Below, piece by piece: positions 1-47,787 of a stretch of 47,787 bases of DNA. The stretch comes from Candidatus Hadarchaeales archaeon. GTDB taxonomy: Archaea; Hadarchaeota; Hadarchaeia; Hadarchaeales; Hadarchaeaceae. The DNA lies in NCBI GenBank assembly GCA_038851565.1, contig JAWCKV010000002.1:1-47787 (forward strand). The letters run 5' to 3'. The notes beneath the pieces were generated by a model. That model was given only the letters and a program-made list of their open reading frames with translations. It was not told where the DNA came from and ran no database searches. Each line of letters starts with the position of its first letter. The first letter of the stretch is position 1. A program made the translations under genes and the position numbers.

Positions 1-257
1 ACAGCGACCAGGACATCCCCAACCCTTATGGCCGGAGTTATGGTCTCCCCGACGACGTAGACATCCAGGTCAAGGTGCATGAGCCTCTTGGCGAACGCCT
101 TGACGACAAGCCCGGACCTTCCACCCCCCACGACGAACACGCGCCTTGCGCTCAGCAGGATCTTCACAAAGCTCTCAACCTGCGACCTGTTGAGCTTCTT
201 TGTCGTAGCCACGAGGTGTTCTATTATCTCCTCCATGGCCCTTCTGGTCTCTCGCAT
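1..257 (-). CDS. hxlB: 6-phospho-3-hexuloisomerase (PHI, SIS domain), 3' end runs off the window
   Basis: Not in ORF track; manual translation MRETRRAMEEIIEHL...RRVFVVGGGRSGLVVKAFAKRLMHLDLDVYVVGETITPAIRVGDVLVA carries the GxGRSG...FAxRLMHL...VVGETxTP PHI signature; SD-like GTGAGGG before the ATG. Confidence 0.9.
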   Translation of the reverse strand, partial: MRETRRAMEEIIEHLVATTKKLNRSQVESFVKILLSARRVFVVGGGRSGLVVKAFAKRLMHLDLDVYVVGETITPAIRVGDVLVA

Positions 258-356
258 GCCCTCACACTGAAGACTTCACCTTGCCGTTTTAAAGTTTACT
301 GGACATGGCCAAGAACATTTTATATTTTTCCGGGGCGATTACCACTGAGGGGCTCC

Positions 357-1757
357 ATGCTGCATTTGCTCGGTTTTATGATGTTCGTTATAGGAGGCGC
401 AATGTTTGTTCCGGCCTTTCTGGCCCCGTTTCTCAACGAGCTTTACCTCGTCCCCGCGTTTGCCCTCCCCGCTGTGATGGCAGTACTGCTCGGTTTTCTG
501 CTCAGGCTGGAGCGCAAGCCGTCCGAGCTCACCCTGGGAAACGCCATGGTGGTGGTCACCGCGGTATGGTTGATATTCTCTGCCATCAGCTCCATCCCGT
601 ACGTTTTGGTAGGCATGCCGCTCGAGGACGCCTACTTCGAGAGCATGTCGGGCTTCACCGCGACAGGGCTCACTATGATCACAAATGTCTCTGCGATGCC
701 GATGACAATGCTCTTCTGGAGGAGCTTCACGCAGTGGATAGGGGGGCTTGGCGTCGTTGTGCTCTTCCTGACGGCCGTTGTCGGCTTCGGCAGGGCTGCG
801 AGAAAGCTTTACATCGCCGAGGCCAGAGTGGAGTTGCTCGAGCCAAGCATAAGGGACACCGCAAGATCCCTCTGGAAGATATACGTCGCGCTGACCGTGA
901 TTGGGATAGCCGGGCTTTACATAGCCTCCCTCCCAAATGCCTCCCTTTTTGAGGCAGTCAACCACGCAATGACCGGGATAGCCACGGGCGGGTTCTCAGT
1001 CAGGAACGATTCTTTCGCCTCATGTGGAACCCCAGCGCTTCTGGTGATGGTCCTGATAATGATGGCCGGCGCAACCAGCTTCGTCGTGCACAAGAGGTGG
1101 ATGGCCGGAAAGTGGGGGGAGATTCTGAGGAACGTGGAGGTCAAGCTGATGTTGGCCATAATCGCGCTCTTCACGCTGGTCCTCACGTTGAGCGTGGGAG
1201 TTGGGAACGCGCTCTTTCAGGCGACCTCGGCCCTAACGGGCACGGGGTTCTCCACCTCGAACCTTGCGACATGGGGCGATGCTCAGAAGTCGCTCCTGAC
1301 CCTGCTCATGATAATCGGCGGCGGATACGGCTCGACCTCCAGCGCCCTGAAGCTCATACGCATGGTCATCCTCGGGAAGTCGCTCTACTGGATGATAAGG
1401 AAGAGCTTTCTGCCCGAGAGGGCGGTGGTGCCGATGAAGATAGCGGGAAAGGAGTACAGCGAGAGGGAGATGATGGAGACGGCACTGTACGTCCTGATAT
1501 ACATAGTGGTCATGATAGCCGGAGCAGTGGTGCTGGTTGCCCTGGGGCACAGCATAGTCGATTCGATGTTTGAGTCCGCGTCGGCTCAGGGGAACGTGGG
1601 CCTGTCGGTCGGGATAACCTCCCCCCTCATGCCCCTGATCGGCAAGGTTTCACTGATAATACAGATGCTGGTCGGGAGGCTGGAGATAATCCCTGTGATA
1701 GCGTTTCTGGGCTATCTCTTCTCCAAGATCCCTCGTCCATCCAGTAAACCGTTATGA
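357..1757 (+). CDS. trkH: Trk-type K+ uptake membrane protein
   Basis: Multi-TM protein with pore motifs FESMSGFTATG, GIATGGFS, ALTGTGFS, SAQGNVGLS and C-terminal GRLEI; start moved from 75 to ATG 357. Confidence 0.93.
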   Translation: MLHLLGFMMFVIGGAMFVPAFLAPFLNELYLVPAFALPAVMAVLLGFLLRLERKPSELTLGNAMVVVTAVWLIFSAISSIPYVLVGMPLEDAYFESMSGFTATGLTMITNVSAMPMTMLFWRSFTQWIGGLGVVVLFLTAVVGFGRAARKLYIAEARVELLEPSIRDTARSLWKIYVALTVIGIAGLYIASLPNASLFEAVNHAMTGIATGGFSVRNDSFASCGTPALLVMVLIMMAGATSFVVHKRWMAGKWGEILRNVEVKLMLAIIALFTLVLTLSVGVGNALFQATSALTGTGFSTSNLATWGDAQKSLLTLLMIIGGGYGSTSSALKLIRMVILGKSLYWMIRKSFLPERAVVPMKIAGKEYSEREMMETALYVLIYIVVMIAGAVVLVALGHSIVDSMFESASAQGNVGLSVGITSPLMPLIGKVSLIIQMLVGRLEIIPVIAFLGYLFSKIPRPSSKPL

Positions 1758-1786
1758 AGCGGCGGAAAAAGATGCCTTCCGGCCGG

Positions 1787-2377
1787 TTATTCCGTCCTTC
1801 TCGAGGGCGGGCGAACGAAGACCCTGTACTTATCCTCCCCCTTCAGCTCGCTCTCTATTCTCCTCGCTATCATGAGCTTCGGGTTCACAAGGCCCTTCAC
1901 CCTTCTCTCCAGGTCCTCGAAGTCCGCGAAGGGTGCCCTGTTCCTCTCCTCTATTATGCTCCACATCAGCTTCTTGCCTATTCCTGGCAGAAGCTCCAGC
2001 TGGTGGAACCTCGTGGTGAGAGGGGCGGCGCGATTGAAGAACTCCACGAACCGCTCGGGATGCTCGGATATCAGCGCCTCTATGGCAAAAGGTAGCTCCG
2101 CTTTCGCCGCTGCCGTGAGGTCCTCGTATCCTATTCTCCTCTTTATCCTGTCCACCTTGTCCCTCTCTCCCTTCCCTATGAACACCACCTCGCGCGGGGA
2201 GAATGTCACTCCCTCGCGTGGAACAACCTCCAGCAGGGTGAAGAACGTATCCCCCAGTATCTGCGCCACCGGTTCCCTCAGGTGGATCGGCCTGGGGTCG
2301 TTCGGGTTTCCCTGGGGCAGAAAATCCAGTACTACCCCCCTGTCCTCATATTTCTTCTCCAAAAAGACCGCCTCCAT
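1787..2377 (-). CDS. DUF655 family putative nucleic-acid-binding protein (OB + HhH)
   Basis: VLDFLPQG, FTLLE, RFHQLELLPGIGKK motifs; conserved position after rpoF. Confidence 0.88.
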   Translation of the reverse strand: MEAVFLEKKYEDRGVVLDFLPQGNPNDPRPIHLREPVAQILGDTFFTLLEVVPREGVTFSPREVVFIGKGERDKVDRIKRRIGYEDLTAAAKAELPFAIEALISEHPERFVEFFNRAAPLTTRFHQLELLPGIGKKLMWSIIEERNRAPFADFEDLERRVKGLVNPKLMIARRIESELKGEDKYRVFVRPPSRRTE

Positions 2378-2392
2378 CTCCCGGCAGTTCCA

Positions 2393-2731
2393 TCATTTCC
2401 GGTATCCGTCCAGTATCTCCAGCACCTTTTTGATTTCCTCTTCGCTTGGTTTTGTTCTCTCCTTTGAGAATATGAGATCGAAATCCTCCTTCTTCTCAGG
2501 CATGAAGTCCATTATTGCGACCGCCTGGTGCTCCTTCAGTCCCGCCTCCAGCAGCTTACCCATCAGCTCGTCCGCCTTCTTCGGATCTATCTTTGTGAAC
2601 TTCTGGGAGTAGTCATAAGTGAGCCTCTGCCCGTATTCCAGCTCCTCCCCCTCTTTCTTCCTGCGCTCCAGGATCTCCTTCACGCGCACCAGCGGGACTG
2701 TCCTTTCCCTGGCGACCTTTTTCCCTATCAT
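2393..2731 (-). CDS. rpoF: DNA-directed RNA polymerase subunit F (Rpo4)
   Basis: ELEYGQRLTYDYSQKF...AVAIMDFMP; between eL21 and DUF655. Confidence 0.92.
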   Translation of the reverse strand: MIGKKVARERTVPLVRVKEILERRKKEGEELEYGQRLTYDYSQKFTKIDPKKADELMGKLLEAGLKEHQAVAIMDFMPEKKEDFDLIFSKERTKPSEEEIKKVLEILDGYRK

Positions 2732-3024
2732 CCCCTCACCATCCTTAAATGCTCGGGTCTTGAGATAATAACCTTCTCATTTCCCCCGTCCTTAATTCTG
2801 AGCAGGTATGCCCTGCCCCTCCTGCCCTCCACCACCGCGACCCTCCCGTGATAGCGGTGGTGCGGCTGTCCTTTAATGACAGAGGGATCTATCATTATCG
2901 TGACCTTGGAGCCCGCTGGAAAATCCTGCATCGACCTGCTGGGGGGAGCCAGTCCCCTCTCCCTCGGGTGCTTGGTCAGCTTTCCCCTGCTCTTGCTCCT
3001 CAGGCCCTTTGACCTTCTCGCCAT
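2728..3024 (-). CDS. rpl21e: 50S ribosomal protein L21e
   Basis: SKGLRSKSR...GQPHHRYHG...RPEHL. Confidence 0.96.
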   Translation of the reverse strand: MARRSKGLRSKSRGKLTKHPRERGLAPPSRSMQDFPAGSKVTIMIDPSVIKGQPHHRYHGRVAVVEGRRGRAYLLRIKDGGNEKVIISRPEHLRMVRG

Positions 3025-3054
3025 GATAATCCCTCCAATAAGTTAGACCGTCAA

Positions 3055-4419
3055 TTATTTAAGCTGCTTTTTAGCCGCGCTCTCCTTCATGAGCTTGGCC
3101 AGCGGCCCCGCCTTCAGCCCCCTGCCCTTTCCGAAGGTCTTGATGAGGCGCTTCATCATTTCGTACTGTTTCAGGAGCTCCCTAACGTCAGACTCGCTTG
3201 TGCCAGATCCCCTGGCAATTCTCCTTATCCTTGAGGCGTTGATCACCTTCGGATTATCCAGCTCCTGAGGGGTCATTGACTGCATAATCACCTTGAACCT
3301 CTTCAGCTTTTCCTCACCCACCCTCATCTGTTCCTCCGGTATCGACATCCCCACTCCCGGAAGCATCTGCATGACCTTCTTCAGGGGGCCCATCTTGCTC
3401 ACGGCCTCGAGCTGTTTGTACACATCCCTTAGCGTCAGTTTGCCGCTCATCAGCGCCCTTGCCTCGTCCCCCTCGATCTTCTCGGCTTCCATGACTTCTT
3501 TCACCTTCCTGAGCAGGGTTTCCAGGTCCCCCATCCCCAGAAGCCTTGCCACAAATCTCTCGGGCACGAACGGCTCGATGTCCTCTATGTGCTCTCCAAT
3601 CCCTATGAAGTCAATCGCAGCGCCTGTGGCTGCAACAGCCGATAGAGCTCCGCCCCCCTTGGCAGTTCCATCCAGCTTGGTCACGATGATGCCCCCTATT
3701 CCGGTGGCCTGGTTGAACGCCCTCGCCTGCTCGCGTGCCTGCTGGCCTATTGTGGCGTCAATCACCAGCATCACCCTGTCGGGCTTTATGGCCTCTGCTA
3801 TCTGCTTCATCTCGATCATCAGCTCCTCCTCCTTCCTGTGCCTTCCTGCGGTATCCACCAGGATGAGCTCGAATCCCCGCTCCTTCATGCGCCTCACTCC
3901 CTCTGAAGCCAGCGATATGGGATCCTTGGCGTTAGGATCCCCGAAGACCTCTATCCCGGCCGGAGCACAGAGCTGAACCAGCTGCTCGTGGGCTCCGGGC
4001 CTGAACGTATCGGCGCACACCACCCCGACCTTGAAGCCCTTCCTGCCGAAGTACCTGGCGAGCTTTGCAACCGAGGTCGTCTTTCCAGAGCCCTGGAGCC
4101 CAACCATGAGCACCACCTTTGTGGACCTTGGCTGGATCGAGAAATCGGAAGGCCGTCCGAGGAACTTCGATAGCTCCTCGTAAACTATCTTCACCACGTG
4201 CTCCTTCCTGCTCATCCCGGGCAGGATTTTTTCCTCCAGCGCCCTTTTTTCTATGGTCTTGGTCAGGGAGAGCACCAGCTCCACGTTTACATCCGCCTGA
4301 AGGAGCGCCCTCTGGAGCTCCCTGACAAGCTCCTTTATCTCGTGCTCACCCACGTGTGACGACCTGGCTATTCTCCTTATAGCGCCCTGGAGGGCCATTC
4401 CCAGCTTTTCCAGCACCAT
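3055..4419 (-). CDS. srp54: Signal recognition particle protein SRP54
   Basis: GLQGSGKTT, DTAGR, TKLDG GTPase motifs and Met-rich M domain (SRIRRIARGSG). Confidence 0.97.
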   Translation of the reverse strand: MVLEKLGMALQGAIRRIARSSHVGEHEIKELVRELQRALLQADVNVELVLSLTKTIEKRALEEKILPGMSRKEHVVKIVYEELSKFLGRPSDFSIQPRSTKVVLMVGLQGSGKTTSVAKLARYFGRKGFKVGVVCADTFRPGAHEQLVQLCAPAGIEVFGDPNAKDPISLASEGVRRMKERGFELILVDTAGRHRKEEELMIEMKQIAEAIKPDRVMLVIDATIGQQAREQARAFNQATGIGGIIVTKLDGTAKGGGALSAVAATGAAIDFIGIGEHIEDIEPFVPERFVARLLGMGDLETLLRKVKEVMEAEKIEGDEARALMSGKLTLRDVYKQLEAVSKMGPLKKVMQMLPGVGMSIPEEQMRVGEEKLKRFKVIMQSMTPQELDNPKVINASRIRRIARGSGTSESDVRELLKQYEMMKRLIKTFGKGRGLKAGPLAKLMKESAAKKQLK

Positions 4420-4488
4420 GCGAAACCAGATTCCTTATCCTCCGAGAGGGTTAAATACGATGTTCATGTGATTTATGTAGGTCAGAGG

Positions 4489-5508
4489 ATGAAGGCGCTG
4501 GTGCTCGCTGGGGGATTTGCCAGAAGGCTTGGCCCAATAGGCGAGAATCTCCCGAAAGCCGTCCTAGTGGAGGGCGAGAAGAGCATTCTGGATCACCTCA
4601 TTGGAAAGCTCGAAAGGGCCGGGCTCGAGACATATGTGAGCACGAACAGGAAGTTCGCGGACTATTTTCAGGGGTACAGAAATCTCATAATAGAAGAGAC
4701 GACAAGGGAGGAGGAAAAGCTGGGAGCGGTGGCAGCCATAAACCATGCGATAAAGACAGCGAATATTGACGATGATCTCCTAGTGGTTTGCGTGGACAAT
4801 TACTTCTCGGATGAGCTCAAGGGCTTTGTGTCAAGCTTCAGGGGCGATGCGATGGTCGGTCTTTACTACATCGGAGACAGGCCGGATGTGAAGGCGGAGG
4901 AAATGGGGACCGTGAGGTTCGAGGGAAGCGACCGCCGTCTCCCTCCGGGAGAGGTGGTTGCCATCACTGAGTTCAGGGAAAAGGCCAGACCCCCCCTGAG
5001 CCAGTACATCGCGGTTGGCCTCTATGCTTACCCGAGGCGCATCTTTCCGCTGATCGAGGAGTTCTGCAGGGGATCACACAGGGATGCTCCCGGAACCCTT
5101 ATCCAGTATCTTGTGGAGCGGGGAGAGAGGGTTAGGGGATACCTGATGGGCGGCGAGTGGCGCGATGTCTCCCACAGGAGCTATCTCACGGCATTTGCTG
5201 ATGCGAGGCTCGTGAGGAGCGACGAGAGGTACGTGGTGTGCGACAAGGCTCTCAGCGATCACTTTGTTGCCTCGATAACCATCCTCAAGCCCGGAAAACA
5301 CACCACCGGTCACTCCCACCCGGTTGCGGAGGCCTACTTCTTCGTCGAGGGGATGGGAGAGATAGAGACGGATGAGGGAAGGAGGAGGGCTGTGGGGCCA
5401 AAGGACATCGTGCTGATAAAGCCAAACGAGTTTCACAGGGTTTACAACACCGGAAGGACCCTTCTGATATTCATCTCAGCGTTCGAGAGGTATGGTGAGA
5501 GGGGTTAG
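4489..5508 (+). CDS. Sugar-phosphate nucleotidyltransferase fused to C-terminal cupin domain
   Basis: N-terminal ALVLAGGFARRL...LPK motif; C-terminal GHSHPVAEAYFFVEG...FHRVYN cupin metal motif. Confidence 0.8.
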   Translation: MKALVLAGGFARRLGPIGENLPKAVLVEGEKSILDHLIGKLERAGLETYVSTNRKFADYFQGYRNLIIEETTREEEKLGAVAAINHAIKTANIDDDLLVVCVDNYFSDELKGFVSSFRGDAMVGLYYIGDRPDVKAEEMGTVRFEGSDRRLPPGEVVAITEFREKARPPLSQYIAVGLYAYPRRIFPLIEEFCRGSHRDAPGTLIQYLVERGERVRGYLMGGEWRDVSHRSYLTAFADARLVRSDERYVVCDKALSDHFVASITILKPGKHTTGHSHPVAEAYFFVEGMGEIETDEGRRRAVGPKDIVLIKPNEFHRVYNTGRTLLIFISAFERYGERG

Positions 5509-6317
5509 CCCTTCAGGTACTCCACTAGGGATTCAAATATGGCCCTGCCGTCGCCGTATTCTGGGCGAGGCTCTCTCGATGTCCAGTCTGGAAGCTGGAG
5601 GCCGTAAAAGGCCCTCTCCGGGTGGGGCATCAGTCCGAACACCAGGCCGCTCGGATCGCATATGCCCGCGATGTCCCAGTAGGAACCGTTTGGGTTCACT
5701 GGATACCTCCCCTTAGCATATTTTCCGTGCTCATCGCAGTACCTGAACACAAGCTGATCGTTCATCATCATCCTTCTCAGATCCTCCCTCTCCTTTCCCC
5801 CCCGGAGCACAAACCTTCCCTCCGCGTGTGCGACCGGCATGAAGAGCACTTCTCCTCTCCTGAGCCTCCTGGTGAAGACGCACCTGCCCCTGTTTTCGTG
5901 CCTGAGGTGAACCCACCTGCACTCATATCTTGCGGATGAGTTGAGCGCAAGGGCCGCCTGTTGCTCCCCATGGGCGTCAAATCCGGGAAGTAATCCGGAC
6001 TCGATCAGCACCTGGAACCCGTTGCATATTCCCAGTATGGGCCTCCCATCCTCAATGAATTTCCTCAGCCTGTCCAACATGGAGCCGAACAGCACCCTTC
6101 CCATGATCGCGCCTGCCCTTATGTGATCGCCATACGAGAATCCGCCCGGTATCACCAGCGCATCGAACCTCTCCAGGCCATCCCTCGCGATCTTCTTCAT
6201 GTGCACGATCTCTGCCGCCGCCCCGAGCTCGAGCAGGGCCAGCCTTGTCTCCTCATCGCAGTTGGTTCCTCCCACCCTCACGATGCATATCTTGGGAGCA
6301 TCCGGCAAGCCGCACAC
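5505..6317 (-). CDS. purQ: FGAM synthase glutaminase subunit
   Basis: GTNCD, PGGFSYGD, GICNGFQ, MPHPER. Confidence 0.97.
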   Translation of the reverse strand: MCGLPDAPKICIVRVGGTNCDEETRLALLELGAAAEIVHMKKIARDGLERFDALVIPGGFSYGDHIRAGAIMGRVLFGSMLDRLRKFIEDGRPILGICNGFQVLIESGLLPGFDAHGEQQAALALNSSARYECRWVHLRHENRGRCVFTRRLRRGEVLFMPVAHAEGRFVLRGGKEREDLRRMMMNDQLVFRYCDEHGKYAKGRYPVNPNGSYWDIAGICDPSGLVFGLMPHPERAFYGLQLPDWTSREPRPEYGDGRAIFESLVEYLKG

Positions 6318-6318
6318 C

Positions 6319-8673
6319 TCACAGCCTTATCCCCTCAAGCCACGCCTTTCTCATGGCCTTCCCGGATATCCACACGGATCTCCTCCCCCTGATTATCAGT
6401 GAATTTTCCCTCCTCACCGTCCCTATCCTCGCAAACTCGCACCTCATCAGCCTCTCGAATTTTTTCTCCTTACCCCTCCGCACCTCCATCAGGAACCTGC
6501 TGTTTGACTCGGAGAAGAGCAGGTGATCCTCCCTCTCCACCCCGCTGGCTGGCACCCTGCTCAGGTAGACATCCGCGCCAAGGTCCCCGCTGATCACCAT
6601 TTCTGCGAGGGCCACACCTAAGCCACCCTCCGAGAGGTCATGGCAGGCAGCAACGCATCCAGAGTCGATCGCCCTCCGGACGGATGAGAGGACCTTTTTC
6701 GCCTGATCCTTCCTAACGACAGGAACGCTTGATCCGGTCTCCCCAAAGAGCCCGTAGTACTCCGATCCGCCAAGCTCCGGATAGGTCCTGCCCACTATGT
6801 AGATGGCATCCCCGGGCCTTTTCAGGTCCACCGTGACCGCTTTCCCCACGTTGGGAATTATCCCCAGCGCGGTTATCAGGAGGGTCGGGGCCACTGGCCC
6901 CAGAGGCGACTCGTTGTAAAGGCTGTCCTTTCCGGATATGAAGGGCGCCCCGAACAGCACCGAGAAGTCATGGCAGGCCTCGCACGCCCTGAGGAGAGAG
7001 GCAAGCTGTTCTGGTTTCTCCGGATTTCCCCAAACAAAGTTGTCCAGCAGCGCGATCCTCCTGCCTCCAACCGCAATGTTGTTCCTGATCGCCTCCTCAA
7101 TGCTCGAGGCGGCCATCCAGTACGGATCCACCTTCCCGTATCTGGGCTTTATTCCGCAGGAGATCACCACGCCCCTCTTGGAGTCCGGAAGGGGCTTTAT
7201 CACGGCCGCGTCGTTCGGCCCGCCGTATCTTCCGTGCAGCGGCTTTATCGCTGTTCCTCCCTGGACCTCGTGGTCGTACGTCCTCACCACGCTTTCCCTG
7301 CTTGCTATGTTTGGGGAGGAGAGGAGCCTGAGCAAAATCCTCCCCATGTCCCTGGGCTCCGCGATGGATGGCTCCGGCGGCTTCCTCTCCTGGAACTTCA
7401 CCTCTCTCTCGGGTAGGGGCGGTGAGAACAGGAATTCCAGGTTCAGGCTCATCACCTGGTATCCCCTGTACAGCACCTTGGCCCTTCTCCCGGCCTCAAA
7501 CCTCCCGACTACTGTTGCCTCCACATCCTCATCCGAGAACACGGAGAGAACCTCATCAACTTTTTTCTCCGGCACGGAGAGCAGCATCCTCTCTTGGGAC
7601 TCTGAGATCCATATCTCCCAGGGCCGCATTTCCTCGTACTTGAGCGGCACCCTTTCGAGTTCCACCGTCACGCCGCACCCGGACCTGTTCGCCACCTCGC
7701 ATGCCGCGCAGGAGAGGCCGCCTCCCCCCAGGTCTGTGATTCCGGAGGCGAGCCCCCTGTCCCTTATCTCAAGAATTGCCCTCTTCAGCTTCTCCTCCTG
7801 AATGGGGTCGGGTATCTGCACGGCCGGCCTGTGAACCTCCTCGGATCTTTCCGTGAGCTCGGCTGAGGCGAATGTCACTCCGTGTATTCCGTCCCTCCCT
7901 GTCCTGCCGCCTGCCAGCACGGCCAGATCCCCAGGCTGGGTGTTCCTCACATATCTGCGCACGGGAAGCAGTCCCACGCATCCGCAGTACACAACCGGGT
8001 TCCCCACGTAGCTCTCATCGAAGCATATGGCCCCTGAGACGGTCGGGATGCCCATGTTGTTGCCATAGCAACCTATGCCGGCCACCACCCCTCTAAATAT
8101 GTATCTCGGGTGCTTCATTCCAGCAGGAAGCGTGCCTGAGTAGTCAAGCGGGCCGAACCCCAGCACATCGGTGTTCGCGATCGGCTTCGCCCAAACCCCC
8201 AGTATGTCCCTTATTACCCCCCCCACCCCGGTCGCGGCTCCCCCGAAGGGCTCTATGGCGGAGGGATGGTTGTGTGTCTCCACCTTGATGGCTATCGCGT
8301 AATCGCGCTCGAAGGAGACTATCCCCGCGTTGTCCTCAAAGACCGAGATACACCATTTCGGCGAGAGCCTCCGCGTGGCTCCAGATATGAAATCCCTAAA
8401 GAGGCGAACCTCCCTCCCGTCCACTTTTATCCTGCCCTTGAATGTCTTGTGGTAGCAGTGTTCTGACCAGGTCTGGCCTATCGTCTGCAGCTCAACGTCA
8501 GTCGCCATTCTTCCCTCTCTGCGGAAGTACTCCCTGCACGATCTCATCTCCTGAAGGTTGAGCGCCAGCCCGAGATCTCCACTTATCCTCATCAGCTCCC
8601 CGTCGTCGGCTCCTGCGATGTCGAACTCGTAGAGCTCGAAGGGAAGGTCCAACCTCCTTTGGATCTCGCTCAC
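6319..8673 (-). CDS. purL: FGAM synthase large subunit
   Basis: WSEHCYHK, ETHNHPS, DLGGGG, SESQERM, HDLSEGG. Confidence 0.97.
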   Translation of the reverse strand: MSEIQRRLDLPFELYEFDIAGADDGELMRISGDLGLALNLQEMRSCREYFRREGRMATDVELQTIGQTWSEHCYHKTFKGRIKVDGREVRLFRDFISGATRRLSPKWCISVFEDNAGIVSFERDYAIAIKVETHNHPSAIEPFGGAATGVGGVIRDILGVWAKPIANTDVLGFGPLDYSGTLPAGMKHPRYIFRGVVAGIGCYGNNMGIPTVSGAICFDESYVGNPVVYCGCVGLLPVRRYVRNTQPGDLAVLAGGRTGRDGIHGVTFASAELTERSEEVHRPAVQIPDPIQEEKLKRAILEIRDRGLASGITDLGGGGLSCAACEVANRSGCGVTVELERVPLKYEEMRPWEIWISESQERMLLSVPEKKVDEVLSVFSDEDVEATVVGRFEAGRRAKVLYRGYQVMSLNLEFLFSPPLPEREVKFQERKPPEPSIAEPRDMGRILLRLLSSPNIASRESVVRTYDHEVQGGTAIKPLHGRYGGPNDAAVIKPLPDSKRGVVISCGIKPRYGKVDPYWMAASSIEEAIRNNIAVGGRRIALLDNFVWGNPEKPEQLASLLRACEACHDFSVLFGAPFISGKDSLYNESPLGPVAPTLLITALGIIPNVGKAVTVDLKRPGDAIYIVGRTYPELGGSEYYGLFGETGSSVPVVRKDQAKKVLSSVRRAIDSGCVAACHDLSEGGLGVALAEMVISGDLGADVYLSRVPASGVEREDHLLFSESNSRFLMEVRRGKEKKFERLMRCEFARIGTVRRENSLIIRGRRSVWISGKAMRKAWLEGIRL

Positions 8674-8924
8674 CCCTCCTCAGTTATCTCGAAGGAGTAC
8701 TCGTCCTTGACCGGGTTTGAGAGAAGTCTTCTGCACATCTCCTCGGCGATTCTCCTCGCCTCCTCCTTTGAGGCAGCGGAGAACCTTATCTCATATACCC
8801 TAGACGTCCCAACACTTGATACAGAATATCCGAGATAGGAGAGCGCCCCCTTTACAGTCTCGCCCTCGGGGTCGAGGTACCCCGCCTTCAACTTTACCTC
8901 TATCCGCGCCCTGAAGGACTTCAA
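8670..8924 (-). CDS. purS: FGAM synthase PurS subunit
   Basis: LDPEG...LLSNPV; overlaps purL start. Confidence 0.95.
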   Translation of the reverse strand: MKSFRARIEVKLKAGYLDPEGETVKGALSYLGYSVSSVGTSRVYEIRFSAASKEEARRIAEEMCRRLLSNPVKDEYSFEITEEG

Positions 8925-8928
8925 TTTA

Positions 8929-10080
8929 TCACCAGTACACGAATTTTCCGTGTTCGCTCTTCACCGTTAGCGTGTTTCTCGCTTTTCCTTTTTCGCACCT
9001 GCCTATCACCTTGGCGCCGAGCCCGAACCTCTCTGCGGTTGAGAGCACCTCGTCCGCGAATTGCTCCCTGACCACTATCTCGAACCCCACTCCCATGTTG
9101 AAGTCCTCATACATTTCCCTCCAGTCCACCTTTGATTCCCTCTGGATGAGCAGGAATATGGGGTCCGGCTCAAATAGGTCGTCCTTCACGTATGATATTC
9201 TCTTGCCGAGCCTGAGACATTTTGTCAGACCCCCACCGGTGTTGTGGACGAGGCCGCTCACCCCTTTTCCAACCTTCCTAAGGACCTCCACCACAACGGG
9301 TGCAAAGATCCTGGTCGGAGAGAGGATGGCCTCCCCCGCTGTCATGTGAAGTTCGTCGACGTATTCGTCTGGTCCATACCTGCCGTAGTAACCTCTGCCA
9401 ACGTCCCCGGCTATCTCAGGATACTTTTTACAGTACTCGGCCTTCATGAGACAGTGTCTGGCCAGAGTTATCCCATTGCACATTATTCCGCTGTTTTCCG
9501 CCCTCTCGTATTTTGTCTTCCCCCCGCTCCTCAGCCCCACGATGAGGTCTCCCGGCCTTATACCATCGCCTCCTACGATCTTCGATAGGTCGACGGAGGC
9601 GCTGATGGTTCCGGAGACATCCAGCGTTCTGACCTGGTCTGGCAGGTCCGCAGTTTCTCCCCCAAGGAAGTGTAGTCTCATCCCGAACCTCCTGAGGAGG
9701 GAGAGGCATTTCCTGAATCCCCTGCCTATCTCCTTCAAAACGGTTTCCTTCGGGACCCTGAACGGGTTGATGGCCAAGTAGTCCACGAGGTTTGCATCCG
9801 AGGCCCCCACACAGATCACGTCGTCTAAGTTCATCGCCACCACGTCCTGCGCCAGCCCCAGAAACCAGGCGGTCTCCCCAGTCTCCCTCCACTGCAGGTA
9901 GCTCTGCACCGGCTTGCTGCCCGCGCCGTCTGTGTGCAGAACTATTCCGCGGTTCTTTGAGATGGGATCCCTCAGCACCGGACAGAATGCCAGAGGAAAG
10001 GCGTTTTCGATGAGGCGCCTGAAGCCCTCCACCCCCCTCTTCTTCACGTCAACCCCCACCTCCGCATACCTGGAGCCCAT
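8929..10080 (-). CDS. purM: AIR synthase (phosphoribosylformylglycinamidine cyclo-ligase)
   Basis: YAEVGVD, TDGAGSK, AMNLDD, GGETAD, HNTGGG, FNMGVG. Confidence 0.93.
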   Translation of the reverse strand: MGSRYAEVGVDVKKRGVEGFRRLIENAFPLAFCPVLRDPISKNRGIVLHTDGAGSKPVQSYLQWRETGETAWFLGLAQDVVAMNLDDVICVGASDANLVDYLAINPFRVPKETVLKEIGRGFRKCLSLLRRFGMRLHFLGGETADLPDQVRTLDVSGTISASVDLSKIVGGDGIRPGDLIVGLRSGGKTKYERAENSGIMCNGITLARHCLMKAEYCKKYPEIAGDVGRGYYGRYGPDEYVDELHMTAGEAILSPTRIFAPVVVEVLRKVGKGVSGLVHNTGGGLTKCLRLGKRISYVKDDLFEPDPIFLLIQRESKVDWREMYEDFNMGVGFEIVVREQFADEVLSTAERFGLGAKVIGRCEKGKARNTLTVKSEHGKFVYW

Positions 10081-10132
10081 GGACACCACTCTCAACTAAT
10101 ATTGGAGGTTAAAAACAGTTGGCTGGGCCGTG

Positions 10133-10726
10133 TCAGCGGATTCTTATGGTTCTCGTCTCGGTCACTATGACGTGGACCGGTACATCGCCAGACGTGCTGG
10201 GAATGCGGTTGAGCACCTGAAAGTCGTATGCGAGCCCCACAAACCTGCATTTCGGGTTTGCGGAAGAGATCTCGCGCAGAAGCCGGTCGTAGTATCCCAG
10301 CCCGTGCCCCAGCCTGTTGCCCCCCAGGTCAAACGCTATTCCCGGAACTACCACGAGGTCCACATCACCTGGGGAGAAAGGTTTCCTGAGCTGCCGGATC
10401 GGCTCCGGGATCCCGAAGGCGCCGGGGATGAGCTGCCTTTTGGGATCTCCTATCTCGGCGAGGGATATCCTCTTTGACTCCCTCTCAACGTAGGGCACCA
10501 GCACCCTCTTTCCCCTTCTCAGGCACTCCTCGATCAGATCTGCTGTTTCCACCTCTCCGCTTCCTGGCTTTGACACATATAGGGCGACCCTGGCAGACGA
10601 GGAAAACTCCGGAAGTGAGAGGAGGGTTTCAGCGATCTTTCTGCTCCTTTCGATCACATCCTCCTCAGGCAGTCCTTCCCTGATCTCCCTGATTTTATCC
10701 CTTATAGACCGCTTGTCCAAGCTCAT
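10133..10726 (-). CDS. 5-formyltetrahydrofolate cyclo-ligase
   Basis: FGIPEP, VVPGIAFD...RLGHGLGYYDR. Confidence 0.93.
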   Translation of the reverse strand: MSLDKRSIRDKIREIREGLPEEDVIERSRKIAETLLSLPEFSSSARVALYVSKPGSGEVETADLIEECLRRGKRVLVPYVERESKRISLAEIGDPKRQLIPGAFGIPEPIRQLRKPFSPGDVDLVVVPGIAFDLGGNRLGHGLGYYDRLLREISSANPKCRFVGLAYDFQVLNRIPSTSGDVPVHVIVTETRTIRIR

Positions 10727-11586
10727 CCTTCCAGGAGTTCAAGCGCTATCGCCAGGTTTTCCAGGAGCATGGCGCGGGTCATCGGTCCAACTCCCCCAGG
10801 GACCGGCGTGATGTATGAGGCCTTCTTCTGCACGGATTCAAAGTCCACGTCCCCGAGCAGCCTCCCTTCCACGCGGTTCATTCCGACGTCTATCACCACC
10901 GCGCCCTCCTTCACCATGTTTTCGCCCACCACGAAGGACGGGCGCTTCCCAACGGCCACCGTGAGTATATCTCCAGTCCTGGCCAGCTCGGCCAGGTTGG
11001 GGGTTTTTGAGTGGCAGAGGGTCACCGTGGCGTTCCTGTCGAGCAGCATCTTCGCGAGAGGCTTTCCTACAAGGTCGCTCCTGTTAATTATCACAGCATT
11101 TTTGCCCTCTGTTTCCACCCCGTAATCCTCAAGCAGCCTCATTATCCCCTTGGGAGTGGAGGGAAGCAGCGATCCGTCAAGCGTGTAGTCCCCAAGCCAG
11201 AGCTTCCCCACGTTGGTAGGGGTGAGTCCGTCCACATCCTTCCCGGGATCTATTTCAGAAAAGATCCTTTTTCTGTCAATGTGGGATGGAAGCGGAAGCT
11301 GGACTATGATGCCGTGCACGGATGGCTCATCGTTGAGTTCCCTTATCAGGTTGACGACGGCATCCTGTTTTGCCGATGAGGGGAGCTCGTGGAGTTCGAA
11401 GTTTATTCCAACCTCCCTGCAGTCCTCCCTTTTGCCGTTGATGTATATCCTGGAGGAGGGATCTTCGCCGACCATGATTGCTGCGAGCTTGGGCTCTACC
11501 CCCCGTTTTTTGAACTCGGACATCCTTGCCGCTACCTCGTCCCTGACCTTCCTCGCGACCGCCCTTCCGTCCATTATCCTCGCCAG
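10723..11586 (-). CDS. folD: Bifunctional methylene-THF dehydrogenase/cyclohydrolase
   Basis: VQLPLP, KDVDG, VIDVG, TPVPGGVGPMT; start probably CTG 11586 (MARIMDG), otherwise ATG 11574. Confidence 0.95.
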   Translation of the reverse strand: MARIMDGRAVARKVRDEVAARMSEFKKRGVEPKLAAIMVGEDPSSRIYINGKREDCREVGINFELHELPSSAKQDAVVNLIRELNDEPSVHGIIVQLPLPSHIDRKRIFSEIDPGKDVDGLTPTNVGKLWLGDYTLDGSLLPSTPKGIMRLLEDYGVETEGKNAVIINRSDLVGKPLAKMLLDRNATVTLCHSKTPNLAELARTGDILTVAVGKRPSFVVGENMVKEGAVVIDVGMNRVEGRLLGDVDFESVQKKASYITPVPGGVGPMTRAMLLENLAIALELLEG

Positions 11587-11598
11587 GAGACCACCGTC

Positions 11599-13062
11599 CT
11601 AAAATTCAACGGCTTTCCTCTTCCCGATCCTGTTGGCGTATCTTCTCAGAACCGGTCGGAGGAATCTCCTCACTAACTCGCGGCACATTCTAGGGGCGTC
11701 ACCTACGTGAGCCTCGGGCCTCATCAGCTCCTCTACCTCCTTGGGACTCAACTTTGACGATATCACCCTGTCCTCCATTATCATCCTCGGCAGGGGATTT
11801 TCCTCCCCCCTCATCACCCTATCCCATGCCGCGAATGAGATCTTCCTCAGCCTCTCGTGCATCCTCTGCCTGTCCTCCCCTAGCTGCACCAGCCTCATCA
11901 GGAGCGGCTCGGTGGCCGCGAAGGGCCCGTATCTCCTGAGGTTCTGCGCCACCATGTCCTTGTACACCACCAGGCCGCTGGCTATGTTGTCGTACAGGAT
12001 GAGGCATTCCTCGGCCGCCAAGAACGCCTCGGGCATGATGATCCTTCTGTTCGCGGAGTCGTCAAGCGTCCTCTCGAGTATCATCTGGGCGGCGTTTTCC
12101 CACGCCACCTGAGGAAGAACTGAAACATATCTGGCAAGCGAGCACATCCTCTCGGAGTTTATCGGGTTTCTCTTGAACGGCATGGCCGAGGAGCCCACCT
12201 GCTTCTCGCCTATCGGCTCGGACAGCTCGCCATACGGTGGGGACTGCAGGTGCCTTATGTCCAGGCCGAACTTGTAGGCGCTCTGCGCTATCCCCGCGAG
12301 GACTGAGAGGGTGAGGTAATCCAGCTTTCTGGGATAGGTCTGTGATGTCACGGGAAATGCATCGATGCCCAGGGACCTCATGCTTCCGGCCTCCATGTCC
12401 CTCGCCTTGCCGGAGCCCCCCATGGCCCGCACAAAGCTCGCGCGGGTCCCCACCGCCCCCTTCATCCCTTTTCCCTTCAGGAGATCGCTCATCAGGCGCT
12501 CCACATTAATGAGGTCGATGAGCAGGTCCTGGGCATATAGGGACATGCGGTATCCCATGGTGGTTGGCTCGGCGGGCTGCAGGTGTGTCCACCCCATGCA
12601 TGGAAGGTCAGCGTATCTTTCGATCTGGCGGGAGAGAGAATCCAGGCAGTTCACCAACCTCGTGAGGATAAGGTCAAGCGCCCTTTTCATCCTCAGCACG
12701 TCGGCGTTGTCCTCTATGTCCATGGAGGTGGCGCCGATGTGTATCTTTCCTCCTCCCACCGGGCACTGCTCGGCATAGGCCTTTATCTCGGCCATCAGGT
12801 CGTGCCTTGTCTCTCGCTCTATCTCAAGAGCCCTCTCGATGTTGATGTGCTCTGGCCCCATCTTGGATTTCAGGTCATCCAGCTCCTTCTTCGTCAGCAG
12901 TCCGTGCCTGAACTGGCTCTCCGCAAGCGCAACCCATGTTCTCCTCCATGCGGCCCTCCTTTCGACCTCAGAAAATATCCTCCTCATCTCAGGACTTCCA
13001 TACCTCCATGTGAAGGGGGAAAGGAACGTTGTGTGGTCGAACTTCAAATTCTTCACCGCCAT
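11599..13062 (-). CDS. purB: Adenylosuccinate lyase
   Basis: HIGATS, THLQPA, GSSAMPFKRNP fumarate-lyase signature; true start at MAVKNL (13062). Confidence 0.95.
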   Translation of the reverse strand: MAVKNLKFDHTTFLSPFTWRYGSPEMRRIFSEVERRAAWRRTWVALAESQFRHGLLTKKELDDLKSKMGPEHINIERALEIERETRHDLMAEIKAYAEQCPVGGGKIHIGATSMDIEDNADVLRMKRALDLILTRLVNCLDSLSRQIERYADLPCMGWTHLQPAEPTTMGYRMSLYAQDLLIDLINVERLMSDLLKGKGMKGAVGTRASFVRAMGGSGKARDMEAGSMRSLGIDAFPVTSQTYPRKLDYLTLSVLAGIAQSAYKFGLDIRHLQSPPYGELSEPIGEKQVGSSAMPFKRNPINSERMCSLARYVSVLPQVAWENAAQMILERTLDDSANRRIIMPEAFLAAEECLILYDNIASGLVVYKDMVAQNLRRYGPFAATEPLLMRLVQLGEDRQRMHERLRKISFAAWDRVMRGEENPLPRMIMEDRVISSKLSPKEVEELMRPEAHVGDAPRMCRELVRRFLRPVLRRYANRIGKRKAVEF

Positions 13063-13106
13063 TTTCCCTTGCTCGCGTTCCTCTTTAATCCTACCGCTGG
13101 GAGGTC

Positions 13107-13124
13107 CCCTTCCGTAAGGAAGGG
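13107..13124 (+). repeat. Left-end subterminal hairpin of the IS
   Basis: Perfect 7-bp inverted repeat with GTAA loop, about 50 nt upstream of the tnpA ATG. Confidence 0.75.
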
Positions 13125-13172
13125 TGAGAGAGGGAACATATATAGTTGAGTTGGTGAGAAAAATATACAACT

Positions 13173-13573
13173 ATGAGATACGAACTCGACAGGGGTGCAC
13201 ACTCGATATATGCTCTTCAGTGCCATCAGACTCAGGTGGTGAAGTGCAGGAGAAAGGTTCTTGAGGACGGGAGAGTGGCAGGTTGAAGCAGAAAGTGAGA
13301 GAAATAAGCGGGAGCTTCGGGGACAAAGTTCTGAACTTGTGCGACAAAGACCACTTCCACATGATCTTCAAGGCGAAGCCTACTCCAGACATGCCGGGAT
13401 ATATCAACGCCATAAAAACGATGACCTCAAGGGAAATCCAGCGCGGTTTTCCAGAAGTGAAGCGAAAGCTCTGGAAGGGAGTCTTCTGGTCCCCATCGTA
13501 CTTCCCCGCCACGACCGGGCAGGCGACGCCGGACGTGCTGAAGAAATATGCGGAGGGGCAAGCAAATGCTTAG
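13173..13573 (+). pseudogene. tnpA: IS200-type Y1 HUH transposase, frameshifted
   Basis: ATG 13173 gives MRYELDRGAHSIYALQCHQTQVVKCRRKV... then TGA at 13284; the remainder (DHFH HUH motif, WSPSYF, KKY catalytic Tyr) continues in the -1 frame from about 13283. Confidence 0.88.
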
Positions 13574-14696
13574 CTACAGGTTCCGCATCTATCCGTCAAA
13601 AACCGCGCAGCAGGTGCTGAACCGACACATAGAGCTCTGCAGGTGGCTGTACAACCGCCTGCTGTCCGAGCTGAACCTCGCGCGGGAGAAGGGGATAAGG
13701 CTCAAGCGGACGGACACCCAGGCCCTGATAGTTGACCTGAAGCGTCACGAAAAGCCTGAGCTCGGTGAGGTGTATTCCAAGATCCTGCAGATGGTGAACT
13801 GGCAGCTGTGGTCGAACATCCGCGCCCTGGCCGGGCTGAAGCGGGACGGCCGCAGGGTCGGAAGGCTCCGCTTTAAGGGGGCGGGATGGTTCAAGACCTT
13901 AAACTACAACCAGTCCGGGTTCAGGCTTGAAAACGGGAAGCTCGTCCTCTCAAAGGTCGGCGAGATCCCCATAAAGCTCCACAGAAAAATCAGGGGAGAG
14001 GTAAAGGGCGTGATCGTCAAGCGCGAGGGCTCAGGGAGATGGTACGCAATATTCCAGGTTGAGGACGGGCCTGTGCCCCTGCCGAAAACCGGAAGAGCCA
14101 TCGGGATCGATGTCGGGGTCAAACGCTTCCTGACCGACTCAGAGGGACGCCAGGTGGAGAACCCTCGCTTCTACAGGCGGGCGCTTGAGCGGATACGGAT
14201 CAGGCAGAGGCAGCTCTCAGGGAAACAGAAGGGTTCAAAGAACCGCGAGAAGGCAAGGGTCAGGCTCGCAAGGGCATACGAAAAACTCGTGAACCAGCGG
14301 AACGACTTCCTGCACAAGCTCTCACGCTTCTACGTGAACAACTACGATATGATAGCGGTTGAAGGTCTGAACATATCGGGGATGTCAAGGAATCACAACC
14401 TCGCTGGGAAGATACTCGACGCCTCCTGGGGGAGGTTCCTCCAGATGCTGTCCTACAAGGCCGGGCGAGCTGGTAGGACGGTTGTGAAGGTGAACCCAGG
14501 GGGAACTTCACAGAACATACCGGAAGGATTCGACAGGGACTACGTGGCGGCCTGCCGGATCCTCACGCTAGGGCTGGGACGGCCCGAATCAACGCCTGTG
14601 GAGATGGGTCCTCTGCTCAGCGTCTCGGCGCAAGCCGTGGTCGCTGGGCAAGCTCCGTCGCTGAAGCAGGAAGCCCCCTGCAAAAGCTGGGGGTAG
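13566..14696 (+). CDS. tnpB: RNA-guided endonuclease TnpB (lacking zinc ribbon)
   Basis: YRFRIYP/HTH N-terminus, RuvC-I GIDVG, RuvC-II AVEGL, RuvC-III DRDYVAA. Confidence 0.94.
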   Translation: MLSYRFRIYPSKTAQQVLNRHIELCRWLYNRLLSELNLAREKGIRLKRTDTQALIVDLKRHEKPELGEVYSKILQMVNWQLWSNIRALAGLKRDGRRVGRLRFKGAGWFKTLNYNQSGFRLENGKLVLSKVGEIPIKLHRKIRGEVKGVIVKREGSGRWYAIFQVEDGPVPLPKTGRAIGIDVGVKRFLTDSEGRQVENPRFYRRALERIRIRQRQLSGKQKGSKNREKARVRLARAYEKLVNQRNDFLHKLSRFYVNNYDMIAVEGLNISGMSRNHNLAGKILDASWGRFLQMLSYKAGRAGRTVVKVNPGGTSQNIPEGFDRDYVAACRILTLGLGRPESTPVEMGPLLSVSAQAVVAGQAPSLKQEAPCKSWG

Positions 14697-14721
14697 TTCA
14701 CTGCTTCTCCTGAAGCTATAA
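14570..14721 (+). ncRNA. Predicted omega/reRNA scaffold plus flanking guide
   Basis: 3' end of tnpB has the typical ...CCTGTGGAG...GAAGCAGGAAGCCCC-hairpin-GGGGGTAGTTCAC layout; guide would be the flank TGCTTCTCCTGAAGCTATAA; 5' end approximate. Confidence 0.65.
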
Positions 14722-14747
14722 ATTCGGGCGGATTCGAGTATCATTGT

Positions 14748-15230
14748 ATGACCGGAAAGGTGGTGATACTCGCAGGTTCCAAGTCGGACTTGGAGTGGAT
14801 AGCCCCGATGGAAAAAATGCTCAGGGAGTTCGGGGTGAAGTACGAGATCAGGATAGCCTCGGCCCACAAGACGCCGCGAAGGGTGCTGGAGATATTGGAG
14901 GAGTATGAGAAGAAGGGTGAGAGCCTGGTCTACATAACGGTCGCGGGGCGTTCGAACGCGCTCTCCGGATTCGTCGATGCGAACACAGTCTACCCTGTCA
15001 TTGCCTGTCCGCCATATTCCGAAAAGTTCGGCGGCGTGGATGTCTTCTCCTCGCTCAGGATGCCCAGCGGCGTGGCCCCCCTCGTGATCCTAGATCCGGA
15101 GGGAGCAGCGCTTGCGGCCGTGAAGATGCTGGCGCTGGAGGACAGGTCGCTGATCAAAAAGATCTCGGGGTATCATGCAAGGATGGCGGAAAAGCTGGAA
15201 AAGGACGACAGAGAGCTGGAGGGGCGATAG
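14748..15230 (+). CDS. purE: AIR carboxylase / N5-CAIR mutase
   Basis: GSKSD, SAHKTP, AGRSNALSG, SLRMPSG. Confidence 0.95.
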   Translation: MTGKVVILAGSKSDLEWIAPMEKMLREFGVKYEIRIASAHKTPRRVLEILEEYEKKGESLVYITVAGRSNALSGFVDANTVYPVIACPPYSEKFGGVDVFSSLRMPSGVAPLVILDPEGAALAAVKMLALEDRSLIKKISGYHARMAEKLEKDDRELEGR

Positions 15231-15231
15231 G

Positions 15232-15636
15232 TCACCTTGGCCCTCCTACGGTCTCCCCGGCCCACACGTACAGGCAGAGCTTCGGAAGCCCGGTTGCCCT
15301 TGTCGTGTCTTCCTTTGATATTCTAGGGGACGGTTCCCCCGCTATGATAAGGTCTTGTATGTTGACCCACCCATCCGTCACATGGACTTTGCCAAGCTTG
15401 GATTCGATGCAGACCGGTTGTATCTCGCGGAAGTTCGTGACGCGATGTTGCCTCCTCCCTCATGGTTGGGCAGTCGTCATGGCTCTGAACTGGAACTGCC
15501 TCAGCGTTTGGATTTTTCCTCCTGATCCACCCACGACAGCCAGACCGCCGTATTCAAAGATGGAAGTGGCAGTCGGTGCCGTAGGAGAGGTCCTCGGAGC
15601 AATCCCGTCCTGAAACCACCCAAAAATTTCTGACAC
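15232..15636 (-). pseudogene. Possible degraded gene: 134-codon frame with one internal TGA
   Basis: GGGAGGG SD then GTG 15636; 58 codons to TGA (15462-15460); same frame stays open 75 more codons to TGA 15234-15232; no family recognised. Confidence 0.3.
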
Positions 15637-15690
15637 TTTTGCCCTCCCGGGAGAAATCAGTTAACTAGTAGAGAAATTTTTCAGGAAGCG

Positions 15691-17082
15691 TCATGAGCAT
15701 TTCCTCAGCCTTCTCATCCTCTCCACGCTTCTCTCCACGTGCTCCCTTAGCGCTATGTCTTCCCTGTGCCTCAGAGGCCCATCTATCCTCCTTATTCCCT
15801 CCATCGCTATCTCTCTGGCCCCTTCCAGTGTCTCGGATATGCCGAGCACTCCCACCGCCCTGGACTTCAGCGCGAACAGCTCTCCGTCCCTCACCTCCAC
15901 GGCCCCAGGATATATCCTCATCCTCTCGCCGTATTTCTCCCTGAGGGCTTCTGCTTGGGAGATGTCTATCCTCCTTGGGCCAGAGTACGCGGCGTAGCCT
16001 CCGTAGTCCAGCGGCACGGCGTAGACGAGAACGGACGCGAGCTCCTCAAACTCCAGTTTCCTCAGCCCGCCGTCCAACATCCTGAAGCATACCTCAACCG
16101 GGTCGTCCTTCATCAGCGGGAGGACGTTCATCACCTCCGGATCCCCCCATCTGCTGTTCACCTCCAGGACCTTCACGCCGTCGGAGGTCAGGATGTATGC
16201 CATGTAGAGCACCCCCCTTACCTCAGGATTGCTCTCGCCGCCCTTCAGCGCTTCATGTACCCTCTCCGCTATCTCGATTGCCTCGTTCCAGTCCCTCTCA
16301 GACATGAATGGCAGCAGGTTACCCCCGTCCTTGTACGACCCCATCCCGCCCGTGTTCTGTCCCTGATCCCAGTCGAAGGCCCTTTTGTAGTCCCTCACCG
16401 CCGGAGTGGGAACGAGGTGTTTTCCGTCTGAAAGAAGCTGCAGGGAGAACTCCTCACCCTCCAGCTTTTCCTCCACTATTACAGGTCCGGCCTTGAAGTT
16501 TGGCATGAAATATCTCTCGAACATCTCCTCCCTGGTTGAGAAGTGGTCCCCCCATACCCCGACCCCTTTGCCAGCGGCGGGGGCGTCAGGCTTGACGGCC
16601 ACGGCATCCCCTATCCTGTCAAGCCACCTCCACACGGCCTCCTTCACCTCACCGCCCTTGTACTCCTCCGGGTAGAAAACCCTGAACCTGGGGTTTGCTT
16701 TTGGCGCTATCCTTTCGATGAGCTCCCTCTGCTCAACCTTGCTCCTCTCTATGAAGCACCTCCTGGTGGGACAGATCATCGGTATGCCGGTTTCCCTCTC
16801 CACGGCGTCCCTCACCCCGTTCATTCCCGGTCCCTCAGGCCCGAGGACCCCGAAGCTTATCTCGCGTGAATGCCTATTCGCGAACTTCACTATCTCCCTG
16901 ATGTTCAGGTCCGGAATGACTACGTGCTCCCCTCCGGTCTCCTCCGCCATCCTGAGGTTGTAGGGGTTCCTCTGCTTGTCTGCTATGAAGAGTCTAACTT
17001 TTTGAGAGCTCCTGCACAGGCTCTCCGCGATGCACACGAACCTGCTGCCGTAACTTATGCCAAGAACCCCCACGCTCATCAT
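15691..17082 (-). CDS. purD: Phosphoribosylamine-glycine ligase (divergent)
   Basis: GPEGP, VKPDAPAAGKGV, EEKLEGEEFS, DYKRAFDWDQGQNTGGMGS, EVNSRWGDPE; ATGA overlap with purN stop. Confidence 0.92.
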   Translation of the reverse strand: MMSVGVLGISYGSRFVCIAESLCRSSQKVRLFIADKQRNPYNLRMAEETGGEHVVIPDLNIREIVKFANRHSREISFGVLGPEGPGMNGVRDAVERETGIPMICPTRRCFIERSKVEQRELIERIAPKANPRFRVFYPEEYKGGEVKEAVWRWLDRIGDAVAVKPDAPAAGKGVGVWGDHFSTREEMFERYFMPNFKAGPVIVEEKLEGEEFSLQLLSDGKHLVPTPAVRDYKRAFDWDQGQNTGGMGSYKDGGNLLPFMSERDWNEAIEIAERVHEALKGGESNPEVRGVLYMAYILTSDGVKVLEVNSRWGDPEVMNVLPLMKDDPVEVCFRMLDGGLRKLEFEELASVLVYAVPLDYGGYAAYSGPRRIDISQAEALREKYGERMRIYPGAVEVRDGELFALKSRAVGVLGISETLEGAREIAMEGIRRIDGPLRHREDIALREHVERSVERMRRLRKCS

Positions 17083-17810
17083 GATCCCCTCCAGAAGCCC
17101 ATCACCCAATCGTCCCCTCGCCTTATGTATATGCGCCCCTCCGCGTCCATGCCGACCATCCCTGAGGAGATGAGATCGAGGGCCTTTCTGTAGGCCGGGC
17201 CGTCACATCTCTCCTTCATCAGAGCCTGTTGCTCCTCAGGTGATCTCCCCTCAACCGGGAGGGGATCCGACACGACGACGATGGGCCCCTGATCCGGGTC
17301 CTCGTTCATTATGTGCACGGTTGAGCGCGTGTATTTCTCGCCTGCCTCTATCTGGTCTCTCACCACGTGCAGTCCGGTGTATGCCCTTTTGCCGCCTCTG
17401 AGTATGGAGAGGTCCGCGGGATGAACATTCAGCACCCTGTTTGGAAACTCCCTCAGGAACCTTCCGGTGAGCACGTACATGTATCCGGAACACGCGACGA
17501 TGTCGGGGTCCCATCCCTTCCTCTTTATTATCGAAATGAGCTCTTCATCGTACTTTTCCCGGACTCGCATGTCGGTGATCGGCCTATCCCCGTAAAATTC
17601 TCTTATGTCCAGAACCTCGACCGGAATTCCCATCTCCATGAGCTTTCTTATCCCCGAGGCATTCCTGTTGCTCGATATCGCTCCCACGACCTCGTATCCC
17701 TCACCTCCAACCATGAAGGGGACAGCGCTGGCGCCCCCCGAGAAGAGCACCACTATCCTCATTTTTCTTCCCCTCTTGGGAGAGTAGAGGGTAACCACAT
17801 CCTCGGTCAT
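17079..17810 (-). CDS. purN: Phosphoribosylglycinamide formyltransferase (folate-dependent)
   Basis: VLFSGGAS, GYMYVL, LNVHPADL, STVH...DQGP formyltransferase motifs. Confidence 0.88.
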   Translation of the reverse strand: MTEDVVTLYSPKRGRKMRIVVLFSGGASAVPFMVGGEGYEVVGAISSNRNASGIRKLMEMGIPVEVLDIREFYGDRPITDMRVREKYDEELISIIKRKGWDPDIVACSGYMYVLTGRFLREFPNRVLNVHPADLSILRGGKRAYTGLHVVRDQIEAGEKYTRSTVHIMNEDPDQGPIVVVSDPLPVEGRSPEEQQALMKERCDGPAYRKALDLISSGMVGMDAEGRIYIRRGDDWVMGFWRGS

Positions 17811-17864
17811 GCCATCCTCTGAATATTTTTTGATGAAGTTAAATGTGTATTGATTGGGGATAAC

Positions 17865-19010
17865 ATGCCTGCCAACCTGCCTCCGGAGTACTTCAAGGCC
17901 GAGGAGAAGTATCTGAGGGCGAGGAGCCTGGAGGAGCGCATATCCGCCACAGAGGAGATGATAAGGGCAACTCCAAAGCACAAGGGCACGGAGAAGCTGC
18001 TGAAGACGCTGAAGAGAAGGCTTGCAAAGCTCAGGGCAGAACTCGAGGAGAGGAGAGCAAGGAGGGTCGGGGCTGGCGGAAGGAGCTTTGCGGTCAAGAG
18101 GGAGGGAGCAGCGCAGGTCGCCCTTGTGGGGCTTCCGAACTCCGGAAAGTCCTGGTTACTGGGGAGGCTGACCGGCGCCAAGGTTGAAGTAGCGGACTAT
18201 CCCTTCACGACGCTGCGCCCGGTCCCCGGAATGATGGAGTTCGAGGATGTTAAGGTTCAGCTGGTCGAGATACCGGCGATAGTGGAGGGCTCAAGCTTCG
18301 GAAGGGGGCTGGGGGCCGAGCCGCTGAGCGCAGCGAGGAATGCGGATGCGATCGCGATGGTTGTGGACGGATCGAACGATCCTGTGAGGCAGGTTGAGAT
18401 ACTTAGGGAGGAGCTGGAGTCGGTTGGCATAAGGATCAACAGAAGACCTCCGAGGATCTCGATTAGGAAGACCTCAAGCGGCGGGATAGAGATAAAGGGA
18501 GGAGGTCTCGTGGAGGGCGGGGAGGCCGAGCTCAGGAGGATACTGCAGGAGCACCGCGTGCACAACGCGATAGTGGTGATAGAGGAGCCGGTTGTCCTTG
18601 ATGAAGTGGAGGACGCGCTCAGCCCTTCCACAGTATATAAGTCGGCCTTCATCATAGTCACGAGGCCCTGCTCGCGGGAGGAGCTGAGGCAGCTCCATGA
18701 TATGGGCTTCAGAACCATCTTCGGGGATGATGATCCCGAAAAGGTTAAGCGGGAGATATATGAGAGCCTGAATCTCATCAGGGTGTACACGAAGAAGCCG
18801 GATGAGGAGCCGGCAGACGTCCCGATGGTGCTCCCCGCGGGTTCAACGGTGTTAGACGTTGCGGGCAGGATTCATGGGGATATTGAGAAATCCCTCAGCT
18901 TTGCGAGGGTATGGGGTTCAACGAAGTTTCCCGGGCAGAGGGTGTCCAGGGATTACGTCCTGAGGGACAAGGACATAGTGGAGCTGCACTGGGGAGCTAC
19001 TTCCCCCTGA
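17865..19010 (+). CDS. DRG/OBG-family GTP-binding protein with TGS domain
   Basis: PKHKGTE, GLPNSGKS, YPFTT, C-terminal TGS (VWGSTKFPGQRV). Confidence 0.92.
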   Translation: MPANLPPEYFKAEEKYLRARSLEERISATEEMIRATPKHKGTEKLLKTLKRRLAKLRAELEERRARRVGAGGRSFAVKREGAAQVALVGLPNSGKSWLLGRLTGAKVEVADYPFTTLRPVPGMMEFEDVKVQLVEIPAIVEGSSFGRGLGAEPLSAARNADAIAMVVDGSNDPVRQVEILREELESVGIRINRRPPRISIRKTSSGGIEIKGGGLVEGGEAELRRILQEHRVHNAIVVIEEPVVLDEVEDALSPSTVYKSAFIIVTRPCSREELRQLHDMGFRTIFGDDDPEKVKREIYESLNLIRVYTKKPDEEPADVPMVLPAGSTVLDVAGRIHGDIEKSLSFARVWGSTKFPGQRVSRDYVLRDKDIVELHWGATSP

Positions 19011-19650
19011 GGAGTTTTGAAACCTTTAACACGTCGTTTGGCTTTCCCACGATCGTGACGAGATCCCCGACCTCTATCACCGTATCGCCCTTTGGAGGTA
19101 TCAGCTCGTCCCCCCTCGTTATCATTGCGAAGGTACATCCCCTCACGTTCAGGTCCTTCAGCGCCTTCCCAACCGCCTTTGACTTCGGGCCCACAGTCAC
19201 CTCCACGACTTCTCCCTTTCCGCCCCCGATTCCGAGCAGGCCATACACCCCGGTTCCGGTCACGGCCTTCTCGAAGAGCATGACGGCTGCACTCGGAAGG
19301 CTTATCGCTATGTCGACCCCCATCTCCTCAAACATCCTCGCATGTTCGTCGTCGTTCACCCTTGCTATGACCTTGGGAACGCCGAGCTTTCTTGCCAGCT
19401 CACAGGCCATGAGGTTGACCTCGTCGGCCTCGGTGAGGGCAACGAGAACGTCTGCCTTCTCCACCCCCGCGTCCTTCAGCACGTCGAGCTCGGCCCCGCT
19501 CCCGTTGATCACCAACACGTCCAGCTCGCCGGCAAGCTCATGTGCCCTCTTTTCATCCTTTTCCACGATCACCACTGTGTGGCCCCTCTGGCTCAGCCTC
19601 TCGGCGAGCTTTGAGCCGATCCTGCCCCCTCCAACTACCACCACGTACAT
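18997..19650 (-). CDS. trkA: TrkA-family K+ channel regulatory subunit (RCK N + C)
   Basis: VVGGGRIG Rossmann motif, C-terminal PKGDTVIEVGD. Confidence 0.9.
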   Translation of the reverse strand: MYVVVVGGGRIGSKLAERLSQRGHTVVIVEKDEKRAHELAGELDVLVINGSGAELDVLKDAGVEKADVLVALTEADEVNLMACELARKLGVPKVIARVNDDEHARMFEEMGVDIAISLPSAAVMLFEKAVTGTGVYGLLGIGGGKGEVVEVTVGPKSKAVGKALKDLNVRGCTFAMITRGDELIPPKGDTVIEVGDLVTIVGKPNDVLKVSKLLRGK

Positions 19651-19722
19651 CCTTCAACCATCCTTTTCCTGCACACGTCAGGCATAAATAAGTATGACGC
19701 AACGGGATAAGAGGGGACATAT

Positions 19723-20223
19723 ATGCCTCTGAGACCAGGGAGGACGTACAGGCACTTCAGCGGCCCCGCGTACACAAGAAGGGAGTTCGTGAAGGGGGTG
19801 CCGGGAATACGGGTTACCTTCTTCGACATGGGAAACCCCAAGGGAGACTTCCCGATCAGGATGTCGCTCGTGTCCTGCGAATCTGGACAGATAAGACACA
19901 ACGCGATCGAGTCAGCTAGGGTGGCGGCAAACAGGCTTCTGGAGGTAAAAGCCGGGAAGGACAACTACCATCTCAAGATACACGTGTATCCCCACCACGT
20001 GCTAAGGGAAAACCCGATGGCCATGGGAGCGGGGGCGGACAGGATATCCGAGGGCATGCGCCTTTCCTTCGGGAGGCCTATAGGCACTGCTGCCAGGGTG
20101 AAGACCGGGCAGGTGGTGTTCACGGTTAGAACCAAGCCGGAGTTCGAATCCGTGGCAAAGGAGGCCTTGAGGAGGGCGAGCCTGAAGCTGCCCCTTCCGT
20201 CGAGGATAACGGTTGGAAGCTGA
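19723..20223 (+). CDS. rpl10e: 50S ribosomal protein L10e (uL16)
   Basis: [31 protein letters not shown]. Confidence 0.97.
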
Positions 20224-20227
20224 ATTT

Positions 20228-21115
20228 TCAGCGTTTTCGGGAGGCGATGGCTCCCAGAATCTCGTATGCAGCCCTCGCCGCCGCGAAGGCCGTGATCCCG
20301 TTGTCATGGGGAGGCGTGAGCTCAACTATGTCAAATGCCCTCAGGTTCATTTTGCCCAGCCTTCTCAGCATTCTGAAAAGGTCCGTGGAGGAGATTCCGC
20401 CTGGCTCAGGCGTTGCCACTCCAGGGGCGCATGCTGGGTCTAGGACATCAAGGTCGAGGCTGAGGTAGAGCGGTGAATCGCCTATCTCCTTCTCGATCTC
20501 CTTCGCCACAGCCTGCGGATCGGTTAAGACCTCCTCGGAGGTGTACACCTTTGGATAGTCGCCCCTGAATGCTTCATCCTCCTCCTTGGAGCAGGATCTG
20601 ATGCCGACCTGAATCAACCTCTCCGGGGGGAGGAAATCCAGTATCCTCCTCATAACGCTCGCGTGGCAGAGCCTGTCCCCCATGTATTCTTCCCTCAGAT
20701 CCCTGTGGGCGTCAAGCTGCAGCATGAACGAGTCCCCGACGGCCTTCATGCAGAAGTAGGTGATCGTGTGTTCTCCTCCGAGCACAGCCGGGATTTTTTC
20801 CGAGGAGAGGATCTTCCTCAAAACGCGCACGATCCTTTCCTCCGTAACTGTGAGGTCAGTAGGAACAACTAGGATGTCTCCTATATCGGAGATGTGTAGC
20901 CTTTCAAAGACATCCAGTTTAAGGAAGGGAAGATAAGTTTCCAGGTTGGCTGAGGCTTCCCTTATCTTGGCCGGGGCGAATCTGGACCCCGACCTGTAGC
21001 TGGATGTCACGTCTAGTGGCGTTCCGACAAAAACCACCTCTGCTGACTCATAGGGCTCGTCAAAGCCCCCGAATCCGGGCTTGACCGGCACAACGTGATC
21101 GAAGTCCATCTTCAT
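20228..21115 (-). CDS. speB: Agmatinase (ureohydrolase)
   Basis: GGEHTIT, DAHRD, DLDVLDP metal motifs. Confidence 0.9.
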   Translation of the reverse strand: MKMDFDHVVPVKPGFGGFDEPYESAEVVFVGTPLDVTSSYRSGSRFAPAKIREASANLETYLPFLKLDVFERLHISDIGDILVVPTDLTVTEERIVRVLRKILSSEKIPAVLGGEHTITYFCMKAVGDSFMLQLDAHRDLREEYMGDRLCHASVMRRILDFLPPERLIQVGIRSCSKEEDEAFRGDYPKVYTSEEVLTDPQAVAKEIEKEIGDSPLYLSLDLDVLDPACAPGVATPEPGGISSTDLFRMLRRLGKMNLRAFDIVELTPPHDNGITAFAAARAAYEILGAIASRKR

Positions 21116-21207
21116 CCCATCCTCAGCTTGGAGCCAGTTTTATCTGGCGTTCAAAAACTTTAAAAGCATCTACATAGTTAAATCCTAAAGTCAAAGGACG
21201 GGAAAGT

Positions 21208-23871
21208 ATGAGCAAGAATCTTTATTTCTTCGACGAGGGGGATGGAAAGGACAAGAGGCTCCTGGGCGGCAAGGGTGCGGGACTCTGTACGATGACCCAG
21301 CTTGGCCTCCCTGTTCCTCCTGGTTTCGTGATCACGACCGAGGTGTGCAAGAAATATTATGAGGCCGGAATGAGGCTTCCTGACGGCCTGATGGATGAGG
21401 TAAAGGAGGCCATGAGGAGGCTGGAAAGGATCACGGGAAAGTCGTTTGGAGATCCGAAGAATCCGCTCCTCATCTCTATAAGGTCTGGCTCGATGCTGTC
21501 GATGCCAGGCATGATGGACACCATACTCAACCTCGGGCTAAACGACGAGACCGTGATGGGCCTGGCGGAGCTGACGAAGAACGAGCGCTTCGCACAGGAT
21601 GCTTACCGAAGGTTCATCCAGATGTTCGGCAAAATCGTGCTGGGGATTGATGGCAAGAAGTTCGATGAGATATTCGAAAAGCACAAGGAGCATGTGGGAG
21701 CCAAGGTTGATACCGATCTCACGGCAGATGACCTCAAGCAGATAGTGAGGAAGTTCAAGGAGCTCGTTGAAAGGGAGACAGGAGCCGGATTTCCGTCCGA
21801 CCCCTACAGGCAGCTGGAGCTTGCCATTCAGGCGGTTTTCAGGTCATGGAACAACAAGAGGGCGATTGAATACAGGAACTACTACAGGATACCCCATGAT
21901 CTCGGCACGGCCGTGAACGTGGTGACGATGGTTTTTGGCAACATGGGTGAGGATTCCGGAACCGGAGTGGCGTTCACCAGAGATCCGGCAACCGGTGAAA
22001 AGCACCTATACGGCGAGTTCCTCTTTAATGCCCAGGGAGAGGATGTAGTCGCCGGCATAAGGACCCCGCTCAAGATAGAGGAGCTGAAGCAGAGGTTTCC
22101 CGAGCTCTATCGCCAGCTCCTCGACATCGCCGAGAGGCTCGAGAGATATTACCGAGACATGCAGGACACCGAGTTCACAGTAGAGCGCGGAAAGCTGTAC
22201 ATGTTGCAGACGAGGGCAGGGAAACGAACGGCTATCGCCGCCGTGAAGATAGCCGTTGACATGGCGGAGGAGGGGCTCATAACCAAGCAGGAGGCGATAA
22301 TGCGGGTCGAGCCTGCTCAGGTTGAGCAGCTTCTTCACAAGCAGGTTGACCCGAAGGCAAAGGTTAAAGTGATAGCAAAGGGCCTGAATGCGAGCCCGGG
22401 CGCCGCAATAGGCAAGGCGGTCTTCGATGCCGAAAGGGCCAAGGAGATGAAGGAGGGGGGAGAGAGGGTCATACTCGTACGCCCTGAGACAAATCCAGAT
22501 GATGTTGGCGGAATAATTGCCTCCCAGGGCGTGTTGACCTCAAGGGGTGGTGCCACTTCCCATGCCTCTGTCGTTGCGCGTGGGCTTGGAAAGCCGGCCG
22601 TGGTCGGGTGTGAGGCCCTCAAGATAGACCTGGAGCAGAGGCTGTTCAGGGTTGGTGACGTCACTGTGAGGGAAGGTGATTTGATAACGATTAACGGAAC
22701 AACTGGAGACGTGATACTCGGCGAGGCTCCCCTCATAGAGCCACAGATGTCAGGCGAGCTGAAGAAGCTGCTGGAGTGGGCTGACAGCTTTAAACGGCTG
22801 CAGAACTGGGCAAACGCCGATTACCCGCGGGATGCCAAGATAGCGAGGGAGTTCGGCGCCCAGGGCATTGGGCTGTGCAGAACCGAGCACATGTTCTTCG
22901 AAAAGGACAGACTTCCGCTGGTGAGGGAGATGATACTCGCGAGGACCAGGGAGGAGCGCATGGTTCCGCTCGAGAAGCTTCAGAGGATTCAAAAGGAAGA
23001 CTTCAAGGAGATACTCAGGGTGATGAACGGGCTGCCTGTTGTGATCCGCCTGCTCGATCCCCCGCTTCACGAATTCCTGCCGAGGTACGAGGAGCTCCTG
23101 CAGGAGGTGATAATGCACAGGATGAGCGGAGAGAAGCCTGAGGAGATGGCAGCCGCCGAAAACCTGTTGAAGAGAGTTGAGGAGATGAGGGAGGCCAACC
23201 CGATGCTCGGCCTCCGCGGCTGCAGGCTCGGGATCACGCATCCCGAAATAAACGAGATGCAGGTCAGGGCAATATTCGAGGCGGCATGCGAGCTGAAGAA
23301 AGAGGGACTGGACCCCAGGCCTGAGATCATGATACCGCTTGTGGGCCACGTGAATGAGCTCAAGATCGTAAGGGGACAGCTGGAGAAGGTGGCGAGGGAG
23401 GTCATGGAGAGGTACGGCGTCGAGGTTCCATACAAGTTCGGAACGATGATCGAGGTGCCCAGGGCTGCGTTGACGGCAGATGAGATAGCGGAGTACGCCG
23501 AATTCTTCTCCTTCGGAACCAACGATCTCACGCAGATGACGTATGCTTATTCTAGGGACGACGCGGAGGGCAAGTTCCTGTTCAAGTACATCGAGGAGGG
23601 GATTCTCGAGTTCGATCCATTCCAGACCCTGGACCAGAAAGGGGTCGGAAAGTTGATGAGGATCGCGGTTGAACTCGGCAGGAGCAAGAGGCCAGACCTG
23701 AAAGTGGGCATATGCGGTGAGCATGGCGGGGATCCGGCATCCATAGAGTTCTGCCATCAGCTTGGGCTGAATTATGTATCGTGCTCTCCATTCAGGATCC
23801 CTGTGGCCAGACTCGCATCGGCAAGGAGTGCCCTGAAGCCCTCCGAAACCGAAAAGATGAAATACCTGTAA
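21208..23871 (+). CDS. ppdK: Pyruvate, phosphate dikinase
   Basis: LGGKGA, SMPGMMDT, GGATSHA phospho-His, GLCRTEHMF, FGTNDLTQ, GICGEHGG. Confidence 0.97.
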   Translation: MSKNLYFFDEGDGKDKRLLGGKGAGLCTMTQLGLPVPPGFVITTEVCKKYYEAGMRLPDGLMDEVKEAMRRLERITGKSFGDPKNPLLISIRSGSMLSMPGMMDTILNLGLNDETVMGLAELTKNERFAQDAYRRFIQMFGKIVLGIDGKKFDEIFEKHKEHVGAKVDTDLTADDLKQIVRKFKELVERETGAGFPSDPYRQLELAIQAVFRSWNNKRAIEYRNYYRIPHDLGTAVNVVTMVFGNMGEDSGTGVAFTRDPATGEKHLYGEFLFNAQGEDVVAGIRTPLKIEELKQRFPELYRQLLDIAERLERYYRDMQDTEFTVERGKLYMLQTRAGKRTAIAAVKIAVDMAEEGLITKQEAIMRVEPAQVEQLLHKQVDPKAKVKVIAKGLNASPGAAIGKAVFDAERAKEMKEGGERVILVRPETNPDDVGGIIASQGVLTSRGGATSHASVVARGLGKPAVVGCEALKIDLEQRLFRVGDVTVREGDLITINGTTGDVILGEAPLIEPQMSGELKKLLEWADSFKRLQNWANADYPRDAKIAREFGAQGIGLCRTEHMFFEKDRLPLVREMILARTREERMVPLEKLQRIQKEDFKEILRVMNGLPVVIRLLDPPLHEFLPRYEELLQEVIMHRMSGEKPEEMAAAENLLKRVEEMREANPMLGLRGCRLGITHPEINEMQVRAIFEAACELKKEGLDPRPEIMIPLVGHVNELKIVRGQLEKVAREVMERYGVEVPYKFGTMIEVPRAALTADEIAEYAEFFSFGTNDLTQMTYAYSRDDAEGKFLFKYIEEGILEFDPFQTLDQKGVGKLMRIAVELGRSKRPDLKVGICGEHGGDPASIEFCHQLGLNYVSCSPFRIPVARLASARSALKPSETEKMKYL

Positions 23872-23891
23872 TTCTTTTTTCCATCGGTGTA

Positions 23892-25016
23892 ATGCCGAGA
23901 AAAACCACGATCTCGGTCATAAAGTGCGATGTCGGTTCGCTGGCCGGGCACTGTACGGTTCCTGGACCGCTGAAGTCGATAGCTGAAAAGAACCTGAAGA
24001 GGGCCGAGGAATCCGGGTTGATAAACAGTTACTACGTTTTCAATGCCGGCGATGATCTGGAGCTGCTGATGACGCACAGCCGGGGGGAGAATGATAAGGA
24101 GATTCACACACTTGCATGGGACACGTTCATGGAGGCCGCTGAAAGGGCAAAGCAGCTGAAGCTGTACGGTGCGGGACAGGATCTGCTGAAAACCGCGTTC
24201 AGCGGAAATGTGAGGGGACTCGGGCCAGGGGTGGCCGAGATGGAGATCGAAGAGAGAAAGTCTGAGCCCATCATGGTTTTGGCTGCCGACAAGACCGAGC
24301 CCGGCGCATTTAACTTTCCCCTCTTCAAGATATTTGCCGATCCCTTCAACACCGCGGGGCTTGTAATAGACCCGCAGATGGCCGGAGGTTTCAAGTTCGA
24401 GGTGTTTGATGTCATCGAAAACATGAAGGTGGTCCTGAAGACTCCCGAGGAAATGTATGAGCTCATCGCACTCATCGGAACACCGGGAAGATACATAGTA
24501 TCCCACGTGTGGAGGGCAAGTGATGACCTTTTGGCAGCGGCCACGAGCACCACCAGGCTTTCCCTGATAGCTGGCAAGTACGTTGGAAAAGACGATCCCG
24601 TGTGCGTGCTGAGGCTGCAGCACGGACTTCCTGCTCTTGGAGAGGCCCTTGCGCCGTTCATGCACTCCTATTTTGTGGAGGGATGGATGCGCGGCAGTCA
24701 TTGGGGGCCAATCATGCCGGTGGGCCTGAAGGACTCCAGATGCACTGCGTTTGACGGACCTCCGAGGTTGGTGGGCCTGGGCTTTCAGCTGTGCGATGGA
24801 AAGATAGCGGCGGATGACGATGGGAAGCCTATGATAGTCGATCTCTTTGAGGATCCCGCTTTCGACCTTGCCAGAAGGGAAGCCGTGGAATACGCGGCCG
24901 TGTTAAGGCGCATGGGTGAGTTCGAGCCCGCTAGGTTGGGAATGGAGGCTATGGAGTACACTACTCTACCAAACGTGCTCGAGAAGCTGAAGGACAGGTT
25001 GAAGAAGTGCGATTAG
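23892..25016 (+). CDS. fbp: Bifunctional fructose-1,6-bisphosphate aldolase/phosphatase (class V)
   Basis: IKCDVG, GDD, YGAGQDLL, DKTEPG, YVGKDDP, GWMRGSH, EYTT. Confidence 0.95.
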   Translation: MPRKTTISVIKCDVGSLAGHCTVPGPLKSIAEKNLKRAEESGLINSYYVFNAGDDLELLMTHSRGENDKEIHTLAWDTFMEAAERAKQLKLYGAGQDLLKTAFSGNVRGLGPGVAEMEIEERKSEPIMVLAADKTEPGAFNFPLFKIFADPFNTAGLVIDPQMAGGFKFEVFDVIENMKVVLKTPEEMYELIALIGTPGRYIVSHVWRASDDLLAAATSTTRLSLIAGKYVGKDDPVCVLRLQHGLPALGEALAPFMHSYFVEGWMRGSHWGPIMPVGLKDSRCTAFDGPPRLVGLGFQLCDGKIAADDDGKPMIVDLFEDPAFDLARREAVEYAAVLRRMGEFEPARLGMEAMEYTTLPNVLEKLKDRLKKCD

Positions 25017-25026
25017 ACCCCACTGA

Positions 25027-25929
25027 TCAGAGGTCCTCCTTTGTAAGCATCTTTATTCCCTCGGCCAGCTCCACGCTTGGCGCATAGCCGAGGAGCTTTT
25101 TTGCTTTTGTGAGATCCGCCTGCGTGTGAAAAACGTAGTTCTTGACTGGATTCTCCCTGTATGTGGGCTTGATCGATTTTCCCAATAGTTCGTTTATAAG
25201 CCCTACAACCTGGTTGAACGTGGTTCTCTTTCCCGTGCCGACATTTACGACCTCGCAGCTCAGATCTGATTTTGCTGCGGCGATGCATGCCCTGACGACG
25301 TCTGAAACGTGCACAAAATCCCTTGACTGACCCCCGTCGCCGTATATGACCGGGGGCTTATTCTCCCTGATGGACCATAGGAACTGTGAGACGACGTTCG
25401 CATAGGTTCCCTTCGCGCGTTCATGTGGACCATAGACGGAGAAAAACCTCATGCCCACCGATCTGACGCCGTAAAGCTCGTGGTACATCCTGGCGAGCCG
25501 CTCCATGGCGATGCGGGCCTCTGTGTAGTAGTCGAAGGGCTTGCAGCTCATGTCCTCGCGCTGAGGCATCGGACAGCCGGCGTAAAGGCTTGAGGTGGAG
25601 GCATACACGAGGATGCAGGACTCCCTTTTTGCCAGCTCGAGCACATCTATGAACTCGTTTATCGCCTCACCCACCAGGTGCGGGTTTTTTCTGTACATCG
25701 GGGAGCTGGATGGTATGCCCAGGTGAAATATGGCATCAGCTTTAAGCTTTAGCCTGTGTATCCCCGCGCACGACCTTTTTATTATCCTAACCTTCTTCCG
25801 GACCGCACGCAGATTTTCGAGGGAACCCGTGGAGAGGTTGTCGATGACGGTCACCTCCTCATTTCTTCTGACAAGCTCCTCCACCAAATTGGAGCCTATG
25901 AACCCCGCCCCTCCTGTGACAAGTATCAT
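25027..25929 (-). CDS. NAD-dependent nucleotide-sugar epimerase/dehydratase
   Basis: TGGAGFIG, RFFSVYGP, GDGGQSRDFVHV; catalytic motif reads YTEAR. Confidence 0.9.
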   Translation of the reverse strand: MILVTGGAGFIGSNLVEELVRRNEEVTVIDNLSTGSLENLRAVRKKVRIIKRSCAGIHRLKLKADAIFHLGIPSSSPMYRKNPHLVGEAINEFIDVLELAKRESCILVYASTSSLYAGCPMPQREDMSCKPFDYYTEARIAMERLARMYHELYGVRSVGMRFFSVYGPHERAKGTYANVVSQFLWSIRENKPPVIYGDGGQSRDFVHVSDVVRACIAAAKSDLSCEVVNVGTGKRTTFNQVVGLINELLGKSIKPTYRENPVKNYVFHTQADLTKAKKLLGYAPSVELAEGIKMLTKEDL

Positions 25930-25986
25930 TATCCACCCCAAATTCCTTTTATTCCAAGTATTTTACATTATCCACGGAGGGCGAGT

Positions 25987-27417
25987 CTGTCTAACATCGT
26001 GCTGATCAGTCCCAATTCCGGGAGAGACGAGAGGATAGAGAGCGAGGGGGCATGGCCGCCTCTGGGACTGGCGTACATGGGGACTGTGCTTGAGAGGGCC
26101 GGACATGAGGTCAGGATAATAGACAACGCAAGGGCTCAGCTCCCGGATGAAAAGTTGATAGATCTGGTCAGGGGCGAATCTCCGAACATAGTTGGAATAA
26201 GCGCCCTGACACCCACTTTCAGACGTGCCCTCACGATAGCCTCGGCGGTCAAGAAGGCATGTCCTGATTCAAAGGTGGTGTTGGGGAACTATCACGCAAC
26301 TTTCGAGCACGAAAGGATCCTGAGAAATTGCGGGTTTGTGGATTTCGTGGTCCTTGGTGAGGGGGAGATGACCATGCTCGAGCTGGCGAATGTCCTTGAT
26401 AACGGGGGAAGGGTGAGGGATGTGAGGGGGATATCCTTCAGGGCAAATGGAGAGATAGTCAGAACAAAACCCCGCCCTCCCATTCAGAACCTCGATGAGC
26501 TGCCGTTCCCCGATAGGAAGATGCTCAAGGAGGAGTATTTCTCGGAGGTGATTGGCATGAGGACGTCCGCGGGAAGGTTTACTACAATGGTGACCTCCCG
26601 GGGCTGTCCCTACGGGTGCAGGTATTGTGCCTGCTCCGCGTTCACGTCCAGAACCGTGAGGTTCCGATCTCCGGAGAACGTGGTGGAGGAGATGGAGCTG
26701 CTCTGGAGCGAGGGTTACGAGGATGTGGGGTTTGTGGATGACAACTTTCTCATGAATCCCAGGAGGGTGGAGAGGATATGTGAGCTCATCAGGGAGAGAA
26801 AAATAAGGATGAACCTGTGGGTGGAGGGCAGAACCGATCAGGCGTCCCTTGAAACGATGAGGCGCCTGGCCAGGGCCGGATGCAGGGCAATTTACTTCGG
26901 CATTGAGAGCGGAAATGAGCACGTTTTGAAATACTATGGAAAGAGCATAACTCCGGAGATCAGCAGAAGGGCGGTGTCCAATGCCAGGAGGGCGAGAATT
27001 GACACGGTCATAGGCTCATTTATTGTGGGCGCGCCGATAGAGACGAGAGCGGATGTTAGAAAAACCCTCGATTTTGCACTGAGCCTAAAGGACATGGATT
27101 TTCCGCAGATGAACGTGCTCTATCTCTCTCCTGGCATGGACCTGTGGAAGGATGCGATTGAAAGGAGGTATCTGTCCGAGGAGAAATTTTGGGACACCGC
27201 TGTGCCAGCCGTTGAAGCATATCCGTCCCATTTGACCCTGGAAGAGCTGGAGGAAATGATCGGTGAGTTTTACTCCGAGTTCATAGGGAGAAAGTCATAC
27301 CTTGTTCACCAGTTCCTAAAGACGCTGAGGAGCAGGTGGAGGCTGGGGGCTCTGGCAAGGAACATAGTTGAGGGAAGAAGATTTAGGGAGGCTCTGAGAC
27401 ATCTGAGAGGGGACTAA
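25987..27417 (+). CDS. Cobalamin-binding radical SAM protein
   Basis: PPLGLAY B12-binding domain, SRGCPYGCRYC CxxxCxxC, DDNF, FGIESG; probable CTG start 6 nt after GGAGG. Confidence 0.9.
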   Translation: MSNIVLISPNSGRDERIESEGAWPPLGLAYMGTVLERAGHEVRIIDNARAQLPDEKLIDLVRGESPNIVGISALTPTFRRALTIASAVKKACPDSKVVLGNYHATFEHERILRNCGFVDFVVLGEGEMTMLELANVLDNGGRVRDVRGISFRANGEIVRTKPRPPIQNLDELPFPDRKMLKEEYFSEVIGMRTSAGRFTTMVTSRGCPYGCRYCACSAFTSRTVRFRSPENVVEEMELLWSEGYEDVGFVDDNFLMNPRRVERICELIRERKIRMNLWVEGRTDQASLETMRRLARAGCRAIYFGIESGNEHVLKYYGKSITPEISRRAVSNARRARIDTVIGSFIVGAPIETRADVRKTLDFALSLKDMDFPQMNVLYLSPGMDLWKDAIERRYLSEEKFWDTAVPAVEAYPSHLTLEELEEMIGEFYSEFIGRKSYLVHQFLKTLRSRWRLGALARNIVEGRRFREALRHLRGD

Positions 27418-27421
27418 CGGG

Positions 27422-28525
27422 ATGAGGATAGGCTTCTTTACGGACACTTTCCTTCCTCAGACCAACGGAGTTGTGACCGCTATCATCAGCACAGGTTCTG
27501 AGCTCGTCAGAAGGGGCCACGAGGTCACGGTCTTCTGTCCTAGGACAAACGTGAAGGAGCTGAACGGAATGAGGATATTTTCATATCCAGCGGTGAAGTT
27601 CAGGCCGTACCCAGACTTCATGATAGCAATTCCTCAGGGAAGGGATCGCGTCCCGGAGCTGGACGTGGTCCACACTCATTCCCCGTTCACAATGGGATTC
27701 TTTGGGTGGAGGGTTTCCAGATGGCAGGGGATTCCAAGGATCGCGACTTTTCACACGCTTCTTTCCGAGTACTCAAGGTACGTGAGCAGGGTTGGAAAGG
27801 CGGTCTTGCGGCCGGTCACCTGGGAGTTCTGCAGGGTATACTACAACAGACACAGGCGGATAATAGCGCCAAGCAGGGTGCTCAAGGACGTTCTCCGCGA
27901 GCACCGCATAAAGAGGCCCATATCCGTGATTCCCTCGGGGATAGACCTCTCCATCTACAGGCCCATTGGCAAGAAGAAGTCGAGAAAAAAGCTTGGTCTT
28001 CCGGCTGGGGATCGCGTGTTTCTCAGCCTGGGGAGGCTCGGATACGAGAAGAAGGTGGACGTGATAATAAAGGCATTTGAGAAAGTTGAGGGAAAACTCA
28101 TAATTGCTGGCAGGGGCCCCGCTGGAAAAAAATTGAGAAAGTTGAGGGACAGGCTTGGCCTTAGAAAAAAGATAAAGTTCGTCGGGCACGTTCCGGAGGA
28201 GCTCAAACCCCTCTATTACTCCGCGGCAGATGCTTTTTTGATAGCCTCTTGCTCAGAGACTCAGGGGTTGGTAATGGTGGAGGCCATGGCTTGCAGATGT
28301 CCGGTCATCGGAGCAGATGCCCTGGCCATTTCTGAGGTTGTGGAGGACGGCAGAAACGGTTTTTTGTTCAGACCGAATGATCCGGCGGATCTCGGCCGTA
28401 TTCTAAACTCGTTTGAGCCCTCCAGGAGGATGTCGAGCGAGGCCGTGAAAACGGGAAGAAAATACTCTGTGAGAGAGTGCGTGAGGGAGCTGGAGGCGGT
28501 TTACGAGGGCCTTGTCACTCCCTGA
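27422..28525 (+). CDS. Glycosyltransferase family 4
   Basis: FTDTFLPQTNGV, GRLGYEK, ETQGLVMVEAMA. Confidence 0.92.
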   Translation: MRIGFFTDTFLPQTNGVVTAIISTGSELVRRGHEVTVFCPRTNVKELNGMRIFSYPAVKFRPYPDFMIAIPQGRDRVPELDVVHTHSPFTMGFFGWRVSRWQGIPRIATFHTLLSEYSRYVSRVGKAVLRPVTWEFCRVYYNRHRRIIAPSRVLKDVLREHRIKRPISVIPSGIDLSIYRPIGKKKSRKKLGLPAGDRVFLSLGRLGYEKKVDVIIKAFEKVEGKLIIAGRGPAGKKLRKLRDRLGLRKKIKFVGHVPEELKPLYYSAADAFLIASCSETQGLVMVEAMACRCPVIGADALAISEVVEDGRNGFLFRPNDPADLGRILNSFEPSRRMSSEAVKTGRKYSVRECVRELEAVYEGLVTP

Positions 28526-29255
28526 CCGGCTCGTAGTACTTGACCTTCTTTCCAACGAAGTAGTCGTAGGTCACCCTCCCCCAGTCCAGTATGAGCCTTC
28601 CGAGTCCCATCTTTCGCAGTCTTCTCCTTGACGTTTTCACCACAACTTCCCTCAGAAATGAAACCCTGCCCTTCTTCGATATCCTTTTGCATAGGTCGAA
28701 GTCCTCAGAGGCCACCATCGTCTCGTCAAAGCCGTTTACTTCCATGAAGGGCCTTCTCTTGTAGGCAACGCAGGTGCCCGCTATGTTGGGATGGCCTATT
28801 AAAAAAGAGATCATTATCAGAAGGTTGAAGAAATAGAAGACTGTCTCCTCCAGAAGGTTGGTCCCGGATGGCATGATCAGCCCCCCTGCTCCGACTATCT
28901 TCGGGTCCTTCAGGACCTCTATTGCCCTGTCCACGAAGAGCCTGTTTATCATCGTGTCGGCGTCCAGAAATATCAATATATCTCCAGAAGAGACCTTCGC
29001 CCCCCTGTTTCTCGCTCTCCCCACGTTTCCCTTCCCGGAGCATATCTTGGCGTATTTCTTCGCGATCTCAAGAGTGCGATCGGTGGATCCTCCGTCGGAC
29101 ACTATTACCTCAGCCTCGGGCACGACCCTCCTAGCATTTATCAGGGTTTCCTCTATGAATTTTTCCTCGTTGAGCGTCGGTATGATTATGCTTATCTTGA
29201 ACTTTGGGGAGAGCGGGTAGTACGGCTCATCTCCTTTTTCTGAGGAACGCTTCAT
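28515..29255 (-). CDS. Glycosyltransferase family 2
   Basis: SIIIPTLNEE, DGGSTD, FLDAD, SEDFD; start uncertain. Confidence 0.9.
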   Translation of the reverse strand: MKRSSEKGDEPYYPLSPKFKISIIIPTLNEEKFIEETLINARRVVPEAEVIVSDGGSTDRTLEIAKKYAKICSGKGNVGRARNRGAKVSSGDILIFLDADTMINRLFVDRAIEVLKDPKIVGAGGLIMPSGTNLLEETVFYFFNLLIMISFLIGHPNIAGTCVAYKRRPFMEVNGFDETMVASEDFDLCKRISKKGRVSFLREVVVKTSRRRLRKMGLGRLILDWGRVTYDYFVGKKVKYYEPVRE

Positions 29256-30387
29256 ACGACCTTTCCACCTGTTTTGCTATGACGTCAAAATCAAAAAATG
29301 TTTTTGCACGCCTCCTTGTCCTCTTGGATAGCCTTTTTCTGGCGTTTTTGTCCTCTAGGAGAAAATTCACCGCCCCGGCCATTTGGGCGGGATTTTTGGG
29401 CTCAACGAGGATTCCACAGTCGCCAACTACTTCCGGAATTCCTCCAACTTTTGTGGCCACCGTAGGCAGCTCGCACGCCATTGCCTCTATCAGGACTATC
29501 CCGAAGGGCTCCCACAGAGATGGTAAAACAAAGACATCGCCTGCGGAGTAATGCTCAATTAGTTTTGACTGCTCCACAAAGTGTGTGATGAATACCACCC
29601 TGTCGCTCACGCCGAGCTTCTTCGACAACGCCACAAGTTTGTGCAGCTCCGGTCCCCTGCCGATTATTATTGATTTCATTTTTGGCGTGATGCTCGGGAG
29701 GGCCTTTATCAGGAACTCCACGCCTTTCTGCTCAACTAGGCGACATACTGTGATGGAGAGAAATTCACAGCCCAGGTGGTCCTTAATGTCGCTCTTAACC
29801 TTCCTGAACTTTTTCGTGTCAACCCCATTGTAGATGACTTCGGTTTGGTCTTTTGGATAGTCCTTTGGCACCGTTACCTCAAGCGTCCACCTGCTGTTTG
29901 CTATTATCCGGTCCGAGCGGCGCATTATCCTCGCGCCAACGAGGTCGTCGAACATCTGCCCGAACAGGTCAACTTCCCTTGAGATGCCGAAGGGTCTGGC
30001 GTTGTGAAGGGTCAGAAATAAGGGCTTCCCGAGCGAGTCCTTCCAGAAGGCCACCGAGGAGAAATTGAGGAAGAACCTGTTGTGGAGGTGGATTATATCT
30101 GGGTCCTCCCCCCTGCATATTCTTTCCAGCTTATTCCTGAAGCCAACAGGTATGGAGAATGGAGGGGGAAGAAATGCCGGAAGCTTCTTGAGGATCAGAC
30201 TTTTCACTCTGTGAACCCTGATGCCCTCAATGATCTCGGTTCCTCTCGTTCCCGGAAGCATTGAGGTTATAACGCTGATGTCGTGTTTTCTAGAATGGCG
30301 CCTGCAGAGCTCGAAGAGATAGTTTTCAGTTCCTCCCAGGTATGGATAAAAAAAAGGGTTTATGTGGAGTATTCTCATGGACACCAT
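29227..30387 (-). CDS. Glycosyltransferase family 4
   Basis: FYPYLGGTE, RLVEQKG, EPFGIVLIEAMA, GGIPEVV. Confidence 0.92.
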   Translation of the reverse strand: MVSMRILHINPFFYPYLGGTENYLFELCRRHSRKHDISVITSMLPGTRGTEIIEGIRVHRVKSLILKKLPAFLPPPFSIPVGFRNKLERICRGEDPDIIHLHNRFFLNFSSVAFWKDSLGKPLFLTLHNARPFGISREVDLFGQMFDDLVGARIMRRSDRIIANSRWTLEVTVPKDYPKDQTEVIYNGVDTKKFRKVKSDIKDHLGCEFLSITVCRLVEQKGVEFLIKALPSITPKMKSIIIGRGPELHKLVALSKKLGVSDRVVFITHFVEQSKLIEHYSAGDVFVLPSLWEPFGIVLIEAMACELPTVATKVGGIPEVVGDCGILVEPKNPAQMAGAVNFLLEDKNARKRLSKRTRRRAKTFFDFDVIAKQVERSYEAFLRKRR

Positions 30388-30414
30388 ACTTAATCAACCA
30401 GAAATATTAAAATT

Positions 30415-31449
30415 TCAGGCAGTTATCTTCTCCCCCCTCCATACCTTGATGCCAAGCTTTGAGATCGCGATTGCCCCGATGGATGTCCCAAATATCAGGG
30501 AAATGGATCTGTCGATCAGCAGGGCGCTTATGGCCATACCTTTTGGAACCCCGAAGGTGAGAAAGATCGACAGAATGGTGATGTCAACCGTTCCTATTCC
30601 GCCTGGCAGCAGCGGTATCAGCCCGGCAATGGCGGGAAGGGTAAGCGCGAGCATCAGCATTGGAAGCTGGGGGGAATATCCAACGGCGCAGAATACAACC
30701 CACAGACGAATAATGCCCAGTGCCCATAGGAAGGAGGAGATGAGGGTCACAAACATGGCGACTCTCAGCCTGCTGAAGATAAGAGTCCCCCCGCGGTAGA
30801 ACCTTTCAACGGATTCCTCTATCTTCTTCCTCTGCGGTTTTCTTCGAAAGAATTTTAGGATACGGACGAATAAGCCAACGAACTTCCTTGCCACCATTCT
30901 TCGCTTTAAAAATGCTGAGATCCCCAGCACGAAAAGGAGGATCACAAAGATCCAGCTGCCGATGAGGAGGGCCAGCATCTCCAGTTGCGCGTGCAGAAAA
31001 GATGCGAAGATCCCAAAAAGCAGCAAAAACGCGAAGAGGGGGATGTCAAGCAGGAGCTCGCTGACGATGGTGGCCGATGCGTGGGAGGCAGGGACCTTGG
31101 TCGTCCTGCTCATGAGGATGGTCCTTGCTATGGGGTCCCCACCGGCGTATGTCATGGGCGTCATGTTGTTGACGAAGATGCCGCTCAGGACCACCTGAAA
31201 GACGTGACGGAGAGGAATCCTGTACCCAACGCGGGAAAGGGTGTACCTCCATCTGGCGGACCAGCAGAGGATCCCAAAAATATAGACGCAAAGTGCCAAC
31301 ATGACCATGTGGTAGTCGGCGGATGCCAGTGCCTTGATCATCTCGCTCACGTTCTCTCCGGTGAAGACAAAAATGGAAAAGGCAACGATCACGGCTATGA
31401 GGAGGATGACCATAAGGAGCTTTCGGGTTGTTCCCTTTCTTTTTCCCAT
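30415..31449 (-). CDS. Lysylphosphatidylglycerol synthase TM-like / flippase-like membrane protein (UPF0104)
   Basis: Multi-TM, RW...FVNNMTP..GGD and PGGIG...DR motifs. Confidence 0.85.
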   Translation of the reverse strand: MGKRKGTTRKLLMVILLIAVIVAFSIFVFTGENVSEMIKALASADYHMVMLALCVYIFGILCWSARWRYTLSRVGYRIPLRHVFQVVLSGIFVNNMTPMTYAGGDPIARTILMSRTTKVPASHASATIVSELLLDIPLFAFLLLFGIFASFLHAQLEMLALLIGSWIFVILLFVLGISAFLKRRMVARKFVGLFVRILKFFRRKPQRKKIEESVERFYRGGTLIFSRLRVAMFVTLISSFLWALGIIRLWVVFCAVGYSPQLPMLMLALTLPAIAGLIPLLPGGIGTVDITILSIFLTFGVPKGMAISALLIDRSISLIFGTSIGAIAISKLGIKVWRGEKITA

Positions 31450-31535
31450 GGTTTCCAAACAATATCGGGCACGGTAAAAAATAAGTTTGGTTAGTTGGGT
31501 TAGATATTAATCGCCCCCGTGAAAATGTTGTTTGT

Positions 31536-31727
31536 ATGCTGCGGGTGAACCTCAAGAGGTGGATGAAGGAGAACTGGGTCTACGTTACGTCTTGGATAGC
31601 TATGGGGCTGCTGCTGCTGGTCCTTCTGATAAAAAAGCTTGGCGTTGACATACTTTTTCTCATAGTGCCGTTTCTTCCATACCTCATGCTCTCCCTGGGG
31701 AGGATGGTGAAAGAGGTGAGGGGATGA
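31536..31727 (+). CDS. Small two-TM membrane protein
   Basis: Hydrophobic 63-aa ORF whose stop overlaps the next ATG (ATGA). Confidence 0.65.
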   Translation: MLRVNLKRWMKENWVYVTSWIAMGLLLLVLLIKKLGVDILFLIVPFLPYLMLSLGRMVKEVRG

Positions 31728-32167
31728 TCCTAGCGCATGTGACAGTGCCCGTCATCCTGTACGGCCTATTTCCCCAGCTCAATCTGCTTGTGCTGCTGAT
31801 AGGTGCAAACGTGTCCAGCTTCGATGCGCTTCCCACCCTGATCAGGAAAAAGGTGCCGGATAAGCCGATAGAGGAAACACACGCGGCAACGGTGCTTCAC
31901 ACGCTTTTCTTCTTCATTCTGCTCTTCTTCCCGATATACATCTGGCTCGGCTTTCAGATAGCGCTCTCCTTCACAGTGGGGGGCTTCACACATGTGTTGA
32001 TTGATGCTCTTGATGAAAAGGGGAGAATGCTGCTGTATCCCATCAGCAAAAGATTTTACGGACCAAAGCTCTTTACCTATGACTTCTGGACCTACGTGAC
32101 GGATAAAAGAATATTCGCACTGGAGTCCTCCCTTTTCATAGTCTCCTGCGTGATCCTTCTCCTTTAA
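31724..32167 (+). CDS. Membrane-bound metal-dependent hydrolase (YdjM-like)
   Basis: N-terminal H, D, H..LHT, THVLIDAL, LLYP pattern; GAGGTGA SD. Confidence 0.72.
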   Translation: MILAHVTVPVILYGLFPQLNLLVLLIGANVSSFDALPTLIRKKVPDKPIEETHAATVLHTLFFFILLFFPIYIWLGFQIALSFTVGGFTHVLIDALDEKGRMLLYPISKRFYGPKLFTYDFWTYVTDKRIFALESSLFIVSCVILLL

Positions 32168-32192
32168 TAATAGTGTGAGCGAGGTGTGAAAC

Positions 32193-32354
32193 GTGAAGGC
32201 GGCGATCAGTCCCGAGCTCTTGAGGATCCTTGCGTGTCCGGAGTGCAAGGGAAACCTCAGGCTTGTGAAGAACCAGCTTATATGCAAAAAGTGCTGGAGG
32301 AAATATCCAATAAAGGAAGGCATACCCCATCTGCTTCCGGACGAACTCAGATGA
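32193..32354 (+). CDS. trm112: Trm112-like methyltransferase activator (53 aa)
   Basis: Not in ORF track; GAGGTG SD, GTG start; [14 protein letters not shown]...[21 protein letters not shown] is the Trm112/UPF0434 signature. Confidence 0.88.
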
Positions 32355-32763
32355 CTTCAATCTTTATCAGCAGGATTGCATTTGGGTCCCGCAGGAGGTC
32401 GACAAAATCCCTTGGCAGATCAGCGGCGGATACGTTGGCCCTCACCGCCAGGGTTCTCTCGCATACATAACAGCTTTTTCTGATGACCATATCAGATGTG
32501 TGGGCAAGCTTCAGCAAAGGGTGTCCGAGCGCCCTCACGGTTTCCCTCCTGTTTCCAACTCTCAGCTCGATGATAACCCCCCTGCCGGCCCTTATTCCAT
32601 CCTTCAACTCGGCTGGAAGATCCGCAACGGATTTTTCCGATGAAACCCCGATCACGCAGTCGCCCTTCGGGCTTACCTCCGGATCCTTCGTTATCATCAA
32701 CGTGGTGCTGTGCCTCGCCTTGATATTTGGGTGCCCCCTTGCCCTGAAGGTTATTCCGCTCAT
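32347..32763 (-). CDS. DUF371 family protein
   Basis: [14 protein letters not shown]...GDCVIGV...VIRKS. Confidence 0.88.
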
Positions 32764-32805
32764 CTGGGATACACTTAAGGTTTATAATGAGAATTAGATT
32801 TTGGT

Positions 32806-33468
32806 ATGATGTTTGATGGGGAGCGCGAGGACCTCGTTCAAAATCTCGTGAGATGGGGTTACCTCCGGAGCCCTCACCTGATAGCTGCGTTCAGAAGGGT
32901 GCCAAGGCACGAGTTTGTTCCCAAGAACATGAGGAAGTATGCGTACTCCGACCAGCCCCTTCCAGTAGGGCACGGTCAGACCATCTCCGCGCCGAGCATG
33001 ATTGCCATAATGATGGAGTCCCTGGAGGTAGACAGAAACCAGAGGGTGCTTGAGATAGGCACCGGCTCCGGATACAACGCGGCCCTCCTAGCGGAGGTGG
33101 TTGGAAGCGGTGGGAGAGTTGTCAGCGTTGAAAGGATAAGGGAACTGGCCGACCGCGCGTCCGAGAACCTCAGAAAAACAGGTTATGGGTGGGTGGAGGT
33201 CGTGGTGGGTGATGGAACCTGCGGTCATGAGGAGGGCGCTCCCTGGGACAGAATACTGGTGACCGCCTGCGCTCCCAGGATCCCCGAGCCGCTGATACAG
33301 CAGCTAGCTGAAGGAGGAAGACTTGGGGCGCCGGTTGGGGAGCATTCTTTGATGCAGACCTGGGTGGTGGCGGGAAAAAGGGGAGGAAAGGTCGATGTGA
33401 CGGAGCACGGAGGGTGCTCTTTCGTCCCATTGATAGGGAGGTATGGTTGGCCGGAGGAGCAGCTTTAG
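32806..33468 (+). CDS. pcm: Protein-L-isoaspartate O-methyltransferase
   Basis: VPRHEF, GQTISAP, LEIGTGSGYNAA, FVPLIG. Confidence 0.95.
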   Translation: MMFDGEREDLVQNLVRWGYLRSPHLIAAFRRVPRHEFVPKNMRKYAYSDQPLPVGHGQTISAPSMIAIMMESLEVDRNQRVLEIGTGSGYNAALLAEVVGSGGRVVSVERIRELADRASENLRKTGYGWVEVVVGDGTCGHEEGAPWDRILVTACAPRIPEPLIQQLAEGGRLGAPVGEHSLMQTWVVAGKRGGKVDVTEHGGCSFVPLIGRYGWPEEQL

Positions 33469-34490
33469 CCCAGCCACCTTTCAAGCGAGGCCTGTCCTCT
33501 CTCACACTTTCCTCTCAGCAGCTTTTCTATTCCCGTTTGAACCCTGGAGTCAGAAAAATCGTATTCCCCGCATAGGAACCTCTTTATCTTTTCAGGGTCG
33601 GGATCCCTCCACCTGAGCGTGTAGTTGGAGGTGACAGCTGGCTTTAGGAAGACCTCCCTGACCTCCAGCGGATCCACCTCAAATTTTTCGCCGAGTTCGT
33701 TCATCATCGCTTTAATGGATCCTTTTTCCCTTATGAGTTCCAAGGCCTTTTTTGGGCCAATTCCCTTCACCCCTTCGTTGAAGTCGGTCCCGATCAGGAT
33801 CCCCATGTCAATGAGCTGTTCTCGCGTGATTCCGAGACCCCTCAGCACTCCTTCGAGTTCGACGACCTCAGGCTCCACCTCGATGTACACGTCCTTGCCC
33901 GGGAGCTTTCTCCGGCCGGTTATTGCGAGATTTCTGATCAGCGTCGGTGAGCCGAACAGCAGGGCATCAAAATCCTGGCTCCCCACGGCCCAGGCATCCC
34001 CTTTGCTAACAAGATACGCTGCCTGTGCTTCTCCCTCGCCGGGAGCCTGCACCCAGGGCACCCCCATGTACTCCAGCAGTTCCTTTGCTTGGTCGATCAT
34101 CCTCTGGTCGACCCGCCCCGCTCTCTGCGCGAATTTTCTTGCGTCCTCAATTCTCCCCTCCGCCACCGCTCTTGCCCACTCTTCCTCCGCCTTCGCTCTA
34201 AGGGCCCTTCTTTCCTCCACTGTGCGCTGCTTCAGCTTGGGAGGCTCCCCATCAAAGACGTATATGGGGAGGATGCCGGCCTCAATGAAATTGGCCGTCC
34301 TGTAAAACAGCCCGGAGAGGTGGGAGGTGATTCTTCCCTTGGAGTCCCTCAGGAGTTCCCCGTCCCTCTGTCTTATTATGGAGAGAAACTGGTAGAGAAA
34401 GTTCATTGCGTCCACGGCTATCTTCTTGCCGCGGAGATCTTCGAGCCCGATCTTCTTCTTAGGTACAACGTCTCCGAGCTGGACCCCCAT
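33465..34490 (-). CDS. fen: Flap endonuclease 1
   Basis: MGV, LYQFL, VFDG, EGEAQ, SQDFD, GTDFN, C-terminal PIP box QASLERW. Confidence 0.96.
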   Translation of the reverse strand: MGVQLGDVVPKKKIGLEDLRGKKIAVDAMNFLYQFLSIIRQRDGELLRDSKGRITSHLSGLFYRTANFIEAGILPIYVFDGEPPKLKQRTVEERRALRAKAEEEWARAVAEGRIEDARKFAQRAGRVDQRMIDQAKELLEYMGVPWVQAPGEGEAQAAYLVSKGDAWAVGSQDFDALLFGSPTLIRNLAITGRRKLPGKDVYIEVEPEVVELEGVLRGLGITREQLIDMGILIGTDFNEGVKGIGPKKALELIREKGSIKAMMNELGEKFEVDPLEVREVFLKPAVTSNYTLRWRDPDPEKIKRFLCGEYDFSDSRVQTGIEKLLRGKCERGQASLERWLG

Positions 34491-34531
34491 CCGTACCAAT
34501 AGGAGATATGTGGATCACATTATAAGAGCAG

Positions 34532-34765
34532 TCAGCTCTCGGTTGCCCTTTTCTCACCGGGGAGCCTGCGGACAACGGTTATCGGGATGGCATCCTTCTC
34601 GAACTCATACATTGCTATCTCTATTGGATCGGTCAGGTTTTCCGGCAGCTCAACCAGTACAGGGGCGCCCATGGCTATCTGCAGCGACCTAGCTCCAATT
34701 ATCCTCGCCTTTTCGTAGCGCGTGTACTTTTTTGCTGCCAGAGGGTTGGGAAAGATGAGCGGCAC
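34532..34765 (-). CDS. rpoK: DNA-directed RNA polymerase subunit K (Rpo6)
   Basis: [21 protein letters not shown]. Confidence 0.95.
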
Positions 34766-34768
34766 CCC

Positions 34769-36406
34769 CTACATTCCAGGTGGCATGCCGCCCTCTCCGG
34801 GCCCCTTCTCCTTTTCTTCTTTCTCCAGTTTTCCGGCAGCAATCACGTCGTCTATCCTCAGTATCATCTCTGCAACTTCGCTGGCGGACTTTATGGCCTG
34901 TATCTTGACCCTCATGGGTTCAATGATCCCCCGTTCCATGGTGTCGAGGGTCTTTCCGCTCACCACGTCCAGGCCAATGTTTTTTCCGTCCTTCTCGTGG
35001 GCAGCCCTGAGATCCATCAGTATGTCTATCGGGTCAAGTCCAGCGTTTTCCGCGAGCGTCCTGGGTATGATCTCCATCGCGTCCGCAAACGCGTTCACCG
35101 CCAGCGCCTCTCTCCCGCCAACGGTCTCAGCGTATTCCCTCAGGCCCTTTGCGACCTCGATCTCCACTGCGCCCCCGCCAGCGACCATCTTTCCATCCTC
35201 TATCGCCGCGGATATCACGGAGAGTCCGTCGTGGACTGCCCTCTCAAGTTCGTCCACCACGTGCTCTGTTCCACCCCTCACGAGTATGCTCACGGACTTT
35301 GGATCCCTGCATCCCTCTATGAATATCATTTCCTCGCCGGCTATCTTCCGCTCCTCCACCAGCGCGGCGGTGCCGAGATCGGCAGGCGTGAGGTCCTTTA
35401 TGTTAGTCACGACCTTTCCTCCGGTCGCGCGGGCGAGCTTTTCCATGTCTGAGTCCTTCACCCTTCTGGCCGCCAGTATCCCCGCCTTGGCAAGGTAGTG
35501 CTGTGCGACGTCGTCTATTCCCTTCTGGCAGAAGACCACGTTTGCCCCTGTTTTCTTTATCTGGTCCACCATCTCCTTCAGCATCCTTCGCTCTTCCTCC
35601 AGGAAGCTGCGAAGCTGCTCCGGGTCGGTTATGTTTATCTTTGCATCGGTTTCGGTTTCCTTGACCTCAAGGGACATGTTGAGGAGGGCGATCCTTGCGT
35701 TCTCCACCCTCTTCGGCATTCCCGGGTGAACGACCTCCTTGTCCAGGACTATCCCCTGAATGAGCTGGGAGTCTGCCGTGCTTCCGCCGGTTTTCTTCTC
35801 GACCTTTATGTTGTCTATGTCTGCCTCAAGCTTCCCGTCCGCCTCCTCAACTATCTGCTTGACGGCCTTCACGCAGAGCTCTGCCAGCTTTTCTCCCCTT
35901 ATCTCAGAGCCCTTGCTGCTCAGGGATGTGATGGCTATCTGCTTGAGAAGCTTTTCATCGTTCTTGCCCACCGGCTTTGCTATCTTCTCCACGATCTCCT
36001 TCGCCTTCTCAGCGGCAAGCTTGTAACCGGTGGTTATGACGGTCGGATGTATGTCCTGATCGAGAAGCTCCTCGGCCTTTTTGAGGAGTTCGCCAGCGAG
36101 GACGACGGCGGTCGTGGTCCCGTCACCCACCTCGTTCTCCTGGGACTTTGAGACCTCAACCATCATCTTCGCCGCCGGGTGCTCGACGTCCATGGATTTC
36201 AGTATAGTCACGCCATCGTTGGTGATGGTCACGTCCCCGAGGTTGTCAACGAGCATTTTGTCCATTCCGCGGGGCCCCAAGGTTGTCCTGACGGCCTCCG
36301 CGATAACCCTGGCCGCCATTATGTTCATCCTCTGGGCATCCCGCCCCAGGTACCTCTGCACCTTTTCAGGCAATATCAACACAGGCTGTCCACCCAGCTG
36401 AACCAA
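34769..36406 (-). CDS. ths: Thermosome (group II chaperonin) subunit
   Basis: [25 protein letters not shown] tail; TTG start after GGAGG. Confidence 0.97.
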
Positions 36407-36490
36407 GTTAATCCCTCCGAAGTTCCTACCAAGTATCACGGCTGTTGTTTATATGCATTTATGTATGGATTTTTTTTGGGTATAAAAATT

Positions 36491-38080
36491 TTACGCTTTT
36501 TTAATTTCTTCCACCTGTTGAACGAACTTCCTGTAGGCCTCCCCGCCCTTAAGCTTTTCAGCGTCCCTCTTGTATAGGTCATCCTTTAATCTCCTGCCCG
36601 TTGTCTTCTCCCATTCCTCAAACGATACTCCCTGGCTTTTCTGGTCCCTGTCCCTATACCACTCCGGTATGACATTAAAGGCGCAGAATGGAACCACTCT
36701 CCTGTCGGTCATCACATAGTGGATGCAGCAGCGCTTCACCCTCTCTATGTCGTAGTTGTACAGGTCCATGAAGTGCATCATTCCTATGAAGAGCGCCCTC
36801 ATGTGAAACTTGCCCAGGGCATCGTAGTTGTGCCTCACTATGATGTCGAACAGCAGTTTCCCCACGTCCAAGTCCTTTGGCTTGCTTTTCTTGTCTATGA
36901 ATTTTCCGATGTTGCCTAAGATCTTCATTCCAACCAGGGCCCTGCTCTTCCCCTTCCTGAGCTCACCCGTTTTCTCCCGCAGGTACTCCAGAAATCCCTC
37001 CACGTCGATGAACCTCGTGATGGGAAGCATCCTTTCACCATCTTTAAACACATATGTGGCGGCGCCGCAGGCGAAGTGGCTGCTGAGGTCGTACATCGCC
37101 CTGCCCGTGAGAGCTTCGAGGAAGCCGCTGATCACCATCGCGGTTGGCACGGGGAAGAAGTCTTCAGCTGCTATCTCGCCGTTCGTCTGCTCTTCGAGCC
37201 TTTTGAGCACGTCCGGGATTGTTACCCTGTACCTTTCCCTCTCCTCCCTGGGCATGCGCCCAACAAGGGAGACCGGCTGGAAGTTAACCCCCCGGATGAC
37301 ATCCAGATTCTTGAATCCGAACCTCACGATGTCCCCGATCTCTCCGTCGTTTATCGAGTTGATCACAGTGGGCACGAGGACGATCCCCATCCCAACTTTC
37401 CTGCAGTTCTCCAGAAGCTGCGGGACCTCCCAGTGGTTCTTTGGATTGGTTTTTTCGGTTAATCCGTCAAAGCTCAGGTAAAGGGTGTTCACTCCCTCCT
37501 CCCTAACCTTTTTCAGGAGCTCGGGATCGTGGGCCAGCCTTATGCCGTTGGTGTTCAGCTGGACATGATCTATTCCATGCCTTTTGATGGTCCTTATTAT
37601 CTCTATGAGATCCTCTCTGAGGCACGGCTCTCCCCCCGTGATCTGCACCGCGTTGCATGGAATTGGCCTCTCATTTCTGAGTATCTCCACCATTTCATCT
37701 ATCTGCTGGATGGTCGGCTCGTAAACGTAGCCGACGCGTCCTGAGTAGAAAAAGCAGTACCAGCAGGTCAGATCACATCGGTTGGTTACCACTATGTTCG
37801 CGAGGGCCGTGTGACTTTTGTGGATTCTGCACAGCCCGCAGTCCTTGGGACACACCGGCGCTTCCTTCACCACCTGAGGATTTTCGACCCCCCTTCCGTC
37901 TTGGGAATATCTCTTTGCCCTCTCGTACCACTCTCTGGAACCAAAGTAAAGCTCCCTGAATTCCCCGTGCTCCGGGCAGGTCTTGGTTATCCATACCCTG
38001 CCTCCATCGTCAAGTACGGTGGCGGGTATTATCTTCAGGCACTCTGGGCACACAGATTCAGTTTTTGCCAGTTCTTCCAT
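36491..38080 (-). CDS. tes: Tetraether lipid synthase (GDGT-macrocyclic archaeol synthase, MJ0619-like radical SAM)
   Basis: N-terminal CPEC...CPEH rubredoxin-like site, CPKDCGLC..H, CDLTCWYC SAM cluster, HFACG, C-terminal MHFMDLYNYD..RVKRCCIHY...PFC. Confidence 0.88.
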   Translation of the reverse strand: MEELAKTESVCPECLKIIPATVLDDGGRVWITKTCPEHGEFRELYFGSREWYERAKRYSQDGRGVENPQVVKEAPVCPKDCGLCRIHKSHTALANIVVTNRCDLTCWYCFFYSGRVGYVYEPTIQQIDEMVEILRNERPIPCNAVQITGGEPCLREDLIEIIRTIKRHGIDHVQLNTNGIRLAHDPELLKKVREEGVNTLYLSFDGLTEKTNPKNHWEVPQLLENCRKVGMGIVLVPTVINSINDGEIGDIVRFGFKNLDVIRGVNFQPVSLVGRMPREERERYRVTIPDVLKRLEEQTNGEIAAEDFFPVPTAMVISGFLEALTGRAMYDLSSHFACGAATYVFKDGERMLPITRFIDVEGFLEYLREKTGELRKGKSRALVGMKILGNIGKFIDKKSKPKDLDVGKLLFDIIVRHNYDALGKFHMRALFIGMMHFMDLYNYDIERVKRCCIHYVMTDRRVVPFCAFNVIPEWYRDRDQKSQGVSFEEWEKTTGRRLKDDLYKRDAEKLKGGEAYRKFVQQVEEIKKA

Positions 38081-38122
38081 GATTCACATCACCATCAATG
38101 TTCTGGGTCCAAATAAAATCCC

Positions 38123-39313
38123 CTATTTGGGAGGACTTAGGTCCAACCTTTTTATCTGCGAAAGGACCCTCTTTCTGACCTCGTCAACGGGATCGATCCC
38201 GCCGACTATCTTTCCATTTTTTATAAGTTGAGTCATCGCAGTTCTCATGGCCCCTCCACATCTTGGGCATATTGTTCTGGACCTGGTTATGAGGTAGCTC
38301 ATGCATCTCTTGCATCTCCACACCTCCTTCTTACAGCCGAACTTTCCCCGCTTCGCCACTGGTTTTCCATTCATCTCCACTATGTCCATGGCGAAGTTAA
38401 CAGTCGGCGCGTTGCTGAGCCAGCTGCCGACTCCAAACCCGTCCGCTCCGGCCTCGGCAAGCGCGCTCACCTCTCTCTCCCCTATTCCTCCGGAAACTAT
38501 GATCTTCACGTTTTCATATCCCCTGCGGTCTAGCTCCCACCTCACCTCCCTGACGATCTCCGGGAAGTCGCCCTTTCTGGAGGGAGGGGTGTCGAGCCTC
38601 ACCCCCCACAGCCTTTTTCCCAGGGCCTCCGCGGCCATCACTGCCTCTACCTTTTCGTCAAAATATGTGTCCACGAGTGCAACCCTCGGGACGTTTTTGG
38701 GGATCACCTCATCAAATGCCTTCCATGCCTTCACCTGGTCGCCAAAGAGGATTATCAGGGAATGCGGCATCGTTCCCATAGGTTCCTTTCCTATAATTCT
38801 GGCCCCTGAGATGGCGGACACCCCATCGAATCCGCCGATGTAAGCCGCTCTGTCTATCATGGGCGATATTGCAGGGTGCATTCGCCTTATACCGAAGGAC
38901 AGTAGCAGCTTGTCTGGAACCAGCTTTCTGATCCTGGCGGCAGCCGTCGATACTCCAGTGGCATGGCAGAGGACTCCAAGGAGAGGTGTTTCAAGCTCAC
39001 AGAACTCCCCGTAGGGTCCTTCTATTACCACGACGGGCATCCTCACCCCCCTGATGTCCACAGGTGTGAATATGGTGCCCTCCGGGAGGGCATACACGTT
39101 CACCTTTACTCCCTCAAAGAGATGAACCAGCTCATCAATGCCGCAGAGAACTCCCCAGCTCCACCCGTTCGGCAGCGATCCGGCCGTGACCTCGGCCACA
39201 ACCCTGGTTCCCTCCAGCCCTTTTGCCCTCAGAACCTCCATTGTCCTGACGAAGTAGATGTCTGTTGTCCCGCCCCTCTTTATCTCTTCATCGGACGCCA
39301 CGTTGAACCTCAT
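38123..39313 (-). CDS. pncB: Nicotinate phosphoribosyltransferase
   Basis: TDIYF, FGIRRMHP, GTMPHS, VRLDTP, SGGI; C-terminal Zn ribbon; ATGA-coupled to upstream gene. Confidence 0.93.
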   Translation of the reverse strand: MRFNVASDEEIKRGGTTDIYFVRTMEVLRAKGLEGTRVVAEVTAGSLPNGWSWGVLCGIDELVHLFEGVKVNVYALPEGTIFTPVDIRGVRMPVVVIEGPYGEFCELETPLLGVLCHATGVSTAAARIRKLVPDKLLLSFGIRRMHPAISPMIDRAAYIGGFDGVSAISGARIIGKEPMGTMPHSLIILFGDQVKAWKAFDEVIPKNVPRVALVDTYFDEKVEAVMAAEALGKRLWGVRLDTPPSRKGDFPEIVREVRWELDRRGYENVKIIVSGGIGEREVSALAEAGADGFGVGSWLSNAPTVNFAMDIVEMNGKPVAKRGKFGCKKEVWRCKRCMSYLITRSRTICPRCGGAMRTAMTQLIKNGKIVGGIDPVDEVRKRVLSQIKRLDLSPPK

Positions 39314-39855
39314 GGCCCGCTCCACTCCGATATCAACTCCTCAGACCTAACAACCCTCGCGCCATATATATTTCTCATGTACTCCAGCGATCTGATGTTT
39401 CTCTCATCGTCCGGGGATGCTACGCAATCTTCGGGCACGACCGTGGAGTATCCCCTGAAGAACGCACCGGCCGCCGTGTTCTGTATACATATATCGGTCA
39501 CTACCCCCACCAGGACAACGTTCCTCACGCCTTTTCCCCTCAGCACCTCATCTAGAGGGGTTTCAAAGAAGGCGTCGTAGGTGCGCTTTGTGAGCACAAC
39601 ATCCCCTGCCCCGGGGGTCAGCTCCCTCACGACCTTTGATCCCTCAGATCCCGCCATGGCGTGCCTTCCCCATACCCTGAGCTCCGGATCATCCCTCTCG
39701 TGCGAGTCGCAAACGTATACTACTGGAAGCCCCCTCTTCCTGGCTGCGGAGAGAAGGCTGGAGATCCTGGGCATTATTCCCCTCGCTCCTGGAAATCCGA
39801 ACTTCCCCCACACGAAGTCATTTATCATATCGATTACAATCACGGCAGCGGTCAT
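39310..39855 (-). CDS. pncA: Isochorismatase-family cysteine hydrolase, likely nicotinamidase
   Basis: IDMINDF, DSH, K, TDIC catalytic set; coupled to pncB. Confidence 0.85.
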   Translation of the reverse strand: MTAAVIVIDMINDFVWGKFGFPGARGIMPRISSLLSAARKRGLPVVYVCDSHERDDPELRVWGRHAMAGSEGSKVVRELTPGAGDVVLTKRTYDAFFETPLDEVLRGKGVRNVVLVGVVTDICIQNTAAGAFFRGYSTVVPEDCVASPDDERNIRSLEYMRNIYGARVVRSEELISEWSGP

Positions 39856-39951
39856 GCTCTCAGAGATACTCCTGCCCCGGGTAAAAAAAGGGTGTTTTTT
39901 ATACTGTCAGGTATTTTTACGCCACCGTCCAATCTTTCACCAGGTACCCCC

Positions 39952-40458
39952 ATGTGCGGCGATTTGGGCACCTTGATCGGGCGTTCGATATGGTTCATAC
40001 TGCCGGCGTATGTTGCGAATGCAGCTCCGGTGGTGGTCGGCGGGGGAAGACCGCTGGATGGGGGGAGGAAGATGTCAGATGGCCGTCCTGTATTCGGTCC
40101 GGGAAAAACCGTGAGGGGGCTGGTTGGCGGTCTTATGGCAGGTTTTCTAGTCGGAGTTATCCAGTTCTTGATTACCCTTTCTGCCGCATATCTTGTTCAG
40201 GCGCTTCTCATGTCAGCGGGCGCATTATCTGGCGACCTCCTCGGAAGTTTCATGAAGAGAAGGATGGGCGTTCCGCGGGGAGGTGCAGCCCCCCTGCTGG
40301 ATCAGCTCGGCTTTCTGGCGTTTGCGCTCCTTTTCGTGGCCCCCCTTGCTTTTCCGGGTTGGGATTCAGTGGTGGTTCTTGTGGTCATAACGCCGCCCCT
40401 GCACCTTGCGACGAATTTTTTGGGATACAGGGCGGGACTGAAAAGCAGGCCTTACTAG
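39952..40458 (+). CDS. carS: CDP-archaeol synthase
   Basis: PAYVANAAPV, PLDGG...DGR..GPGKT, GDLLGSFMKRR, LDQL. Confidence 0.93.
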   Translation: MCGDLGTLIGRSIWFILPAYVANAAPVVVGGGRPLDGGRKMSDGRPVFGPGKTVRGLVGGLMAGFLVGVIQFLITLSAAYLVQALLMSAGALSGDLLGSFMKRRMGVPRGGAAPLLDQLGFLAFALLFVAPLAFPGWDSVVVLVVITPPLHLATNFLGYRAGLKSRPY

Positions 40459-40467
40459 GTGTGATGT

Positions 40468-41421
40468 TTGAGGAGAAAGTACGATCTGTTTGGGATCGGC
40501 ACTCCGGTGATAGATCATTTTGTGGTGGCACCTCAGCGGCTGATCGGCGAAAAAAATCTCAGGGAGGAGGCAACAAATTATGTGTCTGGAGAGGAGCTGG
40601 ATAGGCTCCGTGAGGGATTATCGAGCTCAATCCTTCTCGTTTGGCCGGGAGACAACGCGAGGAACGTGTGCGAGGGCGTGGCGTTCATGGGAGGGAGAAC
40701 GGCATACGCAGGACGGGTTGCAGGCGACCGCGAGGGAAGGATGTTCAAGGATGTGTTGCGGCGCCTTGGCATAGATCCGTTTCTTGAGTTTGGTCCGGGC
40801 AGAACTGGCAGGATAATCACCCTGATCACGCCGGACCTCAAAAGGACGTTTGTAGCAGACCTGGGCAACGGGGAGGACTACTCCTTGGTTCCCGAGGAGG
40901 GTATAAAAAGTTCCTGCTTCCTGTTCCTGACCTCGATAACCCTCCTCAGGGGAAAAATAGCGAGGGTGGCACAGGAGTCCATTTTTGTGGCCAGAAGGTA
41001 CAGGACCAAGGTATCGATTTCCCTCGAGAGTTCGCCCATGATCAGGGAAAACAGGTCCCGGCTCCTTGAGCTAATTCGCAAGTCGGATGTCCTTTTTGGG
41101 AACGAGGATGAGATCTCCGCGCTCACCGGGGAAAGCGCCAGGATGGGTGCGGGTACATTGGCGCGGGAGGTCCCGGTGGTTTGCCTTAAAATGGGGAAGA
41201 GGGGCTCCCTCGTTTTCACTGAAGGAAGGGTGCTGGAGGTTGCTCCGTTTCCGGCTTCCGTCAAGGATCCAACCGGAGCGGGGGATTTTTATGCCGCCGG
41301 ATTTCTCTATGGGATGATCAGGGGGAACAGCCCTGAGGACTGCGGGAGGATGGGTTCCAAGCTGGCCTCTATGGTGATAGAGAATCTTGGCGCCACCCTA
41401 GCGGAGACCGGGAGGATGTGA
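40468..41421 (+). CDS. PfkB/ribokinase-family kinase (adenosine-kinase-like)
   Basis: GNEDE, DPTGAGDFYAAGFLYG. Confidence 0.88.
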   Translation: MRRKYDLFGIGTPVIDHFVVAPQRLIGEKNLREEATNYVSGEELDRLREGLSSSILLVWPGDNARNVCEGVAFMGGRTAYAGRVAGDREGRMFKDVLRRLGIDPFLEFGPGRTGRIITLITPDLKRTFVADLGNGEDYSLVPEEGIKSSCFLFLTSITLLRGKIARVAQESIFVARRYRTKVSISLESSPMIRENRSRLLELIRKSDVLFGNEDEISALTGESARMGAGTLAREVPVVCLKMGKRGSLVFTEGRVLEVAPFPASVKDPTGAGDFYAAGFLYGMIRGNSPEDCGRMGSKLASMVIENLGATLAETGRM

Positions 41422-41460
41422 TATATACTCTTAGATGAAAAATCTTTACTCAGGGGGAAC

Positions 41461-41631
41461 ATGGGAAAAGTGGCTGGGGCGTGCAGTCTCTGTGGCAGGG
41501 TAGGAACCGAGGTGTACAGGTGCGGGATCTGCGGGGCGGTCGCGTGCGCGGAGTGTTTCCTCAAGGATATAAAGGCCTGCAAAAAGTGCGTCAGAAAGGG
41601 GCTTTGGGTGGAAAGCAGTAAGCGCGAGTGA
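41461..41631 (+). CDS. Small double zinc-finger protein (56 aa, four CxxC)
   Basis: Not in ORF track; GGGGGA SD then MGKVAGACSLCGRVGTEVYRCGICGAVACAECFLKDIKACKKCVRKGLWVESSKRE; stop 4 nt before the Toprim start. Confidence 0.82.
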   Translation: MGKVAGACSLCGRVGTEVYRCGICGAVACAECFLKDIKACKKCVRKGLWVESSKRE

Positions 41632-41635
41632 TTGT

Positions 41636-42022
41636 TTGCTGGATGAGAAGGCGCTGGAGGAGCTGTCCTCTCTGCTCTCTGAGCTCAGGGAGCTTGCTTC
41701 TTCAGGCATTCCAATAGTGGTTGAGGGTTTGGAGGACGTGAGGGCTCTTACTGGTATAGGCATCAGGGGCAAGTTTTACAGGATATCGGGACATGGGACT
41801 ATATTGAACTTCATAGAGAGCCTATCAGGGCACAATGAGGTTCTCGTCCTCACTGACTTTGACCGCAGAGGCGAGGAGCTGGCAAGGTTCTGTGAAAGAC
41901 ATCTTAAGGTGATCGGCGTCAGGCCGCTTACAGAACAGAGAAAGAGGCTGAGGCAGCTTCTGCGCAAGGAAGTCAAGGACATATCGGGTGTGGGCAGGCT
42001 CATCAGGGCATATGGGCTCTGA
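41636..42022 (+). CDS. Small Toprim-domain protein
   Basis: IVVEGLED and LTDFDRRG Toprim motifs. Confidence 0.88.
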   Translation: MLDEKALEELSSLLSELRELASSGIPIVVEGLEDVRALTGIGIRGKFYRISGHGTILNFIESLSGHNEVLVLTDFDRRGEELARFCERHLKVIGVRPLTEQRKRLRQLLRKEVKDISGVGRLIRAYGL

Positions 42023-42608
42023 GCGAGAGGAACTTGTGGACCAGCCAGGGATCTATCCCTATCCCCGTGAGCTTTCTCGCAATATCCTCTTCCTTCATTC
42101 CCTCTCCAGCAAACTTCTTGTACAGTTTTCCCATCGTCTCGAATATCTCGTGGGGGAAGCACACCCAGGCGTCCGTGAACCTTGCTGAGAAATCAGGCTT
42201 CGTGATCGACCAGGGCTTGTGGTAGAGAGTACAGACCCTCACCTCTGATGCGCCGAGCTTCAGCAGGTGATCCCTGACCACCTTAAGGCTGTTGCCGGAG
42301 TCAGCTATGTCGTCGACCAGCAGGACCCGCTTCCCCTTCACGTCTACGGAGAGCGGTTGAGTGATCTCAGGAACTGAGCGCGTCTGATATATATCTCGGT
42401 AGTACTCAACCTTCAGAGTTGCCAGGTTGTGGTTGGCCAGAATATCTGAAAGAACGCGTCCTGGTATCCACCCGCCCCTTGATACGGCCACAATCACGTC
42501 CGGGATGAAGCCGCTCCGCAGTATCTGGCCGGCCACCTCAACGCATAGTCCGTATATGTCGTTCCAGCTTGGTACCTCATATTTTTCGGGTTTTTTGTCC
42601 CGCTGCAC
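42003..42608 (-). CDS. Type I phosphoribosyltransferase (purine salvage, Hpt/Gpt-like)
   Basis: VSRGG, VLLVDDIADSGNSL PRPP motif, WVCFPHE. Confidence 0.88.
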   Translation of the reverse strand: MQRDKKPEKYEVPSWNDIYGLCVEVAGQILRSGFIPDVIVAVSRGGWIPGRVLSDILANHNLATLKVEYYRDIYQTRSVPEITQPLSVDVKGKRVLLVDDIADSGNSLKVVRDHLLKLGASEVRVCTLYHKPWSITKPDFSARFTDAWVCFPHEIFETMGKLYKKFAGEGMKEEDIARKLTGIGIDPWLVHKFLSLRAHMP

Positions 42609-42710
42609 AGTTCCTAATCACCCTCAGAGATTAAAAGCGATGGTCCTTGAGACGTGGAATTAAGTTTCCCAAAATTTTTAAACGTTGAAGGAGAGATTAA
42701 AGGGTGCAGC

Positions 42711-43100
42711 ATGACAAAGGAGATAACTGAGATCGGAAAGCTGAAGGAAGGACGCTTCGTTATAGTAGATGATGAGCCCTGCAGGATAGTTGGATTCTCC
42801 ACTTCCGCACCTGGCAAACACGGACATGCGAAGGCCAAGATAGACGCGGTGGGACTTTTCGACTCGCAGAAGAGGACAATAGTCCGTCCGACAAATGCCA
42901 AGATCGAGGTCCCGATCATAGAGAGGGGATCAGCTCAGGTCCTCGCCATAGTCTCGAACAACGCGCAGCTTATGGATCTCAACACATATGAAACCTTTGA
43001 GCTTCCCATTCCGATAAACCTGCGCGGGGACGTGAGGGAAGGAGTTGAAGTGGAGTACATTCAGGCTCTTGGAAGAAGAAAAATTGAGAGGGTAAAATAA
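42711..43100 (+). CDS. eif5a: Translation factor aIF5A
   Basis: SAPGKHGHAK hypusination motif. Confidence 0.96.
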   Translation: MTKEITEIGKLKEGRFVIVDDEPCRIVGFSTSAPGKHGHAKAKIDAVGLFDSQKRTIVRPTNAKIEVPIIERGSAQVLAIVSNNAQLMDLNTYETFELPIPINLRGDVREGVEVEYIQALGRRKIERVK

Positions 43101-43116
43101 AACCTTCTAAAAAGGA

Positions 43117-43281
43117 TTATAGATCGCACCCGCGAACGGTTTTCCTGCCGTTGGCCTTAGCGCGGGCGATCGCCTTTTTACAGCTCTCGGCAACAAGCTT
43201 GTCGAGCTCCGTGAAAAAGTCTCCGCTCGCGCGGACGCCCTTCAGCAGGTTTCTCACCGCGGATTTTACCACATATGCCAT
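43117..43281 (-). CDS. Short histone-fold protein (face-to-face / truncated-alpha3 type), 54 aa
   Basis: Not in ORF track; GGAGGTG SD 5 nt before ATG; MAYVVKSAVRNLLKGVRASGDFFTELDKLVAESCKKAIARAKANGRKTVRGCDL ends in the histone RKTVxxxD motif. Confidence 0.88.
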   Translation of the reverse strand: MAYVVKSAVRNLLKGVRASGDFFTELDKLVAESCKKAIARAKANGRKTVRGCDL

Positions 43282-43333
43282 AAGCACACCTCCGCTTTTT
43301 ACCCTTTATTCCTGTTTTTAGGCGTATTTAACG

Positions 43334-44212
43334 CTACCGCCTCACGTGGCCGCTGCGCCCCTTTTTCCTGAACTCCGCTAGCAGTTTTCTCATTTCCTCG
43401 CGCGGCATCTCAAAGCTCTGCGCGATGGTCGGGAATTTTCCCGATTTTACCTCGTTTCTGAATTCAGAGATCGCCCTTGATATCGTTTCGCTGACGTTGG
43501 CGTATCTCTTTACGAACTTGAGCTGTTTGTCCTCCATGCCCAGGATGTCGTGCAGGACCACCACCTGCCCGTCACAATAAGGTCCAGCCCCGATTCCTAT
43601 CGTCGGTATCTCAAGTTTCTCCGTTATCAGCTTTGCAAGCTGCCAGGGCACGCACTCGAGGACAAGCGCGGATGCCCCGGCCCTCTCGAGCCTGATCGCA
43701 TCATCCATCAATCGCTTGGCTGTGGAGCTGGTTTTCCCCTGAACCCTGAATCCGCCGAACTGGTGGTACCACTGTGGGGTCAGCCCGAGATGCCCAATTA
43801 CGGGTATTCCTGACTCCACGATGGCCCTGGCCCTGCTGACCATCGCGCCACCTCCTTCGACCTTGACGGCCTCTGCCCCGCCCTCCTTCACGAGGCGTCC
43901 TGCGTTTCTAATCGCGTCCTCCTCGCTCGCCTGATAGGACATGAAAGGCATATCTCCCACCACCAGGGCCCTCTCCACGCCCCTGGAGACAGCCTTGAGG
44001 TGGTATATGATGTCCTCAACTGTCACGCCAAGCGTATCTCTGAGTCCGAGGACAACATTCCCAAGGGAATCCCCAACAAGTATAGAATCCACTCCTGCGG
44101 CGTCTAGAAGTTTGGCGGTCGGGCAGTCATACGCCGCAACCATGACTATCCTTTCGCCCTTTGATTTCATCTCCGTGAGAGAGGCAGCTGTGACCTTCAT
44201 CCTGCGCACCAT
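43334..44212 (-). CDS. panB: Ketopantoate hydroxymethyltransferase
   Basis: AYD, LVGDSLG, DMPF, VKVEGG, HLGLTPQ, IGIGAG, GQVVV. Confidence 0.96.
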   Translation of the reverse strand: MVRRMKVTAASLTEMKSKGERIVMVAAYDCPTAKLLDAAGVDSILVGDSLGNVVLGLRDTLGVTVEDIIYHLKAVSRGVERALVVGDMPFMSYQASEEDAIRNAGRLVKEGGAEAVKVEGGGAMVSRARAIVESGIPVIGHLGLTPQWYHQFGGFRVQGKTSSTAKRLMDDAIRLERAGASALVLECVPWQLAKLITEKLEIPTIGIGAGPYCDGQVVVLHDILGMEDKQLKFVKRYANVSETISRAISEFRNEVKSGKFPTIAQSFEMPREEMRKLLAEFRKKGRSGHVRR

Positions 44213-44251
44213 GATGTTATTTATTCGTCTCTCTAATTAGGTTGTGGTTGC

Positions 44252-46702
44252 ATGGTTGGAGGGTATAAGGGGAAAATTCTCTGGGTGGATCTTTCAAGTG
44301 GACGAACAGCGGTGGAAAGGATTAACCTGAGGCTTGCATACAACTACCTCGGCGGAAGGGGATACGCTGCCAGACTTCTGTACGAGCGCCTGAGGCCAGG
44401 GATAGATCCCCTGGGCCCCGAGAACGTCCTGATCCTGATGACGGGCCCCCTGACGGGCACTGCATATCCGGGGGCGGGAAGAACTGCGGTGTGCTCAAAG
44501 TCGCCGCTCACGGGGACAGTGGCAGATTCCCTCATGGGGGGCGCATTTGGTGCTTTCCTCAAAATGGCCGGATTTGATGGGATAGCGTTCAAGGGGGTCT
44601 CAAGGGAACCGGTCTATCTCGCTGTGGAGGACGGCAGGGTTTCGATCGAGAGCGCTGCCCATCTGTGGGGAAAAACCACGGTCGAATCAGGCAGGGAGCT
44701 CCTCGGCGCATACGAGGGCTCTTGGATTGCGGCAATAGGTCCGGCAGGTGAGAACCTGGCCAGAATGGCCTGCATATACACCGCGGGAAAAGGGGGAAGG
44801 GAGGGATATGCTGGAAGGTGCGGCATGGGGGCGGTGATGGGGTCGAAGCGCCTGAAGGCGATCGTGGTGAGGGGGTCGGAAAAGGTTAATGTTGAGCACG
44901 AGGCGGAGTTCAGCAAGATGTTGAGAAAGATAAGAAAGGTGATAGAGACGCACCCCATAACGGGCTCAGACGGCAGCCTTGCCAGGTTTGGCACAGCGCT
45001 TCTGGTGCACAGGATCACTGCCGCAGGCATGCTCCCCAGTGAAAACTTCTCCGGAAAAAAGCTCACCTTTGACGATGTCGATGGGTTTTCAGGGGAAACC
45101 GTCCGGGAAAGGTACCTCGTGAGGAAGACCGCCTGTTTCGCATGTCCCACCGCCTGCGGCAGATGGGTCAGGGTGGGGGGCTGGGAGGGAAAGGGCGCGG
45201 AGTATGAGAACATAGCGATGCTAGGACCCAACTCGGGTTTCTATTCCTACGATGAGATAACCGAGCTGAACAGGCTTTGCGATGAGCTGGGTCTGGATGC
45301 GATCTCCGTCGGGGGGATACTGGGGTACGCGAGGGCGGCAGGGGAGGTGTCTGGGTTCGAGGAGGCGAAAAGGTTGATCGCAGAAATAGCGGGCGGGAAA
45401 TCAAAATACTCGGGCGGGCTTGCGAGGATGAGGTCCGGGCGGGGGATCCTCAAGCCGGTCGTGAAGGGACTGGAGCTGCCGGCCTACGATCCAAGGGGCG
45501 CAAGGGGCATAGCCCTCGCATATGTCACCTCAAACAGGGGAGCGTGCCACCTGAGGGCCTACACGATCGCACCGGAGATATTGAGCAATCCCGAGTTCGT
45601 GGATCCGAGATCGGATAGGGGCAAAGCCAGGCTCGTCAGGAGGATGCAGGATGCCTTCGCGGTATATGACTCGATGATAGGCTGCAAATATCATGCGCTT
45701 GCGCTCTTTGCCACTCTGGAGTTCGAGCTGGATGATATAGCGAGAACCCTGACCGCGCTTACCGGCCTGAGCTGGTCTGGTGAGGACCTGCACGACGTTG
45801 GGTCCCGCATCTATGACGTTGAGCGTTTGTTTAACGTTCGCGAGGGATTCACCCCGGATGATGATGCCCTGCCGGGAAAGTTAGATGTTGTCCCGAGGAA
45901 ACTGCTTTTGGAATACTATGCGGAGAGGGGATGGAGCAGAAGAGGAATTCCAAAGAGGAGGCCGCTGAGGGGGATAAAGCGGGCCAGGAAGTTTAGGATT
46001 ATAACGAGTCCGCTTGAGAGGCTATCGTTTCCGGCGTTGCAGGTGGCGCTGGACATGGATGCCGACGTTGAGACAGCGGCCTCGGTCGCGAGGGAGGTGT
46101 ACCTGGGTGGGGCACCCATCGTGGAGGCGGGAACGCCTTTGATCAAGAGGCATGGTGTGGAAAGGCTTATCCCGGTGCTGCGGAGGGCGGCCCCTGGGGC
46201 CCTCATAGTTGCCGATCTTAAGACGATGGACGTTGGAAATCTTGAGGCCAGAATAGCATTTAGGAGCGGAGCGGACATTTCCGCGGTGCTTGCGATCGGG
46301 GGGAGGACAAAGATAATGGAGGCGGTGAGCGAGGCAACGAGGTGGGACAGGGCAATTCTGATAGACTTCATAGACTGCGAGGATCCGCTCGGCAGAATGG
46401 AGGAACTCAAAGAGGATCTAGAGGGACATGAGGAGCGCGTGGTGTTCTGCCTGCACAGGGGAATAAGCGAACAGCTGAAGGGAAGGGGGATATATGAGCA
46501 GGCCCAGCTCATCGCCGAGGCCAAGAAGATCGCGGGCAGGTTCCCTCTGGCTGTGGCGGGAGGAATAAAGGAGGGCGTGGCGAAGGATGTGGTTGCCGCC
46601 GGGGCGGACATATGCATAGCCGGCAGCGCGATATACAACTCCTCGGATCCGAGGGCAGCAGCGAGAAGGATCATTGAGGAGATCAGGGGGTCTAGGCAGT
46701 AA
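44252..46702 (+). CDS. Fusion: aldehyde:ferredoxin oxidoreductase (aa 1 to about 570) + 3-hexulose-6-phosphate synthase (aa about 594-816)
   Basis: AOR: LGGRG, KSPLTG, IGPAGE, GRCGMGAVMGSKRLKA, CFACPTAC, EYE, DELGLD, RGACH, YYAERGW. HPS: LQVALD, EAGTPLIK, ADLKTMD, VAGGI, GSAI. One continuous frame. Confidence 0.9.
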   Translation: MVGGYKGKILWVDLSSGRTAVERINLRLAYNYLGGRGYAARLLYERLRPGIDPLGPENVLILMTGPLTGTAYPGAGRTAVCSKSPLTGTVADSLMGGAFGAFLKMAGFDGIAFKGVSREPVYLAVEDGRVSIESAAHLWGKTTVESGRELLGAYEGSWIAAIGPAGENLARMACIYTAGKGGREGYAGRCGMGAVMGSKRLKAIVVRGSEKVNVEHEAEFSKMLRKIRKVIETHPITGSDGSLARFGTALLVHRITAAGMLPSENFSGKKLTFDDVDGFSGETVRERYLVRKTACFACPTACGRWVRVGGWEGKGAEYENIAMLGPNSGFYSYDEITELNRLCDELGLDAISVGGILGYARAAGEVSGFEEAKRLIAEIAGGKSKYSGGLARMRSGRGILKPVVKGLELPAYDPRGARGIALAYVTSNRGACHLRAYTIAPEILSNPEFVDPRSDRGKARLVRRMQDAFAVYDSMIGCKYHALALFATLEFELDDIARTLTALTGLSWSGEDLHDVGSRIYDVERLFNVREGFTPDDDALPGKLDVVPRKLLLEYYAERGWSRRGIPKRRPLRGIKRARKFRIITSPLERLSFPALQVALDMDADVETAASVAREVYLGGAPIVEAGTPLIKRHGVERLIPVLRRAAPGALIVADLKTMDVGNLEARIAFRSGADISAVLAIGGRTKIMEAVSEATRWDRAILIDFIDCEDPLGRMEELKEDLEGHEERVVFCLHRGISEQLKGRGIYEQAQLIAEAKKIAGRFPLAVAGGIKEGVAKDVVAAGADICIAGSAIYNSSDPRAAARRIIEEIRGSRQ

Positions 46703-46707
46703 AGGCT

Positions 46708-47763
46708 TCATTTTAGTACTCTTTCCCACTTCACGTTTTCTTCAAACAGCTTTTTCATCAGATTGAGCCTGCCCGTGTCGTTGGGCTTTATCCTGCCGAC
46801 TATCCCTTGGATCATGTTCAGAGTTGTATAGGTGTCATATGGGACCACTATTATCGGTGTTTTCATCTCGTCAGCCCTGGGAAGTATCTTGACGCTGGGG
46901 TAGAGGTTCCCTGTGACTATGATGGCAGAGGTTCCAGTTTCCAGGGCTGCCGAGATGATATCTGTCCTGTCGCCGCCCACTATTACAGCCTTGTTCGTCG
47001 TCTTTCTAAAGTATCTCATCGCGCTCTCCATGGACATGGCACCCACCAAAAAGTTCTGAACAAGGTTGTCCATGCCCTCCTTCCCGGCAATGACCTCGCC
47101 TCCCAGGAATTCCTGTATTTCCCTTACCCGCAGGGCGCCCAATATGTCACGGTTTGGTATGGAACCCAGCAGCTCTATTCCCTCTGATTCCAGCACCGAT
47201 CTCGTTATTCTCTCAAGTTCGGGGTATTCCTCAGGTACCCTGTTCAGTATAACTCCGGCCGGAGGTACCCCCAGATCCTCACAGAACTTCACGGTCAGTA
47301 GTAGTTCGTCGATGAAGGAATCATCCCTGACCCTAACAATTATGATGATCTTCGAGCCGAACTCCCTTGCCAGCTCCGGCGCGGCACATTTGATAGAGGT
47401 ACCTCCAAAGATGGAGTTGGGACCATCTATTAGCATGAGGTCTTTCCCATCCGAGACCTTTTTGTAACAGCTGATTATCCTCTCCCTGATTTCCTCCCTC
47501 CTGGAAAATGTTTTCTCGAGAAATCTCTGGCGGTCCAGTACTATCGGACACAGGTCGCCGAGCTCCTCCTTCAGATTGAGTATCTCCCTGACATTTTTGG
47601 CGTCTTCATCAGATGGCTCTCCCGCCATAACGCCATATCCGATGGGCTTGAAGTAGCCAACTCTTTTTCCAAGTTCGCTAGCTTTGAGGGCCATTGAAAC
47701 TATAACGCTGGTCTTCCCAGACCATTCCGTCGGAGAGATAACGTATAATGAGGGAACTTTCAT
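46708..47763 (-). CDS. Phosphotransacetylase-family protein (BioD-like P-loop + DRTGG domain)
   Basis: SGKT, GYFKPIG, GVILNRV, VGAM, GGDRTDI; no catalytic PTA domain. Confidence 0.85.
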   Translation of the reverse strand: MKVPSLYVISPTEWSGKTSVIVSMALKASELGKRVGYFKPIGYGVMAGEPSDEDAKNVREILNLKEELGDLCPIVLDRQRFLEKTFSRREEIRERIISCYKKVSDGKDLMLIDGPNSIFGGTSIKCAAPELAREFGSKIIIIVRVRDDSFIDELLLTVKFCEDLGVPPAGVILNRVPEEYPELERITRSVLESEGIELLGSIPNRDILGALRVREIQEFLGGEVIAGKEGMDNLVQNFLVGAMSMESAMRYFRKTTNKAVIVGGDRTDIISAALETGTSAIIVTGNLYPSVKILPRADEMKTPIIVVPYDTYTTLNMIQGIVGRIKPNDTGRLNLMKKLFEENVKWERVLK

Positions 47764-47787
47764 AATCTGACCCACCTCCTTATTGAG

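Follow-up and report, generated by a model that had tools for sequence, protein, structure and literature searches.

Many archaea make their pentoses by running the RuMP pathway in reverse, and in doing so they free one formaldehyde for every pentose made. To our knowledge, the fate of that formaldehyde in lineages with neither Fae nor H4MPT chemistry has so far been left vague, and we know of no physiological substrate assigned to most clades of the AOR family. According to PMC5241800, Fae fused to hexulose-6-phosphate synthase (HPS) 'might immediately capture formaldehyde' and serves pentose synthesis by reverse RuMP; the same paper names HPS-MenG/RraA-like as another HPS fusion of archaea. 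In the HPS-PHI pathway, fructose-6-phosphate is cleaved to ribulose-5-phosphate and formaldehyde (PMC12628685). Metagenome work goes no further than suggesting that a separate AOR might oxidise formaldehyde (PMC8065059).

The AOR-HPS fusion that we describe here, from a Hadarchaeales archaeon, can be set beside each of these systems. It resembles the Fae-HPS of methanogens and other H4MPT-using archaea in putting HPS and a proposed formaldehyde-consuming partner on one polypeptide, but the partner is an N-terminal pterin/[4Fe-4S] oxidoreductase of about 570 residues, whereas Fae has about 160, and the chemistry would be oxidation to formate with reduction of ferredoxin rather than condensation with H4MPT. 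Among solved structures, the HPS barrel of the Thermococcales HPS-PHI (9lj9) comes closest to the C-terminal half (123 bits), yet there the partner is the next enzyme of the pathway and nothing handles formaldehyde, whereas AOR-HPS goes with a separate PHI gene. The partner domain of HPS-MenG/RraA-like is unrelated, of unknown role and absent from AOR-HPS, and the corresponding NCBIfam model, NF005442, matches AOR-HPS through its HPS part only. Finally, the tungsten AORs (1aor, 9mqx, 9g7j, 8c0z) and FOR (1b25) share with AOR-HPS the fold, the Cys ligands and the Glu and His positions, but none of them has an HPS domain. Our literature search found no published description of an AOR-HPS fusion, just as the preliminary description of this DNA had known of none; supplements (for example, that of PMC11237513) could list it. 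The architecture is thus apparently undescribed but, as set out below, widespread.

The gene lies at 44252..46702 on the forward strand of the window, by which we mean the whole 47,787-nucleotide stretch that was analysed, and in the ORF list and its translation it is a single unbroken ORF of 816 amino acids plus stop, for which a full-length product of 90 kDa is expected; all further features of the gene are on the same strand. AFOR_N (Pfam PF02730; residues 7-208, 44270..44875; E 6.6e-75, 251.7 bits with a cut-off of 29.8) is followed by AFOR_C domains 2 and 3 (PF01314; residues 223-572, 44918..45967; E 2.2e-86, 290.8 bits with a cut-off of 27), by a basic linker recognised from its composition (residues 562-594, 45935..46033) and by an HPS-like (beta/alpha)8 barrel (PF00215, OMPdecase; residues 595-807, 46034..46672; E 2.7e-25), which opens with ALQVALD at nucleotide 46034. 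Apart from a weak overlapping PcrB match, these are the only Pfam domains on the chain; the Pfam scan found no Fae, SIS/PHI or RraA/MenG-like domain on it, and NCBIfam fusion models match it solely via their HPS part. The preliminary description had read this stretch as one uninterrupted 816-residue ORF joining AOR to HPS, and the translation and the three Pfam domains confirm both that reading and the motif positions it gave; the linker is basic, as it had said (12 K+R and 1 D+E), but at 33 residues is slightly longer than its 'about 25 aa'.

The AOR-HPS fusion is real and no assembly artefact, because independent metagenome contigs of other runs read straight through the junction with zero indels. 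For example, X3 record 12 spans 45949-46195 with 0 differences to the window, and X4 record 21, which originates from a different study than the window's presumed one, spans 45730-46375. The continuity of the reading frame across the linker had been part of the original claim, and the contigs from other runs are continuous there, no insertions or deletions being tabulated. The RNA run X7 yielded short pieces only, at about 45464-45759, and these are no evidence of expression.

Within the AOR half, the motif CFACPTAC (C295-C302, 45134..45157) supplies the CxxCxxxC cysteines C295, C298 and C302 and aligns to CYACPIGC of 1aor, and the fourth cluster cysteine, C478, sits in DSMIGC (45683..45685) and aligns with a Cys of 9mqx; from the 1AOR literature, we take these four to be the [4Fe-4S] ligands. 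The EYE motif (E317-Y318-E319) and the conserved H433, both inside AFOR_C, align to 9mqx and 1aor, the EYE and CH of 1aor falling on the fusion's Glu and His positions, and YYxxRGW is read from the translation at residues 555-561. We further presume that E317, E319 and H433 lie near the metal and that D349 (of DxxGLD) and R77 take part in pterin binding. In an alignment of 64 of the best 120 listed proteins, 58 rows of which bear HPS, all nine residues (C295, C298, C302, C478, E317, E319, H433, D349 and R77) are invariant in 64/64 rows. In addition, Foldseek recovers the three domains common to solved AOR and FOR structures (TMt 0.83-0.88). MoaC was found in 5/5 fusion-bearing genomes tested, and synthesis of the pterin cofactor therefore seems to be retained; WtpA was found in 0/5 of these incomplete MAGs, which says nothing on whether the metal is W or Mo.

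The scores of the AOR half against solved chains run from 390 bits (9mqx) through 367 (1aor), 354 (9g7j) and 342 (9q1t) to 330 (8c0z), and the P. furiosus FOR (1b25), at 265 bits, falls below these AOR-type structures, so that, judged by sequence, the AOR half appears to lie outside the FOR subfamily and nearer the broad-spectrum AORs. Nothing in the sequence singles out formaldehyde, and because the half is not FOR-like (265 bits versus 367-390), we infer formaldehyde as its substrate from the fusion and the pathway context. The fusion AORs form a clade of their own, whose members score at least 578 bits, as opposed to at most 406 bits for ordinary AORs, and type I fusions lack two of the loops of ordinary AORs, one of about 12-18 residues and one of about 13. 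The segment after C478 is about 3 residues longer in the fusion clade than in 40+ ordinary AORs; an insertion of six residues at this point, suggested by comparison with PDB AORs, was not upheld, since it shrinks to these three or so residues in that wider comparison.

The C-terminal half had been called a complete HPS barrel rather than an OMP decarboxylase (OMPDC) or KGPDC, and the profile and PDB scores, on which the call against KGPDC rests, agree that it is HPS-like. NCBIfam HPS models score 141-143 bits on it, as opposed to 60 for KGPDC and 53 for OMPDC; against PDB chains, HPS gives 123 (9lj9), 105 (3ajx) and 80 bits, OMPDC 50 and KGPDC 38. It aligns end to end with the HPS structures 9lj9 and 3ajx, and its barrel has a Foldseek TMt of 0.87-0.90 to 3ajx and 3f4w. 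The DxKxxD motif of the OMPDC suprafamily (D655, K657 and D660, in DLKTMD at 46214..46231) aligns to ADLKTMD of 9lj9 and 3ajx, and Q597, D601, E625, K632, D655, K657 and H735 are invariant in 58/58 HPS-bearing rows, with D660 kept in 57/58; from the KGPDC and HPS literature, we take the Asp, the Glu, the DxKxxD and the His to be catalytic. This invariance of catalytic and cofactor residues bears out the completeness of both domains. The score against TIGR03128 (RuMP_HxlA) is 141.1 bits, below the equivalog cut-off of 200, so we name this half HPS-like, a member of a divergent clade and no certified equivalog; the HPS halves of type I group in a clade of their own, in which identity to other HPS is 46% at most.

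How the two halves sit together can be gauged from structure prediction. AF2 models the whole chain with a pLDDT of 93.5 and a pTM of 0.90, and the linker block with pLDDT values of 95/91/89; Foldseek finds no solved chain that covers both halves. HPS relatives are dimers, and AOR or FOR are dimers or tetramers. A complex test on the two halves, entered as two chains, returned 0.71, 0.63 and 0.53 (median 0.63), whereas the highest of 3 controls reached 0.00. The mark is one that 58/80 solved complexes and 2/110 mismatched pairs attain, counts that hold only roughly here because a custom alignment was used. Contacts agree between runs to at least 90%, with a partner pLDDT of at least 87. Most of the confident contacts come from residues 567-585 and go to AOR residues 26-31, 216-233, 487-529 and 559-561; the contacts modelled with confidence fall on the linker and on the HPS helix residues 689-699, the HPS active site being uninvolved. 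The linker is thus predicted to be held on the AOR surface, in a fixed two-module arrangement. Channelling of formaldehyde, which the preliminary description had put forward, draws no support from a model whose contacts are mainly of linker on AOR, with none at the HPS active site.

A search by domain architecture shows that the fusion recurs in Hadarchaeota, Bathyarchaeia and Asgard archaea, so the preliminary idea of a genuine architecture survives well beyond this genome. It is present in 23/66 Hadarchaeota genomes, in 21/301 sampled Bathyarchaeia and in 18/301 sampled Asgard genomes, AFOR_N, AFOR_C and OMPdecase occur together in about 110 of the 120 top-ranking protein clusters, and the fusion is retained down to 40% identity across three phylum-level lineages. 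There are split versions too, in Bathyarchaeia, in which the halves adjoin in frame and are divided solely by TAG then TTG, and in the AOR tree the split AORs nest within the fused clade. The trees were built from 60 rows (30 fusion or split proteins and 30 ordinary AOR representatives with lengths of 560-640 aa, taken in order from P0244 on), and a second set from 63 hand-picked rows, the remaining matches being left aside. The free HPS tree places type I apart from type II; when the two are held together, the AU test gives p 0.525 and the held tree has a lnL 1.01 higher. Two independent fusion events, which we entertained, were dropped, for the AU test does not reject a single grouping and the AOR tree needs no second origin. 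Three Hadarchaeota genomes (G028, G044 and G052) carry an HPS of the fusion's type but no AOR part joined to it, and in G044, which is 95% complete, there is no AOR match at all; the coupling is therefore dispensable in some lineages. Several apparent exceptions dissolved on inspection: the gene of G143, a supposed unfused member of the clade, leaves the contig end inside the linker, the internal stops of G057, G117 and G128 are terminal stop codons, and the interruption in G006 is a masked stretch translated as X.

The genome from which the window comes amounts to 823 kb and is 86.7% complete; the fusion is its only AFOR_C match and its only HPS-like gene, its other OMPdecase gene adjoining pyrE and pyrB. 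At 3..236 on the reverse strand of the window lies a gene fragment for PHI, which we take to be the pathway partner of HPS; it holds the N-terminal 78 residues, cut at the contig end, and scores 98 bits on TIGR03127 (model 1-78). A full stand-alone PHI above cut-off was found in 4/4 fusion-bearing relatives tested. Among five fusion genomes tested, transketolase is present in two (G045 and G059) and was not found in the incomplete MAGs of this genome (G000), G008 and G049, so that in these three no pentose route other than RuMP was found. No Fae was found in this incomplete MAG, and FdhA above cut-off, FTHFS and Ftr were each found in 0/5 of the fusion genomes tested, which are incomplete MAGs too; in the genomes examined, we found no formaldehyde sink besides the AOR half. 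A route by which formate would feed purine synthesis in this genome was rejected, PurP (PF06973) occurring only in G049 and PurT above cut-off in 0/5. The phylum's closest unfused AOR, at 46% identity, stands in G010 in the string DHDPS-family aldolase, AOR, SIS, SIS, and in G009 and G010 alike it lies beside two PHI-like SIS genes that score below the PHI cut-off. We discarded this AOR-PHI neighbourhood as RuMP evidence on account of those scores and of the aldolase that opens the string, and regard it as an aldolase-AOR pairing of another kind.

In Asgard archaea, Fae is found in 0/18 fusion-bearing versus 199/283 other genomes (Fisher p 1.2e-9, relatives counted as independent), and in Bathyarchaeia in 3/21 versus 176/280 (p 2.5e-5, relatives again counted as independent), so that in both groups Fae and AOR-HPS are nearly mutually exclusive; the Fisher signal is overstated because related genomes are treated as independent. 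In Hadarchaeota, the corresponding counts, 1/23 and 6/43, give a non-significant p of 0.41. The analogy with Fae-HPS that had been drawn from the sequence is backed by this scarcity of Fae in the fusion-bearing genomes of two phyla.

On balance, we put at roughly 60% the probability that AOR-HPS is a bifunctional reverse-RuMP enzyme, in which HPS releases formaldehyde and the AOR half oxidises it to formate, reducing ferredoxin; the earlier interpretation is thereby partly supported. Stand-alone PHI would convert fructose-6-phosphate to D-arabino-3-hexulose-6-phosphate, the C-terminal barrel would cleave this hexulose-6-phosphate to ribulose-5-phosphate and formaldehyde, and the N-terminal tungsto- or molybdo-pterin/[4Fe-4S] module, fixed in place by the basic linker packed against its surface, would oxidise the formaldehyde to formate and pass two electrons to ferredoxin, the probable acceptor. 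Flux in this direction would remove a toxic product, pull an unfavourable cleavage forward and recover reducing power, and proximity of the two sites may add to the effect. Redox chemistry would then stand in place of Fae's condensation with H4MPT and do the same job as in Fae-HPS.

The most serious competitor, rather unlikely in our view, is that the halves are not coupled via formaldehyde at all, the AOR half oxidising some other aldehyde (from amino-acid or sugar breakdown, for example) and the fusion serving co-expression or stability. The broad-spectrum character of the closest solved relatives, which are not FOR, the aldolase-AOR string of G010, which shows the AOR family serving other aldolase products, the lineages in which HPS of this type stands without an AOR, and the lack of active-site contacts in the model would all sit comfortably with such an arrangement. 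It is harder to reconcile with a fusion that three or more phylum-level lineages have kept, down to 40% identity, and whose halves are contiguous even when split, with a predicted linker docking that is confident and specific, with a reduced genome whose only AOR is the fusion, and with an AOR branch set apart by its scores and, in type I, by clade-specific loop deletions; and it leaves the Fae anticorrelation without an explanation.

We regard as improbable the opposite direction, with formate reduced by the AOR half at the expense of low-potential ferredoxin and the resulting formaldehyde trapped at once by HPS on ribulose-5-phosphate. Equally doubtful is its extension to a module that would turn formate into sugar in nature, drawing on ferredoxin brought to very low potential by, for example, CO or H2 oxidation; a milder version has the flux direction switch with redox state. 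In favour of this direction, the reactions of AOR-family enzymes can be reversed in vitro, HPS runs more readily towards condensation, the predicted fixed arrangement would suit the capture of a scarce, toxic intermediate, and two of the five genomes do have transketolase. Formate reduction is, however, thermodynamically demanding, and the C1-fixing direction, which had been offered as an option, is disfavoured in this genome, where neither transketolase nor formate dehydrogenase was found: with no transketolase match here or in G008 and G049, ribulose-5-phosphate could not be regenerated in a cycle, and with neither FdhA above cut-off nor FTHFS in any of the five, there is no internal source of formate that we could find. 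The fusion genomes are also small, at about 0.8-1.6 Mb, and the Fae anticorrelation suits disposal of formaldehyde better than its production.

That the barrel is another OMPDC-suprafamily enzyme (a KGPDC-like decarboxylase, for example, or an aldolase with another substrate) releasing a carbonyl other than formaldehyde seems highly improbable, since the sub-cut-off TIGR03128 score and the separate type I clade that might favour it are set against HPS models far above KGPDC and OMPDC, end-to-end alignment to the characterised 9lj9 and 3ajx, and the lack of any rival candidate for HPS in this genome, which retains PHI, as do all four relatives tested.

What would all this mean? If the formate-to-sugar direction were true, C1 would enter RuMP reductively, driven by ferredoxin. 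Synthetic biology has tried to build such an entry, and we know of none described in nature. The fusion also offers a ready-made scaffold, joining formaldehyde/formate redox to RuMP carbon chemistry, for engineered C1 assimilation. Should bifunctional reverse-RuMP oxidation prove true, it would account for how Hadarchaeota, many Bathyarchaeia and one Asgard group dispose of formaldehyde, each pentose made would bring them one reduced ferredoxin pair as an energy gain, and the fusion would act as a Rosetta-stone link, giving one clade of the AOR family a physiological substrate.

A single, unbroken open reading frame on the plus strand (44252..46702) encodes an 816-residue protein in which the Pfam domains AFOR_N (residues 7-208), AFOR_C (223-572) and OMPdecase (595-807) all score far over cut-off, joining an aldehyde oxidoreductase (AOR) to a hexulose-6-phosphate synthase (HPS). 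Translation confirms the motifs that the preliminary description had read in this frame: CFACPTAC at C295-C302 (nt 45134-45157), the distal cysteine C478, EYE at 317-319, YYxxRGW at 555-561, ALQVALD from nt 46034 and DLKTMD at 655-660, with a basic linker (562-594) whose 33 residues include 12 Lys+Arg and one acidic. The join is no artefact of assembly, and the linker hides no frameshift: contigs of three other hot-spring metagenome runs cross it without insertions or deletions, one of them (646 nt, 45730-46375) from a study other than the presumed source.

Our favoured reading, at a probability of roughly 0.6, is that 6-phospho-3-hexuloisomerase (PHI) would convert fructose-6-P to hexulose-6-P, the HPS barrel would cleave this to ribulose-5-P and formaldehyde, and the tethered AOR module would turn the formaldehyde into formate with reduction of ferredoxin; we infer formaldehyde as the AOR substrate, together with the flux direction, the acceptor and any kinetic channelling. 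What the analysis itself shows is the architecture, how well its residues are conserved, how broadly it occurs, that the halves stay contiguous where split, a rigid arrangement as predicted by modelling, the pathway context and an anticorrelation with formaldehyde-activating enzyme (Fae). The N-terminal 575 residues match solved tungsten AORs end to end (9mqx 390 bits, 1aor 367, 9g7j 354, 9q1t 342, 8c0z 330), and the CxxCxxxC, fourth Cys, EYE glutamates, CH histidine and DxxGLD pterin motif are all matched in 1aor and 9mqx and invariant in 64/64 aligned family members; their roles are presumably those of the AOR literature. Alignment is weaker to the formaldehyde oxidoreductase (FOR) of P. furiosus (1b25, 265 bits), BamB (155) and WOR5 (141), so that a likeness to FOR is not supported, broad-spectrum AORs being closer. 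This counts against a formaldehyde sink, and that the AOR half acts on an unrelated aldehyde is a possibility we take seriously but think unlikely. Operation of the fusion in the reductive direction strikes us as improbable.

The C-terminal 225 residues align at full length with characterised HPS structures (9lj9 123 bits, 3ajx 105, 3f4w 80), with 50 and 38 for the suprafamily enzymes OMPDC and KGPDC, and the best NCBIfam matches are HPS-containing models (141-143 bits; KGPDC 60, OMPDC 53), which upholds the original assignment of the barrel. Across 58 HPS-bearing rows, the catalytic residues of the suprafamily (D601, E625, D655-x-K657-x-x-D660, H735) are fully or almost fully conserved; since the NCBIfam HPS equivalog cut-off of 200 bits is not reached, we call this half a divergent HPS and not a certified equivalog. 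With such scores, a barrel that is something other than HPS is very hard to credit.

An AlphaFold2 model of the whole chain, built on a 64-row family alignment, has a mean pLDDT of 93.5 and pTM of 0.90, with linker blocks at 95, 91 and 89 and a sole soft region at 731-750, the loop past the conserved His. In Foldseek the two halves matched different structures, AORs at TMt 0.83-0.88 and HPS at TMt up to 0.90, and no solved chain covered both. With the halves supplied separately (1-566 and 567-816), the complex scored 0.71, 0.63 and 0.53 (median 0.63), and the best of the three controls 0.00; the benchmark for this score is reached by 58/80 solved complexes and 2/110 mismatched pairs, counts that are approximate because our own alignment was supplied. 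The runs share at least 90% of contacts, with partner pLDDT of at least 87, and as no similar complex has been solved, the result does not stem from a structure already known to the model. Most confident contacts are made by linker 567-585 on AOR 26-31, 216-233, 487-529 and 559-561, with others at HPS helix residues 689-699; no HPS active-site residue is among them in the two-chain models. What the models support is a tether held in place, with the two halves in a defined orientation to each other; the channelling first proposed is not shown, since they demonstrate no tunnel and the modelled contacts leave the HPS active site uninvolved.

When sought in relatives, the fusion recurs in Hadarchaeota, Bathyarchaeia and Asgard archaea. 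Of the best 120 clusters in a search of 5.8 billion proteins, about 110 have the three-domain architecture, at 40-84% identity, under source names that include Hadarchaeota, Bathyarchaeia, Nezhaarchaeota, Methanomethylicaceae, Thaumarchaeota, Hodarchaeales and Promethearchaeota, and whole-genome searches found it in 23/66 Hadarchaeota (the host, 17 relatives at full length and 5 pieces truncated by contig ends or masking), 21/301 sampled Bathyarchaeia and 18/301 sampled Asgard genomes. At 50% clustering the fusion clade reduces to a few representatives (P0063, P0113, P0242, P0071) at 578 bits or more, with ordinary AORs below it at 406 or less. Two proteins, P0108 (999 aa) and P0242 (992 aa), carry an extra, apparently degenerate HPS-like insert between AOR and the C-terminal barrel. 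Separately, an HPS match at E 1e-8 or better is missing in 28/66 Hadarchaeota genomes, among them every genome of the genera g9 (8) and g19 (5), which have no PHI matches either.

Two subtypes are seen. In type I, which covers Hadarchaeota, Bathyarchaeia and others, the basic linker is long and two AOR loops, of about 12-18 and 13 residues, are missing; in type II (Nezhaarchaeota, Methanomethylicia, Asgard) the linker is short and both loops are retained. Relative to ordinary AORs, the two share an extension of about 3 residues in the segment past the fourth Cys. The AOR tree unites type I and the split forms in one clade (SH-aLRT 100) and places type II in another (97), and the types are separate in the HPS tree (99 and 89). 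Because an AU test on the HPS tree does not reject a topology that keeps them together (p 0.525), and the AOR tree is compatible with a single common origin, we do not claim independent fusions. A Bathyarchaeia group (P0070-P0078) lost its 'AOR only' status when the DNA of L105-L107 revealed a split form. At these loci, which are 95-99% identical to the query P0071 and so count as one observation, the AOR frame (L105:6001-7686) ends ...YYKLRGWV at a single in-frame TAG, followed in unchanged frame by TTG-GAC-GGA-ATC-CCG into linker and HPS (7690-8502; junction 7681-7700, likewise in L106 and L107). The more divergent P0070, P0074, P0075 and P0078 likewise end at RGW, as judged from protein sequences. 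The split AORs nest inside fused type I sequences in the AOR tree, making the split a fission or read-through form with its halves still contiguous; translationally coupled genes after fission, read-through of the stop codon or recoding of the TAG could each account for it. Three Hadarchaeota carry a fusion-type HPS with a linker remnant and no AOR part, and that the AOR can be dispensed with speaks against a formaldehyde sink. panB lies beside this HPS, as in the window, in G044 (L100:3681-4406, DRTGG gene downstream; no AOR match at E 1e-10 or better) and G028 (L098:3468-4193); in G052 (L099:3378-4157) the upstream gene is eIF5A, not panB, and the genome additionally carries Fae-HPS, the known fusion with formaldehyde-activating enzyme (Fae).

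In the host genome (823 kb, 50 contigs, 86.7% complete) the fusion is the only AFOR_C match, and the sole other OMPdecase gene, which adjoins pyrE and pyrB, encodes PyrF. The contig start carries the N-terminal 78 residues of a PHI (3-236, minus strand; 98 bits), and stand-alone PHI is over cut-off in 4/4 more complete fusion-bearing relatives (G008, G045, G049, G059). Among these five incomplete genomes, transketolase occurs only in G045 and G059, MoaC in 5/5, and FdhA (over cut-off), FTHFS, Ftr and WtpA in 0/5. The incomplete host assembly gave no Fae match and no formate-using purine enzymes, the latter a further point against the sink. Upstream of the fusion, panB (43334-44212, minus) diverges across a 39-bp gap, and a DRTGG/AAA_26 gene converges from the other side; neither neighbour is a ferredoxin, PHI or transporter gene. 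panB encodes ketopantoate hydroxymethyltransferase, which uses a formaldehyde-level C1 unit, and lies divergently upstream of fusion or de-fused HPS in 12/14 Hadarchaeota loci with upstream flank (L006, L087-L092, L095, L097, L098, L100, L101) and 0/4 loci of other lineages; either lineage synteny or a C1 link may lie behind this. Elsewhere in the window (36491-38080, minus) is a radical-SAM protein with the HMPTM N-terminal zinc ribbon of the methanopterin-type methylase family, in a genome with no Fae or Ftr match. In G010 (contig C16, L102:4736-8585), a DHDPS-family aldolase is strung together with a canonical AOR of 593 aa and a pair of PHI-like SIS genes; a phosphoglucomutase and a second AOR lie close by. 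This resembles a further pairing of an aldolase with an AOR, possibly in a sugar-acid route.

Our full-text literature search, supplements and subscription journals aside, found no paper describing the AOR-HPS fusion. In the parts available, PMC11291895 and PMC6946796 mention no HPS fusions besides HPS-PHI and Fae-HPS; PMC5241800 gives HPS-MenG and Fae-HPS, with the argument that formaldehyde is captured immediately by fused Fae; according to a proposal in PMC8065059, formaldehyde is oxidised by a separate AFOR operating alongside the ribulose-monophosphate pathway; the main text of the archaeal fusion survey PMC11237513 contains neither 'aldehyde' nor 'formaldehyde', and the portions of PMC7143981, PMC10547907, PMC8027215 and PMC12628685 hold nothing on this fusion. 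Database annotations of the proteins exist, with sequences and domain matches already public, and it is recognition or study of the architecture that appears to be missing so far. To the known HPS fusions this protein adds one with a new partner of redox type, which would handle formaldehyde.

An AOR module that serves as formaldehyde sink is expected to replace Fae, and Fae is indeed scarce beside the fusion: 0/18 fusion-bearing versus 199/283 other genomes in the Asgard sample (Fisher p 1.2e-9), 3/21 versus 176/280 in Bathyarchaeia (p 2.5e-5) and 1/23 versus 6/43 in Hadarchaeota, where Fae is rare (p 0.41). Kinship among the genomes violates independence, so that these p values make the contrast look stronger than it is. 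That all three phylum-level lineages lean the same way fits the sink model, and the scarcity in Asgard and Bathyarchaeia strengthens the analogy with Fae-HPS drawn in the preliminary description. By holding free formaldehyde low, the tethered AOR would both detoxify the cell and pull hexulose-6-P cleavage forward.
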